Source: Minisyncoccota bacterium (GTDB taxonomy: Bacteria; Patescibacteriota; Minisyncoccia; Phycocordibacterales; JBAYGS01). From it: a DNA stretch of 64,000 bases. The stretch is from contig JBAYGS010000001.1 of the NCBI GenBank assembly GCA_041666545.1, positions 89,942-153,941 on the forward strand, written 5' to 3'. Positions 1 through 64,000 of this stretch are shown one piece after another (positions within the stretch are counted from its first letter, which is position 1; each line of letters begins with the position of its first letter). The notes beneath the pieces are model-generated. The model was not told where the DNA came from, did no database searches, and saw nothing but the letters and a program-made list of their open reading frames with translations. The position numbers were made by a program, and so were the translations under genes.

Positions 1-357
1 GCTGATGACAAGGCGATAGGAGGACTTCGTACCCTTTTTGTCCGGCAGATAGCGGCCGCGAGTTTCCACACGAACGCCGCCCTTGTCACCGGATGCCCAA
101 GAAACCACTCGATGATTGAGAGCATCGCGACCTTCGGGTATGGTAATCCGATATGACCATCGGTGGCCGATATCGGTCGGGAAGTAATCCCATGGTTGGC
201 CGAGAGGATGTTCGCCGGCCATTTCGGCCGAGACTGCGACCGCTCTTGCGGTTGCGCCTCCGGGTCTGGGGTTGCTGGTTTGTTGCGGATTATCGCAACC
301 GAGAAACAAGACTGTACACGCCGTCAGGAGCAGGGTAATCTGAACACGACTTTTCAT
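1..357 (-). CDS. lipoprotein, 5' portion (gene runs off window start)
   Basis: Reverse-strand ATG at 357-355 gives MKSRVQITLLLTACTVLFLGC, a signal peptide plus lipobox. The frame stays open to position 1. It is absent from the ORF track because no stop lies within the window. Confidence 0.4.
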   Translation of the reverse strand, partial: MKSRVQITLLLTACTVLFLGCDNPQQTSNPRPGGATARAVAVSAEMAGEHPLGQPWDYFPTDIGHRWSYRITIPEGRDALNHRVVSWASGDKGGVRVETRGRYLPDKKGTKSSYRLVIS

Positions 358-452
358 GGGGTCCTCTCTTGCTGTTGATGGTTGACGAAGAAACTATCCG
401 CTCGAATTCTAGGATAAGAAAATCTGAGTGTCAACGGTTTGTAAAATTTAAA

Positions 453-482
453 GGCCCCTTTGCTCGTGCGAGCAAAGGGGCC
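453..482 (-). terminator. intrinsic terminator after pyrB
   Basis: Perfect 14-bp stem ggcccctttgctcg/cgagcaaaggggcc with a 2-nt loop, followed by a T-run on the minus strand. Confidence 0.6.
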
Positions 483-498
483 AAGTGTCGTTTTGGCA

Positions 499-1431
499 CT
501 AAGCCAGAATATTCTGAAGCAGGGCCATCCGGACAAACATGCCGTTTTGGGCTTGGTGAAAATAGCGGGCTTGCGGATGTTCATCCACTTCCCTGGCAAT
601 TTCGCCAACGATGGGTAGGGGGTGAAGCAAGATCGCCTTTGAACGGAGCAGGGCCATTGTTTCGAGAGTAATCCGATGAGGCAGATTGGCCGTGGCGTCA
701 CCAACGCGTTCTTTTTGGAAGCGGGTCCAGTAAACCACATCGGCCTCCGGGAATGACTCCTCAAGATCGGTATCCAAACGGAATTCAATCTGTTTTTCCT
801 TAAGGTGGGCCTGGATGTCTTCGCCGATGGTGAGCTCCGGAGTGGAGACAAAAATCAACTTGATATTAAACTTCGACAACAGATAGGCGAGAGATCGAGC
901 AGTTCGCCCGTGCGCCAAATCTCCACCAATCACAACCGTGAGACCGTCGATGTGATCAAATTGCTCATGAATGGTACAGAGGTCGAGGAGCGCCTGGGTG
1001 GGGTGCTGGCCAGTGCCATCACCGGCGTTCACGATTGGAATGTTGAAGCCACAACTGTCACTCACGGCGGCCGCGCGATCGGCCGCGCCGGTGTCACTGT
1101 GACGAATGACAATCACGGAAGGGTAGAATCCGCATAGTACGCGGATGGTGTGCTCAAGAGTTTCACCCTTCACTTCCGAAGAAAATTCCCGACCGCTTTC
1201 GGTGCCGAGAGTTCTCATGCCCAAGTTGAGCGCGGCCATTTGGAAAGAAATGCGAGTTCGAGTCGAAGGTTCGGAAAAATGGTAGAGCAGAGTTTTGCTT
1301 GGAAAAGAGGCCCGCAGGAGGTCGACCCCCTGCTGAGTTTGGAAATGATGACGAATTGTCTGGGTCTGAAGGAACAACTTTTCAAGGGCACTGCGATCAA
1401 ACTGCTGGGCGCGGAGAATGTGATGCTTCAT
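499..1431 (-). CDS. pyrB: aspartate carbamoyltransferase catalytic subunit
   Basis: STRTR, HPTQ and HPLP motifs at 310 aa. HPLP (rather than HCLP) and the length favour ATCase over OTCase. Confidence 0.8.
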   Translation of the reverse strand: MKHHILRAQQFDRSALEKLFLQTQTIRHHFQTQQGVDLLRASFPSKTLLYHFSEPSTRTRISFQMAALNLGMRTLGTESGREFSSEVKGETLEHTIRVLCGFYPSVIVIRHSDTGAADRAAAVSDSCGFNIPIVNAGDGTGQHPTQALLDLCTIHEQFDHIDGLTVVIGGDLAHGRTARSLAYLLSKFNIKLIFVSTPELTIGEDIQAHLKEKQIEFRLDTDLEESFPEADVVYWTRFQKERVGDATANLPHRITLETMALLRSKAILLHPLPIVGEIAREVDEHPQARYFHQAQNGMFVRMALLQNILA

Positions 1432-1482
1432 TTCAATCCTCTTGTTAAGGTTCGGGGTCCACTTCCATAGTAGCGAGAATCA

Positions 1483-1521
1483 GCGCCCTGTCAAACGCCG
1501 CCGCGGCGTTTGACAGGGCGC
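1483..1521. promoter_or_regulatory. perfect 19-bp inverted repeat in the divergent pyrB/1545 intergenic region
   Basis: gcgccctgtcaaacgccgc|cgcggcgtttgacagggcgc, seen directly. Candidate operator or structural element. Confidence 0.5.
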
Positions 1522-1544
1522 GAAAAACGCGTAAAGTTATCTAA

Positions 1545-2426
1545 ATGAAGAACCTAATTAAAGTTTTATTTTTACTGGTCGTAACAGCACTCCTGGCCAC
1601 GGGCTCCGATTTGGCCAGAGCCGAAAATTTACCCGTCACTATTTCGATTGATGCGGCTGGCAGCATTAAGCTTGGCGGGGTCAAAGTTGTTCAGGTGGCC
1701 GGTACAACTTTTTATGCTCGCACCACCTGGGGCAATTCATTCATCCGCTACATCATAAAGACCGATTCTGACACGGTTTTCACTCGCCATTTTGGCGGAC
1801 CGGCCGTAGTCGGCGAAGTCGTGGCCGATCATTTTCTAAACCTGGAGGGTTACCTCGACGCCTCGTCTGACACGATTTCAATTAAAGCCAAGACAATTCA
1901 GAATTTGTCACTGAATGACGAGAAATCAGCTTTTTCCGGTAAGGTCAAAAGTTTGAATCTGGCCAACTCGCAATTTACCCTAACTGACAAAACCAAGGGT
2001 GACATCACGGTCGCGCTTGGTTCCGACACTTCAATAATTCGAAATGGTCGAGTCATCGACCGCAGTATTTTGAAAGTTGGGGATACAATTACCAAAGCTG
2101 ACGGTACCTACGATATTCCGAAAAAAATTCTGACCGCTAAAAATTTGGAAGTCTACCTAAACAGGAGTATGTTTTGGCCAAAAAATTTTCAAGGCGTTTT
2201 GAGGCGTCTGGATTCAACCACTTTACCGACCCAGGCAACAATCGCCATCGCCGGCACCGATTATACGGTAAAATTGCCGACTGATATTTTGATTCTGGAC
2301 AACAAGAAAAACAAAACGAAGTTGGGGCGATATTTGGAAGGGGACACGGTCCGCGTTTACGGCGCCATCCAAGAAGACGATTTTTCACTAATTATTGCAG
2401 AGGTAATTCGAAATATTGATCTCTAG
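1545..2426 (+). CDS. secreted hypothetical protein
   Basis: N-terminal signal peptide MKNLIKVLFLLVVTALLATGSDLARA. No recognisable catalytic motif. Confidence 0.55.
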   Translation: MKNLIKVLFLLVVTALLATGSDLARAENLPVTISIDAAGSIKLGGVKVVQVAGTTFYARTTWGNSFIRYIIKTDSDTVFTRHFGGPAVVGEVVADHFLNLEGYLDASSDTISIKAKTIQNLSLNDEKSAFSGKVKSLNLANSQFTLTDKTKGDITVALGSDTSIIRNGRVIDRSILKVGDTITKADGTYDIPKKILTAKNLEVYLNRSMFWPKNFQGVLRRLDSTTLPTQATIAIAGTDYTVKLPTDILILDNKKNKTKLGRYLEGDTVRVYGAIQEDDFSLIIAEVIRNIDL

Positions 2427-2622
2427 AGCTTTCCGGTGCTAAAAGATTTTTGGTCCAGCTCGACCCTAATTATTGGCTTAAAATCGGGGCGGTTTCACTG
2501 ATGGCCCGAAAACCGGCTATTCTATTGACATTTTTGGACAATTAGTATATACAAAGTACAGAATGCTGAGCATCAATTTGCTTGGTTAGGAGACCTTTAA
2601 CAACAAAAAGAAAGGCTAGTAT

Positions 2623-3843
2623 ATGCACGTTTCAATTGCAACTGCACCAGGTTCGGCCCATATCAACCCGGGCCAACCCGGTAAGATCAATAACCAGGAT
2701 GTGGTTTTGCGAATCGACCGACCGGATGGTCTGGTCGCCGTCCTCTGTGACGGTTGCGGTTCGCAGCCAAATTCTGCGACCGGCGCCGATATCGGTGCCA
2801 AACTGGTCGCGAAGGCGCTTACAAGTCAGCTCGACCGAGGGGTCGTGCCGGACAAGCTCGACTGGGAGCAAGTAGAATCGGAAGTCTGTGAGCAAATCGC
2901 GGCAATTGCGAAGACGATGACCCGAGGAGATCAGAGGGCCGATTTCGAGAAAACAATCGAATCGACCTTTCTCTTCACGATTATCGCTCTCGTGATTGCT
3001 GGTGATGCGGTTGCAGTGGCTCATTTGGGCGACGGGGTTTTGATTGTTGAAGATGACGCGACCATTTTGGATCCGCCTATCAAGAACAGTCCGCCCTATC
3101 TGGCCTACAATCTGCTCACTAAGACCGCCTATCACGATCCGAATCTGGTGAAGCATCTAAGCTTCACCGTCTTTGTCGCCTTCGACCTCAAGAAACTTGA
3201 AAAGGGTTTGGTTGTGGCGACTGATGGTTTCAAGCCACTTGTCGGCGAGGATTTCCATCATCCGTCTTTAGTTCAGAAGACCAACCTGCAACGCTGGCTC
3301 AACATCCACACAGCCGAGCGAATCGAATCGGGCACGTTTGTTCCCGGGCAGTGTCGCGATGATGTCAGTCTGGTGATTGCCCGCTCTGATGAGGCTCAGA
3401 ATAAGCTTCTGGCTGCGCGTCATGAGATGGTGGTTCTCAAAGGCCAGATCACGAAACTGACTGGCAAGGTTGATGATCTGACCGCCAAGCTCGCTACGAC
3501 CACTGCCGAGGCGAAGGCGTTCGAAGAAGAATGCACAAGCCTCGAAGCTGAAGTCAAAAGGCTAAAAAGGGAGCTCGGCAAGCTTGAAGCTCTGTCGGAA
3601 ATGGCACCGAAACTTTTGGCTAAGGCCAAGGAGTTTGATGGTGTCACCGGACGAGGACAACTTCGGCGTCTCGCCACAGAACTGGTTGAACTGACCAGGG
3701 TCAAGAAGGTGACAGTGAGGCCTCCGGGCTTCCTGGGCACAATCGGTAGCCTACTTTCCGGCAAACCGGCTTCGTCAACCAAAATCGTTGTTGAAGACGA
3801 TGGTGGTGATCCCGGCGGTACGTTTATTACGACCTGTGGCTAG
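2623..3843 (+). CDS. PP2C-family protein phosphatase with C-terminal coiled-coil (TerY-P-like triad member)
   Basis: VAVLCDGCGS and VVATDGF are PP2C metal-binding motifs. The C-terminal heptad-rich region KLTGKVDDLTAKLATTTAEAKAFEEECTSLEAEVKRLKRELGKLEAL is a coiled coil. Upstream promoter: TTGACA-N15-TATATA. Confidence 0.6.
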   Translation: MHVSIATAPGSAHINPGQPGKINNQDVVLRIDRPDGLVAVLCDGCGSQPNSATGADIGAKLVAKALTSQLDRGVVPDKLDWEQVESEVCEQIAAIAKTMTRGDQRADFEKTIESTFLFTIIALVIAGDAVAVAHLGDGVLIVEDDATILDPPIKNSPPYLAYNLLTKTAYHDPNLVKHLSFTVFVAFDLKKLEKGLVVATDGFKPLVGEDFHHPSLVQKTNLQRWLNIHTAERIESGTFVPGQCRDDVSLVIARSDEAQNKLLAARHEMVVLKGQITKLTGKVDDLTAKLATTTAEAKAFEEECTSLEAEVKRLKRELGKLEALSEMAPKLLAKAKEFDGVTGRGQLRRLATELVELTRVKKVTVRPPGFLGTIGSLLSGKPASSTKIVVEDDGGDPGGTFITTCG

Positions 3844-3893
3844 ATCGGAACCAAAATCAAAAAAGGGCTCGCTAAAAGGGCCGGAAAGGAAAA

Positions 3894-4940
3894 ATGTTCC
3901 GCATCAAAGTGCGTGATTGGAAACAACGGAATTTCAAGCAGATTGGTGAGGGTGGCGAAGCCGTCATCTACAAAATGAGAGAAGACTTGGTTGCCAAAAT
4001 CTTCCGTCAGCCGGACGATTTGGAATTCAAGGAAGACGCTGCCTCAAGAGAGGCCGCGAAAGTCAGGCTGGATGAAATGCAAACTAAGCTCCTGGAATTC
4101 CCAACGGATCTGCCGGAGGCTCTGATTGCCCCGACTGCTGTCCTTGTTGATGGTCGCGACGAAGTCTTTGGTTATGTGATGCCGTTTGTCAAAGGCACCT
4201 CACTGGATGCCGAGACCCGAACCGACAGTAAACTTAGCCTGAGAGAGCGGTACAAAGTAATCACCGAACTTCACGACCTAATCTCTGGCCTTCATGCCAA
4301 AGATGTCGTGGTCGGAGATCTAGGCGAGAATAACCTCTTGCTCCGCGAGCAGGATTTGGCGCTTCGGATGATCGATGCTGATAGTCTCCAATTTGGACCC
4401 TATCAATGCCGGACATTTGTGCCCCGTTTCGTCGACCCGAAGATTTTGGGTATCGGCGGAAACGTGGGGCTAGAAATTCCGACGAAACTTGCAAAAGCCA
4501 AAAAGACTCGTTCGACCGGTCGGAAATCTTCGACCCAAACTACCCGAAAGCGGAAAACCAAAAAAGCTGAGAAGCTTATCCCTGAGGTGTCGGCAGTCAA
4601 CAAGGCTGTCTATTCTTTGGTGGCGCCGCACTACAAGCTGGGTGACTGGTACTCCTATTTGGTGACAGTCATGAGGCTTCTTACTTTCACTGATCCGTAT
4701 GCCGGCGTTGTTGCCGGAATGGATCTTAGTGAGAGATTGGCCAACCGCGTCACCGTCTTTGATCCACGGGTAATTTATCCGGAAAACGCCAGGTCCCTGA
4801 AAGAGGTTCCGAGGCCGATTCTTGAGATATTTTTCCAGGTGTTTCATCGTGGTGAGCGGTTTGTACCAGAGAAGGCAGTGTTCGAGTCCCTGTTGGGTAA
4901 GTCATCAGTGTCTGAAAACAAAAAACAAGCCAAGCTTTAG
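3894..4940 (+). CDS. Ser/Thr protein kinase-like protein (TerY-P-like triad member)
   Basis: Glycine loop IGEGGEAVIYK; VAKIF is the VAIK lysine; HAKDVVVGDLGENN is a degenerate catalytic loop; basic K/R-rich linker. Confidence 0.55.
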   Translation: MFRIKVRDWKQRNFKQIGEGGEAVIYKMREDLVAKIFRQPDDLEFKEDAASREAAKVRLDEMQTKLLEFPTDLPEALIAPTAVLVDGRDEVFGYVMPFVKGTSLDAETRTDSKLSLRERYKVITELHDLISGLHAKDVVVGDLGENNLLLREQDLALRMIDADSLQFGPYQCRTFVPRFVDPKILGIGGNVGLEIPTKLAKAKKTRSTGRKSSTQTTRKRKTKKAEKLIPEVSAVNKAVYSLVAPHYKLGDWYSYLVTVMRLLTFTDPYAGVVAGMDLSERLANRVTVFDPRVIYPENARSLKEVPRPILEIFFQVFHRGERFVPEKAVFESLLGKSSVSENKKQAKL

Positions 4941-4966
4941 AGCCTGGCCAACGAGAAAGGAAAAAA

Positions 4967-5740
4967 ATGGCAAATGCTCCAATTCTACGAGGTCAAGGTG
5001 GCCGGAATCCAAAACCAGTCGATGAGATTGATCTGGATTCGTTTCTGGGTGGTGCGACCCCTGGCAATCAAGATAGCGATTCGGATGTGAGCGAGGGCGA
5101 AAATGAACCGACCCCGCCGCGACGCCAAACTTTGGCGCCGCCAACCTCCGACCGCTTGGTTGTCGTCGGGATTCTTCTCGACGACTCTGGGTCGATGAAG
5201 GACGGCAACATCTACAAGTCAGCAATTGATGGTATTCACGTCGGAGTGGAGGCCTTCAGGGGTGCGAGAGGTAGCGACTTCTATCTCATTGTTGAAGGAT
5301 TCAATCAGCTCTACTTCGAAGGTCTGATTGGTGAAGTCACCAAGGACTCATTCAATGCGTATGTACCTAATCACGGTTGTACGCCCCTCGTTGGAACTGC
5401 CATCAGCCTGGTGAAGAAAATGCAACAAGTGGCTGAAGGCTATGCCGCCATGGGAATCTCGGCTAGCACGGCAATGCTTCTCATTACTGACGGCCTGCCC
5501 GATGACCAACCGGCAGACTTCAGGGCGTATGTCGAAAAGGTGGGATATGTCGTTGGGATGGGTTGTGCTCTCCGCATCAACTCCGATCGCCTCGACGAAG
5601 GGGCGGTCAGGGCGTACCATGCCTGCTTTACCGGAATGGGTATCAAGACGATTGTGACACCTGGCGCCGAGCCTCCGGAGATCCGTCATGAAATCAACCA
5701 GTTCAGCCGAAGCGTGGCGGCGATTGCCGGCAACGCCTGA
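4967..5740 (+). CDS. von Willebrand factor A domain protein (TerY-like)
   Basis: MIDAS motif DDSGSM, downstream T and ITDGLPDD, and an N-terminal low-complexity acidic linker. Confidence 0.65.
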   Translation: MANAPILRGQGGRNPKPVDEIDLDSFLGGATPGNQDSDSDVSEGENEPTPPRRQTLAPPTSDRLVVVGILLDDSGSMKDGNIYKSAIDGIHVGVEAFRGARGSDFYLIVEGFNQLYFEGLIGEVTKDSFNAYVPNHGCTPLVGTAISLVKKMQQVAEGYAAMGISASTAMLLITDGLPDDQPADFRAYVEKVGYVVGMGCALRINSDRLDEGAVRAYHACFTGMGIKTIVTPGAEPPEIRHEINQFSRSVAAIAGNA

Positions 5741-5772
5741 AATCGGTTCTCAGTTCTTTTGTTGGATAAGCC

Positions 5773-5800
5773 AGGCCCGATCCTTTGGATCGGGCCTTTT
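5773..5800 (+). terminator. intrinsic terminator after vWA gene
   Basis: aggcccgatcc-tttg-gatcgggcct followed by ttt. Confidence 0.6.
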
Positions 5801-5850
5801 ATATTTCTTAATATATCTTCAATCTCCGATTTTTTAGCCACAATCCCCAC

Positions 5851-5886
5851 CTGCACTAATTCCTGCGATAGCGGGAATTAGTGCAG
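5851..5886. repeat. 13-bp perfect inverted repeat with 10-nt spacer
   Basis: ctgcactaattcc ... ggaattagtgcag, at the boundary between the GC-rich triad island and AT-rich frr. Confidence 0.5.
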
Positions 5887-5977
5887 TCGTAAGTACCCGT
5901 CTAATGCCGAGTTTCGATTTCTCGAGCAATCGGTTATACTGTAGGCATAGTAAATAAACTAACTAAAAATTAAAAAT

Positions 5978-6526
5978 ATGTTTGATTTCACCAAAATTAA
6001 AAAGCAAATCGCCGAAGTTGAAGCTTGGCTTACTAAAGAATTCTCCGGCATCAGAACCAATCGCGCGACCCCGGCCTTTCTTGATGGCATCAAAGTCGAT
6101 TCCTACGGCTCATTGATGTCCATAAATCAGATTGCTGCGATTTCGGTCGAAGATGCCCGAAGCTTGCGCATTGCCCCTTGGGATCATTCACAAGGGAAGA
6201 CAATTGAGAAAGCAATTACTGCTGCCAATCTGGGAGTTTCGGTCTCGGCCGACGATAAGGGTGTGCGCGTGACTTTTCCGGAACTTTCGGCAGAGAGGCG
6301 AGAACAAATTATTAAATTAGCCAAGGCTAAACTGGAGGATGCCCGCAAATCCTTGCGCGCTAACCGCGACGAAGTTGTTCGCGAACTGCAAGGTAAGGAA
6401 AAGGAAGGGGGTCTCGGCAAAGATGACATTTTCCGTCTCAAAGGTGATGTACAAAAGTTGGTTGATGCCGGAAATAAAAAACTGGAAGAGATGCTCGGTA
6501 AAAAAGAGCAAGAAATTAGCTCGTAG
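5978..6526 (+). CDS. frr: ribosome recycling factor
   Basis: GIRTNRA, LDGIKVDSYG and the VTFPELSAERR signature at 182 aa. Confidence 0.9.
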   Translation: MFDFTKIKKQIAEVEAWLTKEFSGIRTNRATPAFLDGIKVDSYGSLMSINQIAAISVEDARSLRIAPWDHSQGKTIEKAITAANLGVSVSADDKGVRVTFPELSAERREQIIKLAKAKLEDARKSLRANRDEVVRELQGKEKEGGLGKDDIFRLKGDVQKLVDAGNKKLEEMLGKKEQEISS

Positions 6527-6672
6527 CGAGCAATAACCAATAACCAAGAGACGATAACCAAGTCCGAACGCGTAGTCATCAATTGGAATTTTGATTCATT
6601 GAATATTGTTTGGAGCTTGTTTCTTGATTATTGGTTATTTTGCAAAAACTTTGATTTAGTTTTTCACCTCTT

Positions 6673-7764
6673 ATGTCCATAATCATTTTTCTAATAATTC
6701 TCGCCGTGCTAATTTTTGTCCATGAATTAGGGCATTTTTTGATTGCCAAAAAATCCGGTATTAGAGTGGACGAATTTGCTATCGGCTTTCCGCCGAAAAT
6801 TTTCGCCTGGCAAAGAGGTGAAACTAAGTACACCATCAATCTGATACCCTTCGGCGGTTTCGTAAAAATTTTCGGCGAAAACCCTGACGATGAATCAATT
6901 TCCGGCCCCGACTCCGCCCGAAGTTTTGTAAATAAGAACCGTGGCATTCAGGCGGGGGTTCTGATTGCCGGCATCCTCTTCAACTTACTTTTTGCCTGGA
7001 TTTTAATTTCCGGCAGTTTAAGCTTAGGTCTTAACACTTCCGTTTCCGGTTATGAAAAATACTCGCCGGACGCCAAGGTTTTGGTTGTCTCAGTTCTGCC
7101 GAATTCGCCAGCCTTCAGAGCCGGTCTTCAGGCGGGGGATAAAATCGAAAATCTTTCAATTGGCGCTAATCAATTATCCAAACTTACGGTTGCCGACACT
7201 CAAAATTTCATTTTCAATTCCAACGGGACACCCATCAAAATCGCGGCAACTCGAGGGATGGAGAAGCTTGACCTAACAGTTTTACCGGAGGCGGGGATTG
7301 TGCCAGACAAAATGGCTATCGGGGTTTCTCTCGATCTGGTTGGCACCCTGCGACTGCCAATTCACCGGGCAATTTATGAAGGTGCCAAAATTACTGCGAG
7401 CCTGACAAAGGAAACAGCTATCGGCCTGGCTAAATTTGTCTATCAGATTTTTGCCGGCTCAGCTGATTTTTCTCAGGTAGCCGGGCCAGTAGGAATCGTC
7501 GGTTTAGTTGGTGGCGCCGCCAAGTCCGGCCTATCATACCTCTTAACCTTTACAGCTTTTATCTCTATTAACCTAGCCGTAATCAATCTGGTTCCTTTTC
7601 CAGCGCTCGATGGTGGTCGCTTACTTTTCGTCGCTATCGAAGCGATTCGCCGAAAAAATATTAATCCCAAAATTGCCAATATTGTAAACGGCATCGGTTT
7701 TGCCATTTTAATTCTCCTAATGATTTTGGTGACCTATCACGATATTGCCAAACTTGTCAGCTAG
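6673..7764 (+). CDS. rseP: RIP zinc metalloprotease RseP (site-2 protease, M50) with PDZ domain
   Basis: HELGHF HExxH motif in TM1, a central PDZ-like segment, and the C-terminal LDGG motif. Confidence 0.85.
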   Translation: MSIIIFLIILAVLIFVHELGHFLIAKKSGIRVDEFAIGFPPKIFAWQRGETKYTINLIPFGGFVKIFGENPDDESISGPDSARSFVNKNRGIQAGVLIAGILFNLLFAWILISGSLSLGLNTSVSGYEKYSPDAKVLVVSVLPNSPAFRAGLQAGDKIENLSIGANQLSKLTVADTQNFIFNSNGTPIKIAATRGMEKLDLTVLPEAGIVPDKMAIGVSLDLVGTLRLPIHRAIYEGAKITASLTKETAIGLAKFVYQIFAGSADFSQVAGPVGIVGLVGGAAKSGLSYLLTFTAFISINLAVINLVPFPALDGGRLLFVAIEAIRRKNINPKIANIVNGIGFAILILLMILVTYHDIAKLVS

Positions 7765-7788
7765 AAAGTATAAGTGTAAAGTATAGGT

Positions 7789-8283
7789 ATGAATCCGAAT
7801 CCAGAAGAGATAAAATTCGATAAGAGTGCACAAGCCGAAAAGTTGTTGGCCGATTTGCGACTTTACAATGGCGTGCAAATGAAATTGATGAAGCGAATGC
7901 TAAAAGATCACCCAGGTGGCGCCAGCGCCAATTTTGAAATTTGGGTTGATTGTTGCTCTCCCGAATATCGCGAGGGTTTCTTCCAAATACTAAGGGACGA
8001 TCCAGATTTCCTTAAACGCTACCAGGAATCCGAGGGCGACGCCCTCTCGGCTGTTGAAGACAGGATCGGTATGCTACAAGAATTGGAGAAGCAATTAGCA
8101 ATCAAATTTGCCGGGGAGACTTCAGATAAGGCAATCTCGGATTGGCGCAAGAAAAATGCCAAGAGGCTGATGCAAATTCTGCACGAGAACCAGGAACTAG
8201 CCCTGCCTTTCGTCAATCATACTCATGATGATATTGAGGATGAGCAAGTCGCTCTGCAAAAAATCGAGGAATTGCTGAAGTAA
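7789..8283 (+). CDS. hypothetical protein
   Basis: Clean ORF followed by a strong terminator at 8286-8315. No recognisable motif. Confidence 0.45.
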   Translation: MNPNPEEIKFDKSAQAEKLLADLRLYNGVQMKLMKRMLKDHPGGASANFEIWVDCCSPEYREGFFQILRDDPDFLKRYQESEGDALSAVEDRIGMLQELEKQLAIKFAGETSDKAISDWRKKNAKRLMQILHENQELALPFVNHTHDDIEDEQVALQKIEELLK

Positions 8284-8342
8284 TTAAAAAACCACCCGAT
8301 TTCGCGGGTGGTTTTCGATTTCTCTTGCGTTCTCTTCACTCT

Positions 8343-9116
8343 TCACTTCGTGTCCGGGAATCGAAACCGGACACTGGTGAGCCGAATCGGCGCGCCGTCG
8401 AGGCGGGGCCGAAGATAGTTCATGACCAGCTCCTCGAACCGTTTCTGTTGCTCCTGCCGGAGCGGGTTCGTGAACTCGGCCATTTCTTTGCTGTGCTGAT
8501 CTTGGAAATCATACAACAGCATCGCCAAGTACTTTTTCACGATTTCGTCCTCGGACTTCGTTTCGAAGCCGTACTTTTCGCTGGCCGTCGCCGTGAAGCT
8601 CAAGAGACTTGCCATCTCTGCCAGCGTGCCACCATATGTGAACCTTGTTTCGTACAGGATACTCCGAACTTTTGGGTTCGAGGTTATCGGCACAACATTC
8701 ATTTCCGTCATGGCAGGGTGTGTGTTGTAACTGACCAATCGAAGTCCGTTATTGAGTATCGTCTCATACGAATCACGACTGATAGCCTCTTCGTGCTTGA
8801 ACACGCGATAGACCACAGCCCCACTACGGCTCACCAGTAAGGTGTGCGGGTTGATAAGGACGATCTGTCGCGCCACACCCGTGATATTTCCGTCATGAAA
8901 TGTTCCGACCACCACTCCTCCGAGGATAAGCGCGACAAGGGCCGCAACGGCTCCAAACTCCAATTGATCACCGAAATCGAACCTCTTCGGAAAGCGTCGG
9001 CAAATCAGGCCGACGCCAAAGCCGACGGCAGGGACCAACCCTAACCAGAGGAAGAGACAGAAGTGGGTAGTGCTACAGAGGATGGAAGTGAAGTCTGTCA
9101 TAAGGCCACCTTTCAA
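8343..9116 (-). CDS. membrane-anchored protein, paralog 1 (possibly SPFH/band-7-like)
   Basis: N-terminal TM helices. The C-terminal domain shares blocks with the upstream paralog: NPKV, YxFQxQxSKExAxFxNP and RxxSVxF. GC-rich. Confidence 0.45.
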   Translation of the reverse strand: MKGGLMTDFTSILCSTTHFCLFLWLGLVPAVGFGVGLICRRFPKRFDFGDQLEFGAVAALVALILGGVVVGTFHDGNITGVARQIVLINPHTLLVSRSGAVVYRVFKHEEAISRDSYETILNNGLRLVSYNTHPAMTEMNVVPITSNPKVRSILYETRFTYGGTLAEMASLLSFTATASEKYGFETKSEDEIVKKYLAMLLYDFQDQHSKEMAEFTNPLRQEQQKRFEELVMNYLRPRLDGAPIRLTSVRFRFPDTK

Positions 9117-9203
9117 TTTTTTGGTTTTTGATGTTTACCGTTTCTGCATCGGACTATACACCCAAAAGGGGATAAAGTCAAGCCCTGAAAAACCATTAAA
9201 AAG

Positions 9204-9230
9204 CCCACGTTTTGCACTGCAAAACGTGGG
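9204..9230 (-). terminator. intrinsic terminator between the two paralogs
   Basis: cccacgttttgc-act-gcaaaacgtggg with a T-run on the minus strand. Confidence 0.6.
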
Positions 9231-9250
9231 CAATTGATTCAAATAGGTCC

Positions 9251-10087
9251 TCACTCCAACTGAAACTGAACCGACCTGATTCGAACCCAGCCCTCGGCCA
9301 ATTTCGGCTCGAGATAGGCGCGAACCATTTTCTCGAAGGCAATCTGCTGTTCGTAATCCATCGGATTGCTAAACTTCGCGAGCTCCTTGCTGTTTTGGAA
9401 CTGGAAGTTGTAAAGATGAAACCGGACACAGTCGGCGATGCTGCCCAGGTGCCTTTCCGCTCCCATTTTGCGCTTGAAGGCCGTCGCCTGGACCTTGGCC
9501 CGCGGACTGCCACCTTCGCTGTAAACGATTTGGTAAGAGATTTGCTGGACCTTGGGATTTTCGGTGACTGGTCGAACCACCATGGCGACCTCCACCGTCT
9601 GTTCGTGATAGTCGGTCAGGTGATAGCCCTGGCCGGTCCAGAGCTTCAAATCCGAACGGCGAACAAACTCACCGTGTCGGAAAATCCTCAAAACATGGCC
9701 TTCCCGGTTCTCAAGCATTGTCATGGGTTTGACTGTTTCGAATCGAAACTCTGACAACAGGACAGGCGGCAATGTTCCGAGGAGGACCAACACCATCGAG
9801 AGAATGGACAGTGACAAAACAGTTGCAAAGAACATCACCCGCCGACTCCGGCCGTGAGAGAAGACCGAGTAAAGGGTTGCTTTCTTGCGCACTTGGCGTA
9901 GCAAAATAATTCCACCAAAAAGTACACACAGGCCGCAGAAGACCGGGGACATTAACCAGAAGATGCCTGCACCATCCAAATTTGCGATGTCTAGGCTTAG
10001 TTGATCGAGAAGGTTCATAATTTCAGTCTGATTTGATTTTTTAGGGGAAGTAGCAGTGCCAGATCCCAACGGTTCTATTTCTAACAA
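9251..10087 (-). CDS. membrane-anchored protein, paralog 2 (possibly SPFH/band-7-like)
   Basis: Same architecture and conserved blocks as 8343..9116. Confidence 0.45.
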   Translation of the reverse strand: MLEIEPLGSGTATSPKKSNQTEIMNLLDQLSLDIANLDGAGIFWLMSPVFCGLCVLFGGIILLRQVRKKATLYSVFSHGRSRRVMFFATVLSLSILSMVLVLLGTLPPVLLSEFRFETVKPMTMLENREGHVLRIFRHGEFVRRSDLKLWTGQGYHLTDYHEQTVEVAMVVRPVTENPKVQQISYQIVYSEGGSPRAKVQATAFKRKMGAERHLGSIADCVRFHLYNFQFQNSKELAKFSNPMDYEQQIAFEKMVRAYLEPKLAEGWVRIRSVQFQLE

Positions 10088-10227
10088 TACAGATTAAATT
10101 AGAGTTGTCAACATCGTTTTAAAGCCATTTTTGCGGTACTATATTGGGACAAATCCTAAGTTTAGAGGTTTGAAAGTTTTGAAGTCAGAGTCGCTGGCAC
10201 TAAATTTTTGAACTATGAACCAACAAA

Positions 10228-11472
10228 ATGCGCCAGTCACAACTTTTCACTAAATCACGCAAAGAGGCTCCAAAAGATGAGGTGGCCAAGAACGCCGAAC
10301 TTTTGATTCGAGCCGGTTTTATCAATAAAGAAATGGCCGGTGCCTATTCTTATTTGCCTTTGGGCTTAAGGACTTTAAACAAAATTGTTGGGATCATCCG
10401 CGAGGAGATGAACGGCTTGGGCGCCCAGGAACTTTTTTTGACGGCGCTACAAGAAAAAACTGTTTGGGAAAAGACTGACCGCTGGAGCGACGATAAAGTT
10501 GATAACTGGTTTAAAACTAAATTAAAAAGTGGCACTGAATTAGGCTTAGGTTTTACTCACGAGGAACCACTGACGGCCTTGATGAAAAATCACATCAGCT
10601 CTTTTCGGGATTTACCACTCTCAGCCTACCAATTCCAAACCAAATTTAGAAATGAAGCCCGCGCCAAGAGTGGCATTTTGCGTGGTCGAGAATTTTTGAT
10701 GAAGGATTTGTATTCTTTTTCTAAAGACGAAAAAGAGCACAATGAATTTTATGAAAGGGTTAAGGGCGCTTACAGTCGAATTTTCCAAAAAGTCGGCTTG
10801 GGTGATCAGACCTATGTGACTTTTGCTTCCGGAGGAAGTTTTAGCAAATATTCCCACGAATTCCAAACTCTGACCTCAGCCGGTGAAGATAATATTTATG
10901 TTTGTAATTCCTGCCGCATCGCCGTCAACGAGGAAATTATTAAAGATCAGCCAACCTGTCCGAACTGTAAAAGCGACAAACTCGAAGTCAAAAAAGCGGT
11001 TGAAGTCGGCAATATTTTCAGTCTTGGCGATAGGTTTTCCAAAGCCTTGGATTTGGTGTATCTTGATCAGGCCGGCGTTAAGAAACCGGTGATTATGGGC
11101 TCCTACGGCATCGGCCCAGGCCGAGTCATGGGTACCATTGTTGAGATTAATTCCGATGAAAATGGCATCATCTGGCCAAAAGCGGTGGCACCCTTCCAAA
11201 TTCACCTGATTTCAGTTGACGGTGGCAAGCCGGAGATTAAGGAAAAGGCGGAGAAAATTTATGAGGCTCTACTCAAAAGTGGCACGGAAGTTTTGTTCGA
11301 TGACCGAGAATTGCGCGCCGGCGAAAAGTTTGCCGAAGCCGATTTGCTGGGTCTCCCGCTTCGAGTAGTCGTGAGTGATAAATCCTTGAAGGCTGGTGGC
11401 GTGGAAGTCAAAGAGCGCAAGGGTGGGGCAGTCCGAATTGTGGCAGAGGAGCACATTTTAAGCCAGGTCTAA
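10228..11472 (+). CDS. proS: prolyl-tRNA synthetase, short form without INS editing domain
   Basis: N-terminus QLFTKSRKEAPKDEVAKNAELLIRAGFI, class II motifs, only 414 aa. Confidence 0.85.
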   Translation: MRQSQLFTKSRKEAPKDEVAKNAELLIRAGFINKEMAGAYSYLPLGLRTLNKIVGIIREEMNGLGAQELFLTALQEKTVWEKTDRWSDDKVDNWFKTKLKSGTELGLGFTHEEPLTALMKNHISSFRDLPLSAYQFQTKFRNEARAKSGILRGREFLMKDLYSFSKDEKEHNEFYERVKGAYSRIFQKVGLGDQTYVTFASGGSFSKYSHEFQTLTSAGEDNIYVCNSCRIAVNEEIIKDQPTCPNCKSDKLEVKKAVEVGNIFSLGDRFSKALDLVYLDQAGVKKPVIMGSYGIGPGRVMGTIVEINSDENGIIWPKAVAPFQIHLISVDGGKPEIKEKAEKIYEALLKSGTEVLFDDRELRAGEKFAEADLLGLPLRVVVSDKSLKAGGVEVKERKGGAVRIVAEEHILSQV

Positions 11473-11582
11473 AATACCAATCTGCGAATTTGATTCCCAT
11501 CAACTAATATCCGAATGGGAAGTTTTTCTCCTATTAGTTATTCGTAGATTGGGATAAAATTCGTGGATTGGTATTACATTTT

Positions 11583-12644
11583 ATGAAAAGAATTATAAAT
11601 AAATTTGGCGAGATGTTTTCCCAGGATATCGGTATCGACTTGGGCACGGCTAATACTTTGGTTTATGTGAGTGGGGAAGGCATCGTCATCAACGAGCCGT
11701 CGGTAGTCGCTATCAACCAAAAAACCGGACGCGTGGTCGCCGTCGGTAGTGAGGCCAAACAAATGCTCGGCCGCACACCGGCCCACATCGTGGCGGTACG
11801 CCCGCTCGTTGACGGGGTCATTTCCGATTTCGAAGTGACCGAGGAAATGATTCTCTACCTTTTGAATAAAGCCCAAGGTGGGAAAAAGAAATTTTTTGGC
11901 CCGCGCGTGGTAGTCGGCGTGCCGTCCGGTGTCACCAATGTCGAGACTCGCGCTGTGCGTGACGCCACCAAAAACGCCGGCGCCAGGGAAGTTTTGATTG
12001 TTGAGGAGCCGATGGCCGGCGCAATCGGCATTAAACTGCCGGTAATGGAACCGGTCGGCAATATGGTAATCGACATCGGCGGAGGTACTTCGGATATCGC
12101 GGTGATTTCACTCGGCGGGATTGTGCGCTCGAAAAATTTGCGCGTGGCCGGCGACCGATTGAATAATGATATTATCGCTTACATCAGAAGCGAGTTTAAA
12201 ATTTTGATTGGTGAAAAAACTGCTGAGGAGGTGAAAATTAAAATTGGTGCGGTGATTTCCGGTGAACGCCCGACTGAAGCTACGATCCGTGGCCGAGATT
12301 TGGTGACCGGACTACCTCGCGAGGTAATCGTCACCGATTCGGACATTAGGGAGGCCATGGCTCAATCAATTGACAACTTGCTCGAATCATCAAAGGAAGT
12401 TTTGGAAACCACTCCGCCGGAAATTTTGGCCGATGTCATGCAACGCGGTATCCACTTGGTCGGCGGCGGGGCACTAATCCGTGGCCTTGATCGCCTACTT
12501 TCTGACTATTTGAAAATCCCGGTTTTCGTTTCTGACGATCCTCTAACGGCGATTGCGCGCGGGGCCGGCGTGATTTTGGAAAATTTGCCCCAATACCAGG
12601 AAGTACTTATTGAAAACGAAGATGACCTACCACCTAAGAAGTAG
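11583..12644 (+). CDS. mreB: rod shape-determining protein MreB
   Basis: MKRIINKFGEMFSQDIGIDLGTANTLVYV matches the MreB N-terminus. Actin fold. The ORF is open from 11568. Confidence 0.9.
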   Translation: MKRIINKFGEMFSQDIGIDLGTANTLVYVSGEGIVINEPSVVAINQKTGRVVAVGSEAKQMLGRTPAHIVAVRPLVDGVISDFEVTEEMILYLLNKAQGGKKKFFGPRVVVGVPSGVTNVETRAVRDATKNAGAREVLIVEEPMAGAIGIKLPVMEPVGNMVIDIGGGTSDIAVISLGGIVRSKNLRVAGDRLNNDIIAYIRSEFKILIGEKTAEEVKIKIGAVISGERPTEATIRGRDLVTGLPREVIVTDSDIREAMAQSIDNLLESSKEVLETTPPEILADVMQRGIHLVGGGALIRGLDRLLSDYLKIPVFVSDDPLTAIARGAGVILENLPQYQEVLIENEDDLPPKK

Positions 12645-13410
12645 CTCTAGACGAAGCCGGCCGATTTTTGCCCGATTAGTTTCGATTCTAGTAGTCGTCC
12701 TCCTTCTAGGCTGGTTCGGTAGTCTGGCACCGATCCGAAATTTGGCCATAGATTTGGCCCGGCCATTCTGGGATTTTAAAACTGCTGCTTGGCGGGGCTT
12801 CCTCGTGGACAGCAGTCTAATTCAGGCAAAGCAGTCCCTGATTATTGAAACTGCCGGCCTAAGACAGCAAATTCAAGGTCTGGACGCTAAACTTCTGGAG
12901 TTTAATCGGATTTCCGCAGAGAATCTTGAATTGAAAAATTTACTGGGTCGGAAAGAAATCAACCGATCCGAAATTCTGACACGGGTGATCAGTGGTCCCA
13001 ACCAGACGCCTTTCGACACAATTTTAATTGATCGGGGTGAAGAAAATGGTATTAAAATAGGTGATAGGGTTGTTGCGCTTGGCAGTGTGGCTATCGCCCA
13101 AATAACCGAGGTTTTCACAAACACGGCTCGCGCCACACTATTTTCCTTTCCAGGTAAAAGCGCCGACGCTCTGATTGGCGACAGCGGAGTTATCACCACG
13201 GCTATTGGTCGAGGTGGTGGAAATTTTGAAGCCAAATTGCCCCGAGAAGTCGAGGTTAAATCTGGCGATGCGATTGTAATTCCTGAAATTGACTCCCACG
13301 CCTTCGCCGTAGTTGAGGATGTCTTACTCAAGCCAACCGACTCTTTTCAGACTATCTACTTTAAAAATCCGGTCAATGTCTCCGAGTTAGACTGGGTTAC
13401 TGTTAACTAA
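12610..13410 (+). CDS. mreC: rod shape-determining protein MreC
   Basis: Directly follows mreB. TM segment, coiled coil, then beta-rich C-terminal domain. Confidence 0.65.
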   Translation: MKTKMTYHLRSSSRRSRPIFARLVSILVVVLLLGWFGSLAPIRNLAIDLARPFWDFKTAAWRGFLVDSSLIQAKQSLIIETAGLRQQIQGLDAKLLEFNRISAENLELKNLLGRKEINRSEILTRVISGPNQTPFDTILIDRGEENGIKIGDRVVALGSVAIAQITEVFTNTARATLFSFPGKSADALIGDSGVITTAIGRGGGNFEAKLPREVEVKSGDAIVIPEIDSHAFAVVEDVLLKPTDSFQTIYFKNPVNVSELDWVTVN

Positions 13411-13415
13411 ATCAG

Positions 13416-13700
13416 ATGACAACTCGACCAATATTAACGAGAGTGGTCTCCGGCGTTTTGCTTCTTTTGGCGTTGCTTCTCACGCCGTGGTGGCTGACAT
13501 TTGCTCTCGGTTTGGTCGCAGTTTTTGTTTTTAAAGACTTTTACGAAATCATTATTCTGGGATTCTGCTTCGATCTGCTTTACGGGCCAGGACACATCTC
13601 GGGAGAAATTTTTAGAAGTTTTGCCGGCCTTTTGCTTTCGGCTTCGGTTCTGTTGCTGGCCACGATCATTAAAACTCGGCTGATTGTCTACAATCGTTGA
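13416..13700 (+). CDS. small polytopic membrane protein, MreD-like by position
   Basis: 94 aa, hydrophobic, between mreC and mrdA. Confidence 0.35.
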   Translation: MTTRPILTRVVSGVLLLLALLLTPWWLTFALGLVAVFVFKDFYEIIILGFCFDLLYGPGHISGEIFRSFAGLLLSASVLLLATIIKTRLIVYNR

Positions 13701-13711
13701 TTGGGTGATAA

Positions 13712-15424
13712 TTGAAAACAATGTGGTTTGCTAAAATTAAAAGAATATTTGTGCGACGAGGGATGAGAAGGGGTGGCGAAATCGACCCGGACGAAATTCT
13801 GCTTGACGGCGCCAATTTGCCGGCCTTTGATGTTTACCAATTCGAAGGTCGGCTGGAAAAAGCCATCTCCAAAATTTCAGTGATTTCGGCCGGCATTTTT
13901 TTGCTCCTAGTGGGAGCTTTGTTCGGTGCCCGTATTTGGCACCTACAAATCGCCGAGGGTGCGCTTTACGAAGCCAAGAGCGAGGCCAATCGCTTGCGCC
14001 ACACTCTGGTATTTGCCGAGCGGGGAATTATCTCCGACCGCAATAAAAATCTCTTGGCCTGGAATATTCCAAGCGCCAAGGAAACCCAGTTTTCCCTCCG
14101 TCGCTACGCGCCGATTGATGGCGTGGGCAACCTGTTGGGTTATGTCAAATATCCTTCTAAGGATAGTGCTGGCTTCTACTATCGCGAAGACTTCATCGGT
14201 CTCGATGGGCTGGAAAAGACCTACAACGATAAGCTTGGTGGTCAGAACGGCCTCAAAATCACCGAGACAGATGCCTTGAATAAAATCCAGTCCGAGAGTG
14301 TCCTGCGTCCTCCTAAAGACGGCGAGAGTCTGACTCTCTCAATCGACTCCGGATTGCAATCGGCCATGTTTAAGTTCATCAAGGAATTAGCGAATTCGTC
14401 AAAATTTACCGGCGGGGCCGGCGTAATCATGGATGTTAAAACCGGAGAGCTCGTCGTGCTTACAACCTATCCGGAGTACCAATCGCAGGTACTTACTGAT
14501 GGAGACGATTCGGCGAAAATCGCCACCTTGGTTAATGACAAACGCACCCCATTTCTTTTTCGGACTATCGCCGGACTTTACACCCCTGGCTCAATCGTCA
14601 AACCATTTGTCGCTCTCGGGGCCCTCCAAGAAAATGTGATAGACCCGAGCACAAAAATCTTGAGTACCGGCTCAATCTCAATTCCAAACCAGTATGACCC
14701 GACCAAAAAATCAACTTTTCGAGATTGGCGCGCCCACGGCTGGGTTGATATGAGACAGGCCCTGGCTGTTTCGTCGGATGTTTATTTTTACGAAATTGGC
14801 GGCGGATTTGAGAGTCAGCCCGGCTTGGGAATCTCCCGAATCGATAAGTATGTCAGCTTGTTTGGTCTGGGTAGTGATGTGCCGGGCGAGATGTTCAACG
14901 GGACGGCCGGCACGATTCCCAACCCGGAGTGGAAAGCTGACAACTTTGAGGATAAAACTTGGCGAGTCGGCGACACCTACAACACCGCTATCGGTCAATA
15001 CGGTTTTCAAGTGACACCGCTTCAAATCGTGCGCGCCATTGGTGCAGTAGCGAACGGCGGAAAACTTTTTGACCCGCAAATTATCAGGTCGGAAACTCCG
15101 GCTCAATTTCTGCAAATTCCGATTGACGAAAAACATTATGCCGTGGTGCGAGAGGGGATGCGACAGGCCGTGCTCATGGGCACGACCCAGGCTCTGAATG
15201 TTCTGCAAGTCGAAGTCGCCGGTAAAACCGGTACAGCCGAACTCGGCACCACTAAAAGTTTCGTCAACTCCTGGGTGACTGGCTTTTTCCCATATCGAGA
15301 TCCACATTACGCCTTCGCGGTAATTATGGAAAAGGGACCAGTCGCCAATCTGGTCGGCGCCGCCTATGTAATGCGTCAATTTCTAGACTGGTTATACCAA
15401 AATGCCCCCGAGTATCTTGAGTAG
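13712..15424 (+). CDS. mrdA: penicillin-binding protein 2 (transpeptidase)
   Basis: SIVKP (SxxK), SSD (SxN) and KTGTA motifs, with an N-terminal TM anchor. Confidence 0.85.
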   Translation: MKTMWFAKIKRIFVRRGMRRGGEIDPDEILLDGANLPAFDVYQFEGRLEKAISKISVISAGIFLLLVGALFGARIWHLQIAEGALYEAKSEANRLRHTLVFAERGIISDRNKNLLAWNIPSAKETQFSLRRYAPIDGVGNLLGYVKYPSKDSAGFYYREDFIGLDGLEKTYNDKLGGQNGLKITETDALNKIQSESVLRPPKDGESLTLSIDSGLQSAMFKFIKELANSSKFTGGAGVIMDVKTGELVVLTTYPEYQSQVLTDGDDSAKIATLVNDKRTPFLFRTIAGLYTPGSIVKPFVALGALQENVIDPSTKILSTGSISIPNQYDPTKKSTFRDWRAHGWVDMRQALAVSSDVYFYEIGGGFESQPGLGISRIDKYVSLFGLGSDVPGEMFNGTAGTIPNPEWKADNFEDKTWRVGDTYNTAIGQYGFQVTPLQIVRAIGAVANGGKLFDPQIIRSETPAQFLQIPIDEKHYAVVREGMRQAVLMGTTQALNVLQVEVAGKTGTAELGTTKSFVNSWVTGFFPYRDPHYAFAVIMEKGPVANLVGAAYVMRQFLDWLYQNAPEYLE

Positions 15425-15502
15425 AGTACAAGGGCTTAGTGGGTCCAAAACCCCTAAAGTTGTGAGACCAAGTCATTTGACTTTGGCCCTGATTTCTGTA
15501 TA

Positions 15503-15997
15503 ATGGCTCAACTTTTAACCCAATTTTTTATGGATAAAGAAAAATCTTACCTAACTCAAGACAAATTTAACGAGCTAAAAATCGAGCTAGAAAGCCTCAA
15601 AACTGTGAAGCGAAAGGAGGTGGCAGAAAGCCTGGAAGCGGCCAAATCCTTGGGCGATTTGTCAGAAAACGCCGAATACCAGGAAGCCAGAGAGCTTCAG
15701 GCCCAGATTGAAGACCGTATCGGCTATCTAGAAAATATGCTCAAGACCGCTTCGATTGTCGGATCTCACCACAGCGAAAAGGTTGAGGTTGGTTCTACTG
15801 TGGTTGTCCACAAAGGCAAAGAGAAGACTGAATATAAGTACCAGATTGTCGGCTCCGAAGAGGCCAACATGGCCGCCGGCAAGCTGTCCAATCTCTCACC
15901 GCTCGGGCTCGCCTTGATGGGTAAAAAAGTTGACGAAACATTTACCTTCAAGACACCGGCCGGTGTTGTGAGCTACAAGGTCATCAACATCAAATAG
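15503..15997 (+). CDS. greA: transcription elongation factor GreA
   Basis: LTQDKFNELKIELESLKTVKRKEVAESLEAAKSLGDLSENAEYQEARE is the GreA N-terminal coiled coil. Confidence 0.9.
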   Translation: MAQLLTQFFMDKEKSYLTQDKFNELKIELESLKTVKRKEVAESLEAAKSLGDLSENAEYQEARELQAQIEDRIGYLENMLKTASIVGSHHSEKVEVGSTVVVHKGKEKTEYKYQIVGSEEANMAAGKLSNLSPLGLALMGKKVDETFTFKTPAGVVSYKVINIK

Positions 15998-16007
15998 CAG
16001 AAATTAA

Positions 16008-16033
16008 AAACTCGCGAGACTCGCGAGTTTCTG
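16008..16033 (+). terminator. intrinsic terminator after greA
   Basis: ctcgcgag-ac-tcgcgag followed by ttt. Confidence 0.6.
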
Positions 16034-16038
16034 CGTTA

Positions 16039-16419
16039 TCAGGAAAGACTTTTGGTCTTGCGTCCGGTAATCGAATGATGCCCGACCATTTGCGCAACCT
16101 TTCTGGCGGCAGCCATGAGCTCAACCTGACTTACCGGAGCAGAGAGAAGCGCGGCCGTAGCCAACAATTCGGCATGTCGTCTCTTTTGACAGGCGAAACA
16201 GACTCGAATCTCATTTTTTCCTTCAAATACCGTGGTGGTATTGTAGGTAGATAAGATTACTTCAGGATGCTGACACTTGGGATCCTGGCAATTGGCCCTT
16301 CCCTTGAAACGCTCGATCGGCGGCGACCCCAGACCACTACTTGCCGACCCAAGCGGTATCGCTGTGCCAGCCAGACTCTTAGCTGAAAAGCTATTGTCAA
16401 ACTTTAGGTTAACTTGCAC
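16039..16419 (-). CDS. hypothetical Cys-rich protein
   Basis: 126-aa ORF with CQDPKC and CFACQKRRHAE. No family could be assigned. It occupies an otherwise empty 500-nt gap. Confidence 0.3.
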   Translation of the reverse strand: MQVNLKFDNSFSAKSLAGTAIPLGSASSGLGSPPIERFKGRANCQDPKCQHPEVILSTYNTTTVFEGKNEIRVCFACQKRRHAELLATAALLSAPVSQVELMAAARKVAQMVGHHSITGRKTKSLS

Positions 16420-16539
16420 GCAACTTCCTTTGGTTGTCCTATCCCGACCTCTTGTTCTTTTCTAAATTTATCACTCTGGTATGAAAAAGCAACCCGAAAG
16501 CGCTATAATGGTGATACGGGGCGACCCGTTTTTACATTT

Positions 16540-17232
16540 ATGAAGAACCGAAAATATTGGGTCCCGAGACTAATACCACAAATCCTCCAGCCGATTATCT
16601 GCGCTTTGGCCTGGCTGTTTTTTAAGATTTTCGCCAAAATAGAGTTTCGCGGGACGGAAAAAGTCCGCGCTCTTTCCAGTGGCGCCATTTTTGCCGCCAA
16701 TCATGTGAGCGAGCTTGATGTTCCTTTGTTGCGCATCGGCCTGCCATTTTTCGGACCCTTAGCCCCACTCTATTATGTCTCGCGACCGAAAGAGTTTTAC
16801 ACCAAATCCGGCTGGCGGAAAATATTTTACGGTGGCCTGCTTTTTAGACTGCTCGGTTCCTATCCGGCCTATTCCGGTCATCGTGACTACGCCTATTCCT
16901 TGCAGGATTTTGATTCGCTCTTGAAAGCCGGTCGTAGTGTGGCAATTTTCCCCGAGGGCAAGCGAACTGTGAATGGGGAAATTGACTTTGCCCACGGTGG
17001 CGTGGCCTTTCTCGCCCATACCTACCGAAAGCCGGTAGTGCCGATTGCGATTCACGGTCTTTACAAGCTCAGCCTGCGCGACCTGCTACTATTCAAGCGC
17101 CGGATAGTCATCACTTATGGCGATCCGATTCAAGCCTCCGCCCTGGTACCGCAACAACACCCTACGGTCAAAGATTTTCAAGCCGGTAGCCAATACTTGA
17201 TGGCCAGGATTGCCGAAATGCTTCCGCGCTGA
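16540..17232 (+). CDS. plsC: 1-acyl-sn-glycerol-3-phosphate acyltransferase
   Basis: NHVSELD (HX4D) and FPEGKR motifs. Start taken at MKNRKYW, in frame with the ORF open from 16414. Confidence 0.8.
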   Translation: MKNRKYWVPRLIPQILQPIICALAWLFFKIFAKIEFRGTEKVRALSSGAIFAANHVSELDVPLLRIGLPFFGPLAPLYYVSRPKEFYTKSGWRKIFYGGLLFRLLGSYPAYSGHRDYAYSLQDFDSLLKAGRSVAIFPEGKRTVNGEIDFAHGGVAFLAHTYRKPVVPIAIHGLYKLSLRDLLLFKRRIVITYGDPIQASALVPQQHPTVKDFQAGSQYLMARIAEMLPR

Positions 17233-17263
17233 TATGATTCCAAAATCAATTTAAGCTAAAAAT

Positions 17264-18409
17264 ATGAGGACCCATCTGGAAATTAAAAACGAAACCGAGG
17301 CTAAATTACTCGCCGAAATTCACAAGCGAACGGATTTTAAAGGTATTAGAATTCAAAATCTTTTAAAATTACCAGACCTGACGCTAAAGACAAACTCACC
17401 AATCCGATTTATTGTCGACAAGGTTGTTGCTTTGCCGCGCTTCAAGGATTTCGATATTGTCTCAATTCCCCAAATTATCAGCGTTAAGAACAACTTTGAT
17501 GTCCTAAATACGCCCAAGGATCACCCGAGCCGACGCGAAAGTGACACCTATTACGCCTCGCCGGATATGGTCTTGCGGACCCAGATGACCGATGTCTGGC
17601 CCTTTTATCTCCGCGAACCTTCAATCGTCAAAAAACTCAACAACGACGGGGAAGCGGGGGCGCTTTGTTTTGGTAAGGTTTATCGCAAGGACGAAATTGA
17701 CCGCAACCATTTTCCGGCCTTCCACCAAATCGACGGCCTTTATTTGTGCAAACGCGAGAAGCGAACCATTACCCAAAAAGATTTAGTTGATGTACTGGTC
17801 GATATCGCCAAAAGTCTCTACGGCGAGAAAGTCGAGTGGAAGGTGATTCCGGATGATTTCCCTTACACGCACCAGAGTGTCGAAATGGACATCATGATGA
17901 ACGGCAATTGGCTGGAGATTCTTGGAGCGGGCCTGGTCCGGGATATTGTTCTCGAGAACTTGGGTGTTGACCCAAAAGTTTACAATGGCTGGGCCTTCGG
18001 CTTCGGCTTGGATCGTTTAGCGATGATTAAAATGGGTATCAATGATATCCGAGTACTTTGGTCTGATGACGAAAGAATTACCCGCCAATTCACCAGTTTG
18101 GATTCGAAATTCAAGGAAGTCAGCAAATACCCGCAAGCCGTTCGCGACATCTCCTTCATTGTTGGCAAAGGCGTCGGCCTCAATAACTACTACGAGATTG
18201 TCCGCGACTGTGGTGGCAATTTGATTGAAGAGGTTAAACTACTCGACACCTATGATGATGAGAAAAAATTCGGCAAGGACAACATCAGCTACACTTTTCG
18301 AGTTGTCTACCGTTCTCCGGAGCGAACCCTGACCAGCAAAGAAATTAACGACATTCACGAACAAATCCGCTCCAAAACTGTCTCTGAATTGTCGGCCAAA
18401 CTCCGCTAG
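17264..18409 (+). CDS. pheS: monomeric (mitochondrial-type) phenylalanyl-tRNA synthetase: PheS catalytic core fused to FDX-ACB anticodon-binding domain
   Basis: Class IIc motifs FGKVYRKDEIDRNHFPAFHQIDG and GWAFGFGLDRLAMI. The C-terminal SKYPQAVRDISFIV...YRSPERTLTSKEIN matches the FDX-ACB (PheT B8-like) domain. Confidence 0.75.
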   Translation: MRTHLEIKNETEAKLLAEIHKRTDFKGIRIQNLLKLPDLTLKTNSPIRFIVDKVVALPRFKDFDIVSIPQIISVKNNFDVLNTPKDHPSRRESDTYYASPDMVLRTQMTDVWPFYLREPSIVKKLNNDGEAGALCFGKVYRKDEIDRNHFPAFHQIDGLYLCKREKRTITQKDLVDVLVDIAKSLYGEKVEWKVIPDDFPYTHQSVEMDIMMNGNWLEILGAGLVRDIVLENLGVDPKVYNGWAFGFGLDRLAMIKMGINDIRVLWSDDERITRQFTSLDSKFKEVSKYPQAVRDISFIVGKGVGLNNYYEIVRDCGGNLIEEVKLLDTYDDEKKFGKDNISYTFRVVYRSPERTLTSKEINDIHEQIRSKTVSELSAKLR

Positions 18410-18420
18410 GCATTAAAAAA

Positions 18421-18443
18421 CCCCGACTTGTCATCGGGGTTTG
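18421..18443. terminator. bidirectional intrinsic terminator
   Basis: ccccga-cttgtca-tcgggg, flanked by A-run and T-run. Confidence 0.6.
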
Positions 18444-18447
18444 AAAT

Positions 18448-18521
18448 TGGCAGCGGCGAGGAGACTTGAACCCCTACGGGCGGTTTTGGAGACCGCTGGC
18501 CTACCATTAGCCGACGCCGCT
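18448..18521 (-). tRNA. tRNA-Trp (anticodon CCA)
   Basis: Hand-folded cloverleaf: acceptor AGCGGCG/CGCCGCU, D-loop AATGGTA, anticodon stem GCGGU/ACCGC with loop CUCCAAA, T-loop TTCAAGT, discriminator G, encoded CCA. Confidence 0.8.
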
Positions 18522-18584
18522 GCAAGGAAGCTACTCTGTGCCAAGGTTATCACAATTAGGAATCATGACAACTTTACAAATTAC

Positions 18585-19355
18585 CTAGTTGTCATTTAAT
18601 TTTTTTGCAGAAAAGCCGAAAATATCTTTGTACCTTTTTTCCCCAAATAGGACTGGGTAAAAATCCTGTGTGGCCTTAATCTCAGTTTTGTTCGAAGGAT
18701 TAAAACCATAGACCTCGCCCTTTTTAAAAACTTTCAAATTCTCAACACCTTTTGTCAGACGGAAGCCCCTCGGTTTTGGGACAGTGGCATAGACTTCGAG
18801 AAATAATTTCTTCTGCTCCGGATTTAGGCCAGATCGATCTAAAATTTTAAAATGCTGAAGTATCAGAAGAATGGCATTTCGAGTATCCTTAAAAGTCTTA
18901 GTGCTTCTGTCTTTGCCAAATTCGAGTCCAATCCCAATTCTCGCGTTTGATATCAGGGCATTTTTTTCGGTTGCCTTCATGTAGAGAACATTTTTTGCAT
19001 TCGTAGCCTTAACAACTTTCATTGTCTCAGCATCAAGTTTGGTGACAATCACGCAGGATTTAAGCTCGCTTTCAGTAGAGTGAACATCTATTACAACATC
19101 GTAGGATTTTATCCTAGGTAACAACTGATGAGCTAAGCGCTCCTCATAAGTGCCATCCTTCCTTCCGGGAAACGACCGGTTAAGGTCAGACTCGATAAAG
19201 CGCTTCCTTTCTTTAACCGCTCGCTCGTTGGCAATCATAAAATCAACCCTACCTTTTGACAGGTCGAGTTCCTTTAAAGAAGCGATCACTCTCTGGCCCA
19301 GGCTTTCTGTGCCATGAGTGCCACCATTAATTAATATTGATGTCAGTTTTTTCAT
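18585..19355 (-). CDS. succinylglutamate desuccinylase/aspartoacylase (AstE/AspA) family zinc deacylase
   Basis: N-terminal INGGTHGTE (the GGxHGNE-type motif) and a conserved downstream His. 256 aa. Confidence 0.55.
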   Translation of the reverse strand: MKKLTSILINGGTHGTESLGQRVIASLKELDLSKGRVDFMIANERAVKERKRFIESDLNRSFPGRKDGTYEERLAHQLLPRIKSYDVVIDVHSTESELKSCVIVTKLDAETMKVVKATNAKNVLYMKATEKNALISNARIGIGLEFGKDRSTKTFKDTRNAILLILQHFKILDRSGLNPEQKKLFLEVYATVPKPRGFRLTKGVENLKVFKKGEVYGFNPSNKTEIKATQDFYPVLFGEKRYKDIFGFSAKKLNDN

Positions 19356-19411
19356 ATGTATAAAAAAGGTTCCTTAAACTAAGTGGTAAAAGGAACCCTG
19401 AATATTTAGGA

Positions 19412-20122
19412 TTAGCAGGCTTCGCCCAAAAACAGAAAGCCGTCACGGGTTTTGCCGTCTCTAATCCGCAAGGAAGTCTGAAACCATCGGTTAACTTCCT
19501 CATCATCAGACTTCGGTATCTCATCGTACAGGCACTGACTGTAGAGGTCATGTGACACGAAGGTTTGCTCATTGAAGCTACCGTTTCGGTCGCTCATGAG
19601 CACCTTTGCAGATTTTCGCCACTCGGCAGGAACAATTGGACTGGCCGGGTTTGCGGAAACCCTTTTGCAAAGTTTCCGCAAAAAACAGAACATGACGGGA
19701 TTTTGGGTGGTAAACCCAATCTTCCGAAGTCCAGACTCTGCGAACAGTGTCTTAACTGTCGCAATACCAACACCGCGAGTCTTGTGTTGTTTCCCAATCA
19801 AAACCCCAAACAGATAGAAGAGATCATGCTCTGAATGAAGATTGGCCGAGGCAAACCCGAGCACATCCGTGTCGGAATAGGCCAAGGCAAGCATGTCTCC
19901 ATCCTGCGTATGCTCCTTCACATCGTCATAAAAGCCCCGGCTTTCAGGACGGCCGAAACTAGATATTCCAGTTCGGTAGAGTTTTTCCAGCAGGGCCTCT
20001 GAGAAATCCTTTGGAGCTCTGCTGAAAGCTAGTTTAGGTTTTGCCAGCACCCCTACGCTGAAACCTCGAAACTTGACTTCTTTTCCACTACCAGCCAAAA
20101 CAAAATCGCTTGGCGTCTTCAT
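19412..20122 (-). CDS. GNAT-fold acyltransferase-like protein
   Basis: GVLIGKQHKTRGVGIATVKTLF resembles the GNAT motif A (R-x-x-G-x-A). 236 aa. First gene downstream of the T-box leader. Confidence 0.4.
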   Translation of the reverse strand: MKTPSDFVLAGSGKEVKFRGFSVGVLAKPKLAFSRAPKDFSEALLEKLYRTGISSFGRPESRGFYDDVKEHTQDGDMLALAYSDTDVLGFASANLHSEHDLFYLFGVLIGKQHKTRGVGIATVKTLFAESGLRKIGFTTQNPVMFCFLRKLCKRVSANPASPIVPAEWRKSAKVLMSDRNGSFNEQTFVSHDLYSQCLYDEIPKSDDEEVNRWFQTSLRIRDGKTRDGFLFLGEAC

Positions 20123-20164
20123 AATTGCTCCTCGATTGACGAAGATTTTAAGGAACTATTGCGG

Positions 20165-20420
20165 CAGTTTCTTGCCCAAAAGCAAGAATCCGCCCTTATA
20201 ACACAATCCAATGATTATGTACTAAGGGCGGATTACCGCGGTGCCACCTTATTTGCAAAAAGGTATTCCTTTCTGCCACTTCGCTGTCTTACGCCACTTC
20301 AGGCAAACAACAGCATTCCTGATAACGGGGGAGTCCGGATTTCCACTATCGCAGAAATCACTTTCGCTACCAACTATCTTACAGTCGGCAGCAAATTTCG
20401 ACCCAGCCCTCGGAAACATT
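20165..20420 (-). promoter_or_regulatory. T-box riboswitch leader (antiterminator bulge UGGC; discriminator-compatible with tRNA-Trp)
   Basis: Minus-strand sequence AAUAAGGUGGCACCGCGGUAAUCCGCCCUU matches the T-box consensus. Antiterminator: A1 AAGG:CCUU, 7-nt bulge UGGCACC, A2 GCGG:CCGC. Competing terminator AAUCCGCCCUUA...UAAGGGCGGAUU plus a U-run. Promoter TTGACA-N18-TAAACT. The Stem I specifier was not resolved. Confidence 0.7.
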
Positions 20421-20531
20421 TCGCCGAGGATCGAAATAAGTTTGTTTAAGTTTACTTGAATCCAACTCTTGGTGTCAACTTGACTTTTGTCTTCCAGATG
20501 ATAAGGTTCGGACAGGAAAGGACAATAACAA

Positions 20532-21902
20532 ATGAAAACGAAAGCCGTTCCGATTACCGAAATTAGTGAAATCCGTCGAATTCTCTGCCCACCAAATCTG
20601 GACCGTTCTGAACTGTTGGCGTCCAGGAGACAAGGGTCTCCTGAGCTAAAAGTCGAACAGGAAGTGCGAGCCATGAAATCTGTCACTTTCCACTGTGGAA
20701 AGTGTAAGGTCAATACGTGTGGCATCGAAAATGATCCTGGTGCCTCTGTCCGCCACTGTCCAGGCTGCAATTCAATCTTGATGCTCTGCCCGGTCTGCCA
20801 CAAGGCAACATCTGGCACGGAAAAATTCAAGATTCTCATCTGCGACAGTTGCCACACAGAGTTTGTCACCGACACAACAGTCCAATCGCTTATCGATATG
20901 GACCGCAAATCTCGACAAGTGGTACTCTCTGGAATCCGGGCGACCAACCGTCTTCACCTGGGAAATTTCCTGGGTGCAATCCGACAGTTCGTCCAGTATT
21001 CAACAGGCGACAACCTGTGTCTCTATTTCATTGCCGATTGGCACACTCTGACGACCTGTCAGGATGCCGCCACCGTTACCGGCAACAGTGTTGAAATCGC
21101 CATGAATTACATCGCCGCAGGACTCGATCCGGAGCGATCAATCATCTACGCGCAGTCCAGTGTTCCAGAAATTGCCGAGCTTGCCCTGTATCTTTCGATG
21201 ATTCAGGACAAAGGTGAACTCGAAGTTCTGCCGACACTCAAGGATCTGCTCCGTGGTGGTGCCAACATGAATCTGGGCCATCTCTCTTACCCGGTCCTCA
21301 TGGCTGCCGACATCCTGGGTCCAAAGGCGACCTTAGTGCCGGTTGGTTCTGATCAGATTCCAAATGTTGAATTGGCGCGTCGTTTGGCGAAGAAGTTCAA
21401 CCGCCGTTTCGGCCAGACCTTCGTGATTCCCGAAATCGGAGAGCAGAAGGTTAAGATCCCGGGCCTCGGTGGCGGTAAAATGGCCAAGTCAGACGAAAGT
21501 TCCTGCATCTTCATTGATGACGCCGCTGAGGTTGTGGCGAAAAAGTATGCCAAGCACGGAGTCACCGACAAGAACAAGGTCAAACGCGACGATTCCGGTG
21601 TTCCCGAAAATTGTGCCTCAATCTATCCGGTCTACCAAGTCCTTCTTGGGGAGGAGTCCTCCTTGCTTCAAGAAGTTGCAAACGGATGTAGGGTCGGTTC
21701 GCGAACCTGCCAGGAGTGCAAGGCTGAACTCGCCAAAATGGTGAACTCAATTCTTGAACCAGTTCGCGTCAAACGCCGCGAACTGGGGGGGAAGAGGGAA
21801 TTCGTCCGTGAAGTCCTGCACTTCGGTGGCTTAAAAGCCCGTGAGATAATTCGGCCGACCCTCGAGCTGGTTCGAGAAAAGCTCGGTATCATCGCGCCTT
21901 AG
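20532..21902 (+). CDS. trpS: tryptophanyl-tRNA synthetase paralog with N-terminal tandem zinc-ribbon extension
   Basis: Core: VVLSGIRATNRLHLGN (HIGH), YPVLMAADIL, VPVGSDQIPNVELARRLAKKFN, KMAKS. The N-terminal 120 aa carry four CxxC pairs (HCGKC/HCPGC, LCPVCH/ICDSCH). A canonical-looking internal start exists at 20898 (MDRKSRQVVLSG). GC-richer than the backbone. Confidence 0.75.
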   Translation: MKTKAVPITEISEIRRILCPPNLDRSELLASRRQGSPELKVEQEVRAMKSVTFHCGKCKVNTCGIENDPGASVRHCPGCNSILMLCPVCHKATSGTEKFKILICDSCHTEFVTDTTVQSLIDMDRKSRQVVLSGIRATNRLHLGNFLGAIRQFVQYSTGDNLCLYFIADWHTLTTCQDAATVTGNSVEIAMNYIAAGLDPERSIIYAQSSVPEIAELALYLSMIQDKGELEVLPTLKDLLRGGANMNLGHLSYPVLMAADILGPKATLVPVGSDQIPNVELARRLAKKFNRRFGQTFVIPEIGEQKVKIPGLGGGKMAKSDESSCIFIDDAAEVVAKKYAKHGVTDKNKVKRDDSGVPENCASIYPVYQVLLGEESSLLQEVANGCRVGSRTCQECKAELAKMVNSILEPVRVKRRELGGKREFVREVLHFGGLKAREIIRPTLELVREKLGIIAP

Positions 21903-21920
21903 TTCACTCAGTTCATCTAG

Positions 21921-21947
21921 CCCCGCGAAGCAATTCACGGGGTTTTT
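21921..21947 (+). terminator. intrinsic terminator after trpS paralog
   Basis: ccccg-cgaagcaattca-cgggg followed by ttttt. Confidence 0.6.
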
Positions 21948-22292
21948 AATTTGCCAAATCAGCTTGACACACTGTGTGCGAGCGCTAAACTTTACGGTAG
22001 AGGAACATACCAAGAAAGGACAGACGTTATGAGTGCAACCTCAACCGAGCCGAAAGTCACCAGTGATGGCCGTTTGTTCTATTGCAAAACACTCGACCAG
22101 TGGTTTAGCATCGAGGCCATCGAAGCTGATCCGCATTTGAGCCTGCAGGAAGACGAGACGGTGAAATTTTCGCCGAGCGCCGACAAGGAGGCATCCGTAG
22201 CCTAATTTGGCCATTTCCACCAAGCCCCGCCGCCCTAAAACCTAGTGGCGGCTTTTAATTTTCGAGGACTAATCATCTGCTATAATCAAAAC

Positions 22293-22790
22293 ATGGAAAT
22301 CAAATCGACTTTCACAAATCAGGCCAATCAGGTTCTAGATGTGATTTATCGCGAGGCCAACCCGACCAATAGGCTCGAAGGTAGAATTGTGCAAGGCGTC
22401 CACGCCTTCTGTTTCTGCGAAGGCAAATTTGTCCTGGTCTACAATGGAGAAAAGGGAAGTTGGACGCCACCAGGTGGTGGCATCGAGCCAGGCGAAACCT
22501 TTGAAGAAGCCGTCACTCGCGAGGTCAAGGAGGAAACGAATATGCGCGTTTTACAGCAGAAATTTATCGGTTATCAAGATGTCTTCGAGCCAACAAAAAT
22601 TGTCAGACAGACCCGTTCGGTTTGTCTCGTTGAGCCTTTTGGCGACTTCATCTCCGACCCGGACGGAGACATCACTGAAATCAAGCTTATCGACCCTTCC
22701 GACTATAAAAAATACTTCGACTGGGGAGCGGTTGGCAGTCACCTCATGTCCAAGGCTATAAAGATCGCAAACAGTCTCAAGAAGGAATAA
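22293..22790 (+). CDS. NUDIX hydrolase
   Basis: Nudix box GGGIEPGETFEEAVTREVKEETN. A TATAAT lies just upstream of the ATG at 22293. Confidence 0.75.
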   Translation: MEIKSTFTNQANQVLDVIYREANPTNRLEGRIVQGVHAFCFCEGKFVLVYNGEKGSWTPPGGGIEPGETFEEAVTREVKEETNMRVLQQKFIGYQDVFEPTKIVRQTRSVCLVEPFGDFISDPDGDITEIKLIDPSDYKKYFDWGAVGSHLMSKAIKIANSLKKE

Positions 22791-22795
22791 AAGCG

Positions 22796-22900
22796 CCTCA
22801 CTACTCACCACCCACCACTCACTACTCACTACTCACTACTCACTACTCACTACTCACTACTCACTACTCACTACTCACTACTCACTACTCACTACTTACC
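22796..22900. repeat. tandem 9-bp repeat (ctcactact) x ~11
   Basis: Seen directly. On the minus strand it reads agtagtgag, matching the AGTAGT repeat family at 55151-55181, 55566-55599 and 61391-61430. Confidence 0.9.
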
Positions 22901-22937
22901 CCCTCACACTATCCACATTTTGTCTATGGGCTTATTC

Positions 22938-22961
22938 GCGCGAATGGTAGAATAGATGAGG
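22938..22961 (+). promoter_or_regulatory. palindromic operator ttcgcgcgaa fused to extended -10 (tggtagaat), copy 1
   Basis: ttcgcgcgaatggtagaatagat is repeated verbatim at 24099-24122. The palindrome attcgcgcgaat recurs at 23264-23275. Confidence 0.55.
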
Positions 22962-23012
22962 GGGTCGAGAGTAGATAACAGAGAGCAAATGTAAATTGAA
23001 GTAAAGAATAAA

Positions 23013-23273
23013 ATGAATAATTTGGAAAAAATTTTAAAAGCTGTGGCAAATAAACGACGCATCGCCATTATTAAATATTTAGCGCTAAACAAAGAGGCGA
23101 GTGTGAGCGACATTTCGACCATAATCAAGCTCTCATTCAAGGCCACCTCCAAGCACCTGGGCGTTCTATACGCGGCTGATATTGTTGAAAAGGAACAGCG
23201 AAGTCTGCAAATGTTCTACCGTCTGGCCAGCACTCATCCGGTCATTAAATATATCTCTGATTCGCGCGAATAG
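23013..23273 (+). CDS. ArsR/SmtB-family winged-helix transcriptional regulator
   Basis: Metalloregulator-like HTH: NKRRIAIIKYLALNKEASVSDISTIIKLSFKATSKHLGVLYAADIV. Confidence 0.7.
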   Translation: MNNLEKILKAVANKRRIAIIKYLALNKEASVSDISTIIKLSFKATSKHLGVLYAADIVEKEQRSLQMFYRLASTHPVIKYISDSRE

Positions 23274-23401
23274 GCGAATAATAAGGTGGCGGTGAATTTT
23301 TGGGTGCAGACAAAATCTCGCGTCCGAAAAAACAAGACAAGAAAGTCAGGATCTGGTATAATTTTGGCACAGTCAGCCACGAAATACCCATCCTATTCAG
23401 A

Positions 23402-24100
23402 ATGAATCGATTTTTTTTAATTTCACCTTTGGTATTACAGACTCTGATTTGGCCGATTACTCGACCAGTTTTTCGTTTTTTTCTGCACCTCAAAATCGAC
23501 GGGGTGGAAAATCTAAAGTCTGTCACGAATAACCACGGCCTGATTTTTGCTTGCAATCACTCAAGTGAGCTTGATCCGATTCTCGTGCCGGCCAGCTTAC
23601 CGTTTCTATCACGATTGATGCCGATGTTTTACACCTCACGAGAGCAGAAGTTCTATCAGAACAGCGGCTGGCGACAAATATTCTACGGTGGACTATTTTT
23701 CAAAATTTGGGGCTCGCACGCGCTTCATTCGGGAAAACACAACTACGCCGAATCACTCCAAGACCACATTAAGATTTTGGGCCATGGTAAAAGTTTACTG
23801 ATTTTCCCCGAAGGCCGAAAAACTAAAGACGGCCAAATGCAGGAAGGGCACGGGGGAGTGGCTTTTTTGTCGCACACTCTCGACATTCCGATTGTGCCGG
23901 TACACATCAGTGGCCATTTCCAAATCTCCCTTTCAGATTTCCTACTCCGCCGACGCCACGTCAAGGTTGCATTTGGAAAAGCGATGAATCAGTCAGATGT
24001 TTTCGCTGGTATTCAATCACCATCAAGTCCAGACGGTAACGCCGAATATTTTAAATCTGCCGCCCAGAGTGTCATGCTTGAAATCAGCAAACTCGGCTAA
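23402..24100 (+). CDS. 1-acyl-sn-glycerol-3-phosphate acyltransferase paralog
   Basis: NHSSELD and FPEGRKT motifs. About 50% identical to the 16540..17232 product across its length. Confidence 0.75.
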   Translation: MNRFFLISPLVLQTLIWPITRPVFRFFLHLKIDGVENLKSVTNNHGLIFACNHSSELDPILVPASLPFLSRLMPMFYTSREQKFYQNSGWRQIFYGGLFFKIWGSHALHSGKHNYAESLQDHIKILGHGKSLLIFPEGRKTKDGQMQEGHGGVAFLSHTLDIPIVPVHISGHFQISLSDFLLRRRHVKVAFGKAMNQSDVFAGIQSPSSPDGNAEYFKSAAQSVMLEISKLG

Positions 24101-24122
24101 TTCGCGCGAATGGTAGAATAGA
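24099..24122 (+). promoter_or_regulatory. palindromic operator + extended -10, copy 2 (near-leaderless start of 24124 ORF)
   Basis: Identical 24-mer to 22938-22961. The ATG lies 7 nt after TAGAAT. Confidence 0.55.
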
Positions 24123-24123
24123 T

Positions 24124-24609
24124 ATGTACCCAAAAAAGCAAACGAAAATCATCGAAGATTTTTACGATACAGACCAACAATCTATTAAGCTATTTAGACT
24201 AGGGAAGTTGTCTGGACCAGAATTAGAAAAAATAAACCAAGAAAGCACAGAGACACTTAAGCAGATTATCGCTGAATATGGTTTTCCGTTTAGAAACGTG
24301 GCCTCAGAAAAGGCCTACTTAAGCGCCTTTTTAATTACACAGCACTCCTGCGACCACGGCTTTATGGGCAAGGTAATTGAAATATTTTTAAAAGCAAACA
24401 ATGAGCAGATTCGTCGAAAGGATTTGGGGTATCTGATTGACCGACTGAGAATTTTAAAAAATCTCCCCCAGCTCTACGGCACGCAATACAAGAAAAATGG
24501 CGACGATGTTCAGTTCCTGCCAATCGAGGACGAGGCAAACCTAGAAAAACGCCGCGCCGATTTGGAAATGGGCAGTTGGGACGATTATAAAAAACTAATT
24601 CGCGGTTAG
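24124..24609 (+). CDS. hypothetical protein
   Basis: 161-aa ORF immediately downstream of the repeated operator/promoter. Confidence 0.5.
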   Translation: MYPKKQTKIIEDFYDTDQQSIKLFRLGKLSGPELEKINQESTETLKQIIAEYGFPFRNVASEKAYLSAFLITQHSCDHGFMGKVIEIFLKANNEQIRRKDLGYLIDRLRILKNLPQLYGTQYKKNGDDVQFLPIEDEANLEKRRADLEMGSWDDYKKLIRG

Positions 24610-24694
24610 GGTCGGTATAACCAAGTGATTTATAAAATTGCGTGGTCGGTTTCAGAAAAAAGGGGAAGAGTCTGAAAATTTGATATATACCCTC

Positions 24695-24793
24695 ATGCTA
24701 AGCCAAAGAGCGATTGAGAAGATGTTGAGTATTAAAGAGGGGACTCGAATTACGGCCGAGGAGATGGCCAAGAGTTTGAAGATGGCCTTTTAA
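24695..24793 (+). CDS. small conserved peptide, copy A (MLSQRAIEKMLSIKEGTRITAEEMAKSLKMAF)
   Basis: Paralog of 26908..26991, inside a duplicated ~150-bp block. It is followed by a truncated copy of the hydrolase start (ATGAATTTTGAAGAGCAGTTTTAG). Confidence 0.35.
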   Translation: MLSQRAIEKMLSIKEGTRITAEEMAKSLKMAF

Positions 24794-24971
24794 TTAAAAT
24801 TTTGACTTTCCGCATGAATTTTGAAGAGCAGTTTTAGAATTTTTGCTGGTTGTTGGAACAATATTGCTCATGTTGACAGTAATATATAGAGTACTTATAC
24901 TTAACATCAGAGAACCGTAAATGCGGTTACTCCTAACAACCAGTCAAACCCCAAATGGTGAGGAAATCAGT

Positions 24972-25181
24972 ATGATAAGCAGACCAGTCCCCGACAGCTC
25001 TTTTGTGAAATCGAGCTACAGCCAGCCAGGAGGAATCATCAATTGTGTTGCCGTGGCCCGCACCCCCGATGTGGTGGCGGTTCGCGACACAAAGGATCCT
25101 TCCAAAACAACCCTCGCATTTACACACTCCGAATGGAAGGCGTTTTTGCAAGGAGTTCGTGCCGGTGAATTCGACATCTGA
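24972..25181 (+). CDS. DUF397-family protein
   Basis: SSYSQPGGIINCVAVA...VAVRDTKDPSKTTLAFTHSEWKAFLQGVRAGEFD matches the DUF397 signature known from actinobacteria. RBS gaggaa upstream; the ORF is open from 24921. Confidence 0.7.
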   Translation: MISRPVPDSSFVKSSYSQPGGIINCVAVARTPDVVAVRDTKDPSKTTLAFTHSEWKAFLQGVRAGEFDI

Positions 25182-25203
25182 ACGACGACACGGATACTAA
25201 AGG

Positions 25204-25225
25204 GCACGCGAAAAACGTGCTCTTT
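25204..25225 (+). terminator. intrinsic terminator after DUF397 gene
   Basis: gcacg-cgaaaaa-cgtgc followed by tcttt. Confidence 0.5.
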
Positions 25226-25256
25226 ATATTTTCAAATAGATATCGGAAAAATAAAA

Positions 25257-26867
25257 ATGATGATTAAAGTCAAAAATATTTCAAAAAGCTACGGAACACT
25301 CGTTGCTCTCAATGAGATATCTTTTTGTCTGGAAGATAGATGGAAAGTCGCGCTTGTCGGACCAAACGGCACAGGGAAAACTACTTTGCTCAAAATTCTT
25401 GCTGGCATAGAAGATTATGATGGTGGCTCGATCAAATACCCAGCCAAAATTCGAATTGGTTATTTGCCTCAAGATGTAAGTTTTGTCGAAGAGATGACAA
25501 TACTCTCATATATTCATCTTGTGTCTGACTTTGGAAATAAGGCTGGGAGCAAAGCGGCTGAATATAATTTTGAGCATCAAATGAAACTGGTACTGGCAGG
25601 TTTTGGTTTGGGTGACATTTCTCTAGACAGAGAGCTTTCAAGTTTAAGTAGTGGGCAGAAAACAAAAATTGCGCTTACTGGATTGCTACTTAAAGACGTT
25701 GACCTTTTGCTGCTTGATGAACCGACCAATAATCTTGACATACCCTCTCTCATTTGGCTTGAGGATTTTCTTAAAAAATCCCACGCAATTTACATTGTCG
25801 TCTCCCACGATAAACGCTTCTTGGATAACGTGACTAGTAGAGTTTTGGAGCTGGATTGGGCGAAACATACTATAACCGCAGAAAAAGGCAGTTATAGTTC
25901 CTACCTCGAAAGAAAATTAAAGTTGATTAAGCGACAAAAGGAATCATATCTATCTCAGCAACAGGAAATTGAACGACTTACGCTGGAGGCAAAAAAAAGA
26001 AAAGAAAAATCTGCTAAGGGCACACGCTGGACGGGGACGGACAACGATAAGTTTTTAAGAGGTTTCAAACGGGAACAAGCTGGTAAATCAGGGCGGGGGG
26101 CTAAGACGTTGGAAAAGCGAATTGAACAGATGGAAGAAATTGAAAAGATTGAAGAAAAAATCCCGCTCAATATCAACCTAGAAGCTATACATTCAGGTGC
26201 ACAGGCGGATATCAATCTGGTCGATGCGGTGGCGCGCTATGCTAGTGGTTTTTCCGTTGGCCCTGTTTCTCTGGAGATTAGATACGGTAAACGAATTGGC
26301 CTAGTCGGAGAAAATGGTTCGGGCAAATCGACCTTGCTCAAAATTATTTCGGGAGAAACTATGCCTAAAAGTGGCCAGACTAGCATTGGTTCAGGAGTTC
26401 GTGTCGGCAATATGATGCAGGAACATAACAATCTTCCACGAACCGAAATGGTGATGACCTTTTTAATGCAAAAGACAGGACTTGCCGAGAATGAGATTTA
26501 CAACGCTTTAGTAAAAATTGGTTTCTCTGAGAGAAATATTCGAGGTCAGATTTCAGAATTAAGCCCAGGTGCCCGTGCCCGACTTTCGCTCACAATATTC
26601 TCTCTACTCTCTGTAAATGTCTTGATCCTAGACGAGCCGACAAATCATCTGGACATTGAAGCCACCGCAGTTTTGGAAGAGTTACTTAAAAAGTATGAAG
26701 GAACGGTTATTTTAGTCTCTCATGATCGTTATTTTCTTGAAAAAACGCGACTGGATTCTATCTATCTACTCGAACACAAAATTATCAGAAGAATTTCAGG
26801 CCTACAGGAATATACTGCTCAAGCCGAAAAAGATGCACAAAAATTATTAAAAAAATTAGCTTTCTAA
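25257..26867 (+). CDS. ABC-F family ATPase (tandem ABC domains, no TMD)
   Basis: Two Walker A sites (GPNGTGKTT, GENGSGKST), two signature motifs (LSSGQKTK, LSPGARAR) and a charged inter-domain linker. 536 aa. Confidence 0.85.
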   Translation: MMIKVKNISKSYGTLVALNEISFCLEDRWKVALVGPNGTGKTTLLKILAGIEDYDGGSIKYPAKIRIGYLPQDVSFVEEMTILSYIHLVSDFGNKAGSKAAEYNFEHQMKLVLAGFGLGDISLDRELSSLSSGQKTKIALTGLLLKDVDLLLLDEPTNNLDIPSLIWLEDFLKKSHAIYIVVSHDKRFLDNVTSRVLELDWAKHTITAEKGSYSSYLERKLKLIKRQKESYLSQQQEIERLTLEAKKRKEKSAKGTRWTGTDNDKFLRGFKREQAGKSGRGAKTLEKRIEQMEEIEKIEEKIPLNINLEAIHSGAQADINLVDAVARYASGFSVGPVSLEIRYGKRIGLVGENGSGKSTLLKIISGETMPKSGQTSIGSGVRVGNMMQEHNNLPRTEMVMTFLMQKTGLAENEIYNALVKIGFSERNIRGQISELSPGARARLSLTIFSLLSVNVLILDEPTNHLDIEATAVLEELLKKYEGTVILVSHDRYFLEKTRLDSIYLLEHKIIRRISGLQEYTAQAEKDAQKLLKKLAF

Positions 26868-26907
26868 ATTTTTCGGCAGAAAGATAGGGATTTGATATAA
26901 TACCCCC

Positions 26908-26991
26908 ATGCTAAGCCAAAGAGCGATTGAGGAAATGCTGGGGATTAAAGAGGGGACTCAGGTCACAGCCGAGGAGATGGCGAAATTATAA
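26908..26991 (+). CDS. small conserved peptide, copy B (MLSQRAIEEMLGIKEGTQVTAEEMAKL)
   Basis: Paralog of 24695..24793 with conservative substitutions. Immediately upstream of the intact hydrolase gene. Confidence 0.35.
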   Translation: MLSQRAIEEMLGIKEGTQVTAEEMAKL

Positions 26992-27013
26992 TCAGAATTT
27001 TTGAATTTGCAGT

Positions 27014-27829
27014 ATGAATTTCGAAGAGCAGTTTCGGAAAAAATTTTCAGTAACTGTCCGCGGTAAAAACATTTACTTTGTGGATGTTGCCCCAAATCAA
27101 GCGGTCGAGGTGCCGATTTTTTTGGGACCCGGTTGGGGAGAGACACCGAATACCTTTAAGGATACCATCCGGGTGTTATTTGAGGCCGGATTTCGGGTTT
27201 TATGTGTTGAACATTCAAGGCAGGATCTGAAATTGATTACAAAGGGCAATTTGCCTCATCTGGAATTACAAAAAGCTGAGACTATCCTGCAAATACTGGA
27301 GGCGCAGAAAGTGGACGCAGTCAGCCTGATTGCTCATTCTGAAGGAGCTATTAATTGTATTATATCGGCTTCGCTCCGGCCGGAACTTTTTCGGAACATG
27401 ATTCTAGTTGGACCCTGTGGCCTGATGCGAGAAGAGACATTCATTAAACTAGTTGGCCGTTTTATTCTGAACCTATTGGAGGGGGTGGCTAGAGCCGCTA
27501 GAGAACCGGCGGCCCGCGTTCGATTGTTGCGATCTGCTGAAGAAACCGCAAAATATTTTCTTAAGAACCCGATTATGGGCCTACTTGAGGGCGGAGCCAT
27601 TTCTCATACCAAGCTTTTGGTTCTTTTAGAAAAACTATACCGAAGCGGTCTCAAGGCTGTAATCATTCACGGCTCTGACGATTGGGTTTTCCCAATTAAA
27701 GGGATGCGAGACCTTAGAAATTTAAGCTACATAGACTTTCATTTGGTTAAAGGCGACCATCATGATATTTATGCCAATCCAAAAAATTACCTATCATTCT
27801 TTAAGGACAGTCTCGCTAAGACAAATTGA
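27014..27829 (+). CDS. alpha/beta-fold hydrolase
   Basis: Nucleophile elbow AHSEG, conserved Asp/His downstream. 271 aa. Confidence 0.65.
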   Translation: MNFEEQFRKKFSVTVRGKNIYFVDVAPNQAVEVPIFLGPGWGETPNTFKDTIRVLFEAGFRVLCVEHSRQDLKLITKGNLPHLELQKAETILQILEAQKVDAVSLIAHSEGAINCIISASLRPELFRNMILVGPCGLMREETFIKLVGRFILNLLEGVARAAREPAARVRLLRSAEETAKYFLKNPIMGLLEGGAISHTKLLVLLEKLYRSGLKAVIIHGSDDWVFPIKGMRDLRNLSYIDFHLVKGDHHDIYANPKNYLSFFKDSLAKTN

Positions 27830-27864
27830 GCGTTTAGGTTATCCGTTTACCACGTGAGCCTGGT

Positions 27865-28767
27865 TTGATATCATTGATTGATATGGAAAAATACTTATCG
27901 ACCGAAAATCTGGAAAGACATAGTCTTGGCGTAAAAGTCATTAGGATTTTTACTGTTCCTTTATTGAACAATCTACCCGCCTCCTTAGTCCAGAAAATGA
28001 TGAAAAAATCTAGCAAGGATGCCTCGGCCGTGGTAGAGAGGGGAGGATCGACTCATGCCCTCGAAGCCATGTATAGCCGCCACAGCCGGAGTATTTTTTC
28101 AAGAGGATTTTGGCAAGGACTGGCCGATAGTTTCTGGCATCATGTGATTTCTCAGCCAAAAGCGATTCGAAATCGGTTAAAAATTGTAGAGCTGGCGATT
28201 GAAAAGGAGCTTGTGAAAATAATCTCCGAGAAAAGTGTAGACACTGACCCCGTTAGGATTCTAAATGTTGGGGGCGGTTCGTCTCGAGCGATTATGCACG
28301 TTCTGAATCGAATCTTCCAAGACCACCCGAATGTTCAAATTAAGGTAACCAATATTGATAAAGATGCTCGAGCTATCGAGCTGGGTAAAAAGATTGCAGA
28401 GCAACAAAAGCTCGGCCACTGTTTTGAGTGGATTAATGACGATGCTCGTAATATCTCAAAACTGGTGAGCCCAGAATCATTCGACCTAGTTGAAATGGTT
28501 GGTTTGCTAGATTACTTTCAAAACGATCGAGGCACCCAAGTCATCGGACAAATCTATAATGCCCTCAAAGTTGGCGGTATGTTTATTGTCGCCAATGTTT
28601 TTCCGAATTCGGAAATGCCTTTTGTCTACAAGACTGGCTGGCCCAAAATGTACTACAAGACGCCTGAAGATATTCGCACGATTTTAAAGCAAAGCGGGTT
28701 TAACGCCGAACCCGACATTTTTACAGAGCCCCTGAAAGTTCATATAATAGGTGTTGTAAGAAAATAA
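27865..28767 (+). CDS. class I SAM-dependent methyltransferase
   Basis: Motif I ILNVGGGSSRA, acidic post-I residue, FIVANVF motif. Confidence 0.6.
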   Translation: MISLIDMEKYLSTENLERHSLGVKVIRIFTVPLLNNLPASLVQKMMKKSSKDASAVVERGGSTHALEAMYSRHSRSIFSRGFWQGLADSFWHHVISQPKAIRNRLKIVELAIEKELVKIISEKSVDTDPVRILNVGGGSSRAIMHVLNRIFQDHPNVQIKVTNIDKDARAIELGKKIAEQQKLGHCFEWINDDARNISKLVSPESFDLVEMVGLLDYFQNDRGTQVIGQIYNALKVGGMFIVANVFPNSEMPFVYKTGWPKMYYKTPEDIRTILKQSGFNAEPDIFTEPLKVHIIGVVRK

Positions 28768-28769
28768 TT

Positions 28770-30413
28770 ATGGAGATATTTGCGATATCGGGTTTAATCA
28801 ACGGGATTGTCGCCACCGCGTTCGGTGTTCTTGTTATTTTAAAAAACTGGAAGGATCGTTCGAACCAGTTATACTTTTTGATGACTGCAGCTCTAGCTCT
28901 CTGGTCTTTCAGCTATTGGCAGTGGCTTTTATCTAGTGACTACACAACCGCCCTCTTTTGGGTGCGCACCCTCTCTGTTGGATCATTGTTTATCCCAATT
29001 TTTTTCTTTCATTGGGTCATTCAGCTAACTAAAAATAGGACATATAACTGTGTTGTTCTAAAAATTGTCTACGCAATCGCCGTAATCATTATCTTTTTTG
29101 TAAATTCACCACTTTTTATTGCAAACCTAGAAGGTAAATCGATTTTTACCTTCTGGCCAAATGCCGGAATGGTGTATGACATTTATTTTTCTTATATTTA
29201 TGTCGGCTTAATTCTTTATACAATTTATATTTTGATCCGCTCGTATCGACTTGCCGCTGACAACGATCGCAAGGGACAGATTCTTTACATACTCATCGGA
29301 GCGATTCTTGGTTTTGGTGGCGGTCTGACAAATTTCCCACTTTGGTTCGGGATTCCTCTTCCGCCATATGGAAATTTTCTGGTCGCCGCCTTTCCATTTT
29401 TGCTAGGCTACTCAGTTTTAAAGTTTAAATTATTCGACGCAAAAACAATCGCCACCGAGCTCTTAGTTTTCTTCATCGAAATTATTCTACTTGTCCAAGC
29501 CGTTCTATCCAAGTCGGCTACTGAAGCAGTCCTCAAAGGGGGTCTTTTCATCGTTGTCGGAATCTTCGGCTATTTACTTATTAAAAGTGTGTATCGCGAA
29601 GTTGAGCAACGCCAACAAATCGAGCAATTGGCCGCTAAGCTTGAAGCGTCGAATGAGGCCCTGGAAGGGGTTAACAAAAATTTGGCGGTGGCGAATGAAA
29701 AGCTGAAGGAGTTGGATCAGCTGAAAAGTGAATTTGTGTCGCTGGCAACCCATCAAATCCGCGGCCCGCTTACCGCGATCAAGGGCTACGCGTCACTCAT
29801 TATGGAAGGAGATTACGGCCGAATTTCGGCCAAGGTGAAGGAGGCGCTCGACTATATTTATAAATCGACCGAATCACTTGTCCTCGTGGTTAGTGACTTC
29901 TTGGATGTCTCGCGCATCGAGCAGGGCCGAATGAAATATGATTTTAAAATTTTTGATTTTCGAGATTTGGTGAAAGAGATTGTCAATGAATTAAAACCGA
30001 ATATCGACAAAGCCGGCCTGAATTTTACTTTTGAATCCAAGGAGGAGGAAAAATTCCCAATCAACGGCGACCAGGTCAAACTCAAGCAGGTCATCGCCAA
30101 CATCATCGACAATTCGGTCAAATACACACCTAAAGGCTCCGTCAAAGTCTCCGTCACTAAGCATGGCAAGAAAATCAAGTTTGCCGTCAAGGATACGGGG
30201 GTGGGAATTTCGCCAGATACTCTGCCGAGACTCTTTGCCAAATTTAGCCGCGCCCAAGATGCCAGCTTGACCAACACTAGCGGCACAGGTCTCGGTTTGT
30301 ATCTCGCCAAAGCCATCATCGAAGCCCATCAGGGCAAAATCTGGGCCGAGTCGGAGGGGAAGGGGAAGGGTTCACAATTCTATGTCGAACTTGACGAAAC
30401 TAAGAAAATTTAG
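28770..30413 (+). CDS. sensor histidine kinase with N-terminal 7TM domain (no cognate response regulator in window)
   Basis: H-box HQIRGPLTAIKGY, N-box IIDNSVKYT, G1 DTGVGIS, G2 GTGLGLYLAK. Seven predicted TM helices. Confidence 0.85.
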   Translation: MEIFAISGLINGIVATAFGVLVILKNWKDRSNQLYFLMTAALALWSFSYWQWLLSSDYTTALFWVRTLSVGSLFIPIFFFHWVIQLTKNRTYNCVVLKIVYAIAVIIIFFVNSPLFIANLEGKSIFTFWPNAGMVYDIYFSYIYVGLILYTIYILIRSYRLAADNDRKGQILYILIGAILGFGGGLTNFPLWFGIPLPPYGNFLVAAFPFLLGYSVLKFKLFDAKTIATELLVFFIEIILLVQAVLSKSATEAVLKGGLFIVVGIFGYLLIKSVYREVEQRQQIEQLAAKLEASNEALEGVNKNLAVANEKLKELDQLKSEFVSLATHQIRGPLTAIKGYASLIMEGDYGRISAKVKEALDYIYKSTESLVLVVSDFLDVSRIEQGRMKYDFKIFDFRDLVKEIVNELKPNIDKAGLNFTFESKEEEKFPINGDQVKLKQVIANIIDNSVKYTPKGSVKVSVTKHGKKIKFAVKDTGVGISPDTLPRLFAKFSRAQDASLTNTSGTGLGLYLAKAIIEAHQGKIWAESEGKGKGSQFYVELDETKKI

Positions 30414-30483
30414 CTAGAATACAAGGGAACAGCCGATAGGTGTCGGATTTGCTCCAAAAAAACCCAAAATGAAAGGCGATTGT

Positions 30484-30633
30484 ATGGATTCCCAGGCCCA
30501 ACAACCCTTCATGTTCGGTTTCAAGGTTAGCGTCGACTTGAAAGAAGAGGTCGCTAACTCGCAGGCGTGTGGCGGTACCTACTACACCACAAGCTCCGGC
30601 GGAAGAGAAACCGAATATGATGAGGACCCGTAA
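30484..30633 (+). CDS. candidate graspetide (microviridin-like) precursor peptide
   Basis: 49-aa ORF absent from the track. Leader QQPFMFGF resembles the PFFARFL recognition motif. Core TYYTTSSGGRETEYDEDP is rich in Thr/Ser donors and Asp/Glu acceptors. RBS aaagg; alternative start at 30469. Confidence 0.4.
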   Translation: MDSQAQQPFMFGFKVSVDLKEEVANSQACGGTYYTTSSGGRETEYDEDP

Positions 30634-30678
30634 GTTTTGACGGAACAAGCACACACTTTGATCAGATCAGATTTCTAG

Positions 30679-31179
30679 TCAAAGTGTTTTTTTATTAAGT
30701 CTCACCAGTTTAGCTTTTATTTCCTTTAGGGTTGGGACATTAAACTCAATCCTTTCCGAGTCGGTCGTTTTTGGATCGATCGGAAACAGCTTCCACCTGC
30801 CGGTCTTAATGTTTCTCTGAAATTGAGTCCCGAATTTCTGCTTTAATCCTTGTTGGGTGAGAATTCGGTCTGTGACGGCAGCGAAAAGCCATTTCGCTGG
30901 TTTATAATTCCTTTCCATACTCCCATTGACAAGTCGCAAGGCAATTTTTGTGTCGGAGAGCTTGCCACTATGGTGAAATATCATAGCTGCGCAGTAAAAT
31001 TCCTTACCATTCTTTAGTTGTCCACTTTTAACTATCCGCTTAGCTTCTGCCAGTCGATAGTTGTCCCTCTTAACCATAAGAGCGAAGTCTTTTTCGAAAA
31101 GTTTCGCTTTTCTATCTCGTTGGCCAGCTAAGAACAGACCCACAATTTTACTCAATCTTTTCCTTGACATGTCTACCAT
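30679..31179 (-). CDS. hypothetical protein
   Basis: 166-aa ORF between the precursor candidate and the ATP-grasp gene. Confidence 0.45.
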   Translation of the reverse strand: MVDMSRKRLSKIVGLFLAGQRDRKAKLFEKDFALMVKRDNYRLAEAKRIVKSGQLKNGKEFYCAAMIFHHSGKLSDTKIALRLVNGSMERNYKPAKWLFAAVTDRILTQQGLKQKFGTQFQRNIKTGRWKLFPIDPKTTDSERIEFNVPTLKEIKAKLVRLNKKTL

Positions 31180-31231
31180 GCTATATTACTCTAATTTTGA
31201 AGTCAACCGAACATTCAAAAATTGAGGATTT

Positions 31232-32185
31232 ATGATTCTTATTCTAACCAAGTCCTACGACCCAACGGCAGATTTTGTCTGTGAAAAAGCAAAAATGCGC
31301 GGGATAGGAGTTCACAGGGTTGATCTGGACTCCTTGCCGAAAGAAGGAACAGTGTCGATCATGGGTAACGGCTCCTGGGCTATTGATGCCAACACCGGCA
31401 AAATCGATAGCAGGGAGATTAAAAGGGTGTGGCAAAGGCGAATTCCCACAATCAAAATGGGGTTTCCTGACCCAGAAGCAAACGAGTACGCGGAAAAAGA
31501 ATGGAGACTATTGTTTGAGTGGTGGATTAATTCACTTCCGGATGGCCGGGTGTTGGATCCCGAGCACCGGCTAAAATTCGCTTACAACAAACTCCTTCAG
31601 CTTCAGTGTGCGAAACGAGTGGGATTGACTGTTCCTGACACCTTGGTCACAACAGACAGGGTGCTAGTGGAGCAATTTTATGAAAAGCACGGTGGCATGA
31701 TTGTTGTCAAATCTCTTGGTGGTTTTGGTAAAGTCCATACCGATCGGCAAGAGTTTGAAGCGATCTATACGAGCCAAGTTACAGAAAAGGATTTGGCTAG
31801 ATTATCGGAATTGAAATGTGTGCCAGTTGTTTTCCAGACCTGTATCGAAAAACTCTACGAGATCAGGGCAACGGTCGTAGGTGATCAAATCTTCTCTTGC
31901 AAAATTGAGTCCCAAAAGAGCGAGAAAACTAAAATCGACTGGAGAAAATATGATTTCAAGAATGTGCCACATACTCAGATTGAATTACCACCCGCAATTA
32001 ATGAGAAAATTCTCTCTGTGATGAGCACCTTCGGAATTCACTTCGCCTCCTTTGATCTTGCGTTTGACCAGTCCGGCCAGTACATTTTTTTTGAAATGAA
32101 CCCTAATAGTCAATGGGTTTGGATTGAAAATCTCACCGGCATGCCGATAACCGAAGCGTTGCTAGACTATCTTAACTGCGACTAA
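31232..32185 (+). CDS. ATP-grasp peptide maturase (MvdD/MdnC-like graspetide ligase)
   Basis: Collinear blocks with microviridin MvdD: VWQRRI, KLLQLQCAKRVGL, VTEKDLARLSELKCVPVVFQ, IRATVVGDQIFS, IDWRK, YIFFEMNPNSQWVWIE. Confidence 0.7.
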   Translation: MILILTKSYDPTADFVCEKAKMRGIGVHRVDLDSLPKEGTVSIMGNGSWAIDANTGKIDSREIKRVWQRRIPTIKMGFPDPEANEYAEKEWRLLFEWWINSLPDGRVLDPEHRLKFAYNKLLQLQCAKRVGLTVPDTLVTTDRVLVEQFYEKHGGMIVVKSLGGFGKVHTDRQEFEAIYTSQVTEKDLARLSELKCVPVVFQTCIEKLYEIRATVVGDQIFSCKIESQKSEKTKIDWRKYDFKNVPHTQIELPPAINEKILSVMSTFGIHFASFDLAFDQSGQYIFFEMNPNSQWVWIENLTGMPITEALLDYLNCD

Positions 32186-32197
32186 AACAACCACGCA

Positions 32198-32224
32198 AAC
32201 CCGATGTATTTTGTCGGGTTTTTA
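32198..32224 (+). terminator. intrinsic terminator after ATP-grasp gene
   Basis: acccga-tgtattttg-tcgggt followed by ttttaaatttt. Confidence 0.6.
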
Positions 32225-32261
32225 AATTTTGCAATCTTTTGAAAAAATTATTAGGAGCTAC

Positions 32262-32333
32262 ATCTGGGCCGAGTCGGAGGGCAAAGGCAAAGGCAGCCAG
32301 TTTTATGTGGAGTTGGAGGCTAAACCAGATTAG
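32262..32333 (+). pseudogene. histidine-kinase 3'-end remnant (IWAESEGKGKGSQFYVELEAKPD*)
   Basis: Translates to near-identity with the last 20 aa of the 28770..30413 kinase. No start codon and no upstream kinase body. Confidence 0.6.
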
Positions 32334-32528
32334 TAAATTTGGTCGCCCGAACCGTTCGGAACGGTTTTAGGGAGGCGAGGGATTAGTTGAGAAGTTAAAA
32401 AGCCCCGACGCTTGTCGCAAGGTCGGGACCCCGACTGAAACGCCGGGGTTTTGAAGTTGGGAGGTTTGGAAGTTTAGAAGGTAGTGGACTTATTGCGCAT
32501 CCAATTTCGCTGTGGTATTATTTACGAT

Positions 32529-32735
32529 ATGAGCACAATCGCTATTCCCAAAACAATAACTAAGGGGGAGGAACTAGTCATTATTCCTAGACGGGAGTAT
32601 GATCGCTTTTTAGCCATTATTTCCGGCAATGAAGAAATAAAAGGTGATGATGTTCTACGCTGGTCTCGAGAAGCTAAAAGACTTAAAAGAGCTGGTAAAT
32701 TACCTCTTCTGAACTCTCTTAAAAATCTTTTGTAA
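32529..32735 (+). CDS. Phd/YefM-like antitoxin
   Basis: Small acidic protein; VIIPRREYDRFL resembles the YefM core. Overlaps/abuts the downstream RelE-family toxin. The ORF is open from 32484. Confidence 0.45.
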   Translation: MSTIAIPKTITKGEELVIIPRREYDRFLAIISGNEEIKGDDVLRWSREAKRLKRAGKLPLLNSLKNLL

Positions 32736-32743
32736 AAGATTGC

Positions 32744-32998
32744 ATGAAAATTTATTTTCATCCACGATTTGCAAAGTCATTTAGCAAATTGTCGACTACG
32801 CTCAAGGCAAGGGCAATCGATAGGGAAAAGATATTTCGAATTAATCCGTTTAATTCGAGTCTCGATACTCACAAACTTCACGGAAAATTAAGAAATCAAT
32901 GGAGTTTTTCGGTTAATAGAAAGTGTAGAATTATTTTTGAATTTGTCGACAAGAATGTCATATTCCTCGACATAGGGGACCACTCACTATATCAGTAA
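32744..32998 (+). CDS. RelE/ParE-family toxin
   Basis: HKLHGKLRNQWSFSVNRKCRIIFEFVDKNVIFLDIGDHSLY is the characteristic RelE/ParE C-terminal core. Confidence 0.7.
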   Translation: MKIYFHPRFAKSFSKLSTTLKARAIDREKIFRINPFNSSLDTHKLHGKLRNQWSFSVNRKCRIIFEFVDKNVIFLDIGDHSLYQ

Positions 32999-33007
32999 TT
33001 TTAGATT

Positions 33008-33112
33008 CTCGCCAAATCAATCATCGAAGCCCACCAAGGCAAAATCTGGGCCGAATCCGAGGGTAAAGGTAAGGGGAGTCAGTTTTATGTGGAGCTGGGG
33101 GCCAAGGAATAA
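33008..33112 (+). pseudogene. histidine-kinase 3'-end remnant (LAKSIIEAHQGKIWAESEGKGKGSQFYVELGAKE*)
   Basis: Near-identical at protein level to the last 35 aa of the intact kinase. No start codon. Confidence 0.6.
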
Positions 33113-33190
33113 TTAGGACTCGGTAATTTAAGCCCCCTCCTGTGAGGTACGCTACCTTAAAGGAGGGATATAACGAATTAAAATCATTTC

Positions 33191-33658
33191 ATGAAAAGAA
33201 ACCGTTCAGCTGGAATAGTAATTAAGGACGATAAAGTTCTTGTGATGCATCGTATCAATAGAGGCGATGAATACTGGGTATTTCCTGGTGGCGGACAGGA
33301 AGACGGCGAAACATCAGAACAAACAGCGGTCCGTGAAATTGATGAGGAAACAACCATCAAAGTAAAGGTAGGAAGACCCGTATATCACATTACCTGGGAT
33401 ACGGGTGAAGAGAATTTTTTCTACCTCTGCGATTACATTTCAGGAGAGCCGAAATTGAGATCGGACTCGGAAGAAATTCATCAGATGAAGAGTGGCAAAC
33501 AAGTATATGAACCAATGTGGATCGAGATTAGTAAACTGTCCGAACTCAAGCTTTATCAATTGGAAGTACGAGATTTATTCTTGAGAGACTATAAGTCTGG
33601 TTTTCTAGAGCACATGCAAGAATTATTCATTAAGCTCGCCGAGCGAAGACATAAGTAA
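33191..33658 (+). CDS. NUDIX hydrolase
   Basis: Nudix box GGGQEDGETSEQTAVREIDEETT. Confidence 0.75.
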   Translation: MKRNRSAGIVIKDDKVLVMHRINRGDEYWVFPGGGQEDGETSEQTAVREIDEETTIKVKVGRPVYHITWDTGEENFFYLCDYISGEPKLRSDSEEIHQMKSGKQVYEPMWIEISKLSELKLYQLEVRDLFLRDYKSGFLEHMQELFIKLAERRHK

Positions 33659-33677
33659 ATTTAATAACAAAAGCCAT

Positions 33678-34286
33678 ATGAAATCTGGCAAATTACTTCT
33701 AACATCAACAGGTTTATCTTCTGGAAATATCGCAAAAAGATTTCAGAGTTTTTTTGCTGATCCTAGAAGCCAGACTGTTGCAATAGTAACAACGGCGGCA
33801 GAAGGTAAGGATCAAAATAAATATTCTCAATTGGCAAAAAAACAGTTAGAGGAAATGGGATTCGTTAAGATTGATTTTGTTGATCTTGAGGCAGAGCCAA
33901 GCAGAGACTTTTCTTCATACGGAGTTATCTATGTATGTGGAGGAAACACTTTTAAGCTTCTCAAATTTGCCCGAGAAGCAAATTTTAAAACTTCAATTGA
34001 AAACCTCCTGAGTCGAGGTGGTGTATATGTTGGCGTTAGTGCCGGAAGCATTATTGTCGGTCCTTCAATTGACATCACCAACGAGGTAGAACCCGAACCA
34101 AATGATATCGGCTTAAAAGATCTTGCTGGTTTTAGCATTACTAATCTTATTATTCTTCCTCATTATTCCTCAGAAAAGGAGCCGGCAACGGCTGATTTTG
34201 AGAAAAAATACGGAGTGAGAGTTGAGCGCTTGAACGACTCCCAGGCTGCTCTCCTAGAAAACGGAGAAGAAACTATTGTTGAATAA
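33678..34286 (+). CDS. peptidase S51 family (dipeptidase E/cyanophycinase-like)
   Basis: GGNTFKLL and GVSAGSII motifs. 202 aa. Confidence 0.6.
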   Translation: MKSGKLLLTSTGLSSGNIAKRFQSFFADPRSQTVAIVTTAAEGKDQNKYSQLAKKQLEEMGFVKIDFVDLEAEPSRDFSSYGVIYVCGGNTFKLLKFAREANFKTSIENLLSRGGVYVGVSAGSIIVGPSIDITNEVEPEPNDIGLKDLAGFSITNLIILPHYSSEKEPATADFEKKYGVRVERLNDSQAALLENGEETIVE

Positions 34287-34317
34287 AAATGGAGACACAC
34301 TTGCGTATGTCTCCATG

Positions 34318-35073
34318 TTAGAGCAACTTCTCAATATTACCTGTCAGATCCTTCACCCTTTTCCTTTTAGAAAGTCCGAGGGCGATTTCATAGATAGGCC
34401 GGTCCGAGGGCCGAAGGAGAATTGCTTGTCGCTCAAGCGAACGGAATCCACGGAGGTACTGGCGGCTGCGTGCAAACGCCAACCTGATCATTGCAGCTGT
34501 AGCATCTGAGAGGCATAGCTCTCGCTCGATGGTTGCATTTCCATGCAATTTTTCAAGTGTTGAGAGTTTTTGTTTTATCTCTTCAGTGCACAACTCAATG
34601 ATGTTTTTCGAGAGCAAAGCAGGATAGGGAATAAGTAACTCCCTCAAGCGGTCACCGGTGTCGGTTACGTCGTACAAAGTTTCAGCCGTAGCCAAATCTC
34701 CGCACAACGCCTCCGGCAACCAGTACCCGGTAGCCCATGAGCGATGTTGACCGCCCAGGTTCTTGCCCTTGATCCATCCTTCAACCTGCCGAACAAGTAG
34801 GGCCACATCGCAAACTGCGACACCACCCGTACCCGCTGGTAGATCAAAGCGTACGCTATCGTCGCACACGAAAAAGTTTCCATCAGGCCATCGTTTTCTC
34901 AGTAAAGATTCGATGATGGACGAATATGTCTCAATTCTACCCTCATCGCAACCTGCCAAGAGATCAATTTTGCCTTCCGACGAATTCCTCTTCCGTCCGA
35001 CACGTAAGAGCATTTTCATACCCTGCATCTCACGCAGAACGTGAGCAAGATCAGAGGTTACGCTACTTTTCAT
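34318..35073 (-). CDS. hypothetical protein (last gene of overlapping 4-gene operon)
   Basis: 4-nt start/stop overlap with the upstream AlaRS-like gene. GC-rich. No confident motif; possibly a nucleotidyltransferase-like fold. Confidence 0.45.
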   Translation of the reverse strand: MKSSVTSDLAHVLREMQGMKMLLRVGRKRNSSEGKIDLLAGCDEGRIETYSSIIESLLRKRWPDGNFFVCDDSVRFDLPAGTGGVAVCDVALLVRQVEGWIKGKNLGGQHRSWATGYWLPEALCGDLATAETLYDVTDTGDRLRELLIPYPALLSKNIIELCTEEIKQKLSTLEKLHGNATIERELCLSDATAAMIRLAFARSRQYLRGFRSLERQAILLRPSDRPIYEIALGLSKRKRVKDLTGNIEKLL

Positions 35074-36188
35074 AGCGCCCCCTTTCCGCGTTTCGCTTCC
35101 TCAAACCCGATTAAGGCCTTTGGAAAACCGAATGTGGATGCCAGATACTCGATGTCTGATTCGGTTAGAGGGCCATCCCTGTGGTAAACGAGCTTTTGAT
35201 ACTCTTTTCTCCCACGCTCAAGGCCTTTCTCGAATTTTGACACCTCTTCAGCAAATACGGTTTTCACCGTCTCGGCCGAAGACCACTGGTTTCCTGATAT
35301 CATGACAAACTCATCAAATGGAATCGATGCCTGCTGACAGAGGATGAATGCTTCTCGGATAAGTTTCCGAAGAACATAGTCCGCTGCCTTGTTTCCAGGC
35401 CGAAGCCCTTGTGATACCAGGATCACCGCCGCCTTGCCGAGATCGGCTAAGCGACACATGTTGGCTTGATCCTGAACTTTGGATCGTTTAGTGAGAGAGC
35501 TGACCACACCTACCCAGTTCGAGTTTTCATAGTCGCTTCGGCTGCACTCAACGGCAGTTACGATGCGATCAATACTAGCCCCTGAATCGGCAGCAATCAT
35601 CTCCAGCGGAGATTCAAAGAGGACTTCGCCTTGGAATTGGGTAAAGACCAAGTTCCAAAGTTCCATTGACTTCCCTGTGCCTGGATTTTGCCAAACAATC
35701 TCCGTACGAACGCCGCATCGGTTCCGAGTCGGTGTATAAGTGACGTTTCCATCATTGCTGATGATCCTAACACCTAGCCTTTCCCAGATTCTTTGAGACG
35801 TTTCATCTTGTGGGTGCACGGTCGCTGACAGTGTGCTGGGATTAATACCTAAGCACACCGTCAAATATCTCCATGCACTTTCGATCATCACATCCTTCAC
35901 TTCAGCTTCTTTGTCCTCGTAGAGGGAAAAGTGGCCAAGCATGTCGAATGCTAGATGATGCCTTCCTGAACGACCGATTTTCTCCCATCCATCAGTTCTC
36001 AAGCAGGTTTGCACCGAGACGACGCGACTACTTTTGGGAGATGTCCCATTAGAGATCGCGTCTTCGAATACAACTCCACCAGAGATGTTAAACAGGAGTT
36101 TCGGATTTGAACTTGCGATCGGAACACTGTCTTGCCACTTGAAACCGAAGGTCCCGAAGTGGCGCTTTATTTCAGCATACGACTTCAT
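35070..36188 (-). CDS. AlaRS aminoacylation-domain paralog (standalone, divergent)
   Basis: QTCLRTDG..HHLAFDMLGHFSL..IESAWRYLT..ELWNLVFTQFQ aligns with AlaRS QKCIRAGGKHNDLDDVG..HHTFFEMLGNFSFGDY..IQFAWELLT..EIWNIVFMQFNR. No editing or C-Ala domain. Confidence 0.6.
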   Translation of the reverse strand: MKSYAEIKRHFGTFGFKWQDSVPIASSNPKLLFNISGGVVFEDAISNGTSPKSSRVVSVQTCLRTDGWEKIGRSGRHHLAFDMLGHFSLYEDKEAEVKDVMIESAWRYLTVCLGINPSTLSATVHPQDETSQRIWERLGVRIISNDGNVTYTPTRNRCGVRTEIVWQNPGTGKSMELWNLVFTQFQGEVLFESPLEMIAADSGASIDRIVTAVECSRSDYENSNWVGVVSSLTKRSKVQDQANMCRLADLGKAAVILVSQGLRPGNKAADYVLRKLIREAFILCQQASIPFDEFVMISGNQWSSAETVKTVFAEEVSKFEKGLERGRKEYQKLVYHRDGPLTESDIEYLASTFGFPKALIGFEEAKRGKGAL

Positions 36189-37411
36189 GTGGAACCTCCC
36201 ATTGCCAAGTGTTTGAATACAGTCTGCCTGACTGCGTAGGTGAACTTGTTCATCACGGGATGAGTGACAAGTCCGTGGTTAGTGTCCCAACTTACGACAT
36301 GAGCCGGAATCCCGAGATTATCCAATATTGCCTGAGCACGTTCGATGTTCATGGAATATGCTGATCCATGAGCACAGATTTGCCGCTGAGCAAGAGGACA
36401 ACGAGACTCCTCACACTCGTGTCTGGCAAATGCCTGAACCGAAGTGATGCTAGGAATCTTGAGCATCCGAGTAAGCGCGCATGAGGATTTCAGGTATACT
36501 GGAACTCCAGAGAAGTGTTCAGCGCTCAAGGAAAAGATAAAGTCTATCAGATCTTGAGGCAGCATCTTCACATTGTCATTCTTAGGAATTTTTGGCATGG
36601 GAAGTTTGTGAATCTCCACCAGGCCATTTTCGATACCTTCAGTCCAACGCAATCCTCCAGGGATGATCATGTCAATGACGTTGCCATAGTGCTTTTCGAC
36701 CCAGAGCATCATCATTTCGATGCGATCCTTGTTTCCGCTCCATTCAGGAACGATCGGTCGCATGTACCATGCGATGGTGGCACCAGCTTCCTTTGCTTCT
36801 TCAGCATTCAGAAAGCGGTTGTTGTGAGCAGGTTCAATCGTATCAGGATTGTCTGCCCAGCACAGAGACAACATCAAGCCCCGCGTCGCATTTGTGATGC
36901 GGGCGATATCGAGCTTTCTCCCTTTCGGAACGCCACCTTTAGTGACGATCCAAAAGGGATTTCGCAGACCACGTTGCACGAATGCTTCCATGATCTCGAA
37001 TGTGCTATCTGTGACCGGTCCAGGAGCGAACGGTTCAGTGCTTGCGGTTCCGATGCTGATGATTGTCTCATTTGCAACGAAGAATGGATGCTTGATCAGT
37101 TCGTCGATGATTTGGTCAACGGTGAACTGATTGCGTCGCCTCGGTCTTTTCGGCATTGTGCCTTGATCAGCAAGATCCTGATTGGTGTCTTGCACGTGGC
37201 AGTATCTGCACTGCCACGAGCATCCAATCCAGAGATCAATACTCAGTGAGCTGTTAGACACACTGACGCACGAGAGGGGATGATTACTGTCAGGAACAAG
37301 AACTCCATACGTGTATTCACGCACAGAAAATTCTCGGCCCGTAGTCATCCCGTTGATTGTGACACGCGGTTCCGAACTGGCTGCCGCGAAGTATTCCTGT
37401 TTGGAATTCAT
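36185..37411 (-). CDS. radical SAM enzyme
   Basis: CSWQCRYC is the CxxxCxxC 4Fe-4S/SAM motif. 408 aa. Possibly SPL/COG1533-like. Overlaps both neighbours by 4 nt. Confidence 0.65.
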   Translation of the reverse strand: MNSKQEYFAAASSEPRVTINGMTTGREFSVREYTYGVLVPDSNHPLSCVSVSNSSLSIDLWIGCSWQCRYCHVQDTNQDLADQGTMPKRPRRRNQFTVDQIIDELIKHPFFVANETIISIGTASTEPFAPGPVTDSTFEIMEAFVQRGLRNPFWIVTKGGVPKGRKLDIARITNATRGLMLSLCWADNPDTIEPAHNNRFLNAEEAKEAGATIAWYMRPIVPEWSGNKDRIEMMMLWVEKHYGNVIDMIIPGGLRWTEGIENGLVEIHKLPMPKIPKNDNVKMLPQDLIDFIFSLSAEHFSGVPVYLKSSCALTRMLKIPSITSVQAFARHECEESRCPLAQRQICAHGSAYSMNIERAQAILDNLGIPAHVVSWDTNHGLVTHPVMNKFTYAVRQTVFKHLAMGGST

Positions 37412-38145
37412 GTGACAACTCCTTTCAAGTGGTTGATGTTGCGGTTTATTTGTTCTTCCGTCGTCATACCAATGACAACGGATGTTTTAAGCTGCAGGGC
37501 ATCTTTGACGAGCTGCTCGGCGGTGTGACTGGTAAGCAACTTACCCTGGCAGAAAAGACTTCTCAGAAGAATTTCCTTTTTCATCGCGAGTAAAGAAGGG
37601 AGCTGCTTAAGCACCCATTTTTGATTCCGATTGAAAGGAGCTTCGACAACATCAATGTAAGGCAAGACCTTATCACTGATGTCTGATGAAAAATCGTCTG
37701 GCAGAGAAATTCCTACCTTTTTAGCGATACCACTATCCTTCACCTCTTGCAGGTGCTGAAGAATAAACACTGCGTCTGACGACCATGAAGGAAGCCAGTT
37801 GTGCAGTAAGACTGTGTCGATCTGTGTTCTCCTGAGCCTACTCAGTGAGTTCTCTACACTTTGATCGAGATGATCACGCGAGTAGAATTCATTGATTGGA
37901 GCAGGAGCTTTCAAATCAGGTTTTTTGATCGCGGGAATTTTGGTCACAATGACCGCATCTTCCGGCAAGCATGAACCAAGTATCTCTTCAACTTCCCCTC
38001 CACCATAGACAGCCGCCGTATCAAAACGACGAATACCGTAGCTGATGGCGAAAAGTAGAAGCGATTCAATGTAGGCGGGGGACAGATTTTTGAACTGTCC
38101 TCCAAGTTGCCATGTGCCGAAGTAGAGCCGTTCAAACCATTTCAT
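37408..38145 (-). CDS. aldo/keto reductase
   Basis: GTWQLGG and FDTAAVYG N-terminal AKR signatures. Confidence 0.7.
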   Translation of the reverse strand: MKWFERLYFGTWQLGGQFKNLSPAYIESLLLFAISYGIRRFDTAAVYGGGEVEEILGSCLPEDAVIVTKIPAIKKPDLKAPAPINEFYSRDHLDQSVENSLSRLRRTQIDTVLLHNWLPSWSSDAVFILQHLQEVKDSGIAKKVGISLPDDFSSDISDKVLPYIDVVEAPFNRNQKWVLKQLPSLLAMKKEILLRSLFCQGKLLTSHTAEQLVKDALQLKTSVVIGMTTEEQINRNINHLKGVVT

Positions 38146-38310
38146 GTTTTTTCTCCTAATTTTGAGGTTGTTAAAGAGCTTTTAGTTAATTGCTTCTAGC
38201 ATAAGACTATAACAAAATCGGTGCCAGGTCAACTATACTCTTGTCAATAATTAGAATACATGTTAATCTATTCTAGGATTTGAAACCTTAACAAAAGAGA
38301 GGATACTGCA

Positions 38311-39603
38311 ATGAAACTGCCGTACAAGACAACAGAGGAAGTGCGCCAGACATTTCTGGGGCATTTTCTGAAACGTGATCATCGTCTCATCGAGCCATCA
38401 GGGATCATCCCAAAGAACGATCCGACCCTCATGTTCATTAACTCGGGCATGGCTCCGCTCAAGCCCTTCTTCACGGGCCAAGAGAAGCCCCCATCCCCAC
38501 GTCTGACGAATGTGCAGGACTGCATCAGGTTTGTGGATGTTGAAAGCGTCGGCGACTCTTATCACGGAACGAACTTTCGGATGATGGGGTCGTGGTCCTT
38601 CGGAGATTATTTCAAGGAACGAGCTATTGAGCTTGCCTTTGAACTCATTACCGACGGATTCGGAATCCCTGTTGACCGACTTTCTGCCACAGTATTCATG
38701 GCCGACGAAAGTCTACCCGGTGTGCCGAGCGATGAAGAGTCAGCCCGTATCTGGGAAAAGTTCCTGCCACGAGATCGTATCATTGGCCGACCGCCAGTCG
38801 ATAACTTCTGGGGTCCAGCTGGAACCAGTGGTCCATGTGGACCGTGCACTGAAGTTTTTTTTGATCGAGGTGAGGAATTCGCCGAGAAAAAAATCGACGA
38901 CGTGCTGGTTCCTGGGCGGCACATTGAGATCTGGAATGCCGGAGTGTTCATGCAATACTTCAAGGATGAGCAGGGGAATTTTTCCTCGCTTCCTATGAAG
39001 TGTGTGGATACAGGCGCAGGGCTCGAGCGTTTCGCAATGATTCTTCAGGATCGTGCTTCGATTCACGAAATCGATCAGTACGATTTGACCTATCAACTCA
39101 TCAATCAGCGCGTTGGTGATACGGCATGGACACGGGTCATACTTGATCATGTCAAGACCTCGATTCTGATGATTCGGGAAGGTATCGTCCCAAGCAACAC
39201 TCGGGAAGGGTATCTTCTCCGTCGTGCGCTTCGGCGTGCAATGATTGGTGTCTTCCTGCGGGGGATCAATCTGACCATTCTTCAGGAGTGGGCAGACTCC
39301 CTTAGTCAAGTGATTGATAACAAGGACCTGACCTTCCGTCAGAAATCTGTTATTGCTCACTGGCTCAGCGAGGAGCGTGACAGCTTCGAGAAGCTGATGC
39401 GTCGCAGCAGGAAGTATCTCGACAAGATCGTGGCCTCTAAGGAGTTGGATGCGCAACACGCATTCACTTTGAAAACCGGCATAGGCATCCCCGAAGATCT
39501 TTTGGAGGAATTCTGTGTTCGTCAAGGCATTCTGTTTCCGAAGGTTGAGTTCCTTCGACTTATCGGGGAACACCGGAACATCTCTCGTCGGCCGAAGAAG
39601 TAG
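38311..39603 (+). CDS. alaS: alanyl-tRNA synthetase, N-terminal aminoacylation + tRNA-recognition half only (430 aa)
   Basis: FINSGMAPLKPFF, QDCIRFVDVESVGDSYHGTNFRMMGSWSFGDYFK, GPCGPCTEVFFDRG, EIWNAGVFMQYF, VDTGAGLERFAMILQ. Ends with a strong terminator at 39622-39653. No editing or C-Ala domains. Confidence 0.8.
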   Translation: MKLPYKTTEEVRQTFLGHFLKRDHRLIEPSGIIPKNDPTLMFINSGMAPLKPFFTGQEKPPSPRLTNVQDCIRFVDVESVGDSYHGTNFRMMGSWSFGDYFKERAIELAFELITDGFGIPVDRLSATVFMADESLPGVPSDEESARIWEKFLPRDRIIGRPPVDNFWGPAGTSGPCGPCTEVFFDRGEEFAEKKIDDVLVPGRHIEIWNAGVFMQYFKDEQGNFSSLPMKCVDTGAGLERFAMILQDRASIHEIDQYDLTYQLINQRVGDTAWTRVILDHVKTSILMIREGIVPSNTREGYLLRRALRRAMIGVFLRGINLTILQEWADSLSQVIDNKDLTFRQKSVIAHWLSEERDSFEKLMRRSRKYLDKIVASKELDAQHAFTLKTGIGIPEDLLEEFCVRQGILFPKVEFLRLIGEHRNISRRPKK

Positions 39604-39741
39604 TTCTTTCGGCAACAAACAAGCCCACCTCGTTCATATCGGGGTGGGCTTTTATTTTGCTACCCCCAAGTCATCCAGAGATGATTTTTGTTAAAAGGTT
39701 ATCTTGAGTTTCCCATCGGTTCCATTCGAAGGTAGGATCGG

Positions 39742-39807
39742 ACCGAATCCGAAGGTAAGGGCAAGGGTAGCCAATTCTATGTGGAGGTTGAGGAAGCAAG
39801 GGATTAG
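39742..39807 (+). pseudogene. histidine-kinase 3'-end remnant (TESEGKGKGSQFYVEVEEARD*)
   Basis: Third degenerate copy of the kinase C-terminus. Followed by the junction motif agggattagttgagaagtt shared with the 32262 remnant. Confidence 0.55.
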
Positions 39808-39904
39808 TTGAGAAGTTTTGAAGTTTAGATGTTGAGGAGTTAAAGAGTTTTAGAATTAAGCTGAGGTTGTTTTATGACACAAAATATGCTATTCTATCAA
39901 ATAT

Positions 39905-40150
39905 ATGATTTCAGAATTTGTTGAAAATAAGCTTAAAAATGCTCTATATAAAATCCTAGAAGACAAGACCTACTTTGGCGAAATCAAAGGGGTTAAGGGT
40001 GTTTGGGCAAATGCCAAAACCCTTGAGTCTTGTCGGGCAGAGCTCCGTGAGGTGCTTGAGGATTGGATTTTACTGCAAGTGCGAAACGGAAACAAAATCT
40101 CCGGCTTACCACTGAGTTTCGATCGACGCAAAGATTTTTCCTATGCCTAG
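39905..40150 (+). CDS. hicB: HicB-family antitoxin
   Basis: UPF0150-like small protein (EIKGVKGVWANAKTLESCRAELREVLEDWILL) overlapping the downstream HicA. Confidence 0.55.
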   Translation: MISEFVENKLKNALYKILEDKTYFGEIKGVKGVWANAKTLESCRAELREVLEDWILLQVRNGNKISGLPLSFDRRKDFSYA

Positions 40151-40355
40151 GAACATCTCGCTTCGGATGTTAGTTAAAAAGTTTCGGGCACTGGGTTTTG
40201 ACGGCCCCTATTCCGGTAGTCGTCATCTTTTTATGGCCAAAAGGGATCTAAAAGTGAGAATCCCCAACCCACACAAAGGCGACATTTCAAAACATTTGGT
40301 AGCAGAGATACTTAGGCAGGCGGAAATTACAAGTGACGAATGGGAAAAAGCATAA
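40143..40355 (+). CDS. hicA: HicA-family toxin (mRNA interferase)
   Basis: KKFRALGFDGPYSGSRHLFMAKRDLKVRIPNPHKGDISKHLVAEILRQAEI matches the YcfA/HicA fold signature. Confidence 0.6.
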   Translation: MPRNISLRMLVKKFRALGFDGPYSGSRHLFMAKRDLKVRIPNPHKGDISKHLVAEILRQAEITSDEWEKA

Positions 40356-40362
40356 TCAGCGA

Positions 40363-41817
40363 CTATACCCTCGGCCTCATGAGAGGGAAAAGCTGAGCTT
40401 CGCGGATGCTTTTACCAGAGAGGAAACTGAAGAGTCGCTCCGAGACACCGAAACCAAACATCGGCGGCATGCCATATTCCATCGCCTCAACATATTCAAA
40501 GTCGGCCATTTGGGCCTCTTCATCGCCGGCATCACGGAGTTTTTGCTGTTTTTCAAAGCGCTCACGCTGATCGATAGGATTATTAAGCTCATTAAAAGCC
40601 TTGCCAACTTCACTACCCGCCAGGACAATCTGAAAGCGATCAACTACCCGATTATCTTTAGCATTCATCTTAGCGAGTGGTTCCAGATACACCGGAATAC
40701 CAGTCAAAACTGCCGGACCGCCGAGAGTCTTGCGGATTTGCTTCCAGAGCAAATCCACGCCTCGCCCGACATCAATCTTGGGTTCGTGAGGAATTTTTTC
40801 TTTTTTCAGAGAATCAAACACCGTGTTCAAATCAACCGTGCAGGGGTCAAAACCATATTTTTCAGACATCAGGTCGTTGTAATCAAGCTTTTGCCAGTCT
40901 GCCCCGAGATCAATCTCAAACTTTCCAATCGTAAATTTCAGAGTGCCGAAAGTTTTCTGGGCGACTTCGCGATACAAATCAATCAACATCGGCACACCCT
41001 TTCTCGCATCTTGAAAAGCCTCGTAAAATTCGAAGTGAGTGTAGTCTTGAGCGTGTTCGTAGGACATACCTTCGTTTCGGAACACTCGTCCGATTTCAAA
41101 GGTTTTTGGAATCCCGCCGACCATCAACTTCTTGTGCCACAATTCGGTCGAAATGCGAAGATAAACATCCAAGTCCAAGGCATTGTGGTGAGTGATAAAA
41201 GGTCGGGCTTCAGCGCCACCAGTTTTGGTCTCCAGAATCGGAGTTTCAACTTCAACAAAACCCCGCACAAGCATAAACGAACGGACCGCATTCCAAAAAA
41301 TCGAGCGCTTCCTCGCAATTTCGGCCACCTCGGGATTTAAAAGCATATCCAAGTAGCGTTTGCGGTACCGTTCATCCTCATCCTTCAGACCAAACCATTC
41401 GTCCGGCACTTGGCGCAGACTTTTAGCGAGCATTCGCCAACTGGTGCCGAGTAGGGAATTGGCCCCGCGTTTGGTAGTAAATGGGGTGCCTGTCACCTCT
41501 ATAAAATCGCTGGTATCAACTGTTTCAGTGAACAATTTAAAACTGTCCTCACCCAAGTCATCTTTCTTAATCAATGCCTGGACACGAGCGGTGCCATCAA
41601 ACAAATCGACGAAAATAATGCTACCTTGATCTCGACGAGACATAATCCGGCCAGCCAGGGTGACCGACTTTCCGGATTTCAAAAGCGCCTCAAAAGACTC
41701 GGCAAAAGTCCGATTATCATGACTACGAAAAGACTCGGCCGGATAAGGATCGATGCCGTGTCCCCTCAATATTTCCAATTTGGCCAGACGCTCAGAGCGT
41801 GTATCTTCGATAGACAT
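40363..41817 (-). CDS. lysS: lysyl-tRNA synthetase (class II)
   Basis: N-terminal OB domain, class IIb motifs. 484 aa. Confidence 0.9.
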   Translation of the reverse strand: MSIEDTRSERLAKLEILRGHGIDPYPAESFRSHDNRTFAESFEALLKSGKSVTLAGRIMSRRDQGSIIFVDLFDGTARVQALIKKDDLGEDSFKLFTETVDTSDFIEVTGTPFTTKRGANSLLGTSWRMLAKSLRQVPDEWFGLKDEDERYRKRYLDMLLNPEVAEIARKRSIFWNAVRSFMLVRGFVEVETPILETKTGGAEARPFITHHNALDLDVYLRISTELWHKKLMVGGIPKTFEIGRVFRNEGMSYEHAQDYTHFEFYEAFQDARKGVPMLIDLYREVAQKTFGTLKFTIGKFEIDLGADWQKLDYNDLMSEKYGFDPCTVDLNTVFDSLKKEKIPHEPKIDVGRGVDLLWKQIRKTLGGPAVLTGIPVYLEPLAKMNAKDNRVVDRFQIVLAGSEVGKAFNELNNPIDQRERFEKQQKLRDAGDEEAQMADFEYVEAMEYGMPPMFGFGVSERLFSFLSGKSIREAQLFPLMRPRV

Positions 41818-41859
41818 ATTTAAAATTTAACTTGTTATGGATTATATCAAAAATCGCGA

Positions 41860-41945
41860 TTTCATCAATCGTTAAGAACCCTTACGAATAGGGCATGCGA
41901 ATACAAAGAAGTTAAGAACCCTTACGAATAGGGCACACGAATATA
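41860..41945. repeat. two ~26-bp direct repeats (gttaagaacccttacgaatagggca) plus a cluster of seven ACGAAT hexamers
   Basis: Seen directly in the lysS/glyQS divergent intergenic region. Confidence 0.6.
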
Positions 41946-42120
41946 GTATGCGAATCACGAAACCACGAATACGCGCACACAAATTGGGGCACGGAGTTGA
42001 AAGCCCCTACGAATTTGGCTATGGCTGTAGGTTATCAGTTTCCCATTATTCCTAATTCATAATTCTCAATTCAATCCATTGCCGCTTTTCTAATTTGGTA
42101 AATTCTGATAAACTTCTCAT

Positions 42121-43452
42121 ATGAAAAAAGCTCCCGCCAAGGACAACCCGGCCGTCATGGAGGATATAATCTCACTCGCCAAGAGGCGAGGCTTTATCTA
42201 TCAAGGCTCCGAGATTTACGGCGGTCTTTCCGGAACCTGGGACTACGGCCCTTTGGGTGTGGCACTTAAAGACAACATCCGCCAGATTTGGTGGAAACAA
42301 TTTGTACTCGACCGTGACGATATGTACGGGATGGATGCCGCGATTTTGATGAATCAAAAAGTTTGGCAGGCGACCGGCCACGCGACTAACTTTTCCGACC
42401 CTCTCACCCCATGTCTAAAATGCAAAAAACAATTCCGCACTGACCACCTAAACGGCGCCACCAAGTGTCCGGAATGTGGGGGCAATTTCGGCCCAGAGAG
42501 AAAATTCAACATGATGTTTAAGACCAATGTCGGCCCTGAAGAAGGTGGAGGAAGTTTGTCATATTTGCGACCGGAAACCGCTCAAGGTATGTTTGTGAAT
42601 TTCAAAAATGTTTTGGATTCCTTCCATCCTAAATTGCCTTTTGGTCTGGCCCAAGTCGGTAAGGCTTTCCGAAACGAAATCTCGCCTCGAGACTTCACTT
42701 TCCGAGCTCGTGAGTTTGAACAAATGGAGATTGAATATTTTGTTAAACCAGAGGGTTGGGAGAAGATTTTTGAACATTTCGTTTCTGAAATGAGAAACTT
42801 TATCTCGGCCGTTGGAATTTCTGCGGACAAAGTCCACGAAAAAGAAATCGGCGATGCCGATCGGGCCTTTTATTCCAAACGCACGATTGATTTTGAATTT
42901 GATTTCCCTTTTGGCCAAAGCGAGCTTTACGGCTTGGCTTACCGTACCGATTATGACCTGAAAGCCCACGAAACCGAAAGTGGCAAGACTTTGGTTTATA
43001 CTGACACCGAAGCCAACGAGACTTTAGTGCCACACTGCATCGAGCCATCATTTGGTCTTGATCGAACCGTTTTGGCGGTCCTTTCAAGCGCCTTCAAAAA
43101 AGAGAAAACTGGCGAGGATGAGAGGATTGTTTTGAAATTTAACCCTAAAGTTGCTCCGGTATTGCTCGCAGTCTCGCCGCTTCTCCGAAACAAGCCGAAG
43201 TTGGTTGAAAAAGCCCAAGAAATCTACAAAACCTTGAAAAAGGAATTTGGCCGAGTGATGTTTGATGACAATGGCAACATCGGCAAGCGTTATCGCAGGC
43301 AAGATGAAATCGGCACGCCATTTTGCATTACTGTCGACTTCGACACCATTGAAAAAGATGACACTGTCACTGTCCGTGACCGAGACACGATGGAACAAGT
43401 CCGAATTAGATCCGACGAACTCGTCTCATTTTTTAAGAACAAATTAGCCTAG
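42121..43452 (+). CDS. glyQS: glycyl-tRNA synthetase, dimeric (glyQS-type)
   Basis: Eukaryote/archaeal-like class II GlyRS motifs. 443 aa. Confidence 0.9.
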   Translation: MKKAPAKDNPAVMEDIISLAKRRGFIYQGSEIYGGLSGTWDYGPLGVALKDNIRQIWWKQFVLDRDDMYGMDAAILMNQKVWQATGHATNFSDPLTPCLKCKKQFRTDHLNGATKCPECGGNFGPERKFNMMFKTNVGPEEGGGSLSYLRPETAQGMFVNFKNVLDSFHPKLPFGLAQVGKAFRNEISPRDFTFRAREFEQMEIEYFVKPEGWEKIFEHFVSEMRNFISAVGISADKVHEKEIGDADRAFYSKRTIDFEFDFPFGQSELYGLAYRTDYDLKAHETESGKTLVYTDTEANETLVPHCIEPSFGLDRTVLAVLSSAFKKEKTGEDERIVLKFNPKVAPVLLAVSPLLRNKPKLVEKAQEIYKTLKKEFGRVMFDDNGNIGKRYRRQDEIGTPFCITVDFDTIEKDDTVTVRDRDTMEQVRIRSDELVSFFKNKLA

Positions 43453-43516
43453 AGGACACCAGCTTGCAATTCAATTGAATATGAGTATTCTAAACCTAGA
43501 ATACTGAAAGGCTTTT

Positions 43517-43975
43517 ATGTTACCTAAAATTTTTGTAAAGGTTTCTGGGGGTCTTTTTACCTCAGCAGAGTTTCTAAGAATGATGTCGCGACTACAGTAT
43601 CACCGACTGGTGATTTGTGTCGGTGGTGGTTCACAGATTAATGCTGCCCTCGAAAAGATCGGAATCGAACGAAAATCCCATGGTCCACTTGGTCGGGAAT
43701 TGGCAACCCCACAACTGAGACAGGTGGCGGAAGGCGAGCTACTGAAAAATCAAGCGCTTCTTGAGGACAAACTGGCACGTTTAGGAATTACCGCAAAGGT
43801 GATTGTGCCTGTTTTAGACCTAGGAGGAGTTAGGACCCATGTTAACGGTGACCAGATGGTCAAAACTGCCTACCTTGGCTTTGACCGGCTCGTGGTGATG
43901 ACCACACCTGACAGATTGCAAGCCAAGAGGAGTATTTTCGCCGAATTGCCCAAGGTCGAAATCGTGGCAATCTAA
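43517..43975 (+). CDS. minimal amino-acid-kinase-fold protein
   Basis: KVSGG and ICVGGGSQINAALEKIGIE resemble the N-lobe of PyrH/ArgB-family kinases, but only 152 aa. Confidence 0.3.
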   Translation: MLPKIFVKVSGGLFTSAEFLRMMSRLQYHRLVICVGGGSQINAALEKIGIERKSHGPLGRELATPQLRQVAEGELLKNQALLEDKLARLGITAKVIVPVLDLGGVRTHVNGDQMVKTAYLGFDRLVVMTTPDRLQAKRSIFAELPKVEIVAI

Positions 43976-43984
43976 AACCCAGCC

Positions 43985-44006
43985 TCCTTCTTCGGGAGGT
44001 TTTTTA
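43985..44006 (+). terminator. intrinsic terminator
   Basis: cctcc-ttcttcg-ggagg followed by tttttt. Confidence 0.6.
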
Positions 44007-44049
44007 ATTGCTTTATCACAATTAAATTTTGAGATATACTGAAGCAACT

Positions 44050-45009
44050 ATGGCCGACAAAAAGAAAATTTTACTATCGGGCATCAAACCAACCGGCAAT
44101 TTGCATTTGGGCAACTATTTCGGAGCGATCAAGCAATTCGTAGAATTGCAAAATAAGTACGATTCCTATGTTTTCATCGCCGACTATCACGCCATGACAA
44201 CTCTCCTTGATGCCAAGGAACTATCAGAGAATAGTTTTAACATTGCGGTAGATTACATGGCCTTGGGTCTTGACCCGACGAAAATGACGCTTTTCAAGCA
44301 AAGCGACCTGCCCCAAGTGACCGAACTTTGCTGGATTTTCAACTGTCTAACAACTGTGCCATACCTCGAAAGAGCTCACGCCTATAAGGACGCGGTCGCC
44401 AAAGGTAAAGAGGCCAACATCGGACTTTTTGATTACCCAATTTTGATGGCCGCTGATATTTTAATCCAGGATGCTGATATCGTACCGGTGGGGCAAGACC
44501 AGAAACAACATGTCGAATACGCTCGCGACACGGCGGAAAAATTTAACCGCACCTTCGGTAAAGCCTTTAAAATTCCTGAACCTTACATCCTGAAAGATGT
44601 CGCCGTGGTCCCCGGAATTGACGGTCAAAAAATGAGCAAGAGCTATAACAACACCATTCCTATTTTCGCTTCAGATGAAGAGATCAAAAAACTAGTTATG
44701 GGGATTGTCACCGATTCCAACTCCGGACGTCCCGAAAATGTTTACGCCATTCATAAGCTGATTAAACCGGAAGCCGAGCTTGAAAAAGTTTACACAGAAT
44801 TTGCCGGCAAGTATCAAAAATTAAAGGAGGCTCTTTACAATGACCTCGTCTCATTCTTGACACCCTTCCGTGAAAAACGGGAGCAACTGCTTAAGGATAG
44901 GGCAGGGGTCTTGGCAATTCTCAAAGCTGGAGGCGACAAAGCCCGCGCCCGCGCTGAAGCTAAAATGGCAGAGGTCCGTAAACTGACCGGCCTGACTTTG
45001 ACCGCTTAA
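44050..45009 (+). CDS. trpS: tryptophanyl-tRNA synthetase (canonical)
   Basis: ILLSGIKPTGNLHLGNYFGAI, YPILMAADIL, VPVGQDQKQHVEYARDTAEKFN, KMSKS. The ORF is open from 44029. Confidence 0.85.
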   Translation: MADKKKILLSGIKPTGNLHLGNYFGAIKQFVELQNKYDSYVFIADYHAMTTLLDAKELSENSFNIAVDYMALGLDPTKMTLFKQSDLPQVTELCWIFNCLTTVPYLERAHAYKDAVAKGKEANIGLFDYPILMAADILIQDADIVPVGQDQKQHVEYARDTAEKFNRTFGKAFKIPEPYILKDVAVVPGIDGQKMSKSYNNTIPIFASDEEIKKLVMGIVTDSNSGRPENVYAIHKLIKPEAELEKVYTEFAGKYQKLKEALYNDLVSFLTPFREKREQLLKDRAGVLAILKAGGDKARARAEAKMAEVRKLTGLTLTA

Positions 45010-45013
45010 ACTT

Positions 45014-46819
45014 ATGGATTACAACAAAATGGAGTGGAAGTTGACGGGGCTCCAAAGCCTTTGGAAAAACGCCGTTAGGATCCTGAAAATCTGCTTTGAA
45101 GATCAGGGCCGTCTCCTAATAACGATCATTAGCTTGACCCTGGTGGTTTCGGCTTTGCCGTTTCTGAAACAGGGCGCCTATGCCTTGTTGGTTGACGTCA
45201 TTGCCGTGCCGAATTCCGGTAAACTGACATACGTGCTCGGGCTCGTGGTTTTGCTTCTGGTTTTGCCAGAATTTATTTACAGTCTGAAAGGTTATTTTGA
45301 TAAAAGATTTTATATTGATATTCAGAAGATTTTCGAATTGCGCTATCTCAAACACAAGGCCAAAATTGATGTGGCGAGATATGAAGATTCGAACTTCAAT
45401 AATTTACTGAATAATGCGGCTGAAAGGGGGATGTGGCCGATTGTAAATTTAGCTGACGGCCTGATTGCCAACATTTCCAACATTATCGGGGTCATCGTGG
45501 CCGGTATAATTTTGATTTTCTACAATTGGGTGTTTTTCCTGCTGATTTTCGTAGCCTTGATTCCCAAGCTCTACGTGGAAATCAAATATAGCCGCGATGT
45601 TTGGGGAATTTTTAACGCGAGCGCGCACGACCGAAGACGCTATTGGGATTTGCGCGGGCATTTTTATGACGTACCGAAGCTTACCGAACTAAAACTATTT
45701 CAGAACGTCTCCGAATTTTCCAAACGCATCAATAAAATTCTAGCCGATTTTAGCAGCGACCAAAAGGCTAACGAGTGGCGCAAAACACGACTGACCCTAT
45801 TTGCTCTGATTTTGAGTGGCTTAGCCTATCTGTTTTTTGGTTTTACTGTTGCCAATTCAGCTTTCTCCGGTCAGATTAGTCCCGGTACGATGATTTTCGT
45901 AATCGGTTCGGTCATTGAGTTTGGCAACGCACTATCCGGATTTTTCTTGAATGTCGGCAAGAGATACGAGGAAAATCTTTTTGTGACTGATATTTTCAGT
46001 ATTATGGAAACTCAGCCAATAATCACACCGCCGCAAAATCCGACCCTCGTGGACTACACAATCGCGCCCAGGGTTGAGTTCAAAAATGTCTCGTTTAAAT
46101 ACCCGAAGAGTGAGAGCTTAATTCTTAAAGACATTAGTTTTACAATTGAGCCGGGTGAAAAACTGGCTCTAGTAGGAATCAATGGCTCAGGGAAGACTAC
46201 GCTTATTAAACTGTTGTGCCGATTCTATGATCCAGTTGCGGGACAGATTTTGGTGAATGGTGTTGATTTGAAAGAAATCGACCTGGACTCATGGTGGAAA
46301 CATTTAGGTGTCCTGTTTCAGGATTTTGCTTCCTACAATTTTTTGGCCCGGGAGGTAATCGCGCTTGGGCGTTCACAGGTCGAAGCCAAGCACGAGCACA
46401 TCTCCAGGGCTGCGCAAATGGCGGAGGCCGATGAATTTATCATGAGATGGAAGAAAGGCTATGAACAGATGCTCGGTAAAGAATTTGAGGAGGGGATTGA
46501 CCCTTCAAAGGGTCAAATCCAAAAACTGGCCTTGGCCAGAGTCTTCTTCCGCGACCCTAAAATTATGGTTTTGGATGAACCGACCGCTTCGGTAGATGCT
46601 GAATCAGAGGCTAAAATTTTCGAGAGATTTACCGCTCTGCCGGATTCGGTCTCGGCTATTTTAATTTCTCACCGATTCTCGACTGTTAAAAAGACCGACA
46701 AAATTATTGTCTTGAAAGACAAAAAAATAGCTGAAATCGGCAGTCATAAGACACTGATTGCTCAAAATGGCATTTACGCTGGTCTCTTTAGGCTCCAAGC
46801 CAAGGGATATAAGGAGTAA
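45014..46819 (+). CDS. ABC exporter, fused permease-ATPase
   Basis: Six TM segments, then Walker A GINGSGKTT, signature-like SKGQIQKLALAR, Walker B MVLDEPTA. Confidence 0.8.
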   Translation: MDYNKMEWKLTGLQSLWKNAVRILKICFEDQGRLLITIISLTLVVSALPFLKQGAYALLVDVIAVPNSGKLTYVLGLVVLLLVLPEFIYSLKGYFDKRFYIDIQKIFELRYLKHKAKIDVARYEDSNFNNLLNNAAERGMWPIVNLADGLIANISNIIGVIVAGIILIFYNWVFFLLIFVALIPKLYVEIKYSRDVWGIFNASAHDRRRYWDLRGHFYDVPKLTELKLFQNVSEFSKRINKILADFSSDQKANEWRKTRLTLFALILSGLAYLFFGFTVANSAFSGQISPGTMIFVIGSVIEFGNALSGFFLNVGKRYEENLFVTDIFSIMETQPIITPPQNPTLVDYTIAPRVEFKNVSFKYPKSESLILKDISFTIEPGEKLALVGINGSGKTTLIKLLCRFYDPVAGQILVNGVDLKEIDLDSWWKHLGVLFQDFASYNFLAREVIALGRSQVEAKHEHISRAAQMAEADEFIMRWKKGYEQMLGKEFEEGIDPSKGQIQKLALARVFFRDPKIMVLDEPTASVDAESEAKIFERFTALPDSVSAILISHRFSTVKKTDKIIVLKDKKIAEIGSHKTLIAQNGIYAGLFRLQAKGYKE

Positions 46820-46830
46820 CATTAACGCAA

Positions 46831-46864
46831 TACATTATAATTTACGGTCGTAAATTATAATGTA
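46831..46864. repeat. perfect 16-bp inverted repeat with 2-nt spacer
   Basis: tacattataatttacg-gt-cgtaaattataatgta. The 2-nt spacer precludes a hairpin loop, so this is more likely a dimeric protein-binding site. Confidence 0.55.
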
Positions 46865-47053
46865 TGGGGGTAGGTCGGGAGCTAAAGTTTTGGTTTTAAT
46901 GACCCCCTCCCCGGCCTCCGCCAAGCCTCCGACCGGGGTTTCCTTTCAAGGCATCAGAATGATTACGGCTTAGCACATCAGAATGCGCTAAGCCGTTGCC
47001 CATTCAGCCCCGCCCTAGAGGGGGAAGAGTCGGACGGGGTTTCCTGGGATTGA

Positions 47054-47085
47054 AAAAACTCCGAGGCGACCCGCTTCGGAGTTTG
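47054..47085 (-). terminator. intrinsic terminator for minus-strand lipoprotein gene
   Basis: ctccgag-gcgacccgc-ttcggag with T6 on the minus strand. Confidence 0.6.
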
Positions 47086-47092
47086 TTGCAGA

Positions 47093-47479
47093 TTATTCGA
47101 TTACCGTGGTACTGCCGGCGCGCCCCTTAGTACCCTGCCAGCCCGAACCGTTGACCTCGGACAGAGAGCGGAGATGAATCTCCATTTCCTCGGCCATTCC
47201 CATCCTGTTCATTTTAATCTTGACCCACATACTATCCTCCGGCCGGACATCGACAATAAACCGAGCCCGCTGACGGCGCAGGTAGAAGTCCCTGAGGACA
47301 TAGCTATTCGTGCCTTGCTCAACTAAAAACGAGAAGTGGGTTCCCGTATGCATAAAGACTTTTTCGACACGACCCTGCTCAATCCGCGTATTTTCACCGT
47401 TCGAGTCGTTGCAGGCTGGCAAGAGTAGCAACAGACTTAAAAGACTGGCACCGATAAGAATATTCCATATTTTTTTCAT
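47093..47479 (-). CDS. lipoprotein
   Basis: MKKIWNILIGASLLSLLLLLPAC, signal peptide with lipobox. The ORF is open to 47533. Confidence 0.5.
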   Translation of the reverse strand: MKKIWNILIGASLLSLLLLLPACNDSNGENTRIEQGRVEKVFMHTGTHFSFLVEQGTNSYVLRDFYLRRQRARFIVDVRPEDSMWVKIKMNRMGMAEEMEIHLRSLSEVNGSGWQGTKGRAGSTTVIE

Positions 47480-47588
47480 AATAAGTACTCTCCATTTCTC
47501 TCCATATTTTGCATGACACAGTGTTTTTGTCAACCCTTGAAATTAAAAACCAGCAGGGGAGCGTGAGCTCCTCTGCTGGTCGAGGCGA

Positions 47589-47990
47589 CTATGCCCCCTC
47601 TAGGTATTTGACGGACCACGTCGGCCTGCCGTGGTCTTCACAGACCGGACGACCCCGGCATATGGCTGATGGCCGGTTGCCATTTTGTACGTGACATTCT
47701 GGCACCCAGTGCCAGACATCAGAGCAAACCGGATGATCAACCCACCAACGTTCCCAGTGACCGCCAAGAAGTCGGCGGACGATTCTGAGCTTGGGGAGTT
47801 GCAGGAAGAAGAACAGCAATCGGAGGAACCCCCTCCAAATGCCGAGCAACTTCCGGCCGGAAGAGATCTGCGGATTCCCCCGACGATGATGTTCGTGCCA
47901 CTCCATAACCAGAGCGGCGATAAGCCACCCCAGCACACAAGACACTACTAGGGTAACCCATAGCTCTGCGACTCCAACTAATGTTTTCAT
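47589..47990 (-). CDS. hypothetical small membrane protein
   Basis: N-terminal TM helix, Trp-rich, GC-rich segment. It overlaps a plus-strand ORF of similar length, so coding status is uncertain. Confidence 0.2.
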   Translation of the reverse strand: MKTLVGVAELWVTLVVSCVLGWLIAALVMEWHEHHRRGNPQISSGRKLLGIWRGFLRLLFFFLQLPKLRIVRRLLGGHWERWWVDHPVCSDVWHWVPECHVQNGNRPSAICRGRPVCEDHGRPTWSVKYLEGA

Positions 47991-48279
47991 AACTTTTCCT
48001 TAAGTTAGTTTGCGGCCAATTCTATGCCGTCCGTATCAGAGTCTCGGATGACTCATGGCTTGTCGCTAATTATGATAGAGCGACACGCAAAGAGTTGACC
48101 ACACAGTGACCAACCCGACATCGCCGGCCTTTTCTCTCCGGCGATACCAAATTCCTATAATTCATAAGTAGGGAGCTGGTATCGCTAGAGAGAGTTTTAA
48201 AGATCAATTTTGGCTATTATAGCATAAACGGTGTACTTTGTCAATCATTGGCAGCCCTATCGGATATGCTAATATACAG

Positions 48280-48465
48280 GAAAGCATTGATGCCTAAAAC
48301 AAGGCGGAGCTTGGGGAAGAAAGGGTACAAATACCTGATTAGACCCTCACGGGTGGCCCGTTAAAGCCTAAAAGAGAAATAAGCGAGGTGGTACCGCGGC
48401 GAATCATCGCACGCCCTTGCAAGAACGAAAATCGTTTCGTTTTTGCAAGGGCGTTTTATTTTATA
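48280..48465 (+). promoter_or_regulatory. T-box riboswitch leader upstream of class IIb aaRS
   Basis: AAAUAAGCGAGGUGGUACCGCGG at 48375-48398 matches the T-box consensus (bulge UGGU). Terminator cgcccttgcaa...ttgcaagggcg plus ttttatttt at 48412-48460, 22 nt before the ATG. Confidence 0.65.
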
Positions 48466-48487
48466 TTATTAACTATTCACCATTAAC

Positions 48488-49816
48488 ATGGAAAGAGCAT
48501 ACATCAAGGACTTAAAAACCAAGGTAGGCGAGGAAGTTACAATCGCCGGTTTTGTCGATATCAGGCGAGATCACGGCAAGCTGATTTTTATGGATTTGCG
48601 AGATGTCACCGGCAAAGTTCAGATGGTAATTTTGCCAAACCATAAGGAGGCGCAAGAGGTGGCAAAGGAATCGCGGCCGGAGTGGGTACTGGAAATCAAG
48701 GGCAAGGTGAACGCCCGGCCCGAGAAAATGATTAACAAGGATGAGCTTAATGGGACAATTGAAATTGAGGCGCTTGAAGTAAAGGTGCTCGGCAAAGCCC
48801 AAGAATTGCCGTTTGAAAAAAATACTGAAGTTAACATCGACACTTATCTCGACAACCTACCTTTCACCTTGCGCAAGGATCGCTCCCGAGCCATCTTCAA
48901 AGTTCAGTCACAAATCATGAAGAGTTTTCGCAATTATTTTATGAGCGAGGGCTTCATTGAATTTCAGGCCCCAAAGCTTATCGGTGACGATGCTGAAGGT
49001 GGAGCCAACTCTTTTGACATTACCTACTTCAAGCATGTGGCCCACTTGGCGCAAAGCCCACAGCTTTACAAACAAATTATGGTGGGAGTTTTTGAGCGAG
49101 TTTTCACTTCCGGCAACGTCTACCGAGCCGAGAAGCACAGTACCACTCGCCACTTAAACGAGTACACCTCGCTCGATATTGAAATGGGCTTCATCAAAGA
49201 CCACACAGATGTGATGCTGACCGAGACTGGCTTCCTCCAAAAATTGGAGGCTGACTTACAGGCCAACTGCGCCGGTGAGTTCGCCACCTTGAAAGCCGAA
49301 ATTCCAAGAGTACCAAAAGAAATTCCGGCTCTGTCTTTGCGAGAGGCCCAGAAATTGATTACCAAGGAGACCGGTAAGGATTGCACCCATGAGCCGGATC
49401 TCGAGCCGGAGCATGAAAGATGGCTCTGTGAATATGCCAAAAAAGAGTTTGGTTCAGATTTTATCTTCGTCACCAATTTCCCGACTGCTAAAAGGCCTTT
49501 TTACACCTATCGAGATGAGAAAGACCCGACCTACACCAAAGGCTTCGACCTTTTGTTCAGGGGAGTGGAAATTACGACCGGTGCCCAGCGAATCCACGAC
49601 TATGACGCTCTGGTTTCTTCGATGAAAGAGAAAGGATTAAATCCGGAGAAATTTGCTTTCTACCTTCAGGCCTTCAAATACGGCATGCCGCCGCACGGTG
49701 GTTTCGGCTTGGGCTTGGAGAGATTGACCCAAAAAATGCTTGGCTTGGACAACGTGAAAGAAGCTACTCTTTTCCCACGAGACCTAAACCGAATTGACGT
49801 CCGATTGTCGGAGTAG
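48488..49816 (+). CDS. aspartyl/asparaginyl-tRNA synthetase, archaeal-type class IIb (Asp vs Asn not resolved)
   Basis: N-terminal OB fold, QSPQLYKQ, FRAE and GGFGLGLERL motifs. 442 aa. Confidence 0.8.
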   Translation: MERAYIKDLKTKVGEEVTIAGFVDIRRDHGKLIFMDLRDVTGKVQMVILPNHKEAQEVAKESRPEWVLEIKGKVNARPEKMINKDELNGTIEIEALEVKVLGKAQELPFEKNTEVNIDTYLDNLPFTLRKDRSRAIFKVQSQIMKSFRNYFMSEGFIEFQAPKLIGDDAEGGANSFDITYFKHVAHLAQSPQLYKQIMVGVFERVFTSGNVYRAEKHSTTRHLNEYTSLDIEMGFIKDHTDVMLTETGFLQKLEADLQANCAGEFATLKAEIPRVPKEIPALSLREAQKLITKETGKDCTHEPDLEPEHERWLCEYAKKEFGSDFIFVTNFPTAKRPFYTYRDEKDPTYTKGFDLLFRGVEITTGAQRIHDYDALVSSMKEKGLNPEKFAFYLQAFKYGMPPHGGFGLGLERLTQKMLGLDNVKEATLFPRDLNRIDVRLSE

Positions 49817-50425
49817 ACTTTCGGTAAAAACTCTTGAAGAAAGCGGAGCAGCTAAAACTGATTCGAGTCGGCGCAAGGAGCAGGTCAGATCGTCCTGAAT
49901 CCTGCAGGTGGTTTTGACTTTCACAATTGCTTCAATCTGCCGATAATAGGAAAGTTTACGCTCAATGGAAGCGCCGAATTTCTTCCAAATCTGTGGCCCG
50001 CACTTCTCATAAGTTGCGACCAGTGAATCCAAATTCTGAATTGTGTCCGCTGCTGAAATCAAAACTGCACCCTCGGTGGCAGAGGACAACCTCGCCAGGT
50101 AACCGGCCTTACGCTCTTGCCAACTTTCCTTGAAGCAACCGCTCGCATCGGCGGTCCGTTTTTCCGTCACACTATCAACTAAATCTGCCACACCTTGCCC
50201 AAATTCTCGAGTCAGATAGTCGATTGAATAACTGAAATTATCTTCAACCGTATCGTGAAGCAGGGCGGCGCAAAGTAAATCCTCATTTTCAGTGTATTGT
50301 GAAAGAATCAGCATCACCGCAAAAGGATGAACGACGTAGGGTAGATCAAGGCCTACTCGCTTGAAGTCGCGATGGGCAAGCGCCGAGACATCGATGGCCT
50401 TTTGAATTTTGGGTGTAAAAATCAT
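49784..50425 (-). CDS. HD-domain (p)ppGpp hydrolase-like protein (RelA/SpoT hydrolase-only, Mesh1-like)
   Basis: HRDFKRVGLDLPYVVHPFAVMLIL...AALLHDTVED is the HD motif arrangement of SpoT-type hydrolases. 213 aa. Confidence 0.55.
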   Translation of the reverse strand: MIFTPKIQKAIDVSALAHRDFKRVGLDLPYVVHPFAVMLILSQYTENEDLLCAALLHDTVEDNFSYSIDYLTREFGQGVADLVDSVTEKRTADASGCFKESWQERKAGYLARLSSATEGAVLISAADTIQNLDSLVATYEKCGPQIWKKFGASIERKLSYYRQIEAIVKVKTTCRIQDDLTCSLRRLESVLAAPLSSRVFTESLLRQSDVNSV

Positions 50426-50653
50426 AAGAACTATTTTTGATTAGAATTTTGAGAAAAAAATACATCCGCCGGAGCGGAGGGAAGTAGTAGTATAACAAAG
50501 AGAAAATCCAAAACTCAAAAAAACTGTGGACAACCCCGTGCCCAAGGTGGGGAATAATCAGGCACCAAGAAACAATAACCAAGGATAGAGAAAAGAGGTA
50601 TGGGAAATAATCAATATCTTGAGGAAATGGCCTTTTTGGGTTATATTTCAAGG

Positions 50654-51385
50654 ATGATTGGCGCAACCTATCAGGTGAAAACCGCTGTTTTTGAAGGCCC
50701 TTTAGACCTGCTCCTGCAATTGATTGAGAAGCGTAAGCTGCTGATTAATGATATCGCCCTTTCGAAAGTAGCTGACGACTATATTGCCTATATTAAAGGC
50801 CTGGGACAATTTCCGGTCGGGGAGGCGGCCCACTTTGTCCTGATTGCTTCGACACTTTTGCTTATCAAGTCGAAATCGCTTCTGCCGACCCTGGAGCTAA
50901 CCGAAGAAGAGCGGGGTGACATCAGAGATTTGGAATTGCGACTTAAGATTTATCAACGCTTCAAAGCCTTGGCAACCATGATTCGGCCCAAACTTGGAGC
51001 CACACCATTATTTTTATCAGAGCCTCGACCAACAGCTCCGATTTTTTCGCCAAGCGCCGACATTACTCTGGAATCCTTGCTTGGCGCCATTCATAACACC
51101 CTACAAAACTTGCCAAAGAAGCAATTTGTACCCAAGGCGGTTGTCGACAAAGTTATCAGCCTTGAAGAAATGATCGGCAACCTAACCCAACGAATCAGTA
51201 GGAATCTGAAAATGAGCTTTAAGGAATTCTCCGGTTTCGGCAAAGCCGGGAAAGTTAATATCATCGTCGGTTTTTTGGCAATGCTCGAGCTCGTCAAGCA
51301 GGGTAGCATCCAGGTCAGACAAGAAAGACAGTTCGATGACATTTTTATGGAGACCAATCACGTCGGCTTACCAACTTATAATTAA
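50654..51385 (+). CDS. scpA: segregation and condensation protein A
   Basis: VFEGPLDLLLQLIEKRKLLINDIAL is the ScpA N-terminus. The ORF is open from 50600. Confidence 0.75.
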   Translation: MIGATYQVKTAVFEGPLDLLLQLIEKRKLLINDIALSKVADDYIAYIKGLGQFPVGEAAHFVLIASTLLLIKSKSLLPTLELTEEERGDIRDLELRLKIYQRFKALATMIRPKLGATPLFLSEPRPTAPIFSPSADITLESLLGAIHNTLQNLPKKQFVPKAVVDKVISLEEMIGNLTQRISRNLKMSFKEFSGFGKAGKVNIIVGFLAMLELVKQGSIQVRQERQFDDIFMETNHVGLPTYN

Positions 51386-51389
51386 TCAA

Positions 51390-51998
51390 ATGGAAAAGGA
51401 AACTCTAAACTTAATCGAGGCAGTCTTGTTTTGGCAAAGCGAGCCGATCACTGTCAAAAAACTGGCCGGCATGGTCAAAGTTTCCATTCCTGAACTCGAA
51501 AGCCGGCTCGCCGAACTTGCAACCAACCTGGAAACTCGTGGTGTTCGACTGGTGAGGAAAGACGACGAAGTCACACTCGCCACCGCACCCAATGCTTCGA
51601 CCCTGATTCAAGAGCTGACTAAAGAAGAGCTGACACGAGAACTTGGTAAGGCCGGTCTCGAGACTTTGGCGATTGTGCTATATCAAGGACCGATTACCAG
51701 ATCAGAAATTGATTATGTTAGAGGTGTCAATTCAAGTTTTATCTTAAGAAATCTCTCAATCCGAGGCTTAGTTGAAAGAATCAGCGATCCCAAAGATGAG
51801 CGCCGCTTCTTGTATCGACCAACCTTCGAATTGCTAACCCTCTTGGGTATCAGCAAAATCAGTGACTTACCTGAATACGGGGCGGTCAAAAAGGAACTTG
51901 AGGCCTTTCAAACTGAAAAGGCGACAAGTGAGGGTAAGCTCGAAGCGCCCGAGCAGGCGAGCCATCAGGATGAGAACAACCAAAATGCCACCCAGTAA
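51390..51998 (+). CDS. scpB: segregation and condensation protein B
   Basis: LIEAVLFWQSEPITVKKLAGMV and two winged-helix repeats. Follows scpA. Confidence 0.75.
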   Translation: MEKETLNLIEAVLFWQSEPITVKKLAGMVKVSIPELESRLAELATNLETRGVRLVRKDDEVTLATAPNASTLIQELTKEELTRELGKAGLETLAIVLYQGPITRSEIDYVRGVNSSFILRNLSIRGLVERISDPKDERRFLYRPTFELLTLLGISKISDLPEYGAVKKELEAFQTEKATSEGKLEAPEQASHQDENNQNATQ

Positions 51999-52983
51999 TC
52001 AAAACTACATAATTTTCTGGAAAAAATACTACCCGACAATTTTTTCGGTGGCGGTTATTTTAATTATTTTTGCGATTATCCGAGGTCTCATCAGTTATTC
52101 GGAAATTAAAGTTGCAGAAGAGAAAACCAAGGTCGAGCTAATCGCCAAACAAGAAGCCGCCAACCCTTTCAAGTCAATTGAGCTCGGGGCCAGGGCAGCC
52201 TATGTCTTCGACCTTACGACCGGCAGGGAGATTTTCAGTAAGAACGCCGAGGCGCAACTGCCTTTGGCTTCGCTCACGAAAACCATGGCGGCAATCGTCG
52301 CTCTCGAGGCGGTACCAGATTTTACAAATATTAGAATTAGCAACTCTTCACTTCGAGAAGAAGGGGACAGTGGCCTTAAAGTCGGGGAGGACTGGCCACT
52401 TCGCAAAATTCTAGGTTTTTCACTTACCGCCTCATCAAATGACGGAGTAAGAGCCATCGCCGAGACCATCGGCGAACAGGCACTAAACCAAAACCAAACT
52501 GCCGATTTATCCGATCGAGGTAAATTTGTTAACCTGATGAATCAGAAGTCAAATACCCTCGGACTGTCCCAAACCTTTTTCCTCAACGAAACCGGACTTG
52601 ATGTAAGCAGTAGCACAAGTGGCGCCTATGGCTCTGCGCGGGATGTCGCCAAACTGTTTGGCTATGCCCTAAACAGACATGCAGATGTTTTTCTGGATAC
52701 CGGTTATCCTGATTTTTCTGTTAAAATTAATGATGGTATCCATATCGCGAAAAATACCAACAAAATCGTTTCGGAAATTAGCGGCCTCGTCGCCTCTAAG
52801 ACCGGCTTCACCGATTTGGCCGGCGGCAACTTGGTAATCGCTTTCGATGCCGGCCTGATGCACCCGGTCATTGTTTCCATTTTGGGATCAACTGAAACCG
52901 GCCGGTTCGATGACGCACTGGCGCTTGTCAAATCCGCCATTGAGTATCTCGGAGACCACGAACCTAGAGTAAACTCTAAATAA
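51970..52983 (+). CDS. D-alanyl-D-alanine carboxypeptidase (PBP5-like)
   Basis: SLTK (SxxK), SSND (SxN) and SKTGFT (KTG) motifs, with an N-terminal TM. The ORF is open from 51862 overlapping scpB; start taken near MRTTKMPPSNQ. Confidence 0.65.
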   Translation: MRTTKMPPSNQNYIIFWKKYYPTIFSVAVILIIFAIIRGLISYSEIKVAEEKTKVELIAKQEAANPFKSIELGARAAYVFDLTTGREIFSKNAEAQLPLASLTKTMAAIVALEAVPDFTNIRISNSSLREEGDSGLKVGEDWPLRKILGFSLTASSNDGVRAIAETIGEQALNQNQTADLSDRGKFVNLMNQKSNTLGLSQTFFLNETGLDVSSSTSGAYGSARDVAKLFGYALNRHADVFLDTGYPDFSVKINDGIHIAKNTNKIVSEISGLVASKTGFTDLAGGNLVIAFDAGLMHPVIVSILGSTETGRFDDALALVKSAIEYLGDHEPRVNSK

Positions 52984-52989
52984 GACTAA

Positions 52990-54063
52990 ATGATAATCGA
53001 CATCGTAAAAATTTTTATTCCGGCCGCACTTTCCTTCATCATCGGAATTTTACTGACCCCATCTCTAACCGCCATTTTGTATCGAAAGGAAATGTGGAAA
53101 AAAAAGGCCAAGACCGTCTCTTTTGACGGCAGTAGCACGCCAATTTTTAATAAGCTTCACCAGGTCCGCGAGACCAGCACACCCCGATTAGGTGGCATCA
53201 TTATTTGGGGCTCAACTGCCATTACGGTAATTTTCATTTGGCTTTTGGCTCGGTTTTTCCCTTCGGACTTTACGCAAAAATTGGACTTTTTAAGTCGCTC
53301 ACAAACCTGGGTACCGCTCTTTGCGATGGTTTTCGGCGGCCTGGTCGGCTGGGTCGATGACCTTTTGGACATCCGTGGCACCGGTGATCATATTGCCGGC
53401 GGGCTCTCATTGAAGAAACGCCTCTTGATTGTCGGCTTCGTCGCCTTGCTATCGGCCCTCTGGTTTTACTTTAAGCTCGGCATCACTTCAATCGGTCTCC
53501 CGTTTGGTGGGGAATTGCAGATTGGCTGGCTCTTCGTGCCACTCTTTGTTATTGTTGCGGCCGCCATCTACTCTGGCGGTATCATCGATGGGCTCGATGG
53601 TTTGGCCGGTGGAATTTTTGCGGCAATTTTTGCCGCCTACGCCGGCATTGCTTTCTACCAGCAACAAATCAACTTGGCGGCTTTTTGCGTGACGATCGTC
53701 GGCGCCATTCTCGCTTTCCTTTGGTTCAATATCCCGCCGGCGCGATTTTATATGTCCGAGACCGGTAGCATGGCCCTGACGATTACCCTCACGATTGTGG
53801 CGTTTATGACAGACGCAGTTGGTGAAGGGCACGGACTGATTGTTTTGCCAATTATCGCCTTTCCACTCGTCATTACCACAGCCTCTGTTATTATCCAGTA
53901 TATATCAAAAAAATTCCGAAATGGGAAAAAAGTTTTTCTGGTCGCGCCTTTGCATCACCACTTCGAGGCGCTCGGTTGGCCGGCCTATAAAGTCACCATG
54001 CGCTACTGGGTTTTAGGTGTCGTCTTTGCCATTATCGGTCTAATCCTCGGACTAATTGGCTAG
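52990..54063 (+). CDS. mraY: phospho-N-acetylmuramoyl-pentapeptide transferase
   Basis: APLHHHFE motif, 10 TM helices, DD motifs. Confidence 0.9.
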   Translation: MIIDIVKIFIPAALSFIIGILLTPSLTAILYRKEMWKKKAKTVSFDGSSTPIFNKLHQVRETSTPRLGGIIIWGSTAITVIFIWLLARFFPSDFTQKLDFLSRSQTWVPLFAMVFGGLVGWVDDLLDIRGTGDHIAGGLSLKKRLLIVGFVALLSALWFYFKLGITSIGLPFGGELQIGWLFVPLFVIVAAAIYSGGIIDGLDGLAGGIFAAIFAAYAGIAFYQQQINLAAFCVTIVGAILAFLWFNIPPARFYMSETGSMALTITLTIVAFMTDAVGEGHGLIVLPIIAFPLVITTASVIIQYISKKFRNGKKVFLVAPLHHHFEALGWPAYKVTMRYWVLGVVFAIIGLILGLIG

Positions 54064-54065
54064 GT

Positions 54066-55160
54066 ATGCGCGATAAACCTCTCGACAAACCTTTTTTAGT
54101 TGCGGTTTTCCTGCTTGCAGCTGTCGGCCTTTTGATTTTCATTTCTGCCTCGATGGGGCTACTCGCGAGAACCGGGGCAAGTTTTAGCAGTACCGCCTTT
54201 AACCAAATTGTCTTCGGACTGGTCTTTGGCTCTATCGCCGCCTATCTCACTTCAAGATTAAATTACAAATTCTGGCGAACTTACGCTTTTTATATCTTTC
54301 TCGGCTCGCTGCTTGTGAGCCTGCTGGTCTATGTTCCAGGACTCGGTTTCAGTCATGGGGGAGCCACCCGTTGGATAATTGTTGCCGGAATTTCCTTCCA
54401 GCCGGCCGAGCTGATTAAAATCGGCTTCATCATTTATTTTGCCGCCTGGCTATCCGGTGTGAAGGAGAAGATAAAATTATTCAGGTTTGGCATGTTGCCA
54501 TTTTTGATTATTGTCGGGCTTGTCGGGGCCATCCTCTTGGCCCAGCCAGACACCGACACTTTTATGGTTATTTTTGCTGCCGGCTTGGCAATGTTTATTT
54601 CGGAAGGTGGCCGTTTTAGAGATATCCTCATTCTGGGAATTTTATCACTCCTTGCCATCGGTCTCCTCGCGATGCAGCGACCATATTTGATGTCACGGAT
54701 TACAGTCTTTTTAAACCCGGCCAGCGACCCTTTGGGTGCCGGCTATCAGATCCAGCAGTCCTTAATCGCCATTGGGTCGGGCCAAATCACGGGGCGCGGT
54801 TTCGGACAGAGTATTCAAAAATTTAACTTCTTACCAGAACCGATTGGGGACTCGATTTTCGCGGTAGCCGGAGAAGAATTTGGCTTCGTGGGGACAGTCT
54901 CGCTTTTACTTCTATTTTTGTACTTTACTTTGCGTGGGCTTAAAATCGGAACCCAAGCACCGGACGCCTTCAGTAGACTCGTAGTGGTCGGCATTGTTAT
55001 ACTTATCATTATCCAAGCCTATCTGAACATCGGCGCGATGCTTGGTCTTCTGCCACTTTCCGGAATTACTCTACCTTTCGTGAGTCACGGCGGCACAGCA
55101 CTCTTCTTTGTCCTGGCAGAAATTGGAATTATTTTGAACATTTCTAGATATAGTAAGTAG
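54066..55160 (+). CDS. ftsW: SEDS-family peptidoglycan glycosyltransferase FtsW/RodA
   Basis: Polytopic; conserved GFQPAE, ITLPFVSHGG and ALFF blocks. Confidence 0.85.
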   Translation: MRDKPLDKPFLVAVFLLAAVGLLIFISASMGLLARTGASFSSTAFNQIVFGLVFGSIAAYLTSRLNYKFWRTYAFYIFLGSLLVSLLVYVPGLGFSHGGATRWIIVAGISFQPAELIKIGFIIYFAAWLSGVKEKIKLFRFGMLPFLIIVGLVGAILLAQPDTDTFMVIFAAGLAMFISEGGRFRDILILGILSLLAIGLLAMQRPYLMSRITVFLNPASDPLGAGYQIQQSLIAIGSGQITGRGFGQSIQKFNFLPEPIGDSIFAVAGEEFGFVGTVSLLLLFLYFTLRGLKIGTQAPDAFSRLVVVGIVILIIIQAYLNIGAMLGLLPLSGITLPFVSHGGTALFFVLAEIGIILNISRYSK

Positions 55161-55200
55161 TTAGTAGTAAGTAGTAAGTAGGAAATGCAGAATAGCGGAA

Positions 55201-55578
55201 ATGGAAAAAAGTTATAAAAAACTTATTGTGTGGCAAAAAGGAGTTGACCTGGTGACAGAGATTTATGCACTTACCGCGAAACTGCCCAGGTCAGAAACCT
55301 ACGGATTAATTTCACAAATCCAACGATCCGCCGTCTCGATTCCGTCAAATATAACTGAAGGAAGCCGGCGACGGAGCAAGAAGGATTTTCAGCACTTCCT
55401 AAGTATTTCCTTTGGCTCAGGGTCAGAACTTGAAACACAAATTGAAATCTTAAGACGCTTGCCTTTTGGTAAAAATCTAAAGTATGAGAAAATTGATTCA
55501 TTGCTAACCGAAATCATGAAAATGCTTAATGTGATGGTGTATGGGAGCAAAATTCATTCTGAACCTACTAACTACTAA
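55201..55578 (+). CDS. four-helix-bundle protein (23S rRNA intervening-sequence protein family)
   Basis: LIVWQKGVDLVTEIYALTAKLPRSETYGLISQIQRSAVSIPSNITEG is the family signature. Flanked by imperfect inverted AGTAGT-type repeats at 55151-55181 and 55566-55599. Confidence 0.8.
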   Translation: MEKSYKKLIVWQKGVDLVTEIYALTAKLPRSETYGLISQIQRSAVSIPSNITEGSRRRSKKDFQHFLSISFGSGSELETQIEILRRLPFGKNLKYEKIDSLLTEIMKMLNVMVYGSKIHSEPTNY

Positions 55579-55601
55579 CTACTTACTACTAACTACTAGC
55601 T

Positions 55602-56729
55602 ATGAAAATTCTATTTACAGGCGGCGGTACGGGCGGACACTTTTACCCAATCATCGCCGTCGCTGAAGCCCTTAACAAAATTGCCAAGGATGAGAAACTG
55701 CTAGAGGCCAGTCTGTACTTTATGTCGAATGCGCCTTACAACGAACGCGCTCTGCTCGATAATCAAATCACCTTTGTCCAAAGTCCGGCCGGCAAAGTCC
55801 GACGCTATTTTTCACTGTTAAATTTTTTTGATTTGTTCAAAACAGCTTTCGGGGTTCTCAAGGCCACCATCATTATTTTTAGAATTTTTCCTGATGTTAT
55901 TTTCGGTAAAGGTGGTTATACCAGTTTTCCGGCACTCTTCGCCGGCCGACTGCTCGGTATTCCGGTCATGATCCACGAGTCAGACAGCTCGCCGGGCCGA
56001 GTCAACAAATGGGCAGGGAAGTTCGCCAAGCGAATTGCCGTCTCATATCCCGAAGCCGGTGAATTTTTTGACCAAGAAAAAGTTGCTTACACCGGCAACC
56101 CCGTTCGAGCCGAGATTGTCACCCCAACCACGGCCGGAGTTTTCGAATATTGGCAATTTTCACCGACCCTGCCGGTCATCATGATTCTCGGCGGTTCACA
56201 GGGCGCTTCCGCTATTAATGATGTCATTTTGGATGCCTTGCCAGATTTATTGGCCAGCTACCAGATTATTCATCAGACCGGCAAGGAGAAATTTGAGGAG
56301 GTCAGGGCTACTGCCGAATCAATTCTCAAGGACAATACTTACAAAAATCGCTACAAGCCATTACCTTATGTAAACGACTTAGCAATGCGAATGGGCGCCG
56401 GCGCTGCCAAGCTGATAATCTCTCGAGCCGGTTCAACAATTTTTGAAATTGCCATTTGGGGAATTCCAAGTATCATCGTGCCGATACCGGAGTCAATTTC
56501 CCACGACCAGAAAAGCAACGCTTTCGCTTATGCCAAAAGTGGGGGAGCGTTAGTCATTGAAGAGGAGAATTTTTCCACCCACTTGCTAGTTTCCGAAATT
56601 AACCGCCTATTTGGGAACCCGGGTATTTTAAAAAATATGTCGATAGGCGCCAAAGCTTTTGCTAGACCCGACGCCGCCGATAAAATCGCCCGAGAACTTA
56701 TTCGAATTGGTCTCTCCCACGAAAAATAA
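55602..56729 (+). CDS. murG: UDP-N-acetylglucosamine--N-acetylmuramyl-(pentapeptide) pyrophosphoryl-undecaprenol N-acetylglucosamine transferase
   Basis: GGGTGGHFYP N-terminal motif, GT-B fold. Confidence 0.9.
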   Translation: MKILFTGGGTGGHFYPIIAVAEALNKIAKDEKLLEASLYFMSNAPYNERALLDNQITFVQSPAGKVRRYFSLLNFFDLFKTAFGVLKATIIIFRIFPDVIFGKGGYTSFPALFAGRLLGIPVMIHESDSSPGRVNKWAGKFAKRIAVSYPEAGEFFDQEKVAYTGNPVRAEIVTPTTAGVFEYWQFSPTLPVIMILGGSQGASAINDVILDALPDLLASYQIIHQTGKEKFEEVRATAESILKDNTYKNRYKPLPYVNDLAMRMGAGAAKLIISRAGSTIFEIAIWGIPSIIVPIPESISHDQKSNAFAYAKSGGALVIEEENFSTHLLVSEINRLFGNPGILKNMSIGAKAFARPDAADKIARELIRIGLSHEK

Positions 56730-56781
56730 TCTAACCGGCAGGCAGCCTTAAAACTACGCGATTTTCTGCTATAATAGATTT

Positions 56782-58146
56782 ATGACTAAGACTTCAAATA
56801 CGAAGCCAGTTGTTCGTTTTGCACCATCACCAACCGGACTTTTTCACATCGGCAGTGCCCGGACCGCGCTTTTTAACTACCTTTTTGCCAGGCACAATCG
56901 GGGCCGTTTTCAGATCCGAATTGAAGACACGGATAAGGAGCGATCGGAAGCCAAATACGAGAAAGAAATTTTCGATTCCTTGGCCTGGCTCGGGCTGGAA
57001 TTCGACAATCAAGACAAGGTCGTTCGCCAATCCGAAAGAACCACGATTTACCGTGGCTATCTGGAAAAAATGATTGCCGATGGAACAGCCTACATTTCCA
57101 AGGAAGCCCCCAAGGAAGGCGGCCGGGCCGAAGTAATTCGTTTTAGAAATCCGGGCGAGAAGATTACCTTCAACGACGAAATCCGAGGTGAAATTACTTT
57201 TGACACTGCTGAGCTCAAGGATTTTGTCATTGCCAAAAGCTTGGATGAACCGATTTTCCATTTGGCGGTGGTAGTCGACGATTTCGAAATGGGCGTCACC
57301 CATGTCATTCGAGGTGAAGACCACATCTCAAACACACCAAGGCAAATTTTGATCCAAAGGGCCATTGGCGCCCCTCAGCCAATTTATGCCCACATTCCTT
57401 TAATTCTAGCTCCGGATAAATCCAAACTTTCCAAGCGCAAACATGGCGAGAGCGTCTCCTTGAGTTATTTTAAAAATGCCGGCTACCTGCCGGAAGCCAT
57501 GCTTAACTTCCTGGCACTTTTGGGCTGGGGCGCCGATGCCACCAAGGAAATTTTTACCAAAAGCGAGCTGATTGAAAAATTTGCGCTCGAGAAAGTAAAC
57601 AAGGGTGGGGCAATTTTCAACCTCGAAAAGCTAAACTGGTTAAACAAAGAGTACCTGAAACTGGAAATTAGAAAACCTGATTTCGAGCCAACAACCTATT
57701 TGCCGACAGAAATTCTGGAAGGTAAAAGCCCCGCCCAAATTAAGTTGATTTTCGAGACGATTTTCGAGCGAATCCAGGTTTGGGATGACATTAAAAAAAT
57801 GCTCACCTCAGGCGAGATTAATTACTTAAAATCCGACCCTAAATATGACGGAGAAAAATTGATTTGGAAGGGGAGTGACGCCACGAGAACCGCTCAAAAC
57901 CTCGAGCAAATCCTTGGTCTCATTCGGCCGATAGACGAGAGCGATTTTGCAGATAAAGACCGACTAAGGACTGCCGTTTGGGATTACGCCGAGAAAACTG
58001 GGCGCGGGGCGGTCCTCTGGCCAATGCGCTTTGGCTTGACTGGCCTGGATAAATCACCCGACCCCTTTAGTGTTGCCGCCATGATTGGCAAAACCGCGAC
58101 TGTAAGACGGCTGGAGGAAGCGGTTCGAATTCTAAGTCTGAAATAA
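56782..58146 (+). CDS. gltX: glutamyl-tRNA synthetase
   Basis: RFAPSPTGLFHIGSARTALFNYLFARH (HIGH) and KLSKR (KMSKS). Confidence 0.9.
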   Translation: MTKTSNTKPVVRFAPSPTGLFHIGSARTALFNYLFARHNRGRFQIRIEDTDKERSEAKYEKEIFDSLAWLGLEFDNQDKVVRQSERTTIYRGYLEKMIADGTAYISKEAPKEGGRAEVIRFRNPGEKITFNDEIRGEITFDTAELKDFVIAKSLDEPIFHLAVVVDDFEMGVTHVIRGEDHISNTPRQILIQRAIGAPQPIYAHIPLILAPDKSKLSKRKHGESVSLSYFKNAGYLPEAMLNFLALLGWGADATKEIFTKSELIEKFALEKVNKGGAIFNLEKLNWLNKEYLKLEIRKPDFEPTTYLPTEILEGKSPAQIKLIFETIFERIQVWDDIKKMLTSGEINYLKSDPKYDGEKLIWKGSDATRTAQNLEQILGLIRPIDESDFADKDRLRTAVWDYAEKTGRGAVLWPMRFGLTGLDKSPDPFSVAAMIGKTATVRRLEEAVRILSLK

Positions 58147-58154
58147 CTGCCAAA

Positions 58155-59435
58155 ATGAAGACGCTTGTTTCCAGAATTCTAATTTCAGTTTCGATTCTTG
58201 CCGTTTTTGGATTCCTGGCCTCGCCATCTCTGGGAGCCGAAATTGACGATCTCAAGGCCAAAATTGCCGAAAAAAATCAGGCGATTTCAGATTTGGAAAA
58301 GGAAATTGAGACTTACCAGAAACAAATCAACGAAGTCGGTGACAAGGCCAAGACTCTGCAAAATTATATCAAGACCCTAAACCTAACCATCACCAAACTA
58401 AACCGCGATGTCGCCCTGACCGAAACCCAAATTGCCGCTACCGGCTATACCATCAATCAGCTGACACTAGAGATTAAAAAACAGCAAGCGAGCATTGAGA
58501 CCAATACCGAGGCGGTGGCAAAAATCTTACGGGAAGTCGACCGCAGTGAGGGCCAATCAATGGTTGAGGCGGCTCTTATTTACAACAGCTTCAGTGAAGT
58601 CTGGAACGATATCGAAGCCTCAAACCGACTGCAAGAAAGTGTGCGTGAAAAAATCAATCAGTTGATCGCCACCAAGGCCGACCTTGAATCCAAAAGGAAA
58701 TCCCAGGAAGCCGAAAAGGACAAACTCGGCAAGCTCAAAAACAATCTCTCCGGTCAAAAGCAGGTTGTAAACCAGAACAAGGCTGCCCAAAATAATTTGC
58801 TAATTGCCACCAAAAATCAGGAGTCCGAATATCAGCGCATCCTAAAGGATAAACTGGCAAAAAAGTCCGCTTTCGAGGCCGAGTTGTTTGCCTTTGAGTC
58901 GCAGTTGCAAATTGCGATCGACCCTTCAAAATTACCCTCAGTCGGGACTGGAGTACTTAAGTGGCCAGTCGACAAGGTCTTAATCACTCAATATTTCGGC
59001 AACACTGATTTTGCTTCAAAGAATCCTCAAGTCTATAACGGTAAAGGCCACACCGGCATAGATTTCCGCGCCTCAATCGGCACAGCCATCAAGGCTGCCG
59101 GCGCCGGAAAAATCACCGGAGTAGGGGATACCGACTTGATTAAAGGTTGCTACTCGTATGGTCGCTGGGTCATGATTGACCACAACGACGGTCTCTCTAC
59201 TCTCTACGCCCATCTTTCGGTAATTTCAGTAAGACAGGGACAAACCGTGAATACCGGAGATATTATTGGCTATAGTGGCAGTACCGGCTATGCGACCGGA
59301 CCCCACTTACACTTTGGTGTCTATGCAACACAGGGTATAAGAATTGTCAAGTACGAGAACAGCCTCAACTGCAAAAACGCAATCGTTCCGATTGCTGACC
59401 CGAAAGCATACCTGAATCCGTTATCCTACTTGTAG
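58155..59435 (+). CDS. M23-family peptidoglycan DD-metalloendopeptidase with N-terminal coiled coil (EnvC-like)
   Basis: Signal/TM, long coiled coil, then HTGIDF and GYSGSTGYATGPHLHF motifs. Confidence 0.8.
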   Translation: MKTLVSRILISVSILAVFGFLASPSLGAEIDDLKAKIAEKNQAISDLEKEIETYQKQINEVGDKAKTLQNYIKTLNLTITKLNRDVALTETQIAATGYTINQLTLEIKKQQASIETNTEAVAKILREVDRSEGQSMVEAALIYNSFSEVWNDIEASNRLQESVREKINQLIATKADLESKRKSQEAEKDKLGKLKNNLSGQKQVVNQNKAAQNNLLIATKNQESEYQRILKDKLAKKSAFEAELFAFESQLQIAIDPSKLPSVGTGVLKWPVDKVLITQYFGNTDFASKNPQVYNGKGHTGIDFRASIGTAIKAAGAGKITGVGDTDLIKGCYSYGRWVMIDHNDGLSTLYAHLSVISVRQGQTVNTGDIIGYSGSTGYATGPHLHFGVYATQGIRIVKYENSLNCKNAIVPIADPKAYLNPLSYL

Positions 59436-59475
59436 GCTTGTTTTTAGTGGCTTTTATTTTGTATAATTACACTCA

Positions 59476-59814
59476 ATGAATATATTCAATTTTCCCAGGA
59501 ATCGAGGTCTAGTTAGAACCGTTCTCATCGTTCTGGTTGCAATTCTGGTCTTAAGCTACTTTCATATTGATATCAAGGGCATAGTTGAGTCACCGCTAGC
59601 CCAAAATAACTTAGGCTATGTCTGGGGTATCGTCACCAATGTGTGGAATAACTACTTATCACAGCCGGTCACTTATTTTTGGAACAATATCTTTATCGGA
59701 ATACTCTGGGAGAGTTTTACCGGAGCGCTTGGCCACATCAAGAATGGCGAGCAGCCACAGCTCAATACTTCAGGACCAAATGTCGATCTATTAAATACTG
59801 CCGGGGCCAACTAG
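59476..59814 (+). CDS. hypothetical membrane protein
   Basis: N-terminal TM helix, W-rich. 112 aa. Confidence 0.35.
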   Translation: MNIFNFPRNRGLVRTVLIVLVAILVLSYFHIDIKGIVESPLAQNNLGYVWGIVTNVWNNYLSQPVTYFWNNIFIGILWESFTGALGHIKNGEQPQLNTSGPNVDLLNTAGAN

Positions 59815-59949
59815 GCCTCGGTTTTCGTTTTTGTAATATGTACAAATCCGGTTCAGGGATTTATTAATGTACAAAAGATATATTGTGCGACACATAATCT
59901 AAAGCGAGACGATGCGTGTCCACCTTTTGACCCCCCTCCCCCAATAATT

Positions 59950-59978
59950 GACAGTGAGAGGTTGATATGCTATAATTG
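59950..59978 (+). promoter_or_regulatory. consensus sigma-70 promoter
   Basis: TTGACA-N17-TATAAT immediately upstream of the 59999 ORF. Confidence 0.55.
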
Positions 59979-59998
59979 CTCAAGAAAGGAATCTAGCT

Positions 59999-60340
59999 GT
60001 GAGTACTATTATCTTGCTCGGAAGCTATATCGGACTATCCGACTTCATTTTCGATGTCCAATGCAATGGATCACCTATCGCAGAATCGGAAGCTCGCGCG
60101 ATGGGCCTAATGGACGACAACACTGCTCGTCGCCATGCCCGCTCTAGCTATACTCGTGATTGGTATAGAGTAAAGCCAGGTGACCAGGTGCAGGTTCACT
60201 GGCAGGATGACGAACGGAACATTAAGACCACATTCGTCATTCTGACAGATCTTCCGAACCCACCACAGAGCCCAGACCACGAGAGCACTGGCATGCGGCT
60301 CTACGAGTACCTTAAAGCCAACTGCGAGCGCGTTCAATGA
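59999..60340 (+). CDS. hypothetical protein
   Basis: 113-aa ORF (GTG start) downstream of a consensus promoter. Confidence 0.35.
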   Translation: MSTIILLGSYIGLSDFIFDVQCNGSPIAESEARAMGLMDDNTARRHARSSYTRDWYRVKPGDQVQVHWQDDERNIKTTFVILTDLPNPPQSPDHESTGMRLYEYLKANCERVQ

Positions 60341-60460
60341 GGAGATCTTCAATCTGGAGGTCTCCTTTTTCTTTTGATACATTGTATTTCCGGAATAATT
60401 AAAACCCCTCAACAAATAAATTCGTTAAGGGGTTAAAAAGTAATCGATCGGTGTTATGGC

Positions 60461-60781
60461 TCACCGCCGTCGGCGAATTTTTTTGGCTTCCGGCCAAATC
60501 TCAAATTCCCTACTCATGTAGGGCCGGCACAACTTCAGGATTTCACCAAAGGTTTTCTTTAGGGCCAAGGTCTCAGTTTGAGCTCTGGCGAGCAAGGCCG
60601 AAAGCTTAATGCGACCTCGCTTTCTATCACCTTTGGACTGTCGGCCGAGCTCTTTGGCCAGGGCCTCGAGAATCAAAGGCTGTTGATCATATCTGAGCCG
60701 ACCAATGGCTTCACCGAGAATACTGTTTGATTCAAGTGCGCGACCGGGAACTTCAACCGGGTGAACTTTTTCTCGATTCAT
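60461..60781 (-). CDS. hypothetical basic protein
   Basis: 106 aa, Arg/Lys-rich C-terminus. Precedes the 60816-60845 terminator. Confidence 0.3.
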   Translation of the reverse strand: MNREKVHPVEVPGRALESNSILGEAIGRLRYDQQPLILEALAKELGRQSKGDRKRGRIKLSALLARAQTETLALKKTFGEILKLCRPYMSREFEIWPEAKKIRRRR

Positions 60782-60815
60782 AAGAACTTCTCCTTAAATA
60801 ACCCTACCAGAAAAC

Positions 60816-60845
60816 AAAAACCTCCGCGAGTGGCGGAGGTTTTTG
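60816..60845. terminator. bidirectional intrinsic terminator
   Basis: aaaaacctccgc-gagtg-gcggaggttttt. Confidence 0.65.
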
Positions 60846-60860
60846 TTTTCCTTATCCATA

Positions 60861-60910
60861 TTCCAGTCATACAATTTACTCACGACCGCGAGTAAATTGT
60901 ATGACTGGAA
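60861..60910. repeat. perfect 21-bp inverted repeat with 8-nt spacer
   Basis: ttccagtcatacaatttactc-acgaccgc-gagtaaattgtatgactggaa. Confidence 0.6.
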
Positions 60911-60932
60911 AACTGGATTTCTTTTAATTGAC

Positions 60933-61385
60933 TTAGTTTAGTTTCGCGATGAGCGGAGCCGAAGCGGCTACCGACTGTTTCCAACATGGTTTAGACGAAG
61001 CCCAAGGCCTGGTACCTTCTTTCTCATAGAGCCACTTGGCATAGGCCAGGTTGCCGTCAAGAGTTTTGATGTCAAAGCCCATTTCTTTGGCCTGCTTGGC
61101 ATGATAGAACTCATTAATCTGCATCACGCCCACATCGGCTCGGTTGACCTCGCCACGGAGAATCCTGCCATCTTTAGTAAGTTGCCGATAAGTCGATTCG
61201 CACTTGGCGATCTCGGCCATAATCGGAGCATCTTTGAAGTATTCCTTCACATGATCCTCCAAAGTAATCGGGCTTACAATCGCCTGCGGTTCAGAGCTTA
61301 CCGAAGCAATCCCCTCGGCCGAAGCGACCGGACTGCCGTACAAAGTTGAGACTAAAAGTGTCAAAGTGGTTGCAAGTTCAATCAT
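60933..61385 (-). CDS. secreted lytic transglycosylase-like (SLT domain) protein
   Basis: Signal peptide MIELATTLTLLVSTLYG; CESTYRQ (catalytic E-S) and GVMQIN are typical SLT blocks. The ORF is open to 61433. Confidence 0.45.
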   Translation of the reverse strand: MIELATTLTLLVSTLYGSPVASAEGIASVSSEPQAIVSPITLEDHVKEYFKDAPIMAEIAKCESTYRQLTKDGRILRGEVNRADVGVMQINEFYHAKQAKEMGFDIKTLDGNLAYAKWLYEKEGTRPWASSKPCWKQSVAASAPLIAKLN

Positions 61386-61630
61386 ATATTTTAGTTTATA
61401 GTGAGTGGTTAGTAGTTTGTAGTAAAGCCACAAATATTCGAGGAAATCTCACCTTGTTTCGTTTTAGAGAAACAAAAACAGAGCCGAAGCTCTATTTGCA
61501 ATAGTTTAGCATATTCGTGGGCACTTGTCAATACTAAACAACGGTCAGAACCTTGTGTCAAATGCCAAAAAATGGCTTAATGAAGCCATTTTTTACTTGA
61601 CAGCCGGCCGAAGTCTTTGGATAAAAACGG

Positions 61631-62233
61631 CTAGGATTGGCCGTTTTTGAGCCATGGGATTGGATATTGTCCAAAGTCTTCGAAAAACGGCCTGTTATAT
61701 AGCAATCTGGAAAGGGCCTCTGCCTCCCACTTCGCCCCATTGATTCCGATGTGGGGTTTCGGCTCGGCCGGAATTCCGATATAAGCCATTATTTTATCCG
61801 AATTCAAATCTGTCTTTTTGTCCTTAATTGGAAGCCTGATTCCCCTTTTAATCATGTCGGCGAGGCAAATTGAGTGCAAATCGATTGTACGATGATGCAG
61901 TGGCGCGGTCATATGAGCTCTCCTAGCCCCCGCCACAATAAAAGCCACATCAAGCGACGGGTTCTCCCCCGCTACCGTGTACTCTTCGGAAGCTTGCGCC
62001 CAATCCAGAAAGTCCTTCACGATCTCGGCCTCAGATTTCTTCTTTGGATCAACAATCTGCTCTTTAGTAAAACCGTTAACCGCCAGAGCCTCGCCATCAA
62101 TATGGGCACCGTCCCAAATCCGACATTCTTCATAAAATTGCCTTTTTGAATTACTAAAATCGACTGCCCCAATTGAGAGAAGTGAGTGCTTGTCCGGATT
62201 TAAACCTGATGTTTCAACATCAACGACAATCAT
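61631..62233 (-). CDS. DEDD-family 3'-5' exonuclease (DnaQ-like)
   Basis: Exo I MIVVDVETSGLN, conserved downstream D/H residues. The ORF is open to 62290. Confidence 0.6.
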   Translation of the reverse strand: MIVVDVETSGLNPDKHSLLSIGAVDFSNSKRQFYEECRIWDGAHIDGEALAVNGFTKEQIVDPKKKSEAEIVKDFLDWAQASEEYTVAGENPSLDVAFIVAGARRAHMTAPLHHRTIDLHSICLADMIKRGIRLPIKDKKTDLNSDKIMAYIGIPAEPKPHIGINGAKWEAEALSRLLYNRPFFEDFGQYPIPWLKNGQS

Positions 62234-62293
62234 TTTAAGAGTATATGGTATTAAGTATAAGGTATGCGGTATAAGAATCAAAGAAGACAAAAT

Positions 62294-62551
62294 CTAATCA
62301 TGGAACCAGTGACCAATTTTCTTTTCGATTTTCTCCTCAATAATTGAGATCCTTGCGTGGAGACCAGAAAATTTTTTTCGCCAGTTATGCCACCGAGTCT
62401 TAAAAGGGTCAGAAACTAGGGATAAAATAAATAGACCAAGCAAAATAAAAATTATCCCCTGAAGAAACGGCAAAAGAAGCCCCGCAGCACCGACCAAAAT
62501 GAGGCCGATCGCCACAACCTGCCAAGCAATTTTTTTGAAATTCTTTTTCAT
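62294..62551 (-). CDS. small membrane protein
   Basis: Two TM helices. 85 aa. Confidence 0.4.
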   Translation of the reverse strand: MKKNFKKIAWQVVAIGLILVGAAGLLLPFLQGIIFILLGLFILSLVSDPFKTRWHNWRKKFSGLHARISIIEEKIEKKIGHWFHD

Positions 62552-62592
62552 TCAATAAGGAAATCTCTGGTGAGTCTAAACCATTTGAACAA

Positions 62593-63666
62593 TCACTTTT
62601 GTCCTCCGCCCTTACCAGTTAGTTTTTCAATCCGCTCTTTCCGCTTATACCAGCCGTTTTGCAAAAGCACTCCATTACTCTTGGCATATTGTTCTGCTTG
62701 TTCAAAAAGCATAAGTGCCTCATCATTCCTGCCCGCCTCGGAAAAGTCGGCAAAATCCTGAAATAGCACACTAAGGTGGGTCATGTGCTTCCGAATCCGA
62801 CGCTCTTCAAAACCACCAGGTTGGTCAGTGCCCTTTCCTGAATAAATTGTAGCATTTGGAAACTGTTCGCCGACAGCCCAAAGGGCGGTCAGTATCGTAC
62901 CACCCTTATCAATCATATCATCAACAACTACGACTGTTTGCATAGTATCATCGGCGTCATCAGATTCAAAAACTGCTTTTTTCTTTTCCTTATCGACAGC
63001 AATTGCAAAAGTATTTACAGTGAGAGCCTGGTCAGAATATCTTTCGACTAGTTTTTTAACAACCTCAACATAAACACTTCCGCCGCTCAAAATTCCACCA
63101 ATCTTTGTATTTTTAAGAAAAAACTTCTTTATTGCATTCACACTAAGATCATTTGTACCCAACAGAAACTCTTGCAACACATACCGTGTTTCCTCCTCCG
63201 TCAATCTGTGATTCGGGTTTTTCAATGATTGACACTTTTCTTCAACCCTGACCAGCATATCGTCTACCGCCCTAAACAGATTACCTATCGAAAATTGGGG
63301 AGGAAGATCATGTGCCGAGCCTGCGCCTGTGTCCTGATAATCATCCCGCATTTTCCGCAATGTCTCCAAAAAATCAGGGTTAACCGATGTTGGCTTTTCG
63401 CTAATTGCTTGATCAAGAATTACATCGGCCATTCTGCTAGAGAATTGATGCGCTTTTCTTAGATGACTCTGGCACTCGGCAAAATCCTGATCTGCCAGTG
63501 CTTGCGTTCTAAATTTCCGCAAGATTACAATCCCCTCCTGCAGTCTCCGTTCATTCTCCAATCTAAGCTCATTTTCTTGCTCGGAAAGTGGTGACCTCTC
63601 ACGCTTCCTAAAATTGACATGGCTACCACCAAGCATCGCTTCAAAATTATCTGGTCTAGAAAACAT
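62593..63666 (-). CDS. type I phosphoribosyltransferase-domain protein with long N-terminal extension
   Basis: PRPP-binding loop VVVVDDMIDKGGT. 357 aa. Confidence 0.55.
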   Translation of the reverse strand: MFSRPDNFEAMLGGSHVNFRKRERSPLSEQENELRLENERRLQEGIVILRKFRTQALADQDFAECQSHLRKAHQFSSRMADVILDQAISEKPTSVNPDFLETLRKMRDDYQDTGAGSAHDLPPQFSIGNLFRAVDDMLVRVEEKCQSLKNPNHRLTEEETRYVLQEFLLGTNDLSVNAIKKFFLKNTKIGGILSGGSVYVEVVKKLVERYSDQALTVNTFAIAVDKEKKKAVFESDDADDTMQTVVVVDDMIDKGGTILTALWAVGEQFPNATIYSGKGTDQPGGFEERRIRKHMTHLSVLFQDFADFSEAGRNDEALMLFEQAEQYAKSNGVLLQNGWYKRKERIEKLTGKGGGQK

Positions 63667-64000
63667 AAATTTAATTCACTGTAACAATTCAACTGCGGGA
63701 TGCCGGGATATTTGATCCTTACAGGATCAGAGCCTATGGGTTAGGGAGAAAGTGCGCCAGGATTTGAAACTTACAGTTTCAGTACCCCTGTTGGATAAAT
63801 TTTTCGCCCGCAACGGACTCAAATTTATACTCAACAGGGCTTCAAATCCCGGGCGCATGTGCTCCCCAGCACATGCTCATCCCGCCAATTCTCACTTCGT
63901 TCGACTTGTCGGGATGCCGGGATTTGGCTACTACATAGCCAGGTGCTTTTCCATCTCGCAGACTCGATAAGGAAAAGCCTTTCACATCCCGGATGTGAGC

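Follow-up and report, generated by a model that had tools for sequence, protein, structure and literature searches.

On the plus strand of a CPR (Patescibacteria) genome, three consecutive genes within the 64,000-nucleotide stretch of DNA analysed here (the window) encode, in this order, a PP2C phosphatase, a kinase and a vWA protein (positions 2623-5740), raising the question of what kind of signalling unit they constitute and whether it belongs to the housekeeping equipment of the cell or serves stress response, defence or a mobile element. Gene clusters that combine a PP2C phosphatase and a Ser/Thr kinase with a TerY-like vWA protein are defined as TerY-P triads (PMC11090510, PMC4978471); a role as metal-sensing phospho-switch was proposed for them (PMC11090510), and they are found on ter plasmids, in CoCoNuT/McrBC islands and as a stand-alone anti-phage system (Anantharaman 2012; Gao 2020). 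The trio proves to be a rare, stripped-down version of a signalling trio known from bacterial stress response and phage defence and not a new kind of system, and this minimal form has so far been seen only in CPR genomes. All three reading frames that the initial annotation had placed on one strand are found there, and the locus comprises the following features:

2525..2553, + strand: promoter-like site, TTGACA (2525-2530), 17 nt, TATACA (2548-2553), by sequence reading
2623-3843, + strand: PP2C-family Ser/Thr phosphatase gene, open reading frame of 406 aa
3894-4940, + strand: YegI-type atypical Hanks Ser/Thr kinase gene, open reading frame of 348 aa
4967-5740, + strand: gene of a stand-alone vWA protein, open reading frame of 257 aa
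5773..5806, + strand: intrinsic-terminator-like hairpin closing the operon, stem at 5773-5797 plus T-run
5851..5886, no strand assigned: inverted repeat (hairpin) between the operon terminator and frr, arms 5851-5866 and 5871-5886

Judged from the sequence, the PP2C, kinase and vWA genes are one operon, because the gaps between them amount to 50 nt (PP2C/kinase) and 26 nt (kinase/vWA), all three are preceded by a common GAAAGG Shine-Dalgarno sequence, which lies 9 nt upstream of the PP2C start, and a single terminator follows. The promoter-like site is located about 70 nt 5' of the PP2C gene. It had been described as a consensus promoter, which is correct for the perfect -35 hexamer TTGACA but not for the -10 hexamer TATACA, which is only near-consensus (5/6) and whose missing final T explains why a consensus scan did not report the site; CPR promoters are poorly known. 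The terminator noted initially is confirmed: it consists of a perfect 11-bp stem with 8 G-C pairs and a 3-nt loop, followed by TTTTATATTT. Further downstream, the inverted repeat has 16-nt arms with 15/16 positions paired (94% complementary), the outer 13 bp being perfect as noted initially, and it appears as a stable hairpin when the spacer 5741-5977 is folded (z -6.4 for this spacer as a whole). It lacks a T-run, has no Rfam match and no further copy in the window, and its being part of the module is uncertain.

For the second protein, both the family profile and the structural model bear out the kinase fold that the triad interpretation requires. The protein stays below the cut-off of Pfam Pkinase (E 2e-5); its family profile matches 145 PDB kinase chains, and the AlphaFold2 model (pLDDT 86.7, pTM 0.81, residues 190-234 disordered) yields at least 1940 kinase fold matches in Foldseek. 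The motifs GEGGEAVIYK and VAKIF, on which the initial call of an atypical kinase was based, are both present, the former within IGEGGEAVIYK. The family alignment A1 contains the G-loop GxGGEA, K35, E61, GD142xxxN147, D161-x-D163, the APE region, DWYS251-254 and R281, showing a catalytic loop of the VGDxxxxN instead of the HRDxxxxN type and a DxD instead of a DFG loop. These loops read VVGD142LGENN147 and ID161AD163S in the window kinase, compared to VVGDVNQNS and IDSDS in E. coli YegI, and the homology extends across the whole catalytic domain: BLASTP gives 27% identity over 196 aa (E 3e-11), and hhalign aligns A1 with YegI over 238 columns with a probability of 98.7% (E 4e-16). The similarity to the kinase of the Klebsiella ter-plasmid triad is also detected (hhalign 86.6%). 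Sequence comparison places the protein among the Hanks-type Ser/Thr kinases, in the atypical group represented by E. coli YegI. That enzyme is active, prefers Mn2+ and depends on its DSD motif (10.1101/819920), and it is dephosphorylated by PphC (10.1101/303594). The window kinase has D-P-K in place of the family A-P-E, which could result in a weaker anchor of the activation segment. An insert at about residues 186-238 is disordered and rich in Lys, Arg, Ser and Thr, with 15 K/R and 11 S/T in 55 residues. The protein consists of the kinase domain only, ending at residue 348, about 30 residues past the domain; zinc ribbon, OB fold, beta-rich and membrane extensions are absent from it, as are Cys pairs, PASTA, transmembrane or other envelope-sensing domains and any hydrophobic segment (maximum 19-residue Kyte-Doolittle score 1.22).

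The first gene encodes a PP2C-like phosphatase with a C-terminal coiled coil, as had been proposed. Pfam PP2C_2 (PF13672) matches with 58.5 bits against a gathering cut-off of 24, and the acidic metal-binding motifs D26, D43-G44, G136-D137-G138, D201-G202 and D246-D247 do not vary among 24 relatives, E. coli PphC being one of them. The catalytic domain (about residues 1-255) is followed by a region rich in E, K, L and A (about 243-345) with dozens of weak matches to coiled-coil families, and by a low-complexity Gly/Ser/Thr tail to residue 406; no transmembrane segment is present in the protein. This coiled-coil tail occurs in the compact CPR subfamily only and is missing from PphC, which shares all metal-binding motifs and shows no significant BLASTP similarity to the window protein. 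With the PP2C of the Klebsiella ter plasmid the hhalign probability is 96.8%.

The third protein carries the announced DDSGSM MIDAS motif (LLDDSGSMKD) on a vWA fold, with D72, S74, S76 and D175 being invariant and T139 nearly invariant in two alignments of 34 and 43 relatives. Pfam VWA falls short of the cut-off (E 0.27); the family profile finds the vWA domains of PTMP1 (7.7e-7) and TRAP (5.8e-5) in the PDB, and the AlphaFold2 model (pLDDT 86.3, residues 1-60 with low confidence) has ITIH1 and TRAP as well as integrin I domains among its Foldseek matches (1e-7 to 1e-6). The vWA domain (about residues 62-256) is preceded by a disordered, acidic, Ser/Thr-rich tail (1 to about 60) with an IDLDxFL motif. 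Outside the MIDAS, both alignments show no variation at S247 and S249, and the vWA alignment A3 none at F246 and T231; in the model these residues are located at and just before the last helix. YegL itself is clearly TerY-like (32% identity, E 2e-16 to vWA proteins of ter plasmids). The window protein appears only weakly TerY/YegL-like: BLASTP against YegL returns a weak match of 26% identity over 120 aa (E 6e-4), and hhalign with A3 gives 81.6% for YegL, over 47 columns only, and 8% for the Klebsiella plasmid TerY-C protein. MIDAS and the TDG segment are shared with YegL.

Comparison with the described systems supports the TerY-P-like designation for the domain content but not for the accessory features, and the designation withstood both checks set for it initially, on the kinase fold and on conservation of the triad elsewhere. 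Like TerY-P triads, the locus unites vWA, PP2C and Ser/Thr kinase domains in one cluster. In contrast to them, the window kinase has neither the C-terminal zinc ribbon (Anantharaman 2012 type) nor the OB fold (Gao 2020 type) of described TerY-P kinases (PMC11090510), and the association with ter, McrBC, helicase or nuclease genes is missing: no ter, McrBC, restriction, helicase, nuclease or other defence gene adjoins the trio, and no ter or DNA/RNA-processing conflict genes were seen in the flanks of its compact relatives. The gene order is permuted as had been noted, the window order PP2C-kinase-vWA being a cyclic permutation of the vWA-PP2C-kinase order of the Klebsiella ter plasmid in which the PP2C-to-kinase adjacency is kept. 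In E. coli, yegL, pphC and yegI likewise encode the three domains from a single transcription unit in which PP2C precedes the kinase; their order is vWA-PP2C-(yegJ, opposite strand)-kinase, and YegI ends in a C-terminal two-pass membrane region not found in the window kinase. In PADLOC, the kinase gave weak generic PD-T4-6 (3e-8) and MkoA matches and the PP2C matched PDC-M21C; no TerY-named model matched the trio, nor did any match E. coli YegL, PphC and YegI, so that this search had no positive control.

The nearest sequence relatives are larger. The commonest form is a quartet of PP2C, kinase, an isochorismatase/nicotinamidase-like protein and vWA that shares the PP2C-kinase-...-vWA order and the catalytic and MIDAS residues with the window; identity to the window proteins is 26-33% in the kinase and 20-31% in PP2C and vWA. 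Its kinase carries a CxxC-x8-CPxC zinc ribbon (about 300-315) and a beta-rich domain of about 300 aa, both missing in the window kinase; such a kinase architecture, zinc ribbon plus beta-strand-rich domain, was described by Kaur et al. 2020 together with its linkage to genes for PP2C and vWA proteins (PMC7159879). Between kinase and vWA lies a gene, missing in the window, for a predicted cysteine hydrolase of about 350 aa in which D57, K220 and C272 are invariant and a WPxH motif is present. The quartet vWA proteins end in a conserved C-terminal GGFG tail that the window lineage does not have, and their PP2C is short (about 280 aa), whereas the PP2C of the window lineage has gained the coiled coil. 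Kinase relatives are also encoded on many IMG/VR contigs as part of complete kinase/PP2C/vWA sets, the majority of which include the fourth gene; all of these viral matches have at most 34% identity, and no member of the compact lineage (>40% identity) is among them. Several of these 'viral' contigs are 200-545 kb long and may be cellular.

Elsewhere, too, the three genes stay together, in both forms. In 64 of the 80 genomic relatives fetched, the genes for PP2C, kinase and vWA share one strand, and PP2C is directly upstream of the kinase in almost all of them. The compact trio is kept in nine distinct CPR relatives with unrelated flanks, recurring amid entirely different neighbours (loci L004-L007 and L085-L088). 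All three proteins of the compact lineage have 31-54% identity to those of the window and at most 33% to the long-form proteins, and the unit has therefore co-diverged. It is rare: the lineage comprises 34 clusters when grouped at 90% identity, and grouping at 50% identity leaves 7 in 1.84 billion representatives, which are included in the 367 clusters of the wider family at E<=1e-30.

The trio is an accessory module at a synteny break, since none of 80 related loci with the frr-rseP backbone, most of them also having proS-mreB, carries any of the three genes. The region had been called a compositionally distinct island. 'Island' is justified by its accessory insertion at the synteny break; mobility genes, flanking direct repeats and tRNA are absent, and the distinctness is moderate rather than sharp: with 52.7% versus 46.5% for the window, its GC content is the highest of all 3.1-kb windows (z 2.8), and its tetranucleotide distance (z 2.2) is equalled or exceeded by 5% of windows; an equally high GC content is reached by individual genes of the backbone, e.g. 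pyrB with 53.1%.

Housekeeping genes flank the trio in the window (frr, rseP, proS, mreBC and PBP2; pyrB and a gene for a secreted protein are neighbours, too), which would fit a kinase/phosphatase pair regulating envelope growth, division or translation in the manner of Stk1/Stp1 or PknB/PstP, with the vWA protein as adaptor and no role against phages. The flanks of relatives containing Mur ligase, a PBP transpeptidase and mraZ/mraW, or pilM, Mur ligase and ruvA, point in the same direction, as do the lack of defence genes nearby and the existence of stress-signalling vWA-kinase-PP2C operons, e.g. Deinococcus DRA0331-0334 (10.64898/2026.01.23.701218). Nevertheless, we regard such a function as unlikely: in genomes as small and housekeeping-rich as those of CPR bacteria, chance alone would produce such neighbours, the flanks differ in each genome, the trio is rare and missing from all 80 related backbone loci, and the kinase has no domain for sensing the envelope.

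The synteny break, the raised GC content and the unique 16-bp inverted repeat just downstream could be traces of cargo left in the chromosome by a phage or mobile element and serving that element, e.g. in superinfection exclusion or host takeover, and the complete related sets on IMG/VR contigs add to this. We consider it improbable, given that integrase, transposase or other mobility genes, tRNA and flanking direct repeats were all not found around the trio, that the viral collection holds no compact member, and that several of its contigs may be cellular. Loss is another way to arrive at a compact form: having about 300 kinase residues and one whole gene fewer than the commonest relatives, and a deviating APE motif, the trio might be what is left of a decaying four-gene system, no longer useful after the loss of its isochorismatase-like gene and of the sensor formed by zinc ribbon and beta-rich domain. 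This appears very improbable, as no reading frame is truncated and each has a good ribosome-binding site, the catalytic and MIDAS residues are all intact, and the compact architecture with its newly gained PP2C coiled coil is kept across relatives of 31-54% identity, implying that the compact form has long been under purifying selection.

The explanation we favour, and regard as fairly probable, is that of an accessory operon encoding a self-contained, reversible Ser/Thr phosphorylation switch of the TerY-P/YegL-PphC-YegI kind in its minimal form. In the alignments, the catalytic and metal-binding residues are intact in all three proteins. According to this model, the YegI-type kinase, probably Mn2+-preferring by analogy with YegI, would autophosphorylate and then phosphorylate partners or targets, and the PP2C would dephosphorylate kinase and substrates to switch off or reset the system, as PphC does with YegI in E. 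coli. The vWA protein would act as sensor or adaptor, its metal-loaded MIDAS binding an acidic or phosphorylated residue of a partner; conservation and composition suggest its tail together with S247, S249 and T231 as the most likely phosphorylation sites toggling ligand binding. On the same grounds, the PP2C coiled coil and the basic disordered loop of the kinase may have assumed the tasks of scaffolding and target binding, which in the larger relatives would fall to the zinc ribbon and beta-rich domain of the kinase and to the isochorismatase-like gene.

TerY-P-like triads protect against T7-like phages and Autographiviridae (PMC7699616, 10.1101/2022.08.12.503731), and by analogy with those of E. 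coli and Pseudomonas, a stress or anti-phage conflict module would be the most likely, and a plausible, biological role of the trio. The compact trio contains no recognisable effector. A more specific and doubtful version of this idea takes it as a minimal sensor for immunity or stress that is specific to CPR bacteria: coiled coil and basic loop would replace the sensor and effector hardware of ordinary TerY-P-type systems, namely zinc ribbon, beta-rich domain and cysteine-hydrolase partner, and the kinase itself would be the effector.

The TerY-P papers considered here, which propose a metal-sensing phospho-switch and report phage-protection phenotypes, do not settle the mechanism and state neither what is sensed by the vWA protein nor what the targets of the kinase are. 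The compact lineage, comprising three soluble proteins with no accessory sensor domain and no fourth gene, offers a clean minimal system for biochemistry and structure, and the quartet with its predicted nicotinamidase/isochorismatase-like hydrolase, also present on putative phage contigs, may be a lead to the effector that is still missing for the larger systems. For CPR bacteria, the trio adds a candidate accessory stress or defence module; if it were indeed a minimal immune sensor, phosphorylation-based defence would extend to ultra-small episymbiotic bacteria, and the trio would be the smallest tractable model of a vWA/PP2C/kinase system.

Three consecutive open reading frames on the + strand at 2623-5740 encode proteins of 406, 348 and 257 aa, with gaps of 50 and 26 nt between them and the same Shine-Dalgarno sequence, GAAAGG, in front of each. 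The exact sequences of all three proteins are present on a 341-kb contig labelled Candidatus Paceibacterota (CPR/Patescibacteria lineage) at NCBI. The block is accompanied by the following signals:

2525-2553, + strand: promoter-like TTGACA-17 nt-TATACA upstream of the trio, -35 perfect, -10 matching at 5/6 positions
5773-5797, + strand: terminator closing the trio block, strong hairpin followed by a T-run
5851-5886: 16-bp inverted repeat, 15/16 paired, 4-nt loop, between the terminator of the triad and frr

Terminator and inverted repeat had both been proposed in the initial annotation and both are real. The repeat has no second copy in the window, no T-run and no Rfam family match; it may act as a palindromic site for a protein or form a hairpin in the leader RNA of frr. 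The consensus promoter holds for its -35 element, whereas its -10 element lacks the last T, which is why a consensus scan missed the site.

Our data support the initial assignment of the products as a PP2C-like phosphatase with a C-terminal coiled coil, an atypical kinase and a vWA protein with a MIDAS motif. With 58.5 bits against a Pfam cut-off of 24, the first protein is a phosphatase of the PP2C_2 family. Its acidic metal-binding motifs (D26, D43-G44, G136-D137-G138, D201-G202, D246-D247) do not vary across 24 aligned relatives, E. coli PphC among them, and its E/K/L/A-rich residues ~243-345 give dozens of weak matches to coiled-coil families. The second protein stays below the Pfam kinase cut-off (E 2e-5) and the third is missed by Pfam VWA (E 0.27); Pfam alone thus under-calls the kinase and misses the vWA protein, and family profiles together with structure prediction are needed. 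A profile of 24 relatives matches 145 PDB protein-kinase chains, and a confident AlphaFold2 model (pLDDT 86.7, pTM 0.81) yields at least 1940 kinase matches in Foldseek; profile, model and fold matches together identify the second protein as a kinase. For the third protein, a family profile finds vWA domains in PTMP1 (7.7e-7) and TRAP (5.8e-5), and the AlphaFold2 model (pLDDT 86.3) matches ITIH1, TRAP and integrin I domains.

The kinase alignment reveals a G-loop, K35, E61, the catalytic loop GD142xxxN147, D161-x-D163 in place of DFG, an APE-like segment, DWYS and R281. These unusual loops are common to the window kinase and E. coli YegI, which are 27% identical over 196 aa (E 3e-11; hhalign 98.7%, E 4e-16). 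YegI is an active, Mn2+-preferring kinase for which the DSD motif is essential (10.1101/819920). Residues ~186-238 form a disordered insert with many Lys/Arg and Ser/Thr residues. The activation segment ends in D-P-K (residues 181-183, window 4434-4442), where at least 90% of the family have A-P-E; the same replacement occurs in one other kinase of the compact lineage described below (P0026), and the other catalytic residues are intact.

Two family alignments of the vWA protein show no variation at the MIDAS residues D72, S74, S76 and D175 and almost none at T139. S247 and S249 are invariant in both alignments and T231 in one of them (A3), these sites lying at or just before the last helix, which in integrin I domains moves on ligand binding. 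The N-terminal ~60 residues of the vWA protein are disordered and acidic, with a high Ser/Thr content. A membrane segment is absent from all three proteins, the only hydrophobic stretch being a PP2C core strand, and we rejected membrane association.

Scanning one genome per GTDB species for kinase relatives returned at least 407 loci. PP2C, kinase and vWA genes lie on one strand in that order in 64 of the 80 relatives fetched, PP2C almost always directly preceding the kinase, showing the trio to be a conserved unit, as asked for in the initial annotation. The commonest relatives encode a PP2C of ~280 aa and a kinase of ~620 aa, the latter with a CxxC-x8-CPxC zinc ribbon at ~300-315 and a beta-rich C-terminal region of ~300 aa, an architecture already linked to PP2C and vWA genes by Kaur et al. 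2020 (PMC7159879). This long form has an additional gene of ~350 aa between the kinase and vWA genes, predicted to encode a cysteine hydrolase from the isochorismatase/nicotinamidase superfamily with invariant D57, K220 and C272, a WPxH motif and weak matches to PncA. The commonest relatives of the triad form a conserved quartet, in which the fourth gene (X) accompanies the vWA gene: genomes have PP2C-kinase-X-vWA, and 62 IMG/VR contigs of ~7-165 kb, many of them from one sample, have X-vWA-PP2C-kinase. Among the accessible published descriptions of TerY-P none includes this gene, the product of which could be an effector. Examples of the quartet are:

L014, 5102-9724: quartet locus among the fetched genomic relatives
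L101, 3643-7698: quartet locus among the IMG/VR contigs

The window trio belongs to a compact lineage with a long PP2C (385-467 aa) carrying a coiled-coil tail, a short kinase (295-400 aa) and a vWA gene directly following the kinase gene with no fourth gene present. All named members are Patescibacteria, and the flanking genes differ in every compact locus. Among 1.84 billion representative proteins, compact kinases make up only 7 clusters at 50% identity, out of 367 for the whole kinase family at E<=1e-30, and they are separated by a clear score gap (337-513 bits versus at most 239 bits for the long form). Compared with the long form, the compact lineage has lost the zinc ribbon/beta-rich domain, the fourth gene and the GGFG tail of the vWA protein, and has gained the PP2C coiled coil and basic low-complexity segments in the kinases, a pattern that suggests a re-routing, not a loss, of scaffolding and target contact. 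Neither a domain-shuffling origin of the PP2C tail from the long kinase or the fourth gene nor a derivation of the kinase C-terminus or the vWA N-terminal tail from these was retained, as comparison revealed no correspondence.

As published, a TerY-P triad combines a vWA protein of the TerY type with a PP2C phosphatase and a Ser/Thr kinase (PMC11090510, PMC4978471); the kinase has a zinc ribbon at its C-terminus or, in the stand-alone version that acts against phages, an OB fold (PMC11090510, PMC4978471, PMC7699616). We compared the trio with two archetypes, the E. coli yegL-pphC-yegI locus and a Klebsiella ter plasmid, in which the cluster reads vWA, TerD, vWA, vWA+TerY-C, PP2C, kinase. The order PP2C-kinase-vWA in the window is indeed permuted relative to the vWA-PP2C-kinase of the plasmid. 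In hhalign the PP2C and kinase of the plasmid match those of the window at 96.8% and 86.6%, whereas the vWA proteins reach only 8%; the window kinase is much closer to YegI than to the plasmid kinase, and the window vWA protein is not demonstrably TerY-like. The proposed TerY-P match accordingly stands for domain content and conservation as a unit but not for kinase extension, gene order and genomic association. Against PADLOC and NCBIfam the trio yielded generic or weak matches only, none of them to a TerY-named PADLOC model. As E. coli YegL, PphC and YegI likewise matched no TerY-named model in PADLOC-DB 2.0.0, with weak PD-T4-6 and MkoA kinase matches only, this negative result carries little weight and is no evidence against a TerY-P-like nature. 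The initial interpretation is essentially right and the finding real.

The trio had also been described as a compositionally distinct GC-rich island, which holds in part. Its GC content of 52.7%, versus 46.5% for the window, is the highest of any 3.1-kb stretch (z 2.8), but by tetranucleotides it deviates modestly (z 2.2), and some backbone genes have as high a GC content. Stronger evidence comes from 80 related metagenomic loci with the frr-rseP backbone, most of them also with proS-mreB: no triad genes occur within 10 kb upstream, so the trio represents a lineage-specific accessory insertion at a synteny break. We found no integrase, tRNA or flanking repeats at the trio, only short direct matches of 11-22 nt.

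Further unusual regions were observed in the window. In most related genomes rseP and proS are direct or close neighbours; here they are separated by ~2.4 kb (7789-10087; GC 51-53%) that encode a 164-aa protein and two - strand paralogues of 257 and 278 aa (34% identical over 166 aa), which are hydrophobic near their N-termini and match nothing in Pfam. The region forms a second lineage-specific insertion next to frr-rseP. The gene immediately upstream of the triad (1545-2426) encodes a 293-aa protein that has a signal-like hydrophobic N-terminal segment, matches DUF5666 weakly (E 4e-4) and has no counterpart beside the triad in other genomes or in the frr-rseP-backbone loci. The genes of neither region were found accompanying the triad elsewhere. 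The stretch most deviant by tetranucleotides, 34318-39603, contains two alanyl-tRNA-synthetase catalytic-domain genes, one of 430 aa (38311-39603, + strand) and a 372-aa paralogue (35070-36188, - strand), the latter sharing a - strand operon of four genes with an aldo/keto reductase gene and two genes whose products lack Pfam matches.

We show three intact enzymatic/binding domains being co-transcribed, co-inherited and co-diverged. In E. coli, YegI autophosphorylates (10.1101/819920) and is dephosphorylated by PphC (10.1101/303594). The window kinase and PP2C would form an on/off pair, and the vWA MIDAS would bind an acidic or phosphorylated residue, candidate phosphosites being the acidic Ser/Thr tail of the vWA protein, S247, S249 and T231. 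TerY-P protects E. coli against T7-like phages (PMC7699616) and P. aeruginosa against Autographiviridae (10.1101/2022.08.12.503731), mostly without cell killing. Given its accessory nature and the phage defence provided by homologous systems, our best guess for the module is a role in conflict or stress, by analogy. As no effector is evident in the compact trio and its neighbours are housekeeping genes, a housekeeping signalling module remains a serious rival to this conflict or stress role. Rather than a new kind of system, the window trio is a new, rare and compact version of a kind already known, and is of moderate interest, chiefly as a minimal model and as an example from the CPR.

What the first reader, a model, noticed from the sequence alone, without database searches (positions are those of the whole stretch)
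17264..18409. Single-chain, mitochondrial-type PheRS (PheS core fused to FDX-ACB domain)
The class IIc PheS catalytic motifs are followed by a C-terminal ~95-aa segment (SKYPQAVRDISFIV…YRSPERTLTSKEIN) that matches the ferredoxin-like anticodon-binding domain. That domain is normally found at the C-terminus of the bacterial beta subunit and in monomeric organellar PheRS.

No pheT is adjacent. Bacterial PheRS is normally an alpha2-beta2 tetramer, so a monomeric enzyme would be noteworthy and would lack the beta-subunit editing site.
Basis: partly seen in the sequence, partly recalled or inferred. Interest (0 to 1): 0.55.

Follow-up and report, generated by a model that had tools for sequence, protein, structure and literature searches.

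The report
Bacterial single-chain, mitochondrial-type PheRS
This gene from an uncultivated "candidate phyla radiation" bacterium encodes a one-chain phenylalanyl-tRNA synthetase built like the mitochondrial enzyme and lacking any proofreading module; hundreds of related bacterial species carry the same form, although textbooks treat it as organelle-specific.

Summary
ORF 17264-18409 (+, 381 aa) is a class IIc PheS catalytic core (aa 43-276) fused to a C-terminal FDX-ACB anticodon-binding domain (aa 287-381).

An AlphaFold model (pLDDT 95.6) superposes over its whole length on human mitochondrial PheRS (TM 0.80). All Phe/ATP-pocket residues and the four G34-contact residues (D328, Y330, S342, R381) are conserved.

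The source is a Patescibacteria (CPR) MAG. The same ~380-aa protein occurs in at least 566 GTDB species representatives (Nealson-, Taylor-, Staskawicz-, Jorgensenbacteria and others). No pheT or second pheS was found in the window or in 162 relatives' loci (about 2 Mb).

Short canonical pheS-pheT pairs do exist in other CPR lineages, named mostly as Microgenomates. This suggests the two forms are complementary.

In an NJ tree, the single-chain forms are monophyletic. The bacterial clade is sister to an organellar/viral clade.

It is not SrmL, a CPR relative with a remodelled pocket.

Best reading: this is the organism's housekeeping, editing-less PheRS. Monomer status and genome-wide absence of pheT remain untested. 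No paper describing it was found.

The parts
17264..18409 (+). Complete gene for the single-chain PheRS (381 aa plus TAG stop).
   Evidence: ORF list. The exact protein is in public data as 'hypothetical protein WC250_02065 [Candidatus Paceibacterota bacterium]' and as JGI 'phenylalanyl-tRNA synthetase alpha chain'.
17264..17389 (+). Short N-terminal helical region (aa 1-42). It replaces the long coiled-coil of canonical PheS.
   Evidence: No PF02912 hit. The AF2 model shows two helices, at aa 10-21 and 25-35.
17390..18091 (+). Class IIc catalytic core (aa 43-276) carrying motifs 1-3.
   Evidence: PF01409, E 1.6e-56. Residues H87/S89/R90, R141, H149, F153-H154-Q155, F199/Y201/T202/S205, E218/G221/G223, A244/G246 and R251 align to E. 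coli PheS H149/A151/R152, R195, H202, F206-Q208, F248/F250/T251/S254, E268/G271/G273, A294/G296 and R301. They are invariant in CPR relatives, except Y201 (about 75%).
18092..18121 (+). Linker or hinge between the catalytic core and the anticodon-binding domain (aa 277-286).
   Evidence: It lies between the two Pfam matches and is non-regular in the AF2 model.
18122..18406 (+). FDX-ACB (ferredoxin-fold) anticodon-binding domain (aa 287-381).
   Evidence: PF03147, E 1.9e-23. D328, Y330, S342 and R381 correspond to human mitochondrial PheRS D364, F366, S375 and R414, which contact G34 (alignment; PMC7540514). D328, Y330 and S342 also correspond to E. coli PheT D742, Y744 and S755. All four are invariant in 39 CPR sequences.
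18416..18443 (+). Terminator-like G+C hairpin (CCCCGA...TCGGGG) followed by TTT, 7 nt after the stop codon.
   Evidence: Read directly from the sequence. No terminator scan was run.

Best explanation
The gene encodes the cell's working phenylalanyl-tRNA synthetase in a single-chain form equivalent to mitochondrial PheRS (FARS2/MSF1 type).

The class II catalytic core makes Phe-AMP. The C-terminal ferredoxin-fold domain reads G34 of the tRNA-Phe GAA anticodon through an Asp/Tyr/Ser/Arg set. By analogy with the human enzyme, this domain must swing away from a closed resting position so that the acceptor end can reach the active site.

No beta subunit is present, so there is no B3/B4 post-transfer editing site. 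Phe/Tyr discrimination must therefore rest on the synthetic site or on factors acting in trans.

Shown here: the architecture, the predicted fold, residue conservation, wide distribution in CPR bacteria, and absence of pheT nearby.

Inferred: catalytic activity, monomeric state, hinge motion, and that it is the only PheRS in the genome.
For: - **Domains:** PF01409 plus PF03147 on one 381-aa chain.
- **Closest solved structures:** human mitochondrial PheRS at E 6e-56, against 4e-39 for bacterial PheS.
- **Predicted fold:** the AF2 model has pLDDT 95.6 and pTM 0.90. It superposes on 3CMQ (closed state) at TM 0.80 and rmsd 2.7 A over the whole chain. Canonical PheS chains cover only the catalytic half.
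- **Residues:** every pocket, motif 2/3 and G34-contact residue is retained.
- **Distribution:** more than 5,700 database relatives, and the top 120 all have the same two domains at about 380 aa. At least 566 GTDB species representatives carry it, including the complete genomes AP024682.1, OY969557.1 and OZ246412.1. Median pairwise identity within the family is 73%.
- **Gene context:** it sits among housekeeping genes. gyrB lies directly downstream in 42 of 73 informative loci.
- **No partner genes found:** no PheT, B3_4/B5 or second PheS in the window plus 162 loci, 2.14 Mb in total.
- **Canonical form elsewhere:** short pheS-pheT pairs occur in other CPR. Their named relatives are Woyke-, Collier- and Gottesmanbacteria (Microgenomates) and Magasanikbacteria. 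No contig-length fingerprint is shared with single-chain carriers.
- **Substrate tRNA:** a standard tRNA-Phe(GAA) with A73 lies 3.3 kb from the gene in a relative.
Against: - The whole source genome could not be read, so a pheS-pheT pair or an archaeal-type PheRS elsewhere is not excluded.
- The sampling test is weak. Two to three chance pheT encounters would be expected if pheT were present and unlinked, giving P(0) of about 0.04-0.14.
- The NCBIfam pheS_mito score of 251.3 is just under the curated cut-off of 258.35.
- PGAP calls the protein hypothetical.
- Mukai et al. 2017 note that many CPR do have PheRS-beta.
- Oligomeric state and activity were not measured.
- The closed-state model may reflect AlphaFold's training on 3CMQ.
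Confidence: 0.75

Rival explanations
1. The gene is an extra PheS-like paralogue that coexists with a normal alpha2-beta2 PheRS encoded elsewhere in the genome. It would serve a redundant or specialised role, for example stress-resistant charging or supplying Phe-tRNA to a non-ribosomal process.
For: Some CPR bacteria do carry pheS-pheT. The rest of this genome was not seen. A single-chain relative with unknown function (SrmL) exists in CPR.
Against: CPR genomes are about 0.5-0.9 Mb, and redundancy for an aaRS would be unusual (inference). Named PheT relatives come from other CPR groups, and no contig fingerprints overlap. There is no pheT or second pheS in 2.14 Mb around 163 copies. The protein is very strongly conserved, with canonical PheRS residues intact.
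Confidence: 0.14
2. The gene is a member of the SrmL 'PheS-related mystery ligase' family, a neofunctionalised ligase with a different amino-acid and/or RNA substrate.
For: NF051887 matches over nearly its full length at 247.7 bits. SrmL-type proteins share the architecture and also occur in CPR.
Against: The score is below the curated cut-off of 300. SrmL-type sequences carry H87N, S89G, F199H, S205G, G221E and W243L, and they replace the G34 contacts (D328E/S, Y330T, S342N, R381 lost). The window protein keeps the canonical residue at every one of these positions. Identity between the two groups is only about 30%.
Confidence: 0.03
3. The gene is a recent horizontal acquisition or a binning contaminant from a eukaryote, giant virus or huge phage, and is not native to the bacterium.
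For: Single-chain PheRS genes occur on huge-phage and giant-virus contigs. The closest solved structure is eukaryotic.
Against: The gene sits in a bacterial housekeeping context (MreB/MreC/PBP2/GreA upstream), and the GC content of that region is in line with the rest of the window. The CPR sequences form their own clade with 100% NJ bootstrap, separate from the eukaryote/virus clade at 93%. Synteny with gyrB is conserved across many species.
Confidence: 0.03

Closest known systems
Mitochondrial/organellar monomeric PheRS (human FARS2, yeast MSF1; 'PheRS-M'; TIGR00469; PDB 3CMQ, 3TUP)
   Same: It has the same two-module chain (PheS catalytic core plus FDX-ACB), with no beta subunit and no editing domain. 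The predicted whole-chain fold is the same (TM 0.80). The G34-recognition residues and Phe-pocket residues are the same.
   Different: The host is a bacterium, and there is no transit peptide. It lacks the roughly 35-aa insertion in the catalytic domain that splits the alignment to the human enzyme. Identity is about 30%. It falls in a bacterial sister clade rather than inside the organellar clade, and it scores just under the TIGR00469 cut-off. It has D157 where organellar and canonical enzymes have Glu, and Y201 where they have Phe.
Canonical bacterial PheRS alpha2-beta2 (PheS TIGR00468 + PheT TIGR00472), including the shortened CPR version (L011: PheT 660 aa without B1/B2)
   Same: The catalytic core is homologous to PheS (35% identity to E. 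coli PheS). The C-terminal domain is homologous to the last domain (B8) of PheT.
   Different: It is one chain instead of two. It has no N-terminal coiled-coil and no B1-B7 modules, so no B3/B4 editing site. It scores 177, below the pheS cut-off of 237.
SrmL, 'PheS-related mystery ligase' (NCBIfam NF051887)
   Same: The overall architecture and length class are the same. SrmL is also found in CPR genomes, and in one Nomurabacteria contig it sits in the same slot upstream of gyrB.
   Different: SrmL-type proteins have a remodelled amino-acid pocket and have lost the G34 contacts. The window protein keeps all of these and scores below the SrmL cut-off.
Single-chain PheRS genes of huge phages and giant viruses
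   Same: They have the same fused architecture, matching the window protein from about aa 40 to 381.
   Different: Identity is 30-41%. They group with the eukaryote-type clade and pass the pheS_mito cut-off. They are carried on viral contigs of roughly 5 kb to 1.5 Mb, many of them over 200 kb.

Membership tests
Monomeric mitochondrial-type PheRS (PheRS-M / TIGR00469) | Class IIc PheS-type catalytic core. | tested here: met
   PF01409, E 1.6e-56. Motif and pocket residues are conserved.
Monomeric mitochondrial-type PheRS (PheRS-M / TIGR00469) | FDX-ACB anticodon-binding domain fused to the C-terminus of the same chain. | tested here: met
   PF03147 at aa 287-381, E 1.9e-23. The AF2 model shows a beta-alpha-beta-beta-alpha-type fold.
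Monomeric mitochondrial-type PheRS (PheRS-M / TIGR00469) | No beta-subunit modules (B1-B7, including the B3/B4 editing site) in the chain. | tested here: met
   The chain is 381 aa with only two Pfam domains. A CPR PheT profile matches only the C-terminal part.
Monomeric mitochondrial-type PheRS (PheRS-M / TIGR00469) | Whole-chain structural similarity to solved mitochondrial PheRS. | tested here: met
   Foldseek against 3CMQ gives E 8.7e-36, TM 0.80 and rmsd 2.7 A over 389 columns. This is a predicted model, not a solved structure.
Monomeric mitochondrial-type PheRS (PheRS-M / TIGR00469) | G34-recognition residues (human D364, F366, S375, R414). | tested here: met
   D328, Y330, S342 and R381 are invariant in 39 CPR sequences.
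Monomeric mitochondrial-type PheRS (PheRS-M / TIGR00469) | Score at or above NCBIfam's curated cut-off for TIGR00469 (258.35 bits). | tested here: not met
   251.3 bits. The nearest 50%-identity representative, P0121, scores 264.3 and passes.
Monomeric mitochondrial-type PheRS (PheRS-M / TIGR00469) | Placement inside the organellar clade / eukaryotic host. | tested here: not met
   The genomic context is bacterial. In the NJ tree the CPR clade (100%) lies outside the eukaryote/virus clade (93%), as its sister.
Monomeric mitochondrial-type PheRS (PheRS-M / TIGR00469) | Active as a monomer; charges tRNA-Phe. | not testable with these tools
   Needs purified protein (SEC-MALS and aminoacylation assays).
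Canonical bacterial PheRS alpha subunit (TIGR00468) | Score at or above the cut-off of 237.45 and an N-terminal coiled-coil (PF02912). | tested here: not met
   177 bits. No PF02912 hit.
Canonical bacterial PheRS alpha subunit (TIGR00468) | Partner pheT gene in the genome, usually adjacent. | tested here: inconclusive
   None in the 64-kb window or in 162 relatives' loci. The whole genome could not be read.
SrmL PheS-related mystery ligase (NF051887) | Score at or above the curated cut-off of 300 bits. | tested here: not met
   247.7 bits. A true member, P0255, scores 359.
SrmL PheS-related mystery ligase (NF051887) | Family-specific residue pattern in the pocket and the ACB domain. | tested here: not met
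   SrmL-type sequences have N87, G89, H199, G205, E221, L243, T330 and N342. The window protein has H, S, F, S, G, W, Y and S at these positions.

The most novel reading that the evidence does not exclude
The fused 'mitochondrial' PheRS was not invented by eukaryotes. A single fusion of the PheS core and the PheT B8 domain arose in bacteria (or their phages) and is the native housekeeping enzyme of a major CPR radiation. Eukaryotes then obtained FARS2/MSF1 from such a lineage by horizontal transfer, possibly through large viruses. CPR cells would therefore translate Phe codons without any PheRS proofreading, as part of a wider loss of aaRS editing domains (ProRS and AlaRS in this window also lack theirs).
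Probability: 0.3. Interest if true: 0.75.

Novelty: new member of a known kind. Interest (0 to 1): 0.6.

Why it matters
A 2010 review states that the heterotetrameric organisation of prokaryotic PheRS is conserved in all known species, and that the mitochondrial enzyme is the only monomeric class II core (PMC3275996).

A whole bacterial radiation using the single-chain, editing-less form would matter in four ways:
- It overturns that generalisation.
- It gives a prokaryotic sister group for tracing the origin of mitochondrial PheRS.
- It raises the question of how tiny-genome bacteria tolerate or avoid Tyr and meta-Tyr misincorporation.
- It explains why annotation pipelines and marker sets built on pheT/pheS models mis-score these genomes: PGAP labels the protein 'hypothetical'.

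Tried and rejected
- **Literature:** ten full-text searches found no paper describing a single-chain PheRS in bacteria or CPR. Only Mukai 2017 mentions CPR PheRS-beta lacking B2.
- **Whole-genome test for pheT:** not possible, because no tool reads whole contigs. Three proxies were substituted:
  - Name and contig-length fingerprints of PheT relatives against single-chain relatives showed no overlap, but each list is truncated at 80-120 entries.
  - Profile scans of 2.14 Mb of flanking DNA found no pheT. The power is weak, with P(0) of about 0.04-0.14.
  - I looked for an infC-rpmI-rplT cluster with an empty pheST slot. None of the fetched loci contained rplT.
- **Seed for a CPR PheT:** canonical PheS P0242 turned out to be a Gram-negative locus without an adjacent pheT. 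P0244 worked.
- **SrmL membership:** rejected on score and residues.
- **Fusion as an assembly or frameshift artefact:** rejected, because thousands of independent sequences have the same length and domain pair.
- **Organism labels:** labels on some public MAGs ('Saccharibacteria', 'Gammaproteobacteria', 'Bdellovibrionales', 'Nanoarchaeota') were not trusted as evidence of wider distribution.

Full report
**Observation**

Pfam finds the class II PheS core (PF01409, aa 43-276, E 1.6e-56). It also finds a full-length FDX-ACB domain (PF03147, aa 287-381, E 1.9e-23).

NCBIfam ranks the mitochondrial PheRS model first: TIGR00469 at 251.3 bits, against a curated cut-off of 258.35. Next come NF051887, 'PheS-related mystery ligase SrmL' (247.7 bits, cut-off 300), then bacterial pheS (177 bits, cut-off 237). 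The C-terminal tail of pheT_bact also matches (aa 271-381 to profile positions 690-798).

Among solved structures, the best sequence matches are human mitochondrial PheRS entries (3CMQ, 5MGU; E about 6e-56). These are well ahead of bacterial PheS (E about 4e-39). PheT chains match only through their last domain.

The region's GC content is unremarkable. A terminator-like hairpin follows the stop codon, and a tRNA-Trp gene lies on the opposite strand 39 nt downstream.

**Structure and functional residues**

An AlphaFold2 model was built from a 53-sequence alignment. It is confident, with mean pLDDT 95.6 and pTM 0.90.

Foldseek against the PDB puts human mitochondrial PheRS in its closed state first (3CMQ: E 8.7e-36, TM 0.80, rmsd 2.7 A over the whole chain). 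The tRNA-bound open state 3TUP gives TM 0.59. Canonical PheS chains cover only the catalytic half.

The catalytic residues align to E. coli PheS as follows:

| Window protein | E. coli PheS |
|---|---|
| H87 / S89 / R90 | H149 / A151 / R152 |
| R141 | R195 (the motif-2 Arg, by my reading) |
| H149 | H202 |
| F153-H154-Q155 | F206-H207-Q208 |
| F199 / Y201 / T202 / S205 | F248 / F250 / T251 / S254 |
| E218 / G221 / G223 | E268 / G271 / G273 |
| A244 | A294 (a known pocket-size determinant, by my recollection) |
| R251 | R301 (the motif-3 Arg, by my reading) |

Peretz et al. showed that human mitochondrial PheRS recognises G34 through D364, F366, S375 and R414, and that D364G abolishes activity (PMC7540514). 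In the alignment these correspond to D328, Y330, S342 and the C-terminal R381 of the window protein. D328, Y330 and S342 also align to E. coli PheT D742, Y744 and S755. All four are invariant in 39 CPR relatives.

**Organism and distribution**

The identical protein is recorded as 'hypothetical protein WC250_02065 [Candidatus Paceibacterota bacterium]' on a 341-kb contig. JGI calls it a PheRS alpha chain. More than 5,700 database proteins match at E below 1e-10. The best 120 are all about 380 aa with the same two Pfam domains, and every name given is from Patescibacteria/CPR.

The best 80 are 57-69% identical. They include Nealson-, Taylor-, Staskawicz- and Jorgensenbacteria and 'Parcubacteria', among them the complete genomes AP024682.1 (561,860 bp), OY969557.1 and OZ246412.1. 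JGI metagenomes gave at least 587 more contigs. Within the family the median pairwise identity is 73%.

The gene sits among housekeeping genes. In 42 of 73 informative loci, gyrB follows it directly on the same strand. In this window it instead follows MreB-MreC-PBP2-GreA and an acyltransferase.

**Is there a beta subunit?**

None is present in the window. No ORF exceeds 601 aa. E. coli PheT and a CPR PheT match only the gene's own C-terminal domain.

I recovered a canonical CPR operon, thrS-sua5-infC-rpmI-rplT-pheS-pheT (L011). Its PheT is 660 aa and lacks the B1/B2 domains. This agrees with Mukai et al.'s remark that many CPR PheRS-beta lack B2 (PMC5370408).

The 120 best relatives of this PheT carry the names Woyke-, Collier-, Gottesman- and Magasanikbacteria, plus generic labels. 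None carries a name from the Parcubacteria-type groups that hold the single-chain gene. No 'longest contig' value is shared between the PheT list and the single-chain lists.

I built a profile from 80 CPR PheTs and searched the window plus 162 relatives' loci, 2.14 Mb in total. It matched only the 163 single-chain genes, and only through their C-terminal part. No B3_4/B5 region and no second PheS-like ORF was found.

If every genome had an unlinked pheT, about 2-3.3 chance encounters would be expected. That gives P(0) of about 0.04-0.14, which is suggestive but not decisive. The whole genome could not be read with these tools, so 'sole PheRS' remains an inference.

A standard tRNA-Phe(GAA) with A73 lies 3.3 kb from the gene in one relative.

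**Relatives and evolution**

A search of 1.84 billion cluster representatives found 260 proteins at E below 1e-30. Many of the best 150 are single-chain PheS+FDX-ACB proteins.

An NJ tree on 344 columns was rooted on canonical PheS (plus PheT ACB domains). Support values from 200 bootstraps:

| Grouping | Support |
|---|---|
| All single-chain forms monophyletic | 100% |
| CPR clade | 100% |
| CPR plus an Oligoflexia MAG protein (P0122) | 91% |
| Wider bacterial clade | 70% |
| Large clade with human FARS2 and a Vitrella protein | 93% |

The wider bacterial clade is sister to that large clade. The 'eukaryote-type' clade also contains proteins from huge-phage contigs (P0147 on 494 kb, P0134 on 160 kb). 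In IMG/VR, 43 contigs carry full-length single-chain PheRS, including many over 200 kb and giant-virus MAGs.

The topology fits a single ancient fusion. The direction of transfer between bacteria, viruses and eukaryotes is not resolved by this rough tree.

**SrmL**

P0255 passes the SrmL model (359 bits, above the cut-off of 300). It branches deepest in the bacterial clade.

Its relatives fall into groups of about 400 aa and about 377 aa. They are also from CPR: Nomura- and Jorgensenbacteria and Minisyncoccia. They keep the residues aligned with R141, H149 and R251, which I read as the ATP-binding set. However, they replace pocket residues (H87N, S89G, F199H, S205G, G221E, W243L). They also replace the G34 contacts (D328E/S, Y330T, S342N, R381 absent).

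The window protein keeps the canonical residue at every one of these positions and is only about 30% identical to them. It is therefore not SrmL.

One point is unexplained. In a Nomurabacteria contig, the SrmL-type gene occupies the same slot upstream of gyrB that the bona fide enzyme occupies elsewhere.

**Mechanism**

The following is inferred by homology; only the sequence and predicted-structure parts are shown here. The core activates Phe with ATP. The FDX-ACB domain binds the anticodon, stacking Y330 on G34 and hydrogen-bonding through D328, S342 and R381.

In human mitochondrial PheRS the resting state is closed. It must open through a large hinge movement for the acceptor stem to reach the active site (PMC3275996; 3CMQ versus 3TUP).

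There is no B3/B4 site, so no cis post-transfer editing of Tyr-tRNA-Phe can occur. No free-standing B3/B4 homologue was seen in the sampled DNA.

**Novelty**

A 2010 review states that the heterotetramer is conserved in all known prokaryotes. It also states that the mitochondrial enzyme is the only monomeric class II catalytic module. The aaRS classification papers list PheRS-M as mitochondrial-like only. I found no paper describing the bacterial form in ten searches. NCBI's pipeline labels the protein hypothetical.

The enzyme type itself is known. What is new is its status as the apparent housekeeping PheRS of a large bacterial radiation, and as a prokaryotic sister group of the organellar enzyme. 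I therefore rate it a new member of a known kind, with moderately high interest.

**Context worth noting**

The window holds eight aaRS genes within about 40 kb. The ProRS (414 aa, INS editing domain apparently missing) and the AlaRS (430 aa, catalytic half only) also lack their usual editing domains. The editing-less PheRS may therefore be part of a general pattern in this organism.

Noticed in passing
window 10228-49816: Eight aminoacyl-tRNA synthetase genes lie within about 40 kb: ProRS 10228-11472, PheRS 17264-18409, TrpRS 20532-21902, AlaRS 38311-39603, LysRS 40363-41817 (-), GlyRS 42121-43452, a second TrpRS 44029-45009, and a non-discriminating AspRS 48488-49816. This is far denser than expected for a genome of about 0.8 Mb.
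   Followed up: partly
window 10228-11472 and 38311-39603: The ProRS is only 414 aa and matches the 568-aa bacterial model in two stretches, so the INS editing domain is apparently missing. The AlaRS is only 430 aa and covers positions 1-429 of the 847-aa alaS model, with no editing or C-Ala domain and no adjacent gene supplying them. Together with PheRS, this suggests a broad loss of cis-editing.
   Followed up: partly
window 20532-21902 and 18448-18521: TrpRS copy 1 has an N-terminal extension of about 125 aa with four CxxC motifs (two zinc-ribbon-like units). It also has a C-x24-C-x6-C-x2-C motif near the C-terminus, reminiscent of Fe-S-containing TrpRS. It lies close to the only tRNA gene in the window, tRNA-Trp(CCA) on the minus strand. 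A second, plain 326-aa TrpRS is at 44029-45009.
   Followed up: no
L139 8001-9194; L140 8001-9134; L138 941-2191; proteins P0255, P0420-P0538: SrmL-type 'mystery ligase' proteins are a CPR family (Nomura- and Jorgensenbacteria, Minisyncoccia). They have the same PheS+ACB architecture but a remodelled amino-acid pocket and no G34 contacts. In L139 the gene sits directly upstream of gyrB, the slot used by the true single-chain PheRS in 42 of 73 other loci. Its substrate, and the source of Phe-tRNA in those genomes, are unknown.
   Followed up: partly
L093, L094, L095-L137 (IMG/VR contigs): Full-length single-chain PheRS genes occur on 43 viral contigs. Many are over 200 kb (huge phages, with terminase, T4 RNA ligase and another aaRS nearby), some are giant-virus MAGs, and one contig is 1.47 Mb. 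They group with the eukaryote-type clade.
   Followed up: partly
L006 10001-11245 (JAIBBV010000034.1): A 414-aa single-chain PheRS, 50% identical to the window protein, sits in an Oligoflexia MAG. It is the closest non-CPR-labelled bacterial relative (91% NJ support with the CPR clade). No pheT lies within 10 kb.
   Followed up: partly
L011 312-6910: A canonical CPR operon, thrS-sua5-infC-rpmI-rplT-pheS-pheT, has a 660-aa PheT lacking the B1/B2 (tRNA_bind) domains. About 650-690-aa PheTs of this kind are common in Microgenomates-type CPR.
   Followed up: yes
L014, L075, L083, L089 and many 'binchicken' records: Several public MAGs carrying typical CPR-type single-chain PheRS (about 60% identity) are labelled Gammaproteobacteria, Nanoarchaeota, Bdellovibrionales or Saccharibacteria. 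These are probably mislabelled or mis-binned records.
   Followed up: no

Follow-up and report, generated by a model that had tools for sequence, protein, structure and literature searches.

Genes and features of the locus

The window, i.e., the whole stretch of 64,000 nucleotides that was analysed, carries on its minus strand a promoter-like site, an RNA leader, two protein genes and a tRNA gene, and on the opposite strand a divergent trpS gene:

18415..18439 (-), intrinsic terminator 3' of the tRNA gene, CCCCGA...UCGGGG followed by U6 (-15.4 kcal/mol)
18448..18521 (-), tRNA-Trp(CCA); first pair A1-U72, discriminator G73, CCA end encoded in the gene
18585..19355 (-), AstE/AspA-family Zn amidohydrolase, 256 aa (AstE_AspA_cat, PF24827)
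19361..19399 (-), hairpin followed by U6 between the GNAT and AstE-like genes (-14.6 kcal/mol)
19412..20122 (-), GNAT-fold protein of 236 aa from an unnamed family; Shine-Dalgarno sequence GAGGAG at 20133-20128
20178..20442 (-), whole T-box leader, a predicted tRNA-Trp-sensing transcription attenuator (RF00230, class model R2, fold z-score -8.1)
20449..20478 (-), sigma-70-like promoter, TTGACA (20478-20473), N18, TAAACT (20454-20449), 10/12 matches
20532..21902 (+), divergent trpS with an N-terminal double zinc-ribbon extension of ~125 aa, given for context only

A previous reading of this DNA, made from the sequence only, had proposed that the leader precedes a GNAT-fold protein and then a deacylase of the AstE/AspA family, and this arrangement was confirmed, as was the location of trpS (20532..21902, plus strand), which is divergent and does not lie behind the leader. 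The promoter TTGACA-N18-TAAACT, the antiterminator, the competing terminator and the U-rich run were likewise all found on the minus strand. On the other hand, the description of trpS as a paralog was not supported; the protein scores above the NCBIfam equivalog threshold for trpS (248 versus 177 bits), and no second trpS is visible.

The same reading had described an operon that ends in tRNA-Trp. The AstE-like gene and tRNA-Trp may or may not be co-transcribed, because a terminator-like hairpin with a U6 tract lies between the two protein genes, and the orientation of the tRNA gene differs in related loci. It is possible that this hairpin (19361..19399) is a partial internal terminator or an mRNA-stabilising element, and it may free the deacylase and tRNA genes from control by the switch. 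It could also be argued that the switch mainly tunes the terminal tRNA-Trp gene and that both enzymes are passengers, considering that neither a sigma-70-like promoter nor a terminator was found in the interval from the AstE-like gene to the tRNA, and that a clean terminator lies 3' of the latter. However, tRNA-Trp lies upstream of the T-box, divergently or at a distance of kilobases in related loci, the hairpin at 19399-19361 intervenes here, and uncharged tRNA would drive a positive feedback; we consider there to be very little chance that this explanation is correct.

Architecture of the T-box leader

The leader comprises the following modules, from its 5' end:

20396..20436 (-), reduced Stem I, UUUCGA / U / CCUCGG - loop CGAAAUGUUU - CCGAGG / GCUGGG / UCGAAA
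20402..20405 (-), specifier UGG (20405-20403) and purine G (20402) within the short internal Stem I loop
20363..20395 (-), extra hairpin in the Stem I-Stem II interval (-19.0 kcal/mol)
20338..20359 (-), Stem II, GAUUUC - UGCGAUAGUG - GAAAUC, 6/6 pairs covary
20317..20337 (-), Stem IIA (CGG...CCG), F-box CCGUUA (20328-20323) and the 3' strand of IIB, from the Rfam alignment
20283..20314 (-), additional hairpin 5' of Stem III (-14.1 kcal/mol)
20255..20276 (-), Stem III, from the Rfam alignment
20224..20250 (-), T-box sequence/antiterminator AAGG[UGGCACC]GCGG-UAAU-CCGC-CCUU, with a 7-nt bulge
20178..20233 (-), terminator hairpin (20233-20188) and U-rich tract (20187-20178), -30.2 kcal/mol

A T-box on the minus strand, as the sequence-only reading had asserted, is real. 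RF00230, the model proposed there as a check, matches the leader at 20379-20221 (minus strand) with an E-value of 9.4e-7 in the whole window and 8.1e-9 locally; nevertheless, the score of 45.3 bits falls under the gathering score of 93, and therefore a default Rfam run is silent on this leader. At the gathering threshold, Rfam reports only tRNA in the window, and the T-box surfaces solely when an E-value threshold is used. The low score is due to the strong reduction of Stem I, of which 90 positions are deleted in the Rfam alignment. In contrast, the class model R2, built from 39 homologous leaders with the window sequence left out, matches the leader at 20440-20313 (minus strand) with 67.6 bits and an E-value of 3e-14, places its Stem I in register, and has no other match across the window. 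The window also holds a second T-box, at 48278-48421, with a truncated Stem I and likewise of the platform-less form. Transcription of the leader probably begins near 20442, and similar TTGACA promoters also precede the homologous leaders; the earlier end coordinate, 20420, was thus too short, since Stem I (20436..20396) lies partly beyond it.

Stem I consists of two short helices around an internal loop of 1 x 6 nt. It shows neither a K-turn nor the distal AG bulge/loop platform that contacts the tRNA elbow, nor an S-turn in the specifier loop, and distally it ends in a simple 6-bp helix closed by a loop of 10 nt, which in the relatives is mostly a GNRA-like tetraloop. This layout is common to about 90 homologous leaders. 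Compensatory changes were observed in 7/7 pairs of the lower helix and 4/6 of the upper one. The codon and its following purine are found on the 3' side of the loop (GC-UGG-G, 20407-20402), between these two covarying helices; the UGG-G motif is present in about 90 parsed leaders, and in alignment A3 the GGG columns do not vary, while conservation of the U is 90% or higher. It should be noted that Stem I was assigned by an anchored parser, and that the 5' UCC can alternatively pair with the GGG of UGGG. A Stem I with a specifier can therefore be built, as the sequence-only reading had anticipated, with the same layout in about 90 leaders, but not where it was proposed: the candidate GAUAGUGG / GAUAGUGGAAAUCC (20350..20337) corresponds to the conserved loop of Stem II, with its UGG (20345-20343) at the loop/stem junction, whereas the specifier is the UGG at 20405..20403. 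The Stem II loop (UGCGnUAGUG) is invariant in the homologue alignment whatever the context, and was rejected as the source of a UGG-A specifier. Two other candidates were discarded: the terminal loop of hairpin 2 (GUAAGAU), a hairpin that is variable or missing in homologues, and the loops UAGAUGG and UAGUUGG of a few homologues as Met and Leu specifiers, which are the UGG-G motif minus the upper hairpin. The K-turn and the elbow-binding platform are considered important for rapid co-transcriptional capture of tRNA; hence, with a Stem I that lacks both, analogy does not guarantee that the leader is functional.

The remaining modules, i.e., Stem II, the IIA/B pseudoknot, the F-box and Stem III, are all present. 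In the pseudoknot, GGA (20319-20317) pairs with UCC (20332-20330), and 3/5 of the IIB pairs show compensatory changes. The extra hairpin at 20363..20395 is of variable length among homologues (an insert in A3) and is missing in some of them.

The terminator and the antiterminator share one strand, 5' in the former and 3' in the latter, so the two structures are mutually exclusive, and the computed energies are -30.2 kcal/mol for the terminator versus -8.4 kcal/mol for the antiterminator. The U-rich tract after the terminator, UCUUGCUUUU, is interrupted. The bulge UGGC (20246-20243) is complementary to the 3' end of tRNA-Trp, G73-C-C-A; thus, the tRNA encoded in the locus matches the leader both at its anticodon (CCA versus UGG) and at its discriminator. 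With the UGG specifier, the match of UGGC to G73 and the antiterminator/terminator switch all in place, the assignment of the T-box to tRNA-Trp made in the sequence-only reading holds. Among the tRNA-Trp genes in T-box loci, G73 is present in 7/7 and N of UGGN is C or U; because all of them carry G73, no covariation between UGGN and the discriminator is demonstrable in this set.

A class of tryptophan T-boxes and its target enzymes

A single pattern scan of metagenomes revealed more than 120 leaders that share this architecture, and those members with a named genome belong to bacteria of the Candidate Phyla Radiation (CPR). In the MAFFT alignment of the class, which was not fitted to the structure, 95.4% of the cells pair versus 76.2% in shuffles; none of 500 shuffles matched the observed value, slid controls reached at most 57.5%, and 20/27 pairs show compensatory changes. 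The specifier is found in a terminal loop in four members (L049, L125, L126 and L130). A terminator hairpin with a U-run is present in 96/98 of the class leaders, and therefore the class acts on transcription. The first genes behind these leaders encode TrpD-like proteins (10), TrpS (9), TrpB (5), TrpE (5, in trpEG), a ScyB-like Trp dehydrogenase (2), a GCS2-like amidoligase (9), the GNAT family of the window (2) and an AstE-like protein (1), as well as TyrS-like proteins (4) and ~20 genes outside all assignments. The assignable ones are mostly tryptophan genes, and the class is specific for Trp. Since Rfam scores the leader under its threshold and Stem I lacks the platform, one could suspect a T-box-like sequence that is decayed or due to chance and plays no part in regulation. 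Nevertheless, the rest of the modules are intact and in order, R2 finds the leader at the E-value given above (3e-14), the covariation of the class is strong and the downstream genes form a coherent Trp set, all of which makes this explanation scarcely credible. A full-text literature search returned no paper on T-boxes together with CPR, Patescibacteria or Saccharibacteria, and a search for T-box-regulated acetyltransferases found nothing relevant.

The second protein of the locus matches PF24827 with 80.7 bits (cut-off 25, E-value 1.3e-22), and its motifs GGTHGTE, DLNR and DVHST align with those of aspartoacylase, with H/E/H kept; from the ASPA structures, we take these to be the His/Glu/His Zn ligands and the Arg that binds the substrate carboxylate. 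The protein scores below the NCBIfam equivalog cut-offs for aspartoacylase (79.5/180 bits), AstE (25.9/305.65) and DoeB (28.3/402.7).

The 236-aa protein has a GNAT fold and carries the acyl-CoA pyrophosphate-binding motif Q/R/K-x-x-G-x-G/A as K113-T-R-G116-V-G118, a motif kept in most rows of alignment A1. It had no match in Pfam or NCBIfam at E<=0.1, while its homologues P0004, P0002 and P0041 match PF00583 above the cut-off. Fold searches with it yielded generic GNAT neighbours only and no clue to the substrate, and no similarity to aminoacyl-tRNA-dependent transferases of the Fem, L/F-transferase or MprF type was found in structure or sequence. A k-mer-indexed protein search returned only the protein itself and a first genome scan with this single query no relatives; these were obtained by a full HMMER search, and a 13-sequence alignment was used for pattern design, a 50-sequence one being too diverse. 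In CPR and DPANN genomes the family adjoins trpS, trpBA, tRNA-Trp and deacylases; in 12 loci it is linked to trpS (7), trpA (3), trpB (2) and tRNA-Trp (4), and in two of them (L003 and L004) it lies within a TrpD-like/BtpA operon. The class model detected no T-box within 4 kb of the GNAT genes of L003, L005-L008 and L010-L013.

One explanation for this enzyme is resistance or detoxification, in which the GNAT would acetylate a compound that competes with Trp at TrpRS (tryptamine, D-Trp or an indolmycin-like molecule), the T-box would report poor charging of tRNA-Trp of any cause, and the deacylase would be a separate clean-up enzyme. The structural neighbours of the GNAT include amino-acid acetyltransferases of the resistance type, namely the tabtoxin resistance protein, phosphinothricin AT, Mpr1 and a putative D-Ala AT; the family member P0041 is fused to a PLP amino-acid decarboxylase that would yield an arylalkylamine; and two trpS paralogues accompany the GNAT gene in L012 and L013, duplicated aaRS genes being often resistance alleles. 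However, we find resistance unlikely, as it leaves unexplained both the regular presence of an amide hydrolase after the acylating enzyme and the ability of an ATP-dependent GCS2-like ligase to stand in for the GNAT, and the operon in L003 and L004 looks biosynthetic.

Both points are evident when the gene pairs are compared. The GNAT gene is followed by an AstE-like gene in the window, L028, L007 and L013, and by an M20 gene in L010 and L011; the amidoligase gene is followed by an AstE-like gene in L055, L063, L089, L106 and L108, by M20 in L125, by C26/GATase in L053 and L094, and by GGACT in L079. An amide-forming enzyme (GNAT or GCS2-like ligase) followed by an amide hydrolase is therefore a recurring target of the T-box class. 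These data are compatible with the idea of N-acyl-amino-acid salvage put forward in the sequence-only reading, which comparative genomics strengthens. The replacement of the GNAT by an ATP-dependent amidoligase in other loci, together with the linkage of the family to trpS and tRNA-Trp genes, could also point to an aminoacyl-tRNA-dependent transferase that would move Trp from Trp-tRNA-Trp, supplied by the adjacent TrpRS acting on the adjacent tRNA, to an acceptor, the hydrolase trimming the product; Iyer et al. are said to have described in 2009 such a GNAT/amidoligase swap as typical of peptide-bond-forming systems. We regard this role as highly improbable, however, considering that the acyl-CoA pyrophosphate-binding motif is conserved and that inducing a consumer of Trp-tRNA when it is scarce would be counter-productive.

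From these results, we think it probable that a tRNA-Trp T-box attenuator controls at least the GNAT gene and that both enzymes work as an acylation/deacylation couple in a Trp regulon. RNA polymerase would start near 20442, and the anticodon CCA of tRNA-Trp would pair with UGG (20405-20403) in the internal loop of the reduced Stem I. The G73-CCA end of an uncharged tRNA would pair with UGGC (20246-20243) and stabilise the weak antiterminator, which would block formation of the terminator (20233-20188) and its U tract, so that transcription would go on; charged tRNA-Trp would be unable to contact UGGC, and therefore transcription would stop. Read-through past the intergenic hairpin would place the AstE-like deacylase and the tRNA-Trp gene under the same control. 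The position of the switch ahead of both enzymes ties them to a response to tryptophan shortage. In this response, the GNAT would draw on acyl-CoA for the N-acylation of an amino compound from tryptophan metabolism (Trp, a precursor or an analogue), the Zn amidohydrolase would strip an N-acyl group from an amino acid, and the net role of the couple would presumably be the supply or recovery of usable L-tryptophan. The architecture and conservation of the RNA, the specificity of the class for Trp, the folds and motifs of GNAT and AstE and the gene linkage are direct results; the actual response to tRNA, the substrates and the direction of flux we infer. It weighs against this reading that the benefit of inducing an N-acylating enzyme under Trp starvation is not obvious.

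On a broader scale, the class appears to govern a tryptophan-starvation regulon of which the GNAT/AstE pair is a recurrent member and not an oddity of one genome. It is conceivable, and we propose it tentatively, that CPR bacteria run an undescribed regulon of this kind through a transcriptional minimal-Stem-I T-box class, the most distinctive target of which would be an acylate-then-deacylate route that acquires or recycles tryptophan. In a first step, the unnamed GNAT family or the GCS2-like amidoligase would produce an intermediate such as N-acyl-Trp, gamma-glutamyl-Trp or a protected precursor; in the second, an AstE-like, M20, C26 or GGACT hydrolase would act. If true, organisms regarded as reliant on their hosts for amino acids would have a novel means of obtaining or recycling tryptophan. 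The switch also serves as a functional label that assigns the GNAT family, the GCS2-like ligases and the AstE-like deacylases to tryptophan homeostasis, and this assignment offers a concrete, testable starting point for asking how ultra-small symbionts come by a costly amino acid. T-box control is common in CPR bacteria, in a form that goes unreported at the curated Rfam threshold. If these leaders work without an elbow platform, they would challenge the need for this Stem I contact in fast co-transcriptional capture, and the class supplies more than 100 natural variants for testing platform-less capture of tRNA.

Comparison with known systems

The pairing of a GNAT N-acyltransferase with an amidohydrolase of the AstE/AspA family resembles that of EctA and DoeB; in sequence comparisons with the PDB, the GNAT profile matches EctA best, and the AstE-like protein matches aspartoacylase best and DoeB more weakly. 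NAT8L/aspartoacylase is another pair that acylates and deacylates an amino acid, and the D-to-L amino-acid route of Geobacillus combines a GNAT succinyltransferase with an M20 desuccinylase. However, identity is very low (E-values of about 1e-5 to 1e-3, and scores under all NCBIfam equivalog cut-offs), no racemase lies nearby in the present locus, and nothing in those pairs corresponds to its Trp-linked context or its control by a T-box.

With the transcriptional class I T-boxes of Firmicutes (Bacillus subtilis tyrS, glyQS and trpS; RF00230), the leader shares the order of modules, i.e., Stem I with codon and purine, Stem II, the IIA/B pseudoknot, the F-box, Stem III and the UGGN bulge, as well as the mutual exclusion of antiterminator and terminator and, as predicted, the uncharged-tRNA logic. 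It differs from them in its Stem I, cut down and devoid of K-turn, S-turn, AG bulge and distal loop platform, in its host, a CPR bacterium, and in its targets, among which there is neither an aaRS nor a classical trp gene nor a transporter. A short or ultrashort Stem I is also known from the actinobacterial ileS T-boxes (Mycobacterium tuberculosis ileS; 'class II' in TBDB), which are translational and sequester the Shine-Dalgarno sequence (PMC7778990, PMC11297988). The truncated Stem I without an elbow platform is therefore alike in both; in contrast, the leader, like 96/98 of its class, carries an intrinsic terminator instead, and its control would be transcriptional.

Trp-specific T-boxes ahead of genes other than synthetases have precedents. 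One of them is rtpA-ycbK (anti-TRAP) of B. subtilis. Another is trpX of Streptococcus suis (PMC9382623). Both share with the leader a UGG specifier and a location ahead of accessory genes for tryptophan supply and not of trpS; nevertheless, their targets are a regulator or a transporter, whereas those of the leader described here are an acyltransferase and a deacylase.

A Trp T-box leader and its gene cluster

The promoter-like site, antiterminator, terminator, two ORFs and tRNA-Trp that the sequence-only reading had placed on the minus strand are all present, as is the divergent trpS.

Features of the locus (window coordinates)
20478-20449, minus: promoter-like site TTGACA-N18-TAAACT (sequence pattern)
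20405-20403, minus: specifier UGG, following purine G20402
20250-20224, minus: T-box antiterminator AAGG[UGGCACC]GCGG-UAAU-CCGC-CCUU (sequence, fold)
20233-20188, minus: terminator hairpin sharing the CCGCCCUU strand with the antiterminator, then UCUUGCUUUU (fold)
20122-19412, minus: 236-aa ORF with a GAGGAG Shine-Dalgarno
19399-19361, minus: hairpin GGGUUCCUU...AAGGAACC(U) plus U6, -14.6 kcal/mol, between the GNAT stop and AstE start codons
19355-18585, minus: 256-aa AstE_AspA_cat ORF (Pfam)
18521-18448, minus: tRNA-Trp(CCA), G73, CCA encoded, with a clean terminator behind the gene
20532-21902, plus: trpS, divergent

The leader is about 265 nt long and its predicted fold is far stronger than those of shuffled sequences (z = -8.1). 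At the gathering threshold, the Rfam scan of the window returned tRNA only and no T-box. With E-value reporting, the T-box model RF00230 matched 20379-20221(-) with 45.3 bits (E 9.4e-7 for the whole window), which bears out the minus-strand match expected earlier, though under the gathering score of 93. The stretch that runs from Stem II through the antiterminator, with its F-box CCGUUA, Stem III and T-box sequence, aligns excellently to the model; in Stem I, 90 model positions are deleted. The U tract behind the terminator is interrupted, and a second small hairpin, UUCUUGC-UUUUGG-GCAAGAA at 20169-20188(-), overlaps it.

Another sub-threshold RF00230 match (38 bits, E 6.9e-5) lies at 48278-48421(+). 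A K-turn is present, Stem I is ultrashort, the bulge carries UGGU and the terminator is clean. The Stem I terminal loop, AAAACA, offers AAC (Asn) as a possible codon; the gene behind it encodes an aspartate--tRNA(Asn) ligase (48488-49816(+), NCBIfam 522 bits). With two reduced-Stem-I T-boxes in the window, this genome therefore makes general use of such T-boxes.

The operon ending in tRNA-Trp, as proposed earlier, is putative. A sequence scan found neither a promoter-like site nor a terminator in the interval from the deacylase gene to the tRNA. The hairpin and U6 at 19399-19361 may terminate part of the transcripts inside the unit or stabilise an mRNA 3' end, and could leave the deacylase and the tRNA less fully under T-box control. 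In related loci, however, tRNA-Trp is encoded upstream, in divergent orientation or at a distance, so co-transcription with the deacylase is not a conserved feature. As for the synthetases nearby, TrpS carries an N-terminal extension of about 125 aa with two CxxC...CxxC zinc ribbons (20532-20910(+)), and in another locus (L012, ~2240-2500) the Trp-linked cluster includes a homologous ORF of about 85 aa that stands alone. PheS (17264-18409(+), 381 aa) ends in an FDX-ACB anticodon-binding domain, the layout of the monomeric mitochondrial-type PheRS and not of the bacterial alpha subunit.

Homologous leaders and the amino acid sensed

Loci reached via relatives of the 236-aa protein in Saccharibacteria (L004) and Adlerbacteria (L009) have leaders plainly homologous to that of the window. 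A pattern of the Stem II / IIA / F-box region built from these three sequences retrieved at least 120 stretches from a metagenome collection. In nearly all leaders listed, the 5' side of Stem I consists of a lower helix, one unpaired U and an upper helix starting with CC; a variable loop, in many cases a GNRA-like tetraloop, follows, and the 3' side comprises a strand ending in GG, a six-base internal loop N-Y-U-G-G-G and the lower helix. Some leaders then have a further hairpin; Stem II, whose loop UGCGnUAGUG is invariant, comes next, followed by Stem IIA, the F-box and the IIB pseudoknot strand. A hairpin and U-run stand behind the T-box motif in 96 of the 98 listed leaders with enough sequence, so the class acts on transcription.

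Covariation was examined in a MAFFT alignment of 40 non-redundant leaders, made with no fitting to structure. The proposed pairs were 95.4% paired versus 76.2% in shuffles, none of 500 shuffles reaching the observed value, and sliding the partners by 1-3 columns gave at most 57.5%. Compensatory changes were found in 20 of 27 pairs (lower Stem I 7/7, upper Stem I 4/6, Stem II 6/6, pseudoknot 3/5). A covariance model of 39 leaders, the window left out, gave a single match in the window, at 20440-20313(-) (67.6 bits, E 3e-14), aligning its GCUGGG with the GUUGGG of the class.

A Stem I with a specifier, as the earlier reading had demanded of a true T-box, can be built, and its specifier is UGG. 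In the 40-leader alignment, the three G's of the U-G-G-G motif never vary, and conservation of the U is 90% or higher; in the RNAfold structure, the lone 5' U pairs with G20402, leaving a five-base bulge, GCUGG. The specifier suggested previously, GAUAGUGGAAAUCC (20350-20337), was rejected: it is the conserved Stem II loop plus the start of its 3' strand, and this loop sequence occurs in every class member regardless of the downstream gene. In all class members, and in the window at 20396-20436(-), an alternative pairing is possible between the conserved 5' U-C-C of Stem I and the G-G-G of UGGG, which would lengthen the lower helix and hide the codon; the specifier loop may switch between these two registers.

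The amino acid was assigned from the genes behind the leaders. Among about 75 listed leaders with an assignable first gene of at least 140 aa, this gene is TrpD-like (10), TrpS (9), TrpB (5) or TrpE then TrpG (5); a ScyB-like tryptophan dehydrogenase then an aminotransferase (2), BtpA (1), GCS2/amidoligase-like (9), the 236-aa protein family (2) and AstE-like (1) were also found. Exceptions are TyrS-like (4), SerA-like with the loop GUUCGGG (4) and about 20 unassigned singletons. Judged by this gene content, that the class senses tryptophan can be regarded as settled. All tRNA-Trp genes of T-box loci have G73 and the leaders there read UGGC or UGGU, with which the UGGC and G73 of the window agree; of the 57 tRNA genes across all loci collected, 12 are for tRNA-Trp.

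Several variants were observed. TyrS-like genes (tRNA-synt_1b plus a TyrRS-type C-terminal domain) follow leaders in L081, L099, L116, L121 and L133, with a UGG specifier parsed in all but L081; in L121 the gene comes after TrpB, the position held by TrpS in L035, L054 and L120, and could be a TyrRS-derived TrpRS or a case of cross-regulation. The loop GUUCGGG replaces GUUGGG in L018, L090, L127 and L128 (L119 is incomplete), giving UCG or CGG as codon, before a SerA-like 2-hydroxyacid dehydrogenase with an ACT domain. L049, L066, L125, L126 and L130 lack the upper Stem I hairpin, which places UGG-G in a terminal loop; behind L049 and L066 lie a small CxxC zinc-finger ORF, a gene that we take from its sequence to be NusA-like, and a further large gene. 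A tRNA-Pro / tRNA-Ala / tRNA-Pro cluster, partial in some loci, is transcribed away from the T-box just upstream of it in L014, L035, L037, L054, L082, L104, L111, L120 and L124, which looks like lineage-specific synteny.

The GNAT-family protein and its deacylase partners

The 236-aa protein has no Pfam or NCBIfam match, and a word-indexed protein search returned only itself. HMMER against 1.84 billion cluster representatives gave 174 matches at E<=1e-3 (29 at E<=1e-30), almost all of 225-245 aa; the ORF, which might earlier have proved non-coding, is therefore coding and belongs to a real, unnamed family. Homologues pass the Pfam GNAT model, the AlphaFold prediction has very high confidence (pLDDT 96.2, pTM 0.91), and the CoA-binding motif K/Q-x-x-G-x-G/A is kept in most of the aligned family; the member P0041 carries a fused PLP-dependent amino-acid decarboxylase. 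The downstream protein passes PF24827 (AstE_AspA_cat) with 80.7 bits and no NCBIfam equivalog for aspartoacylase, AstE or DoeB; its motifs GGTHGTE, DLNR and DVHST are kept and align with aspartoacylase. Both assignments made from sequence, a GNAT fold and an AstE/AspA deacylase, are thus upheld.

Linkage was surveyed in the window and eleven genome loci (Paceibacterota, Saccharibacteria, Nealsonbacteria, Adlerbacteria, Minisyncoccus archaeiphilus, a Nanoarchaeota MAG and others). The GNAT family neighbours trpS in 7 loci (two paralogues each in L012 and L013), tRNA-Trp in 4, trpA in 3, trpB in 2 and a chorismate-mutase-like/methyltransferase fusion in 3; in 2 it lies inside a TrpD-like / BtpA / NUDIX operon. 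At most other GNAT loci, the class model matched nothing within 4 kb. In L012 and L013 both trpS paralogues have HIGH and KMSKS motifs and adjoin the GNAT and AstE-like genes, beside a further protein without Pfam match (551 aa in L013, truncated by the end of the locus in L012).

In some loci the gene directly downstream of the GNAT gene encodes a deacylase, either AstE-like (window, L007, L013) or an ArgE/DapE-type M20 enzyme (L010, L011); behind the metagenome leader L028 the GNAT family is followed by an AstE-like protein 45% identical to that of the window. Elsewhere a T-box of the class precedes a GCS2/amidoligase-like gene and then an AstE-like (L055, L063, L089, L106, L108), M20 (L125), class-I GATase / peptidase C26 (L053, L094) or gamma-glutamyl-cyclotransferase-like gene (L079). 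Behind each of two amide-forming enzymes that are unrelated to one another comes an amide hydrolase from one of several unrelated families; such a gene order is the signature of a conserved two-step chemistry, not a chance neighbourhood.

Proposed mechanism and comparison with known T-boxes

In the proposed mechanism, the tRNA-Trp anticodon would contact the codon in Stem I, and only uncharged tRNA-Trp would pair through its 3' end with UGGC, stabilising an antiterminator that is weak (-8.4 kcal/mol) versus the strong terminator (-30.2 kcal/mol). Acyl-CoA-dependent N-acylation and N-acyl-amino-acid hydrolysis, as predicted for the two proteins, would then both be on while tRNA-Trp is uncharged, so that their role is probably the supply or recovery of L-Trp.

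A search of one full-text library found no paper pairing T-boxes with CPR, Patescibacteria or Saccharibacteria, and none on a T-box-controlled acetyltransferase/deacylase pair. A CPR-wide Trp regulon with new salvage chemistry is a credible possibility. T-boxes, Trp T-boxes and truncated Stem I variants are already known (PMC7778990; PMC11297988). The leader would share the logic of established T-boxes, i.e., codon contact, 3'-end pairing and competition of antiterminator and terminator in the leader RNA; it is unusual among them in its transcriptional action without K-turn and elbow platform.
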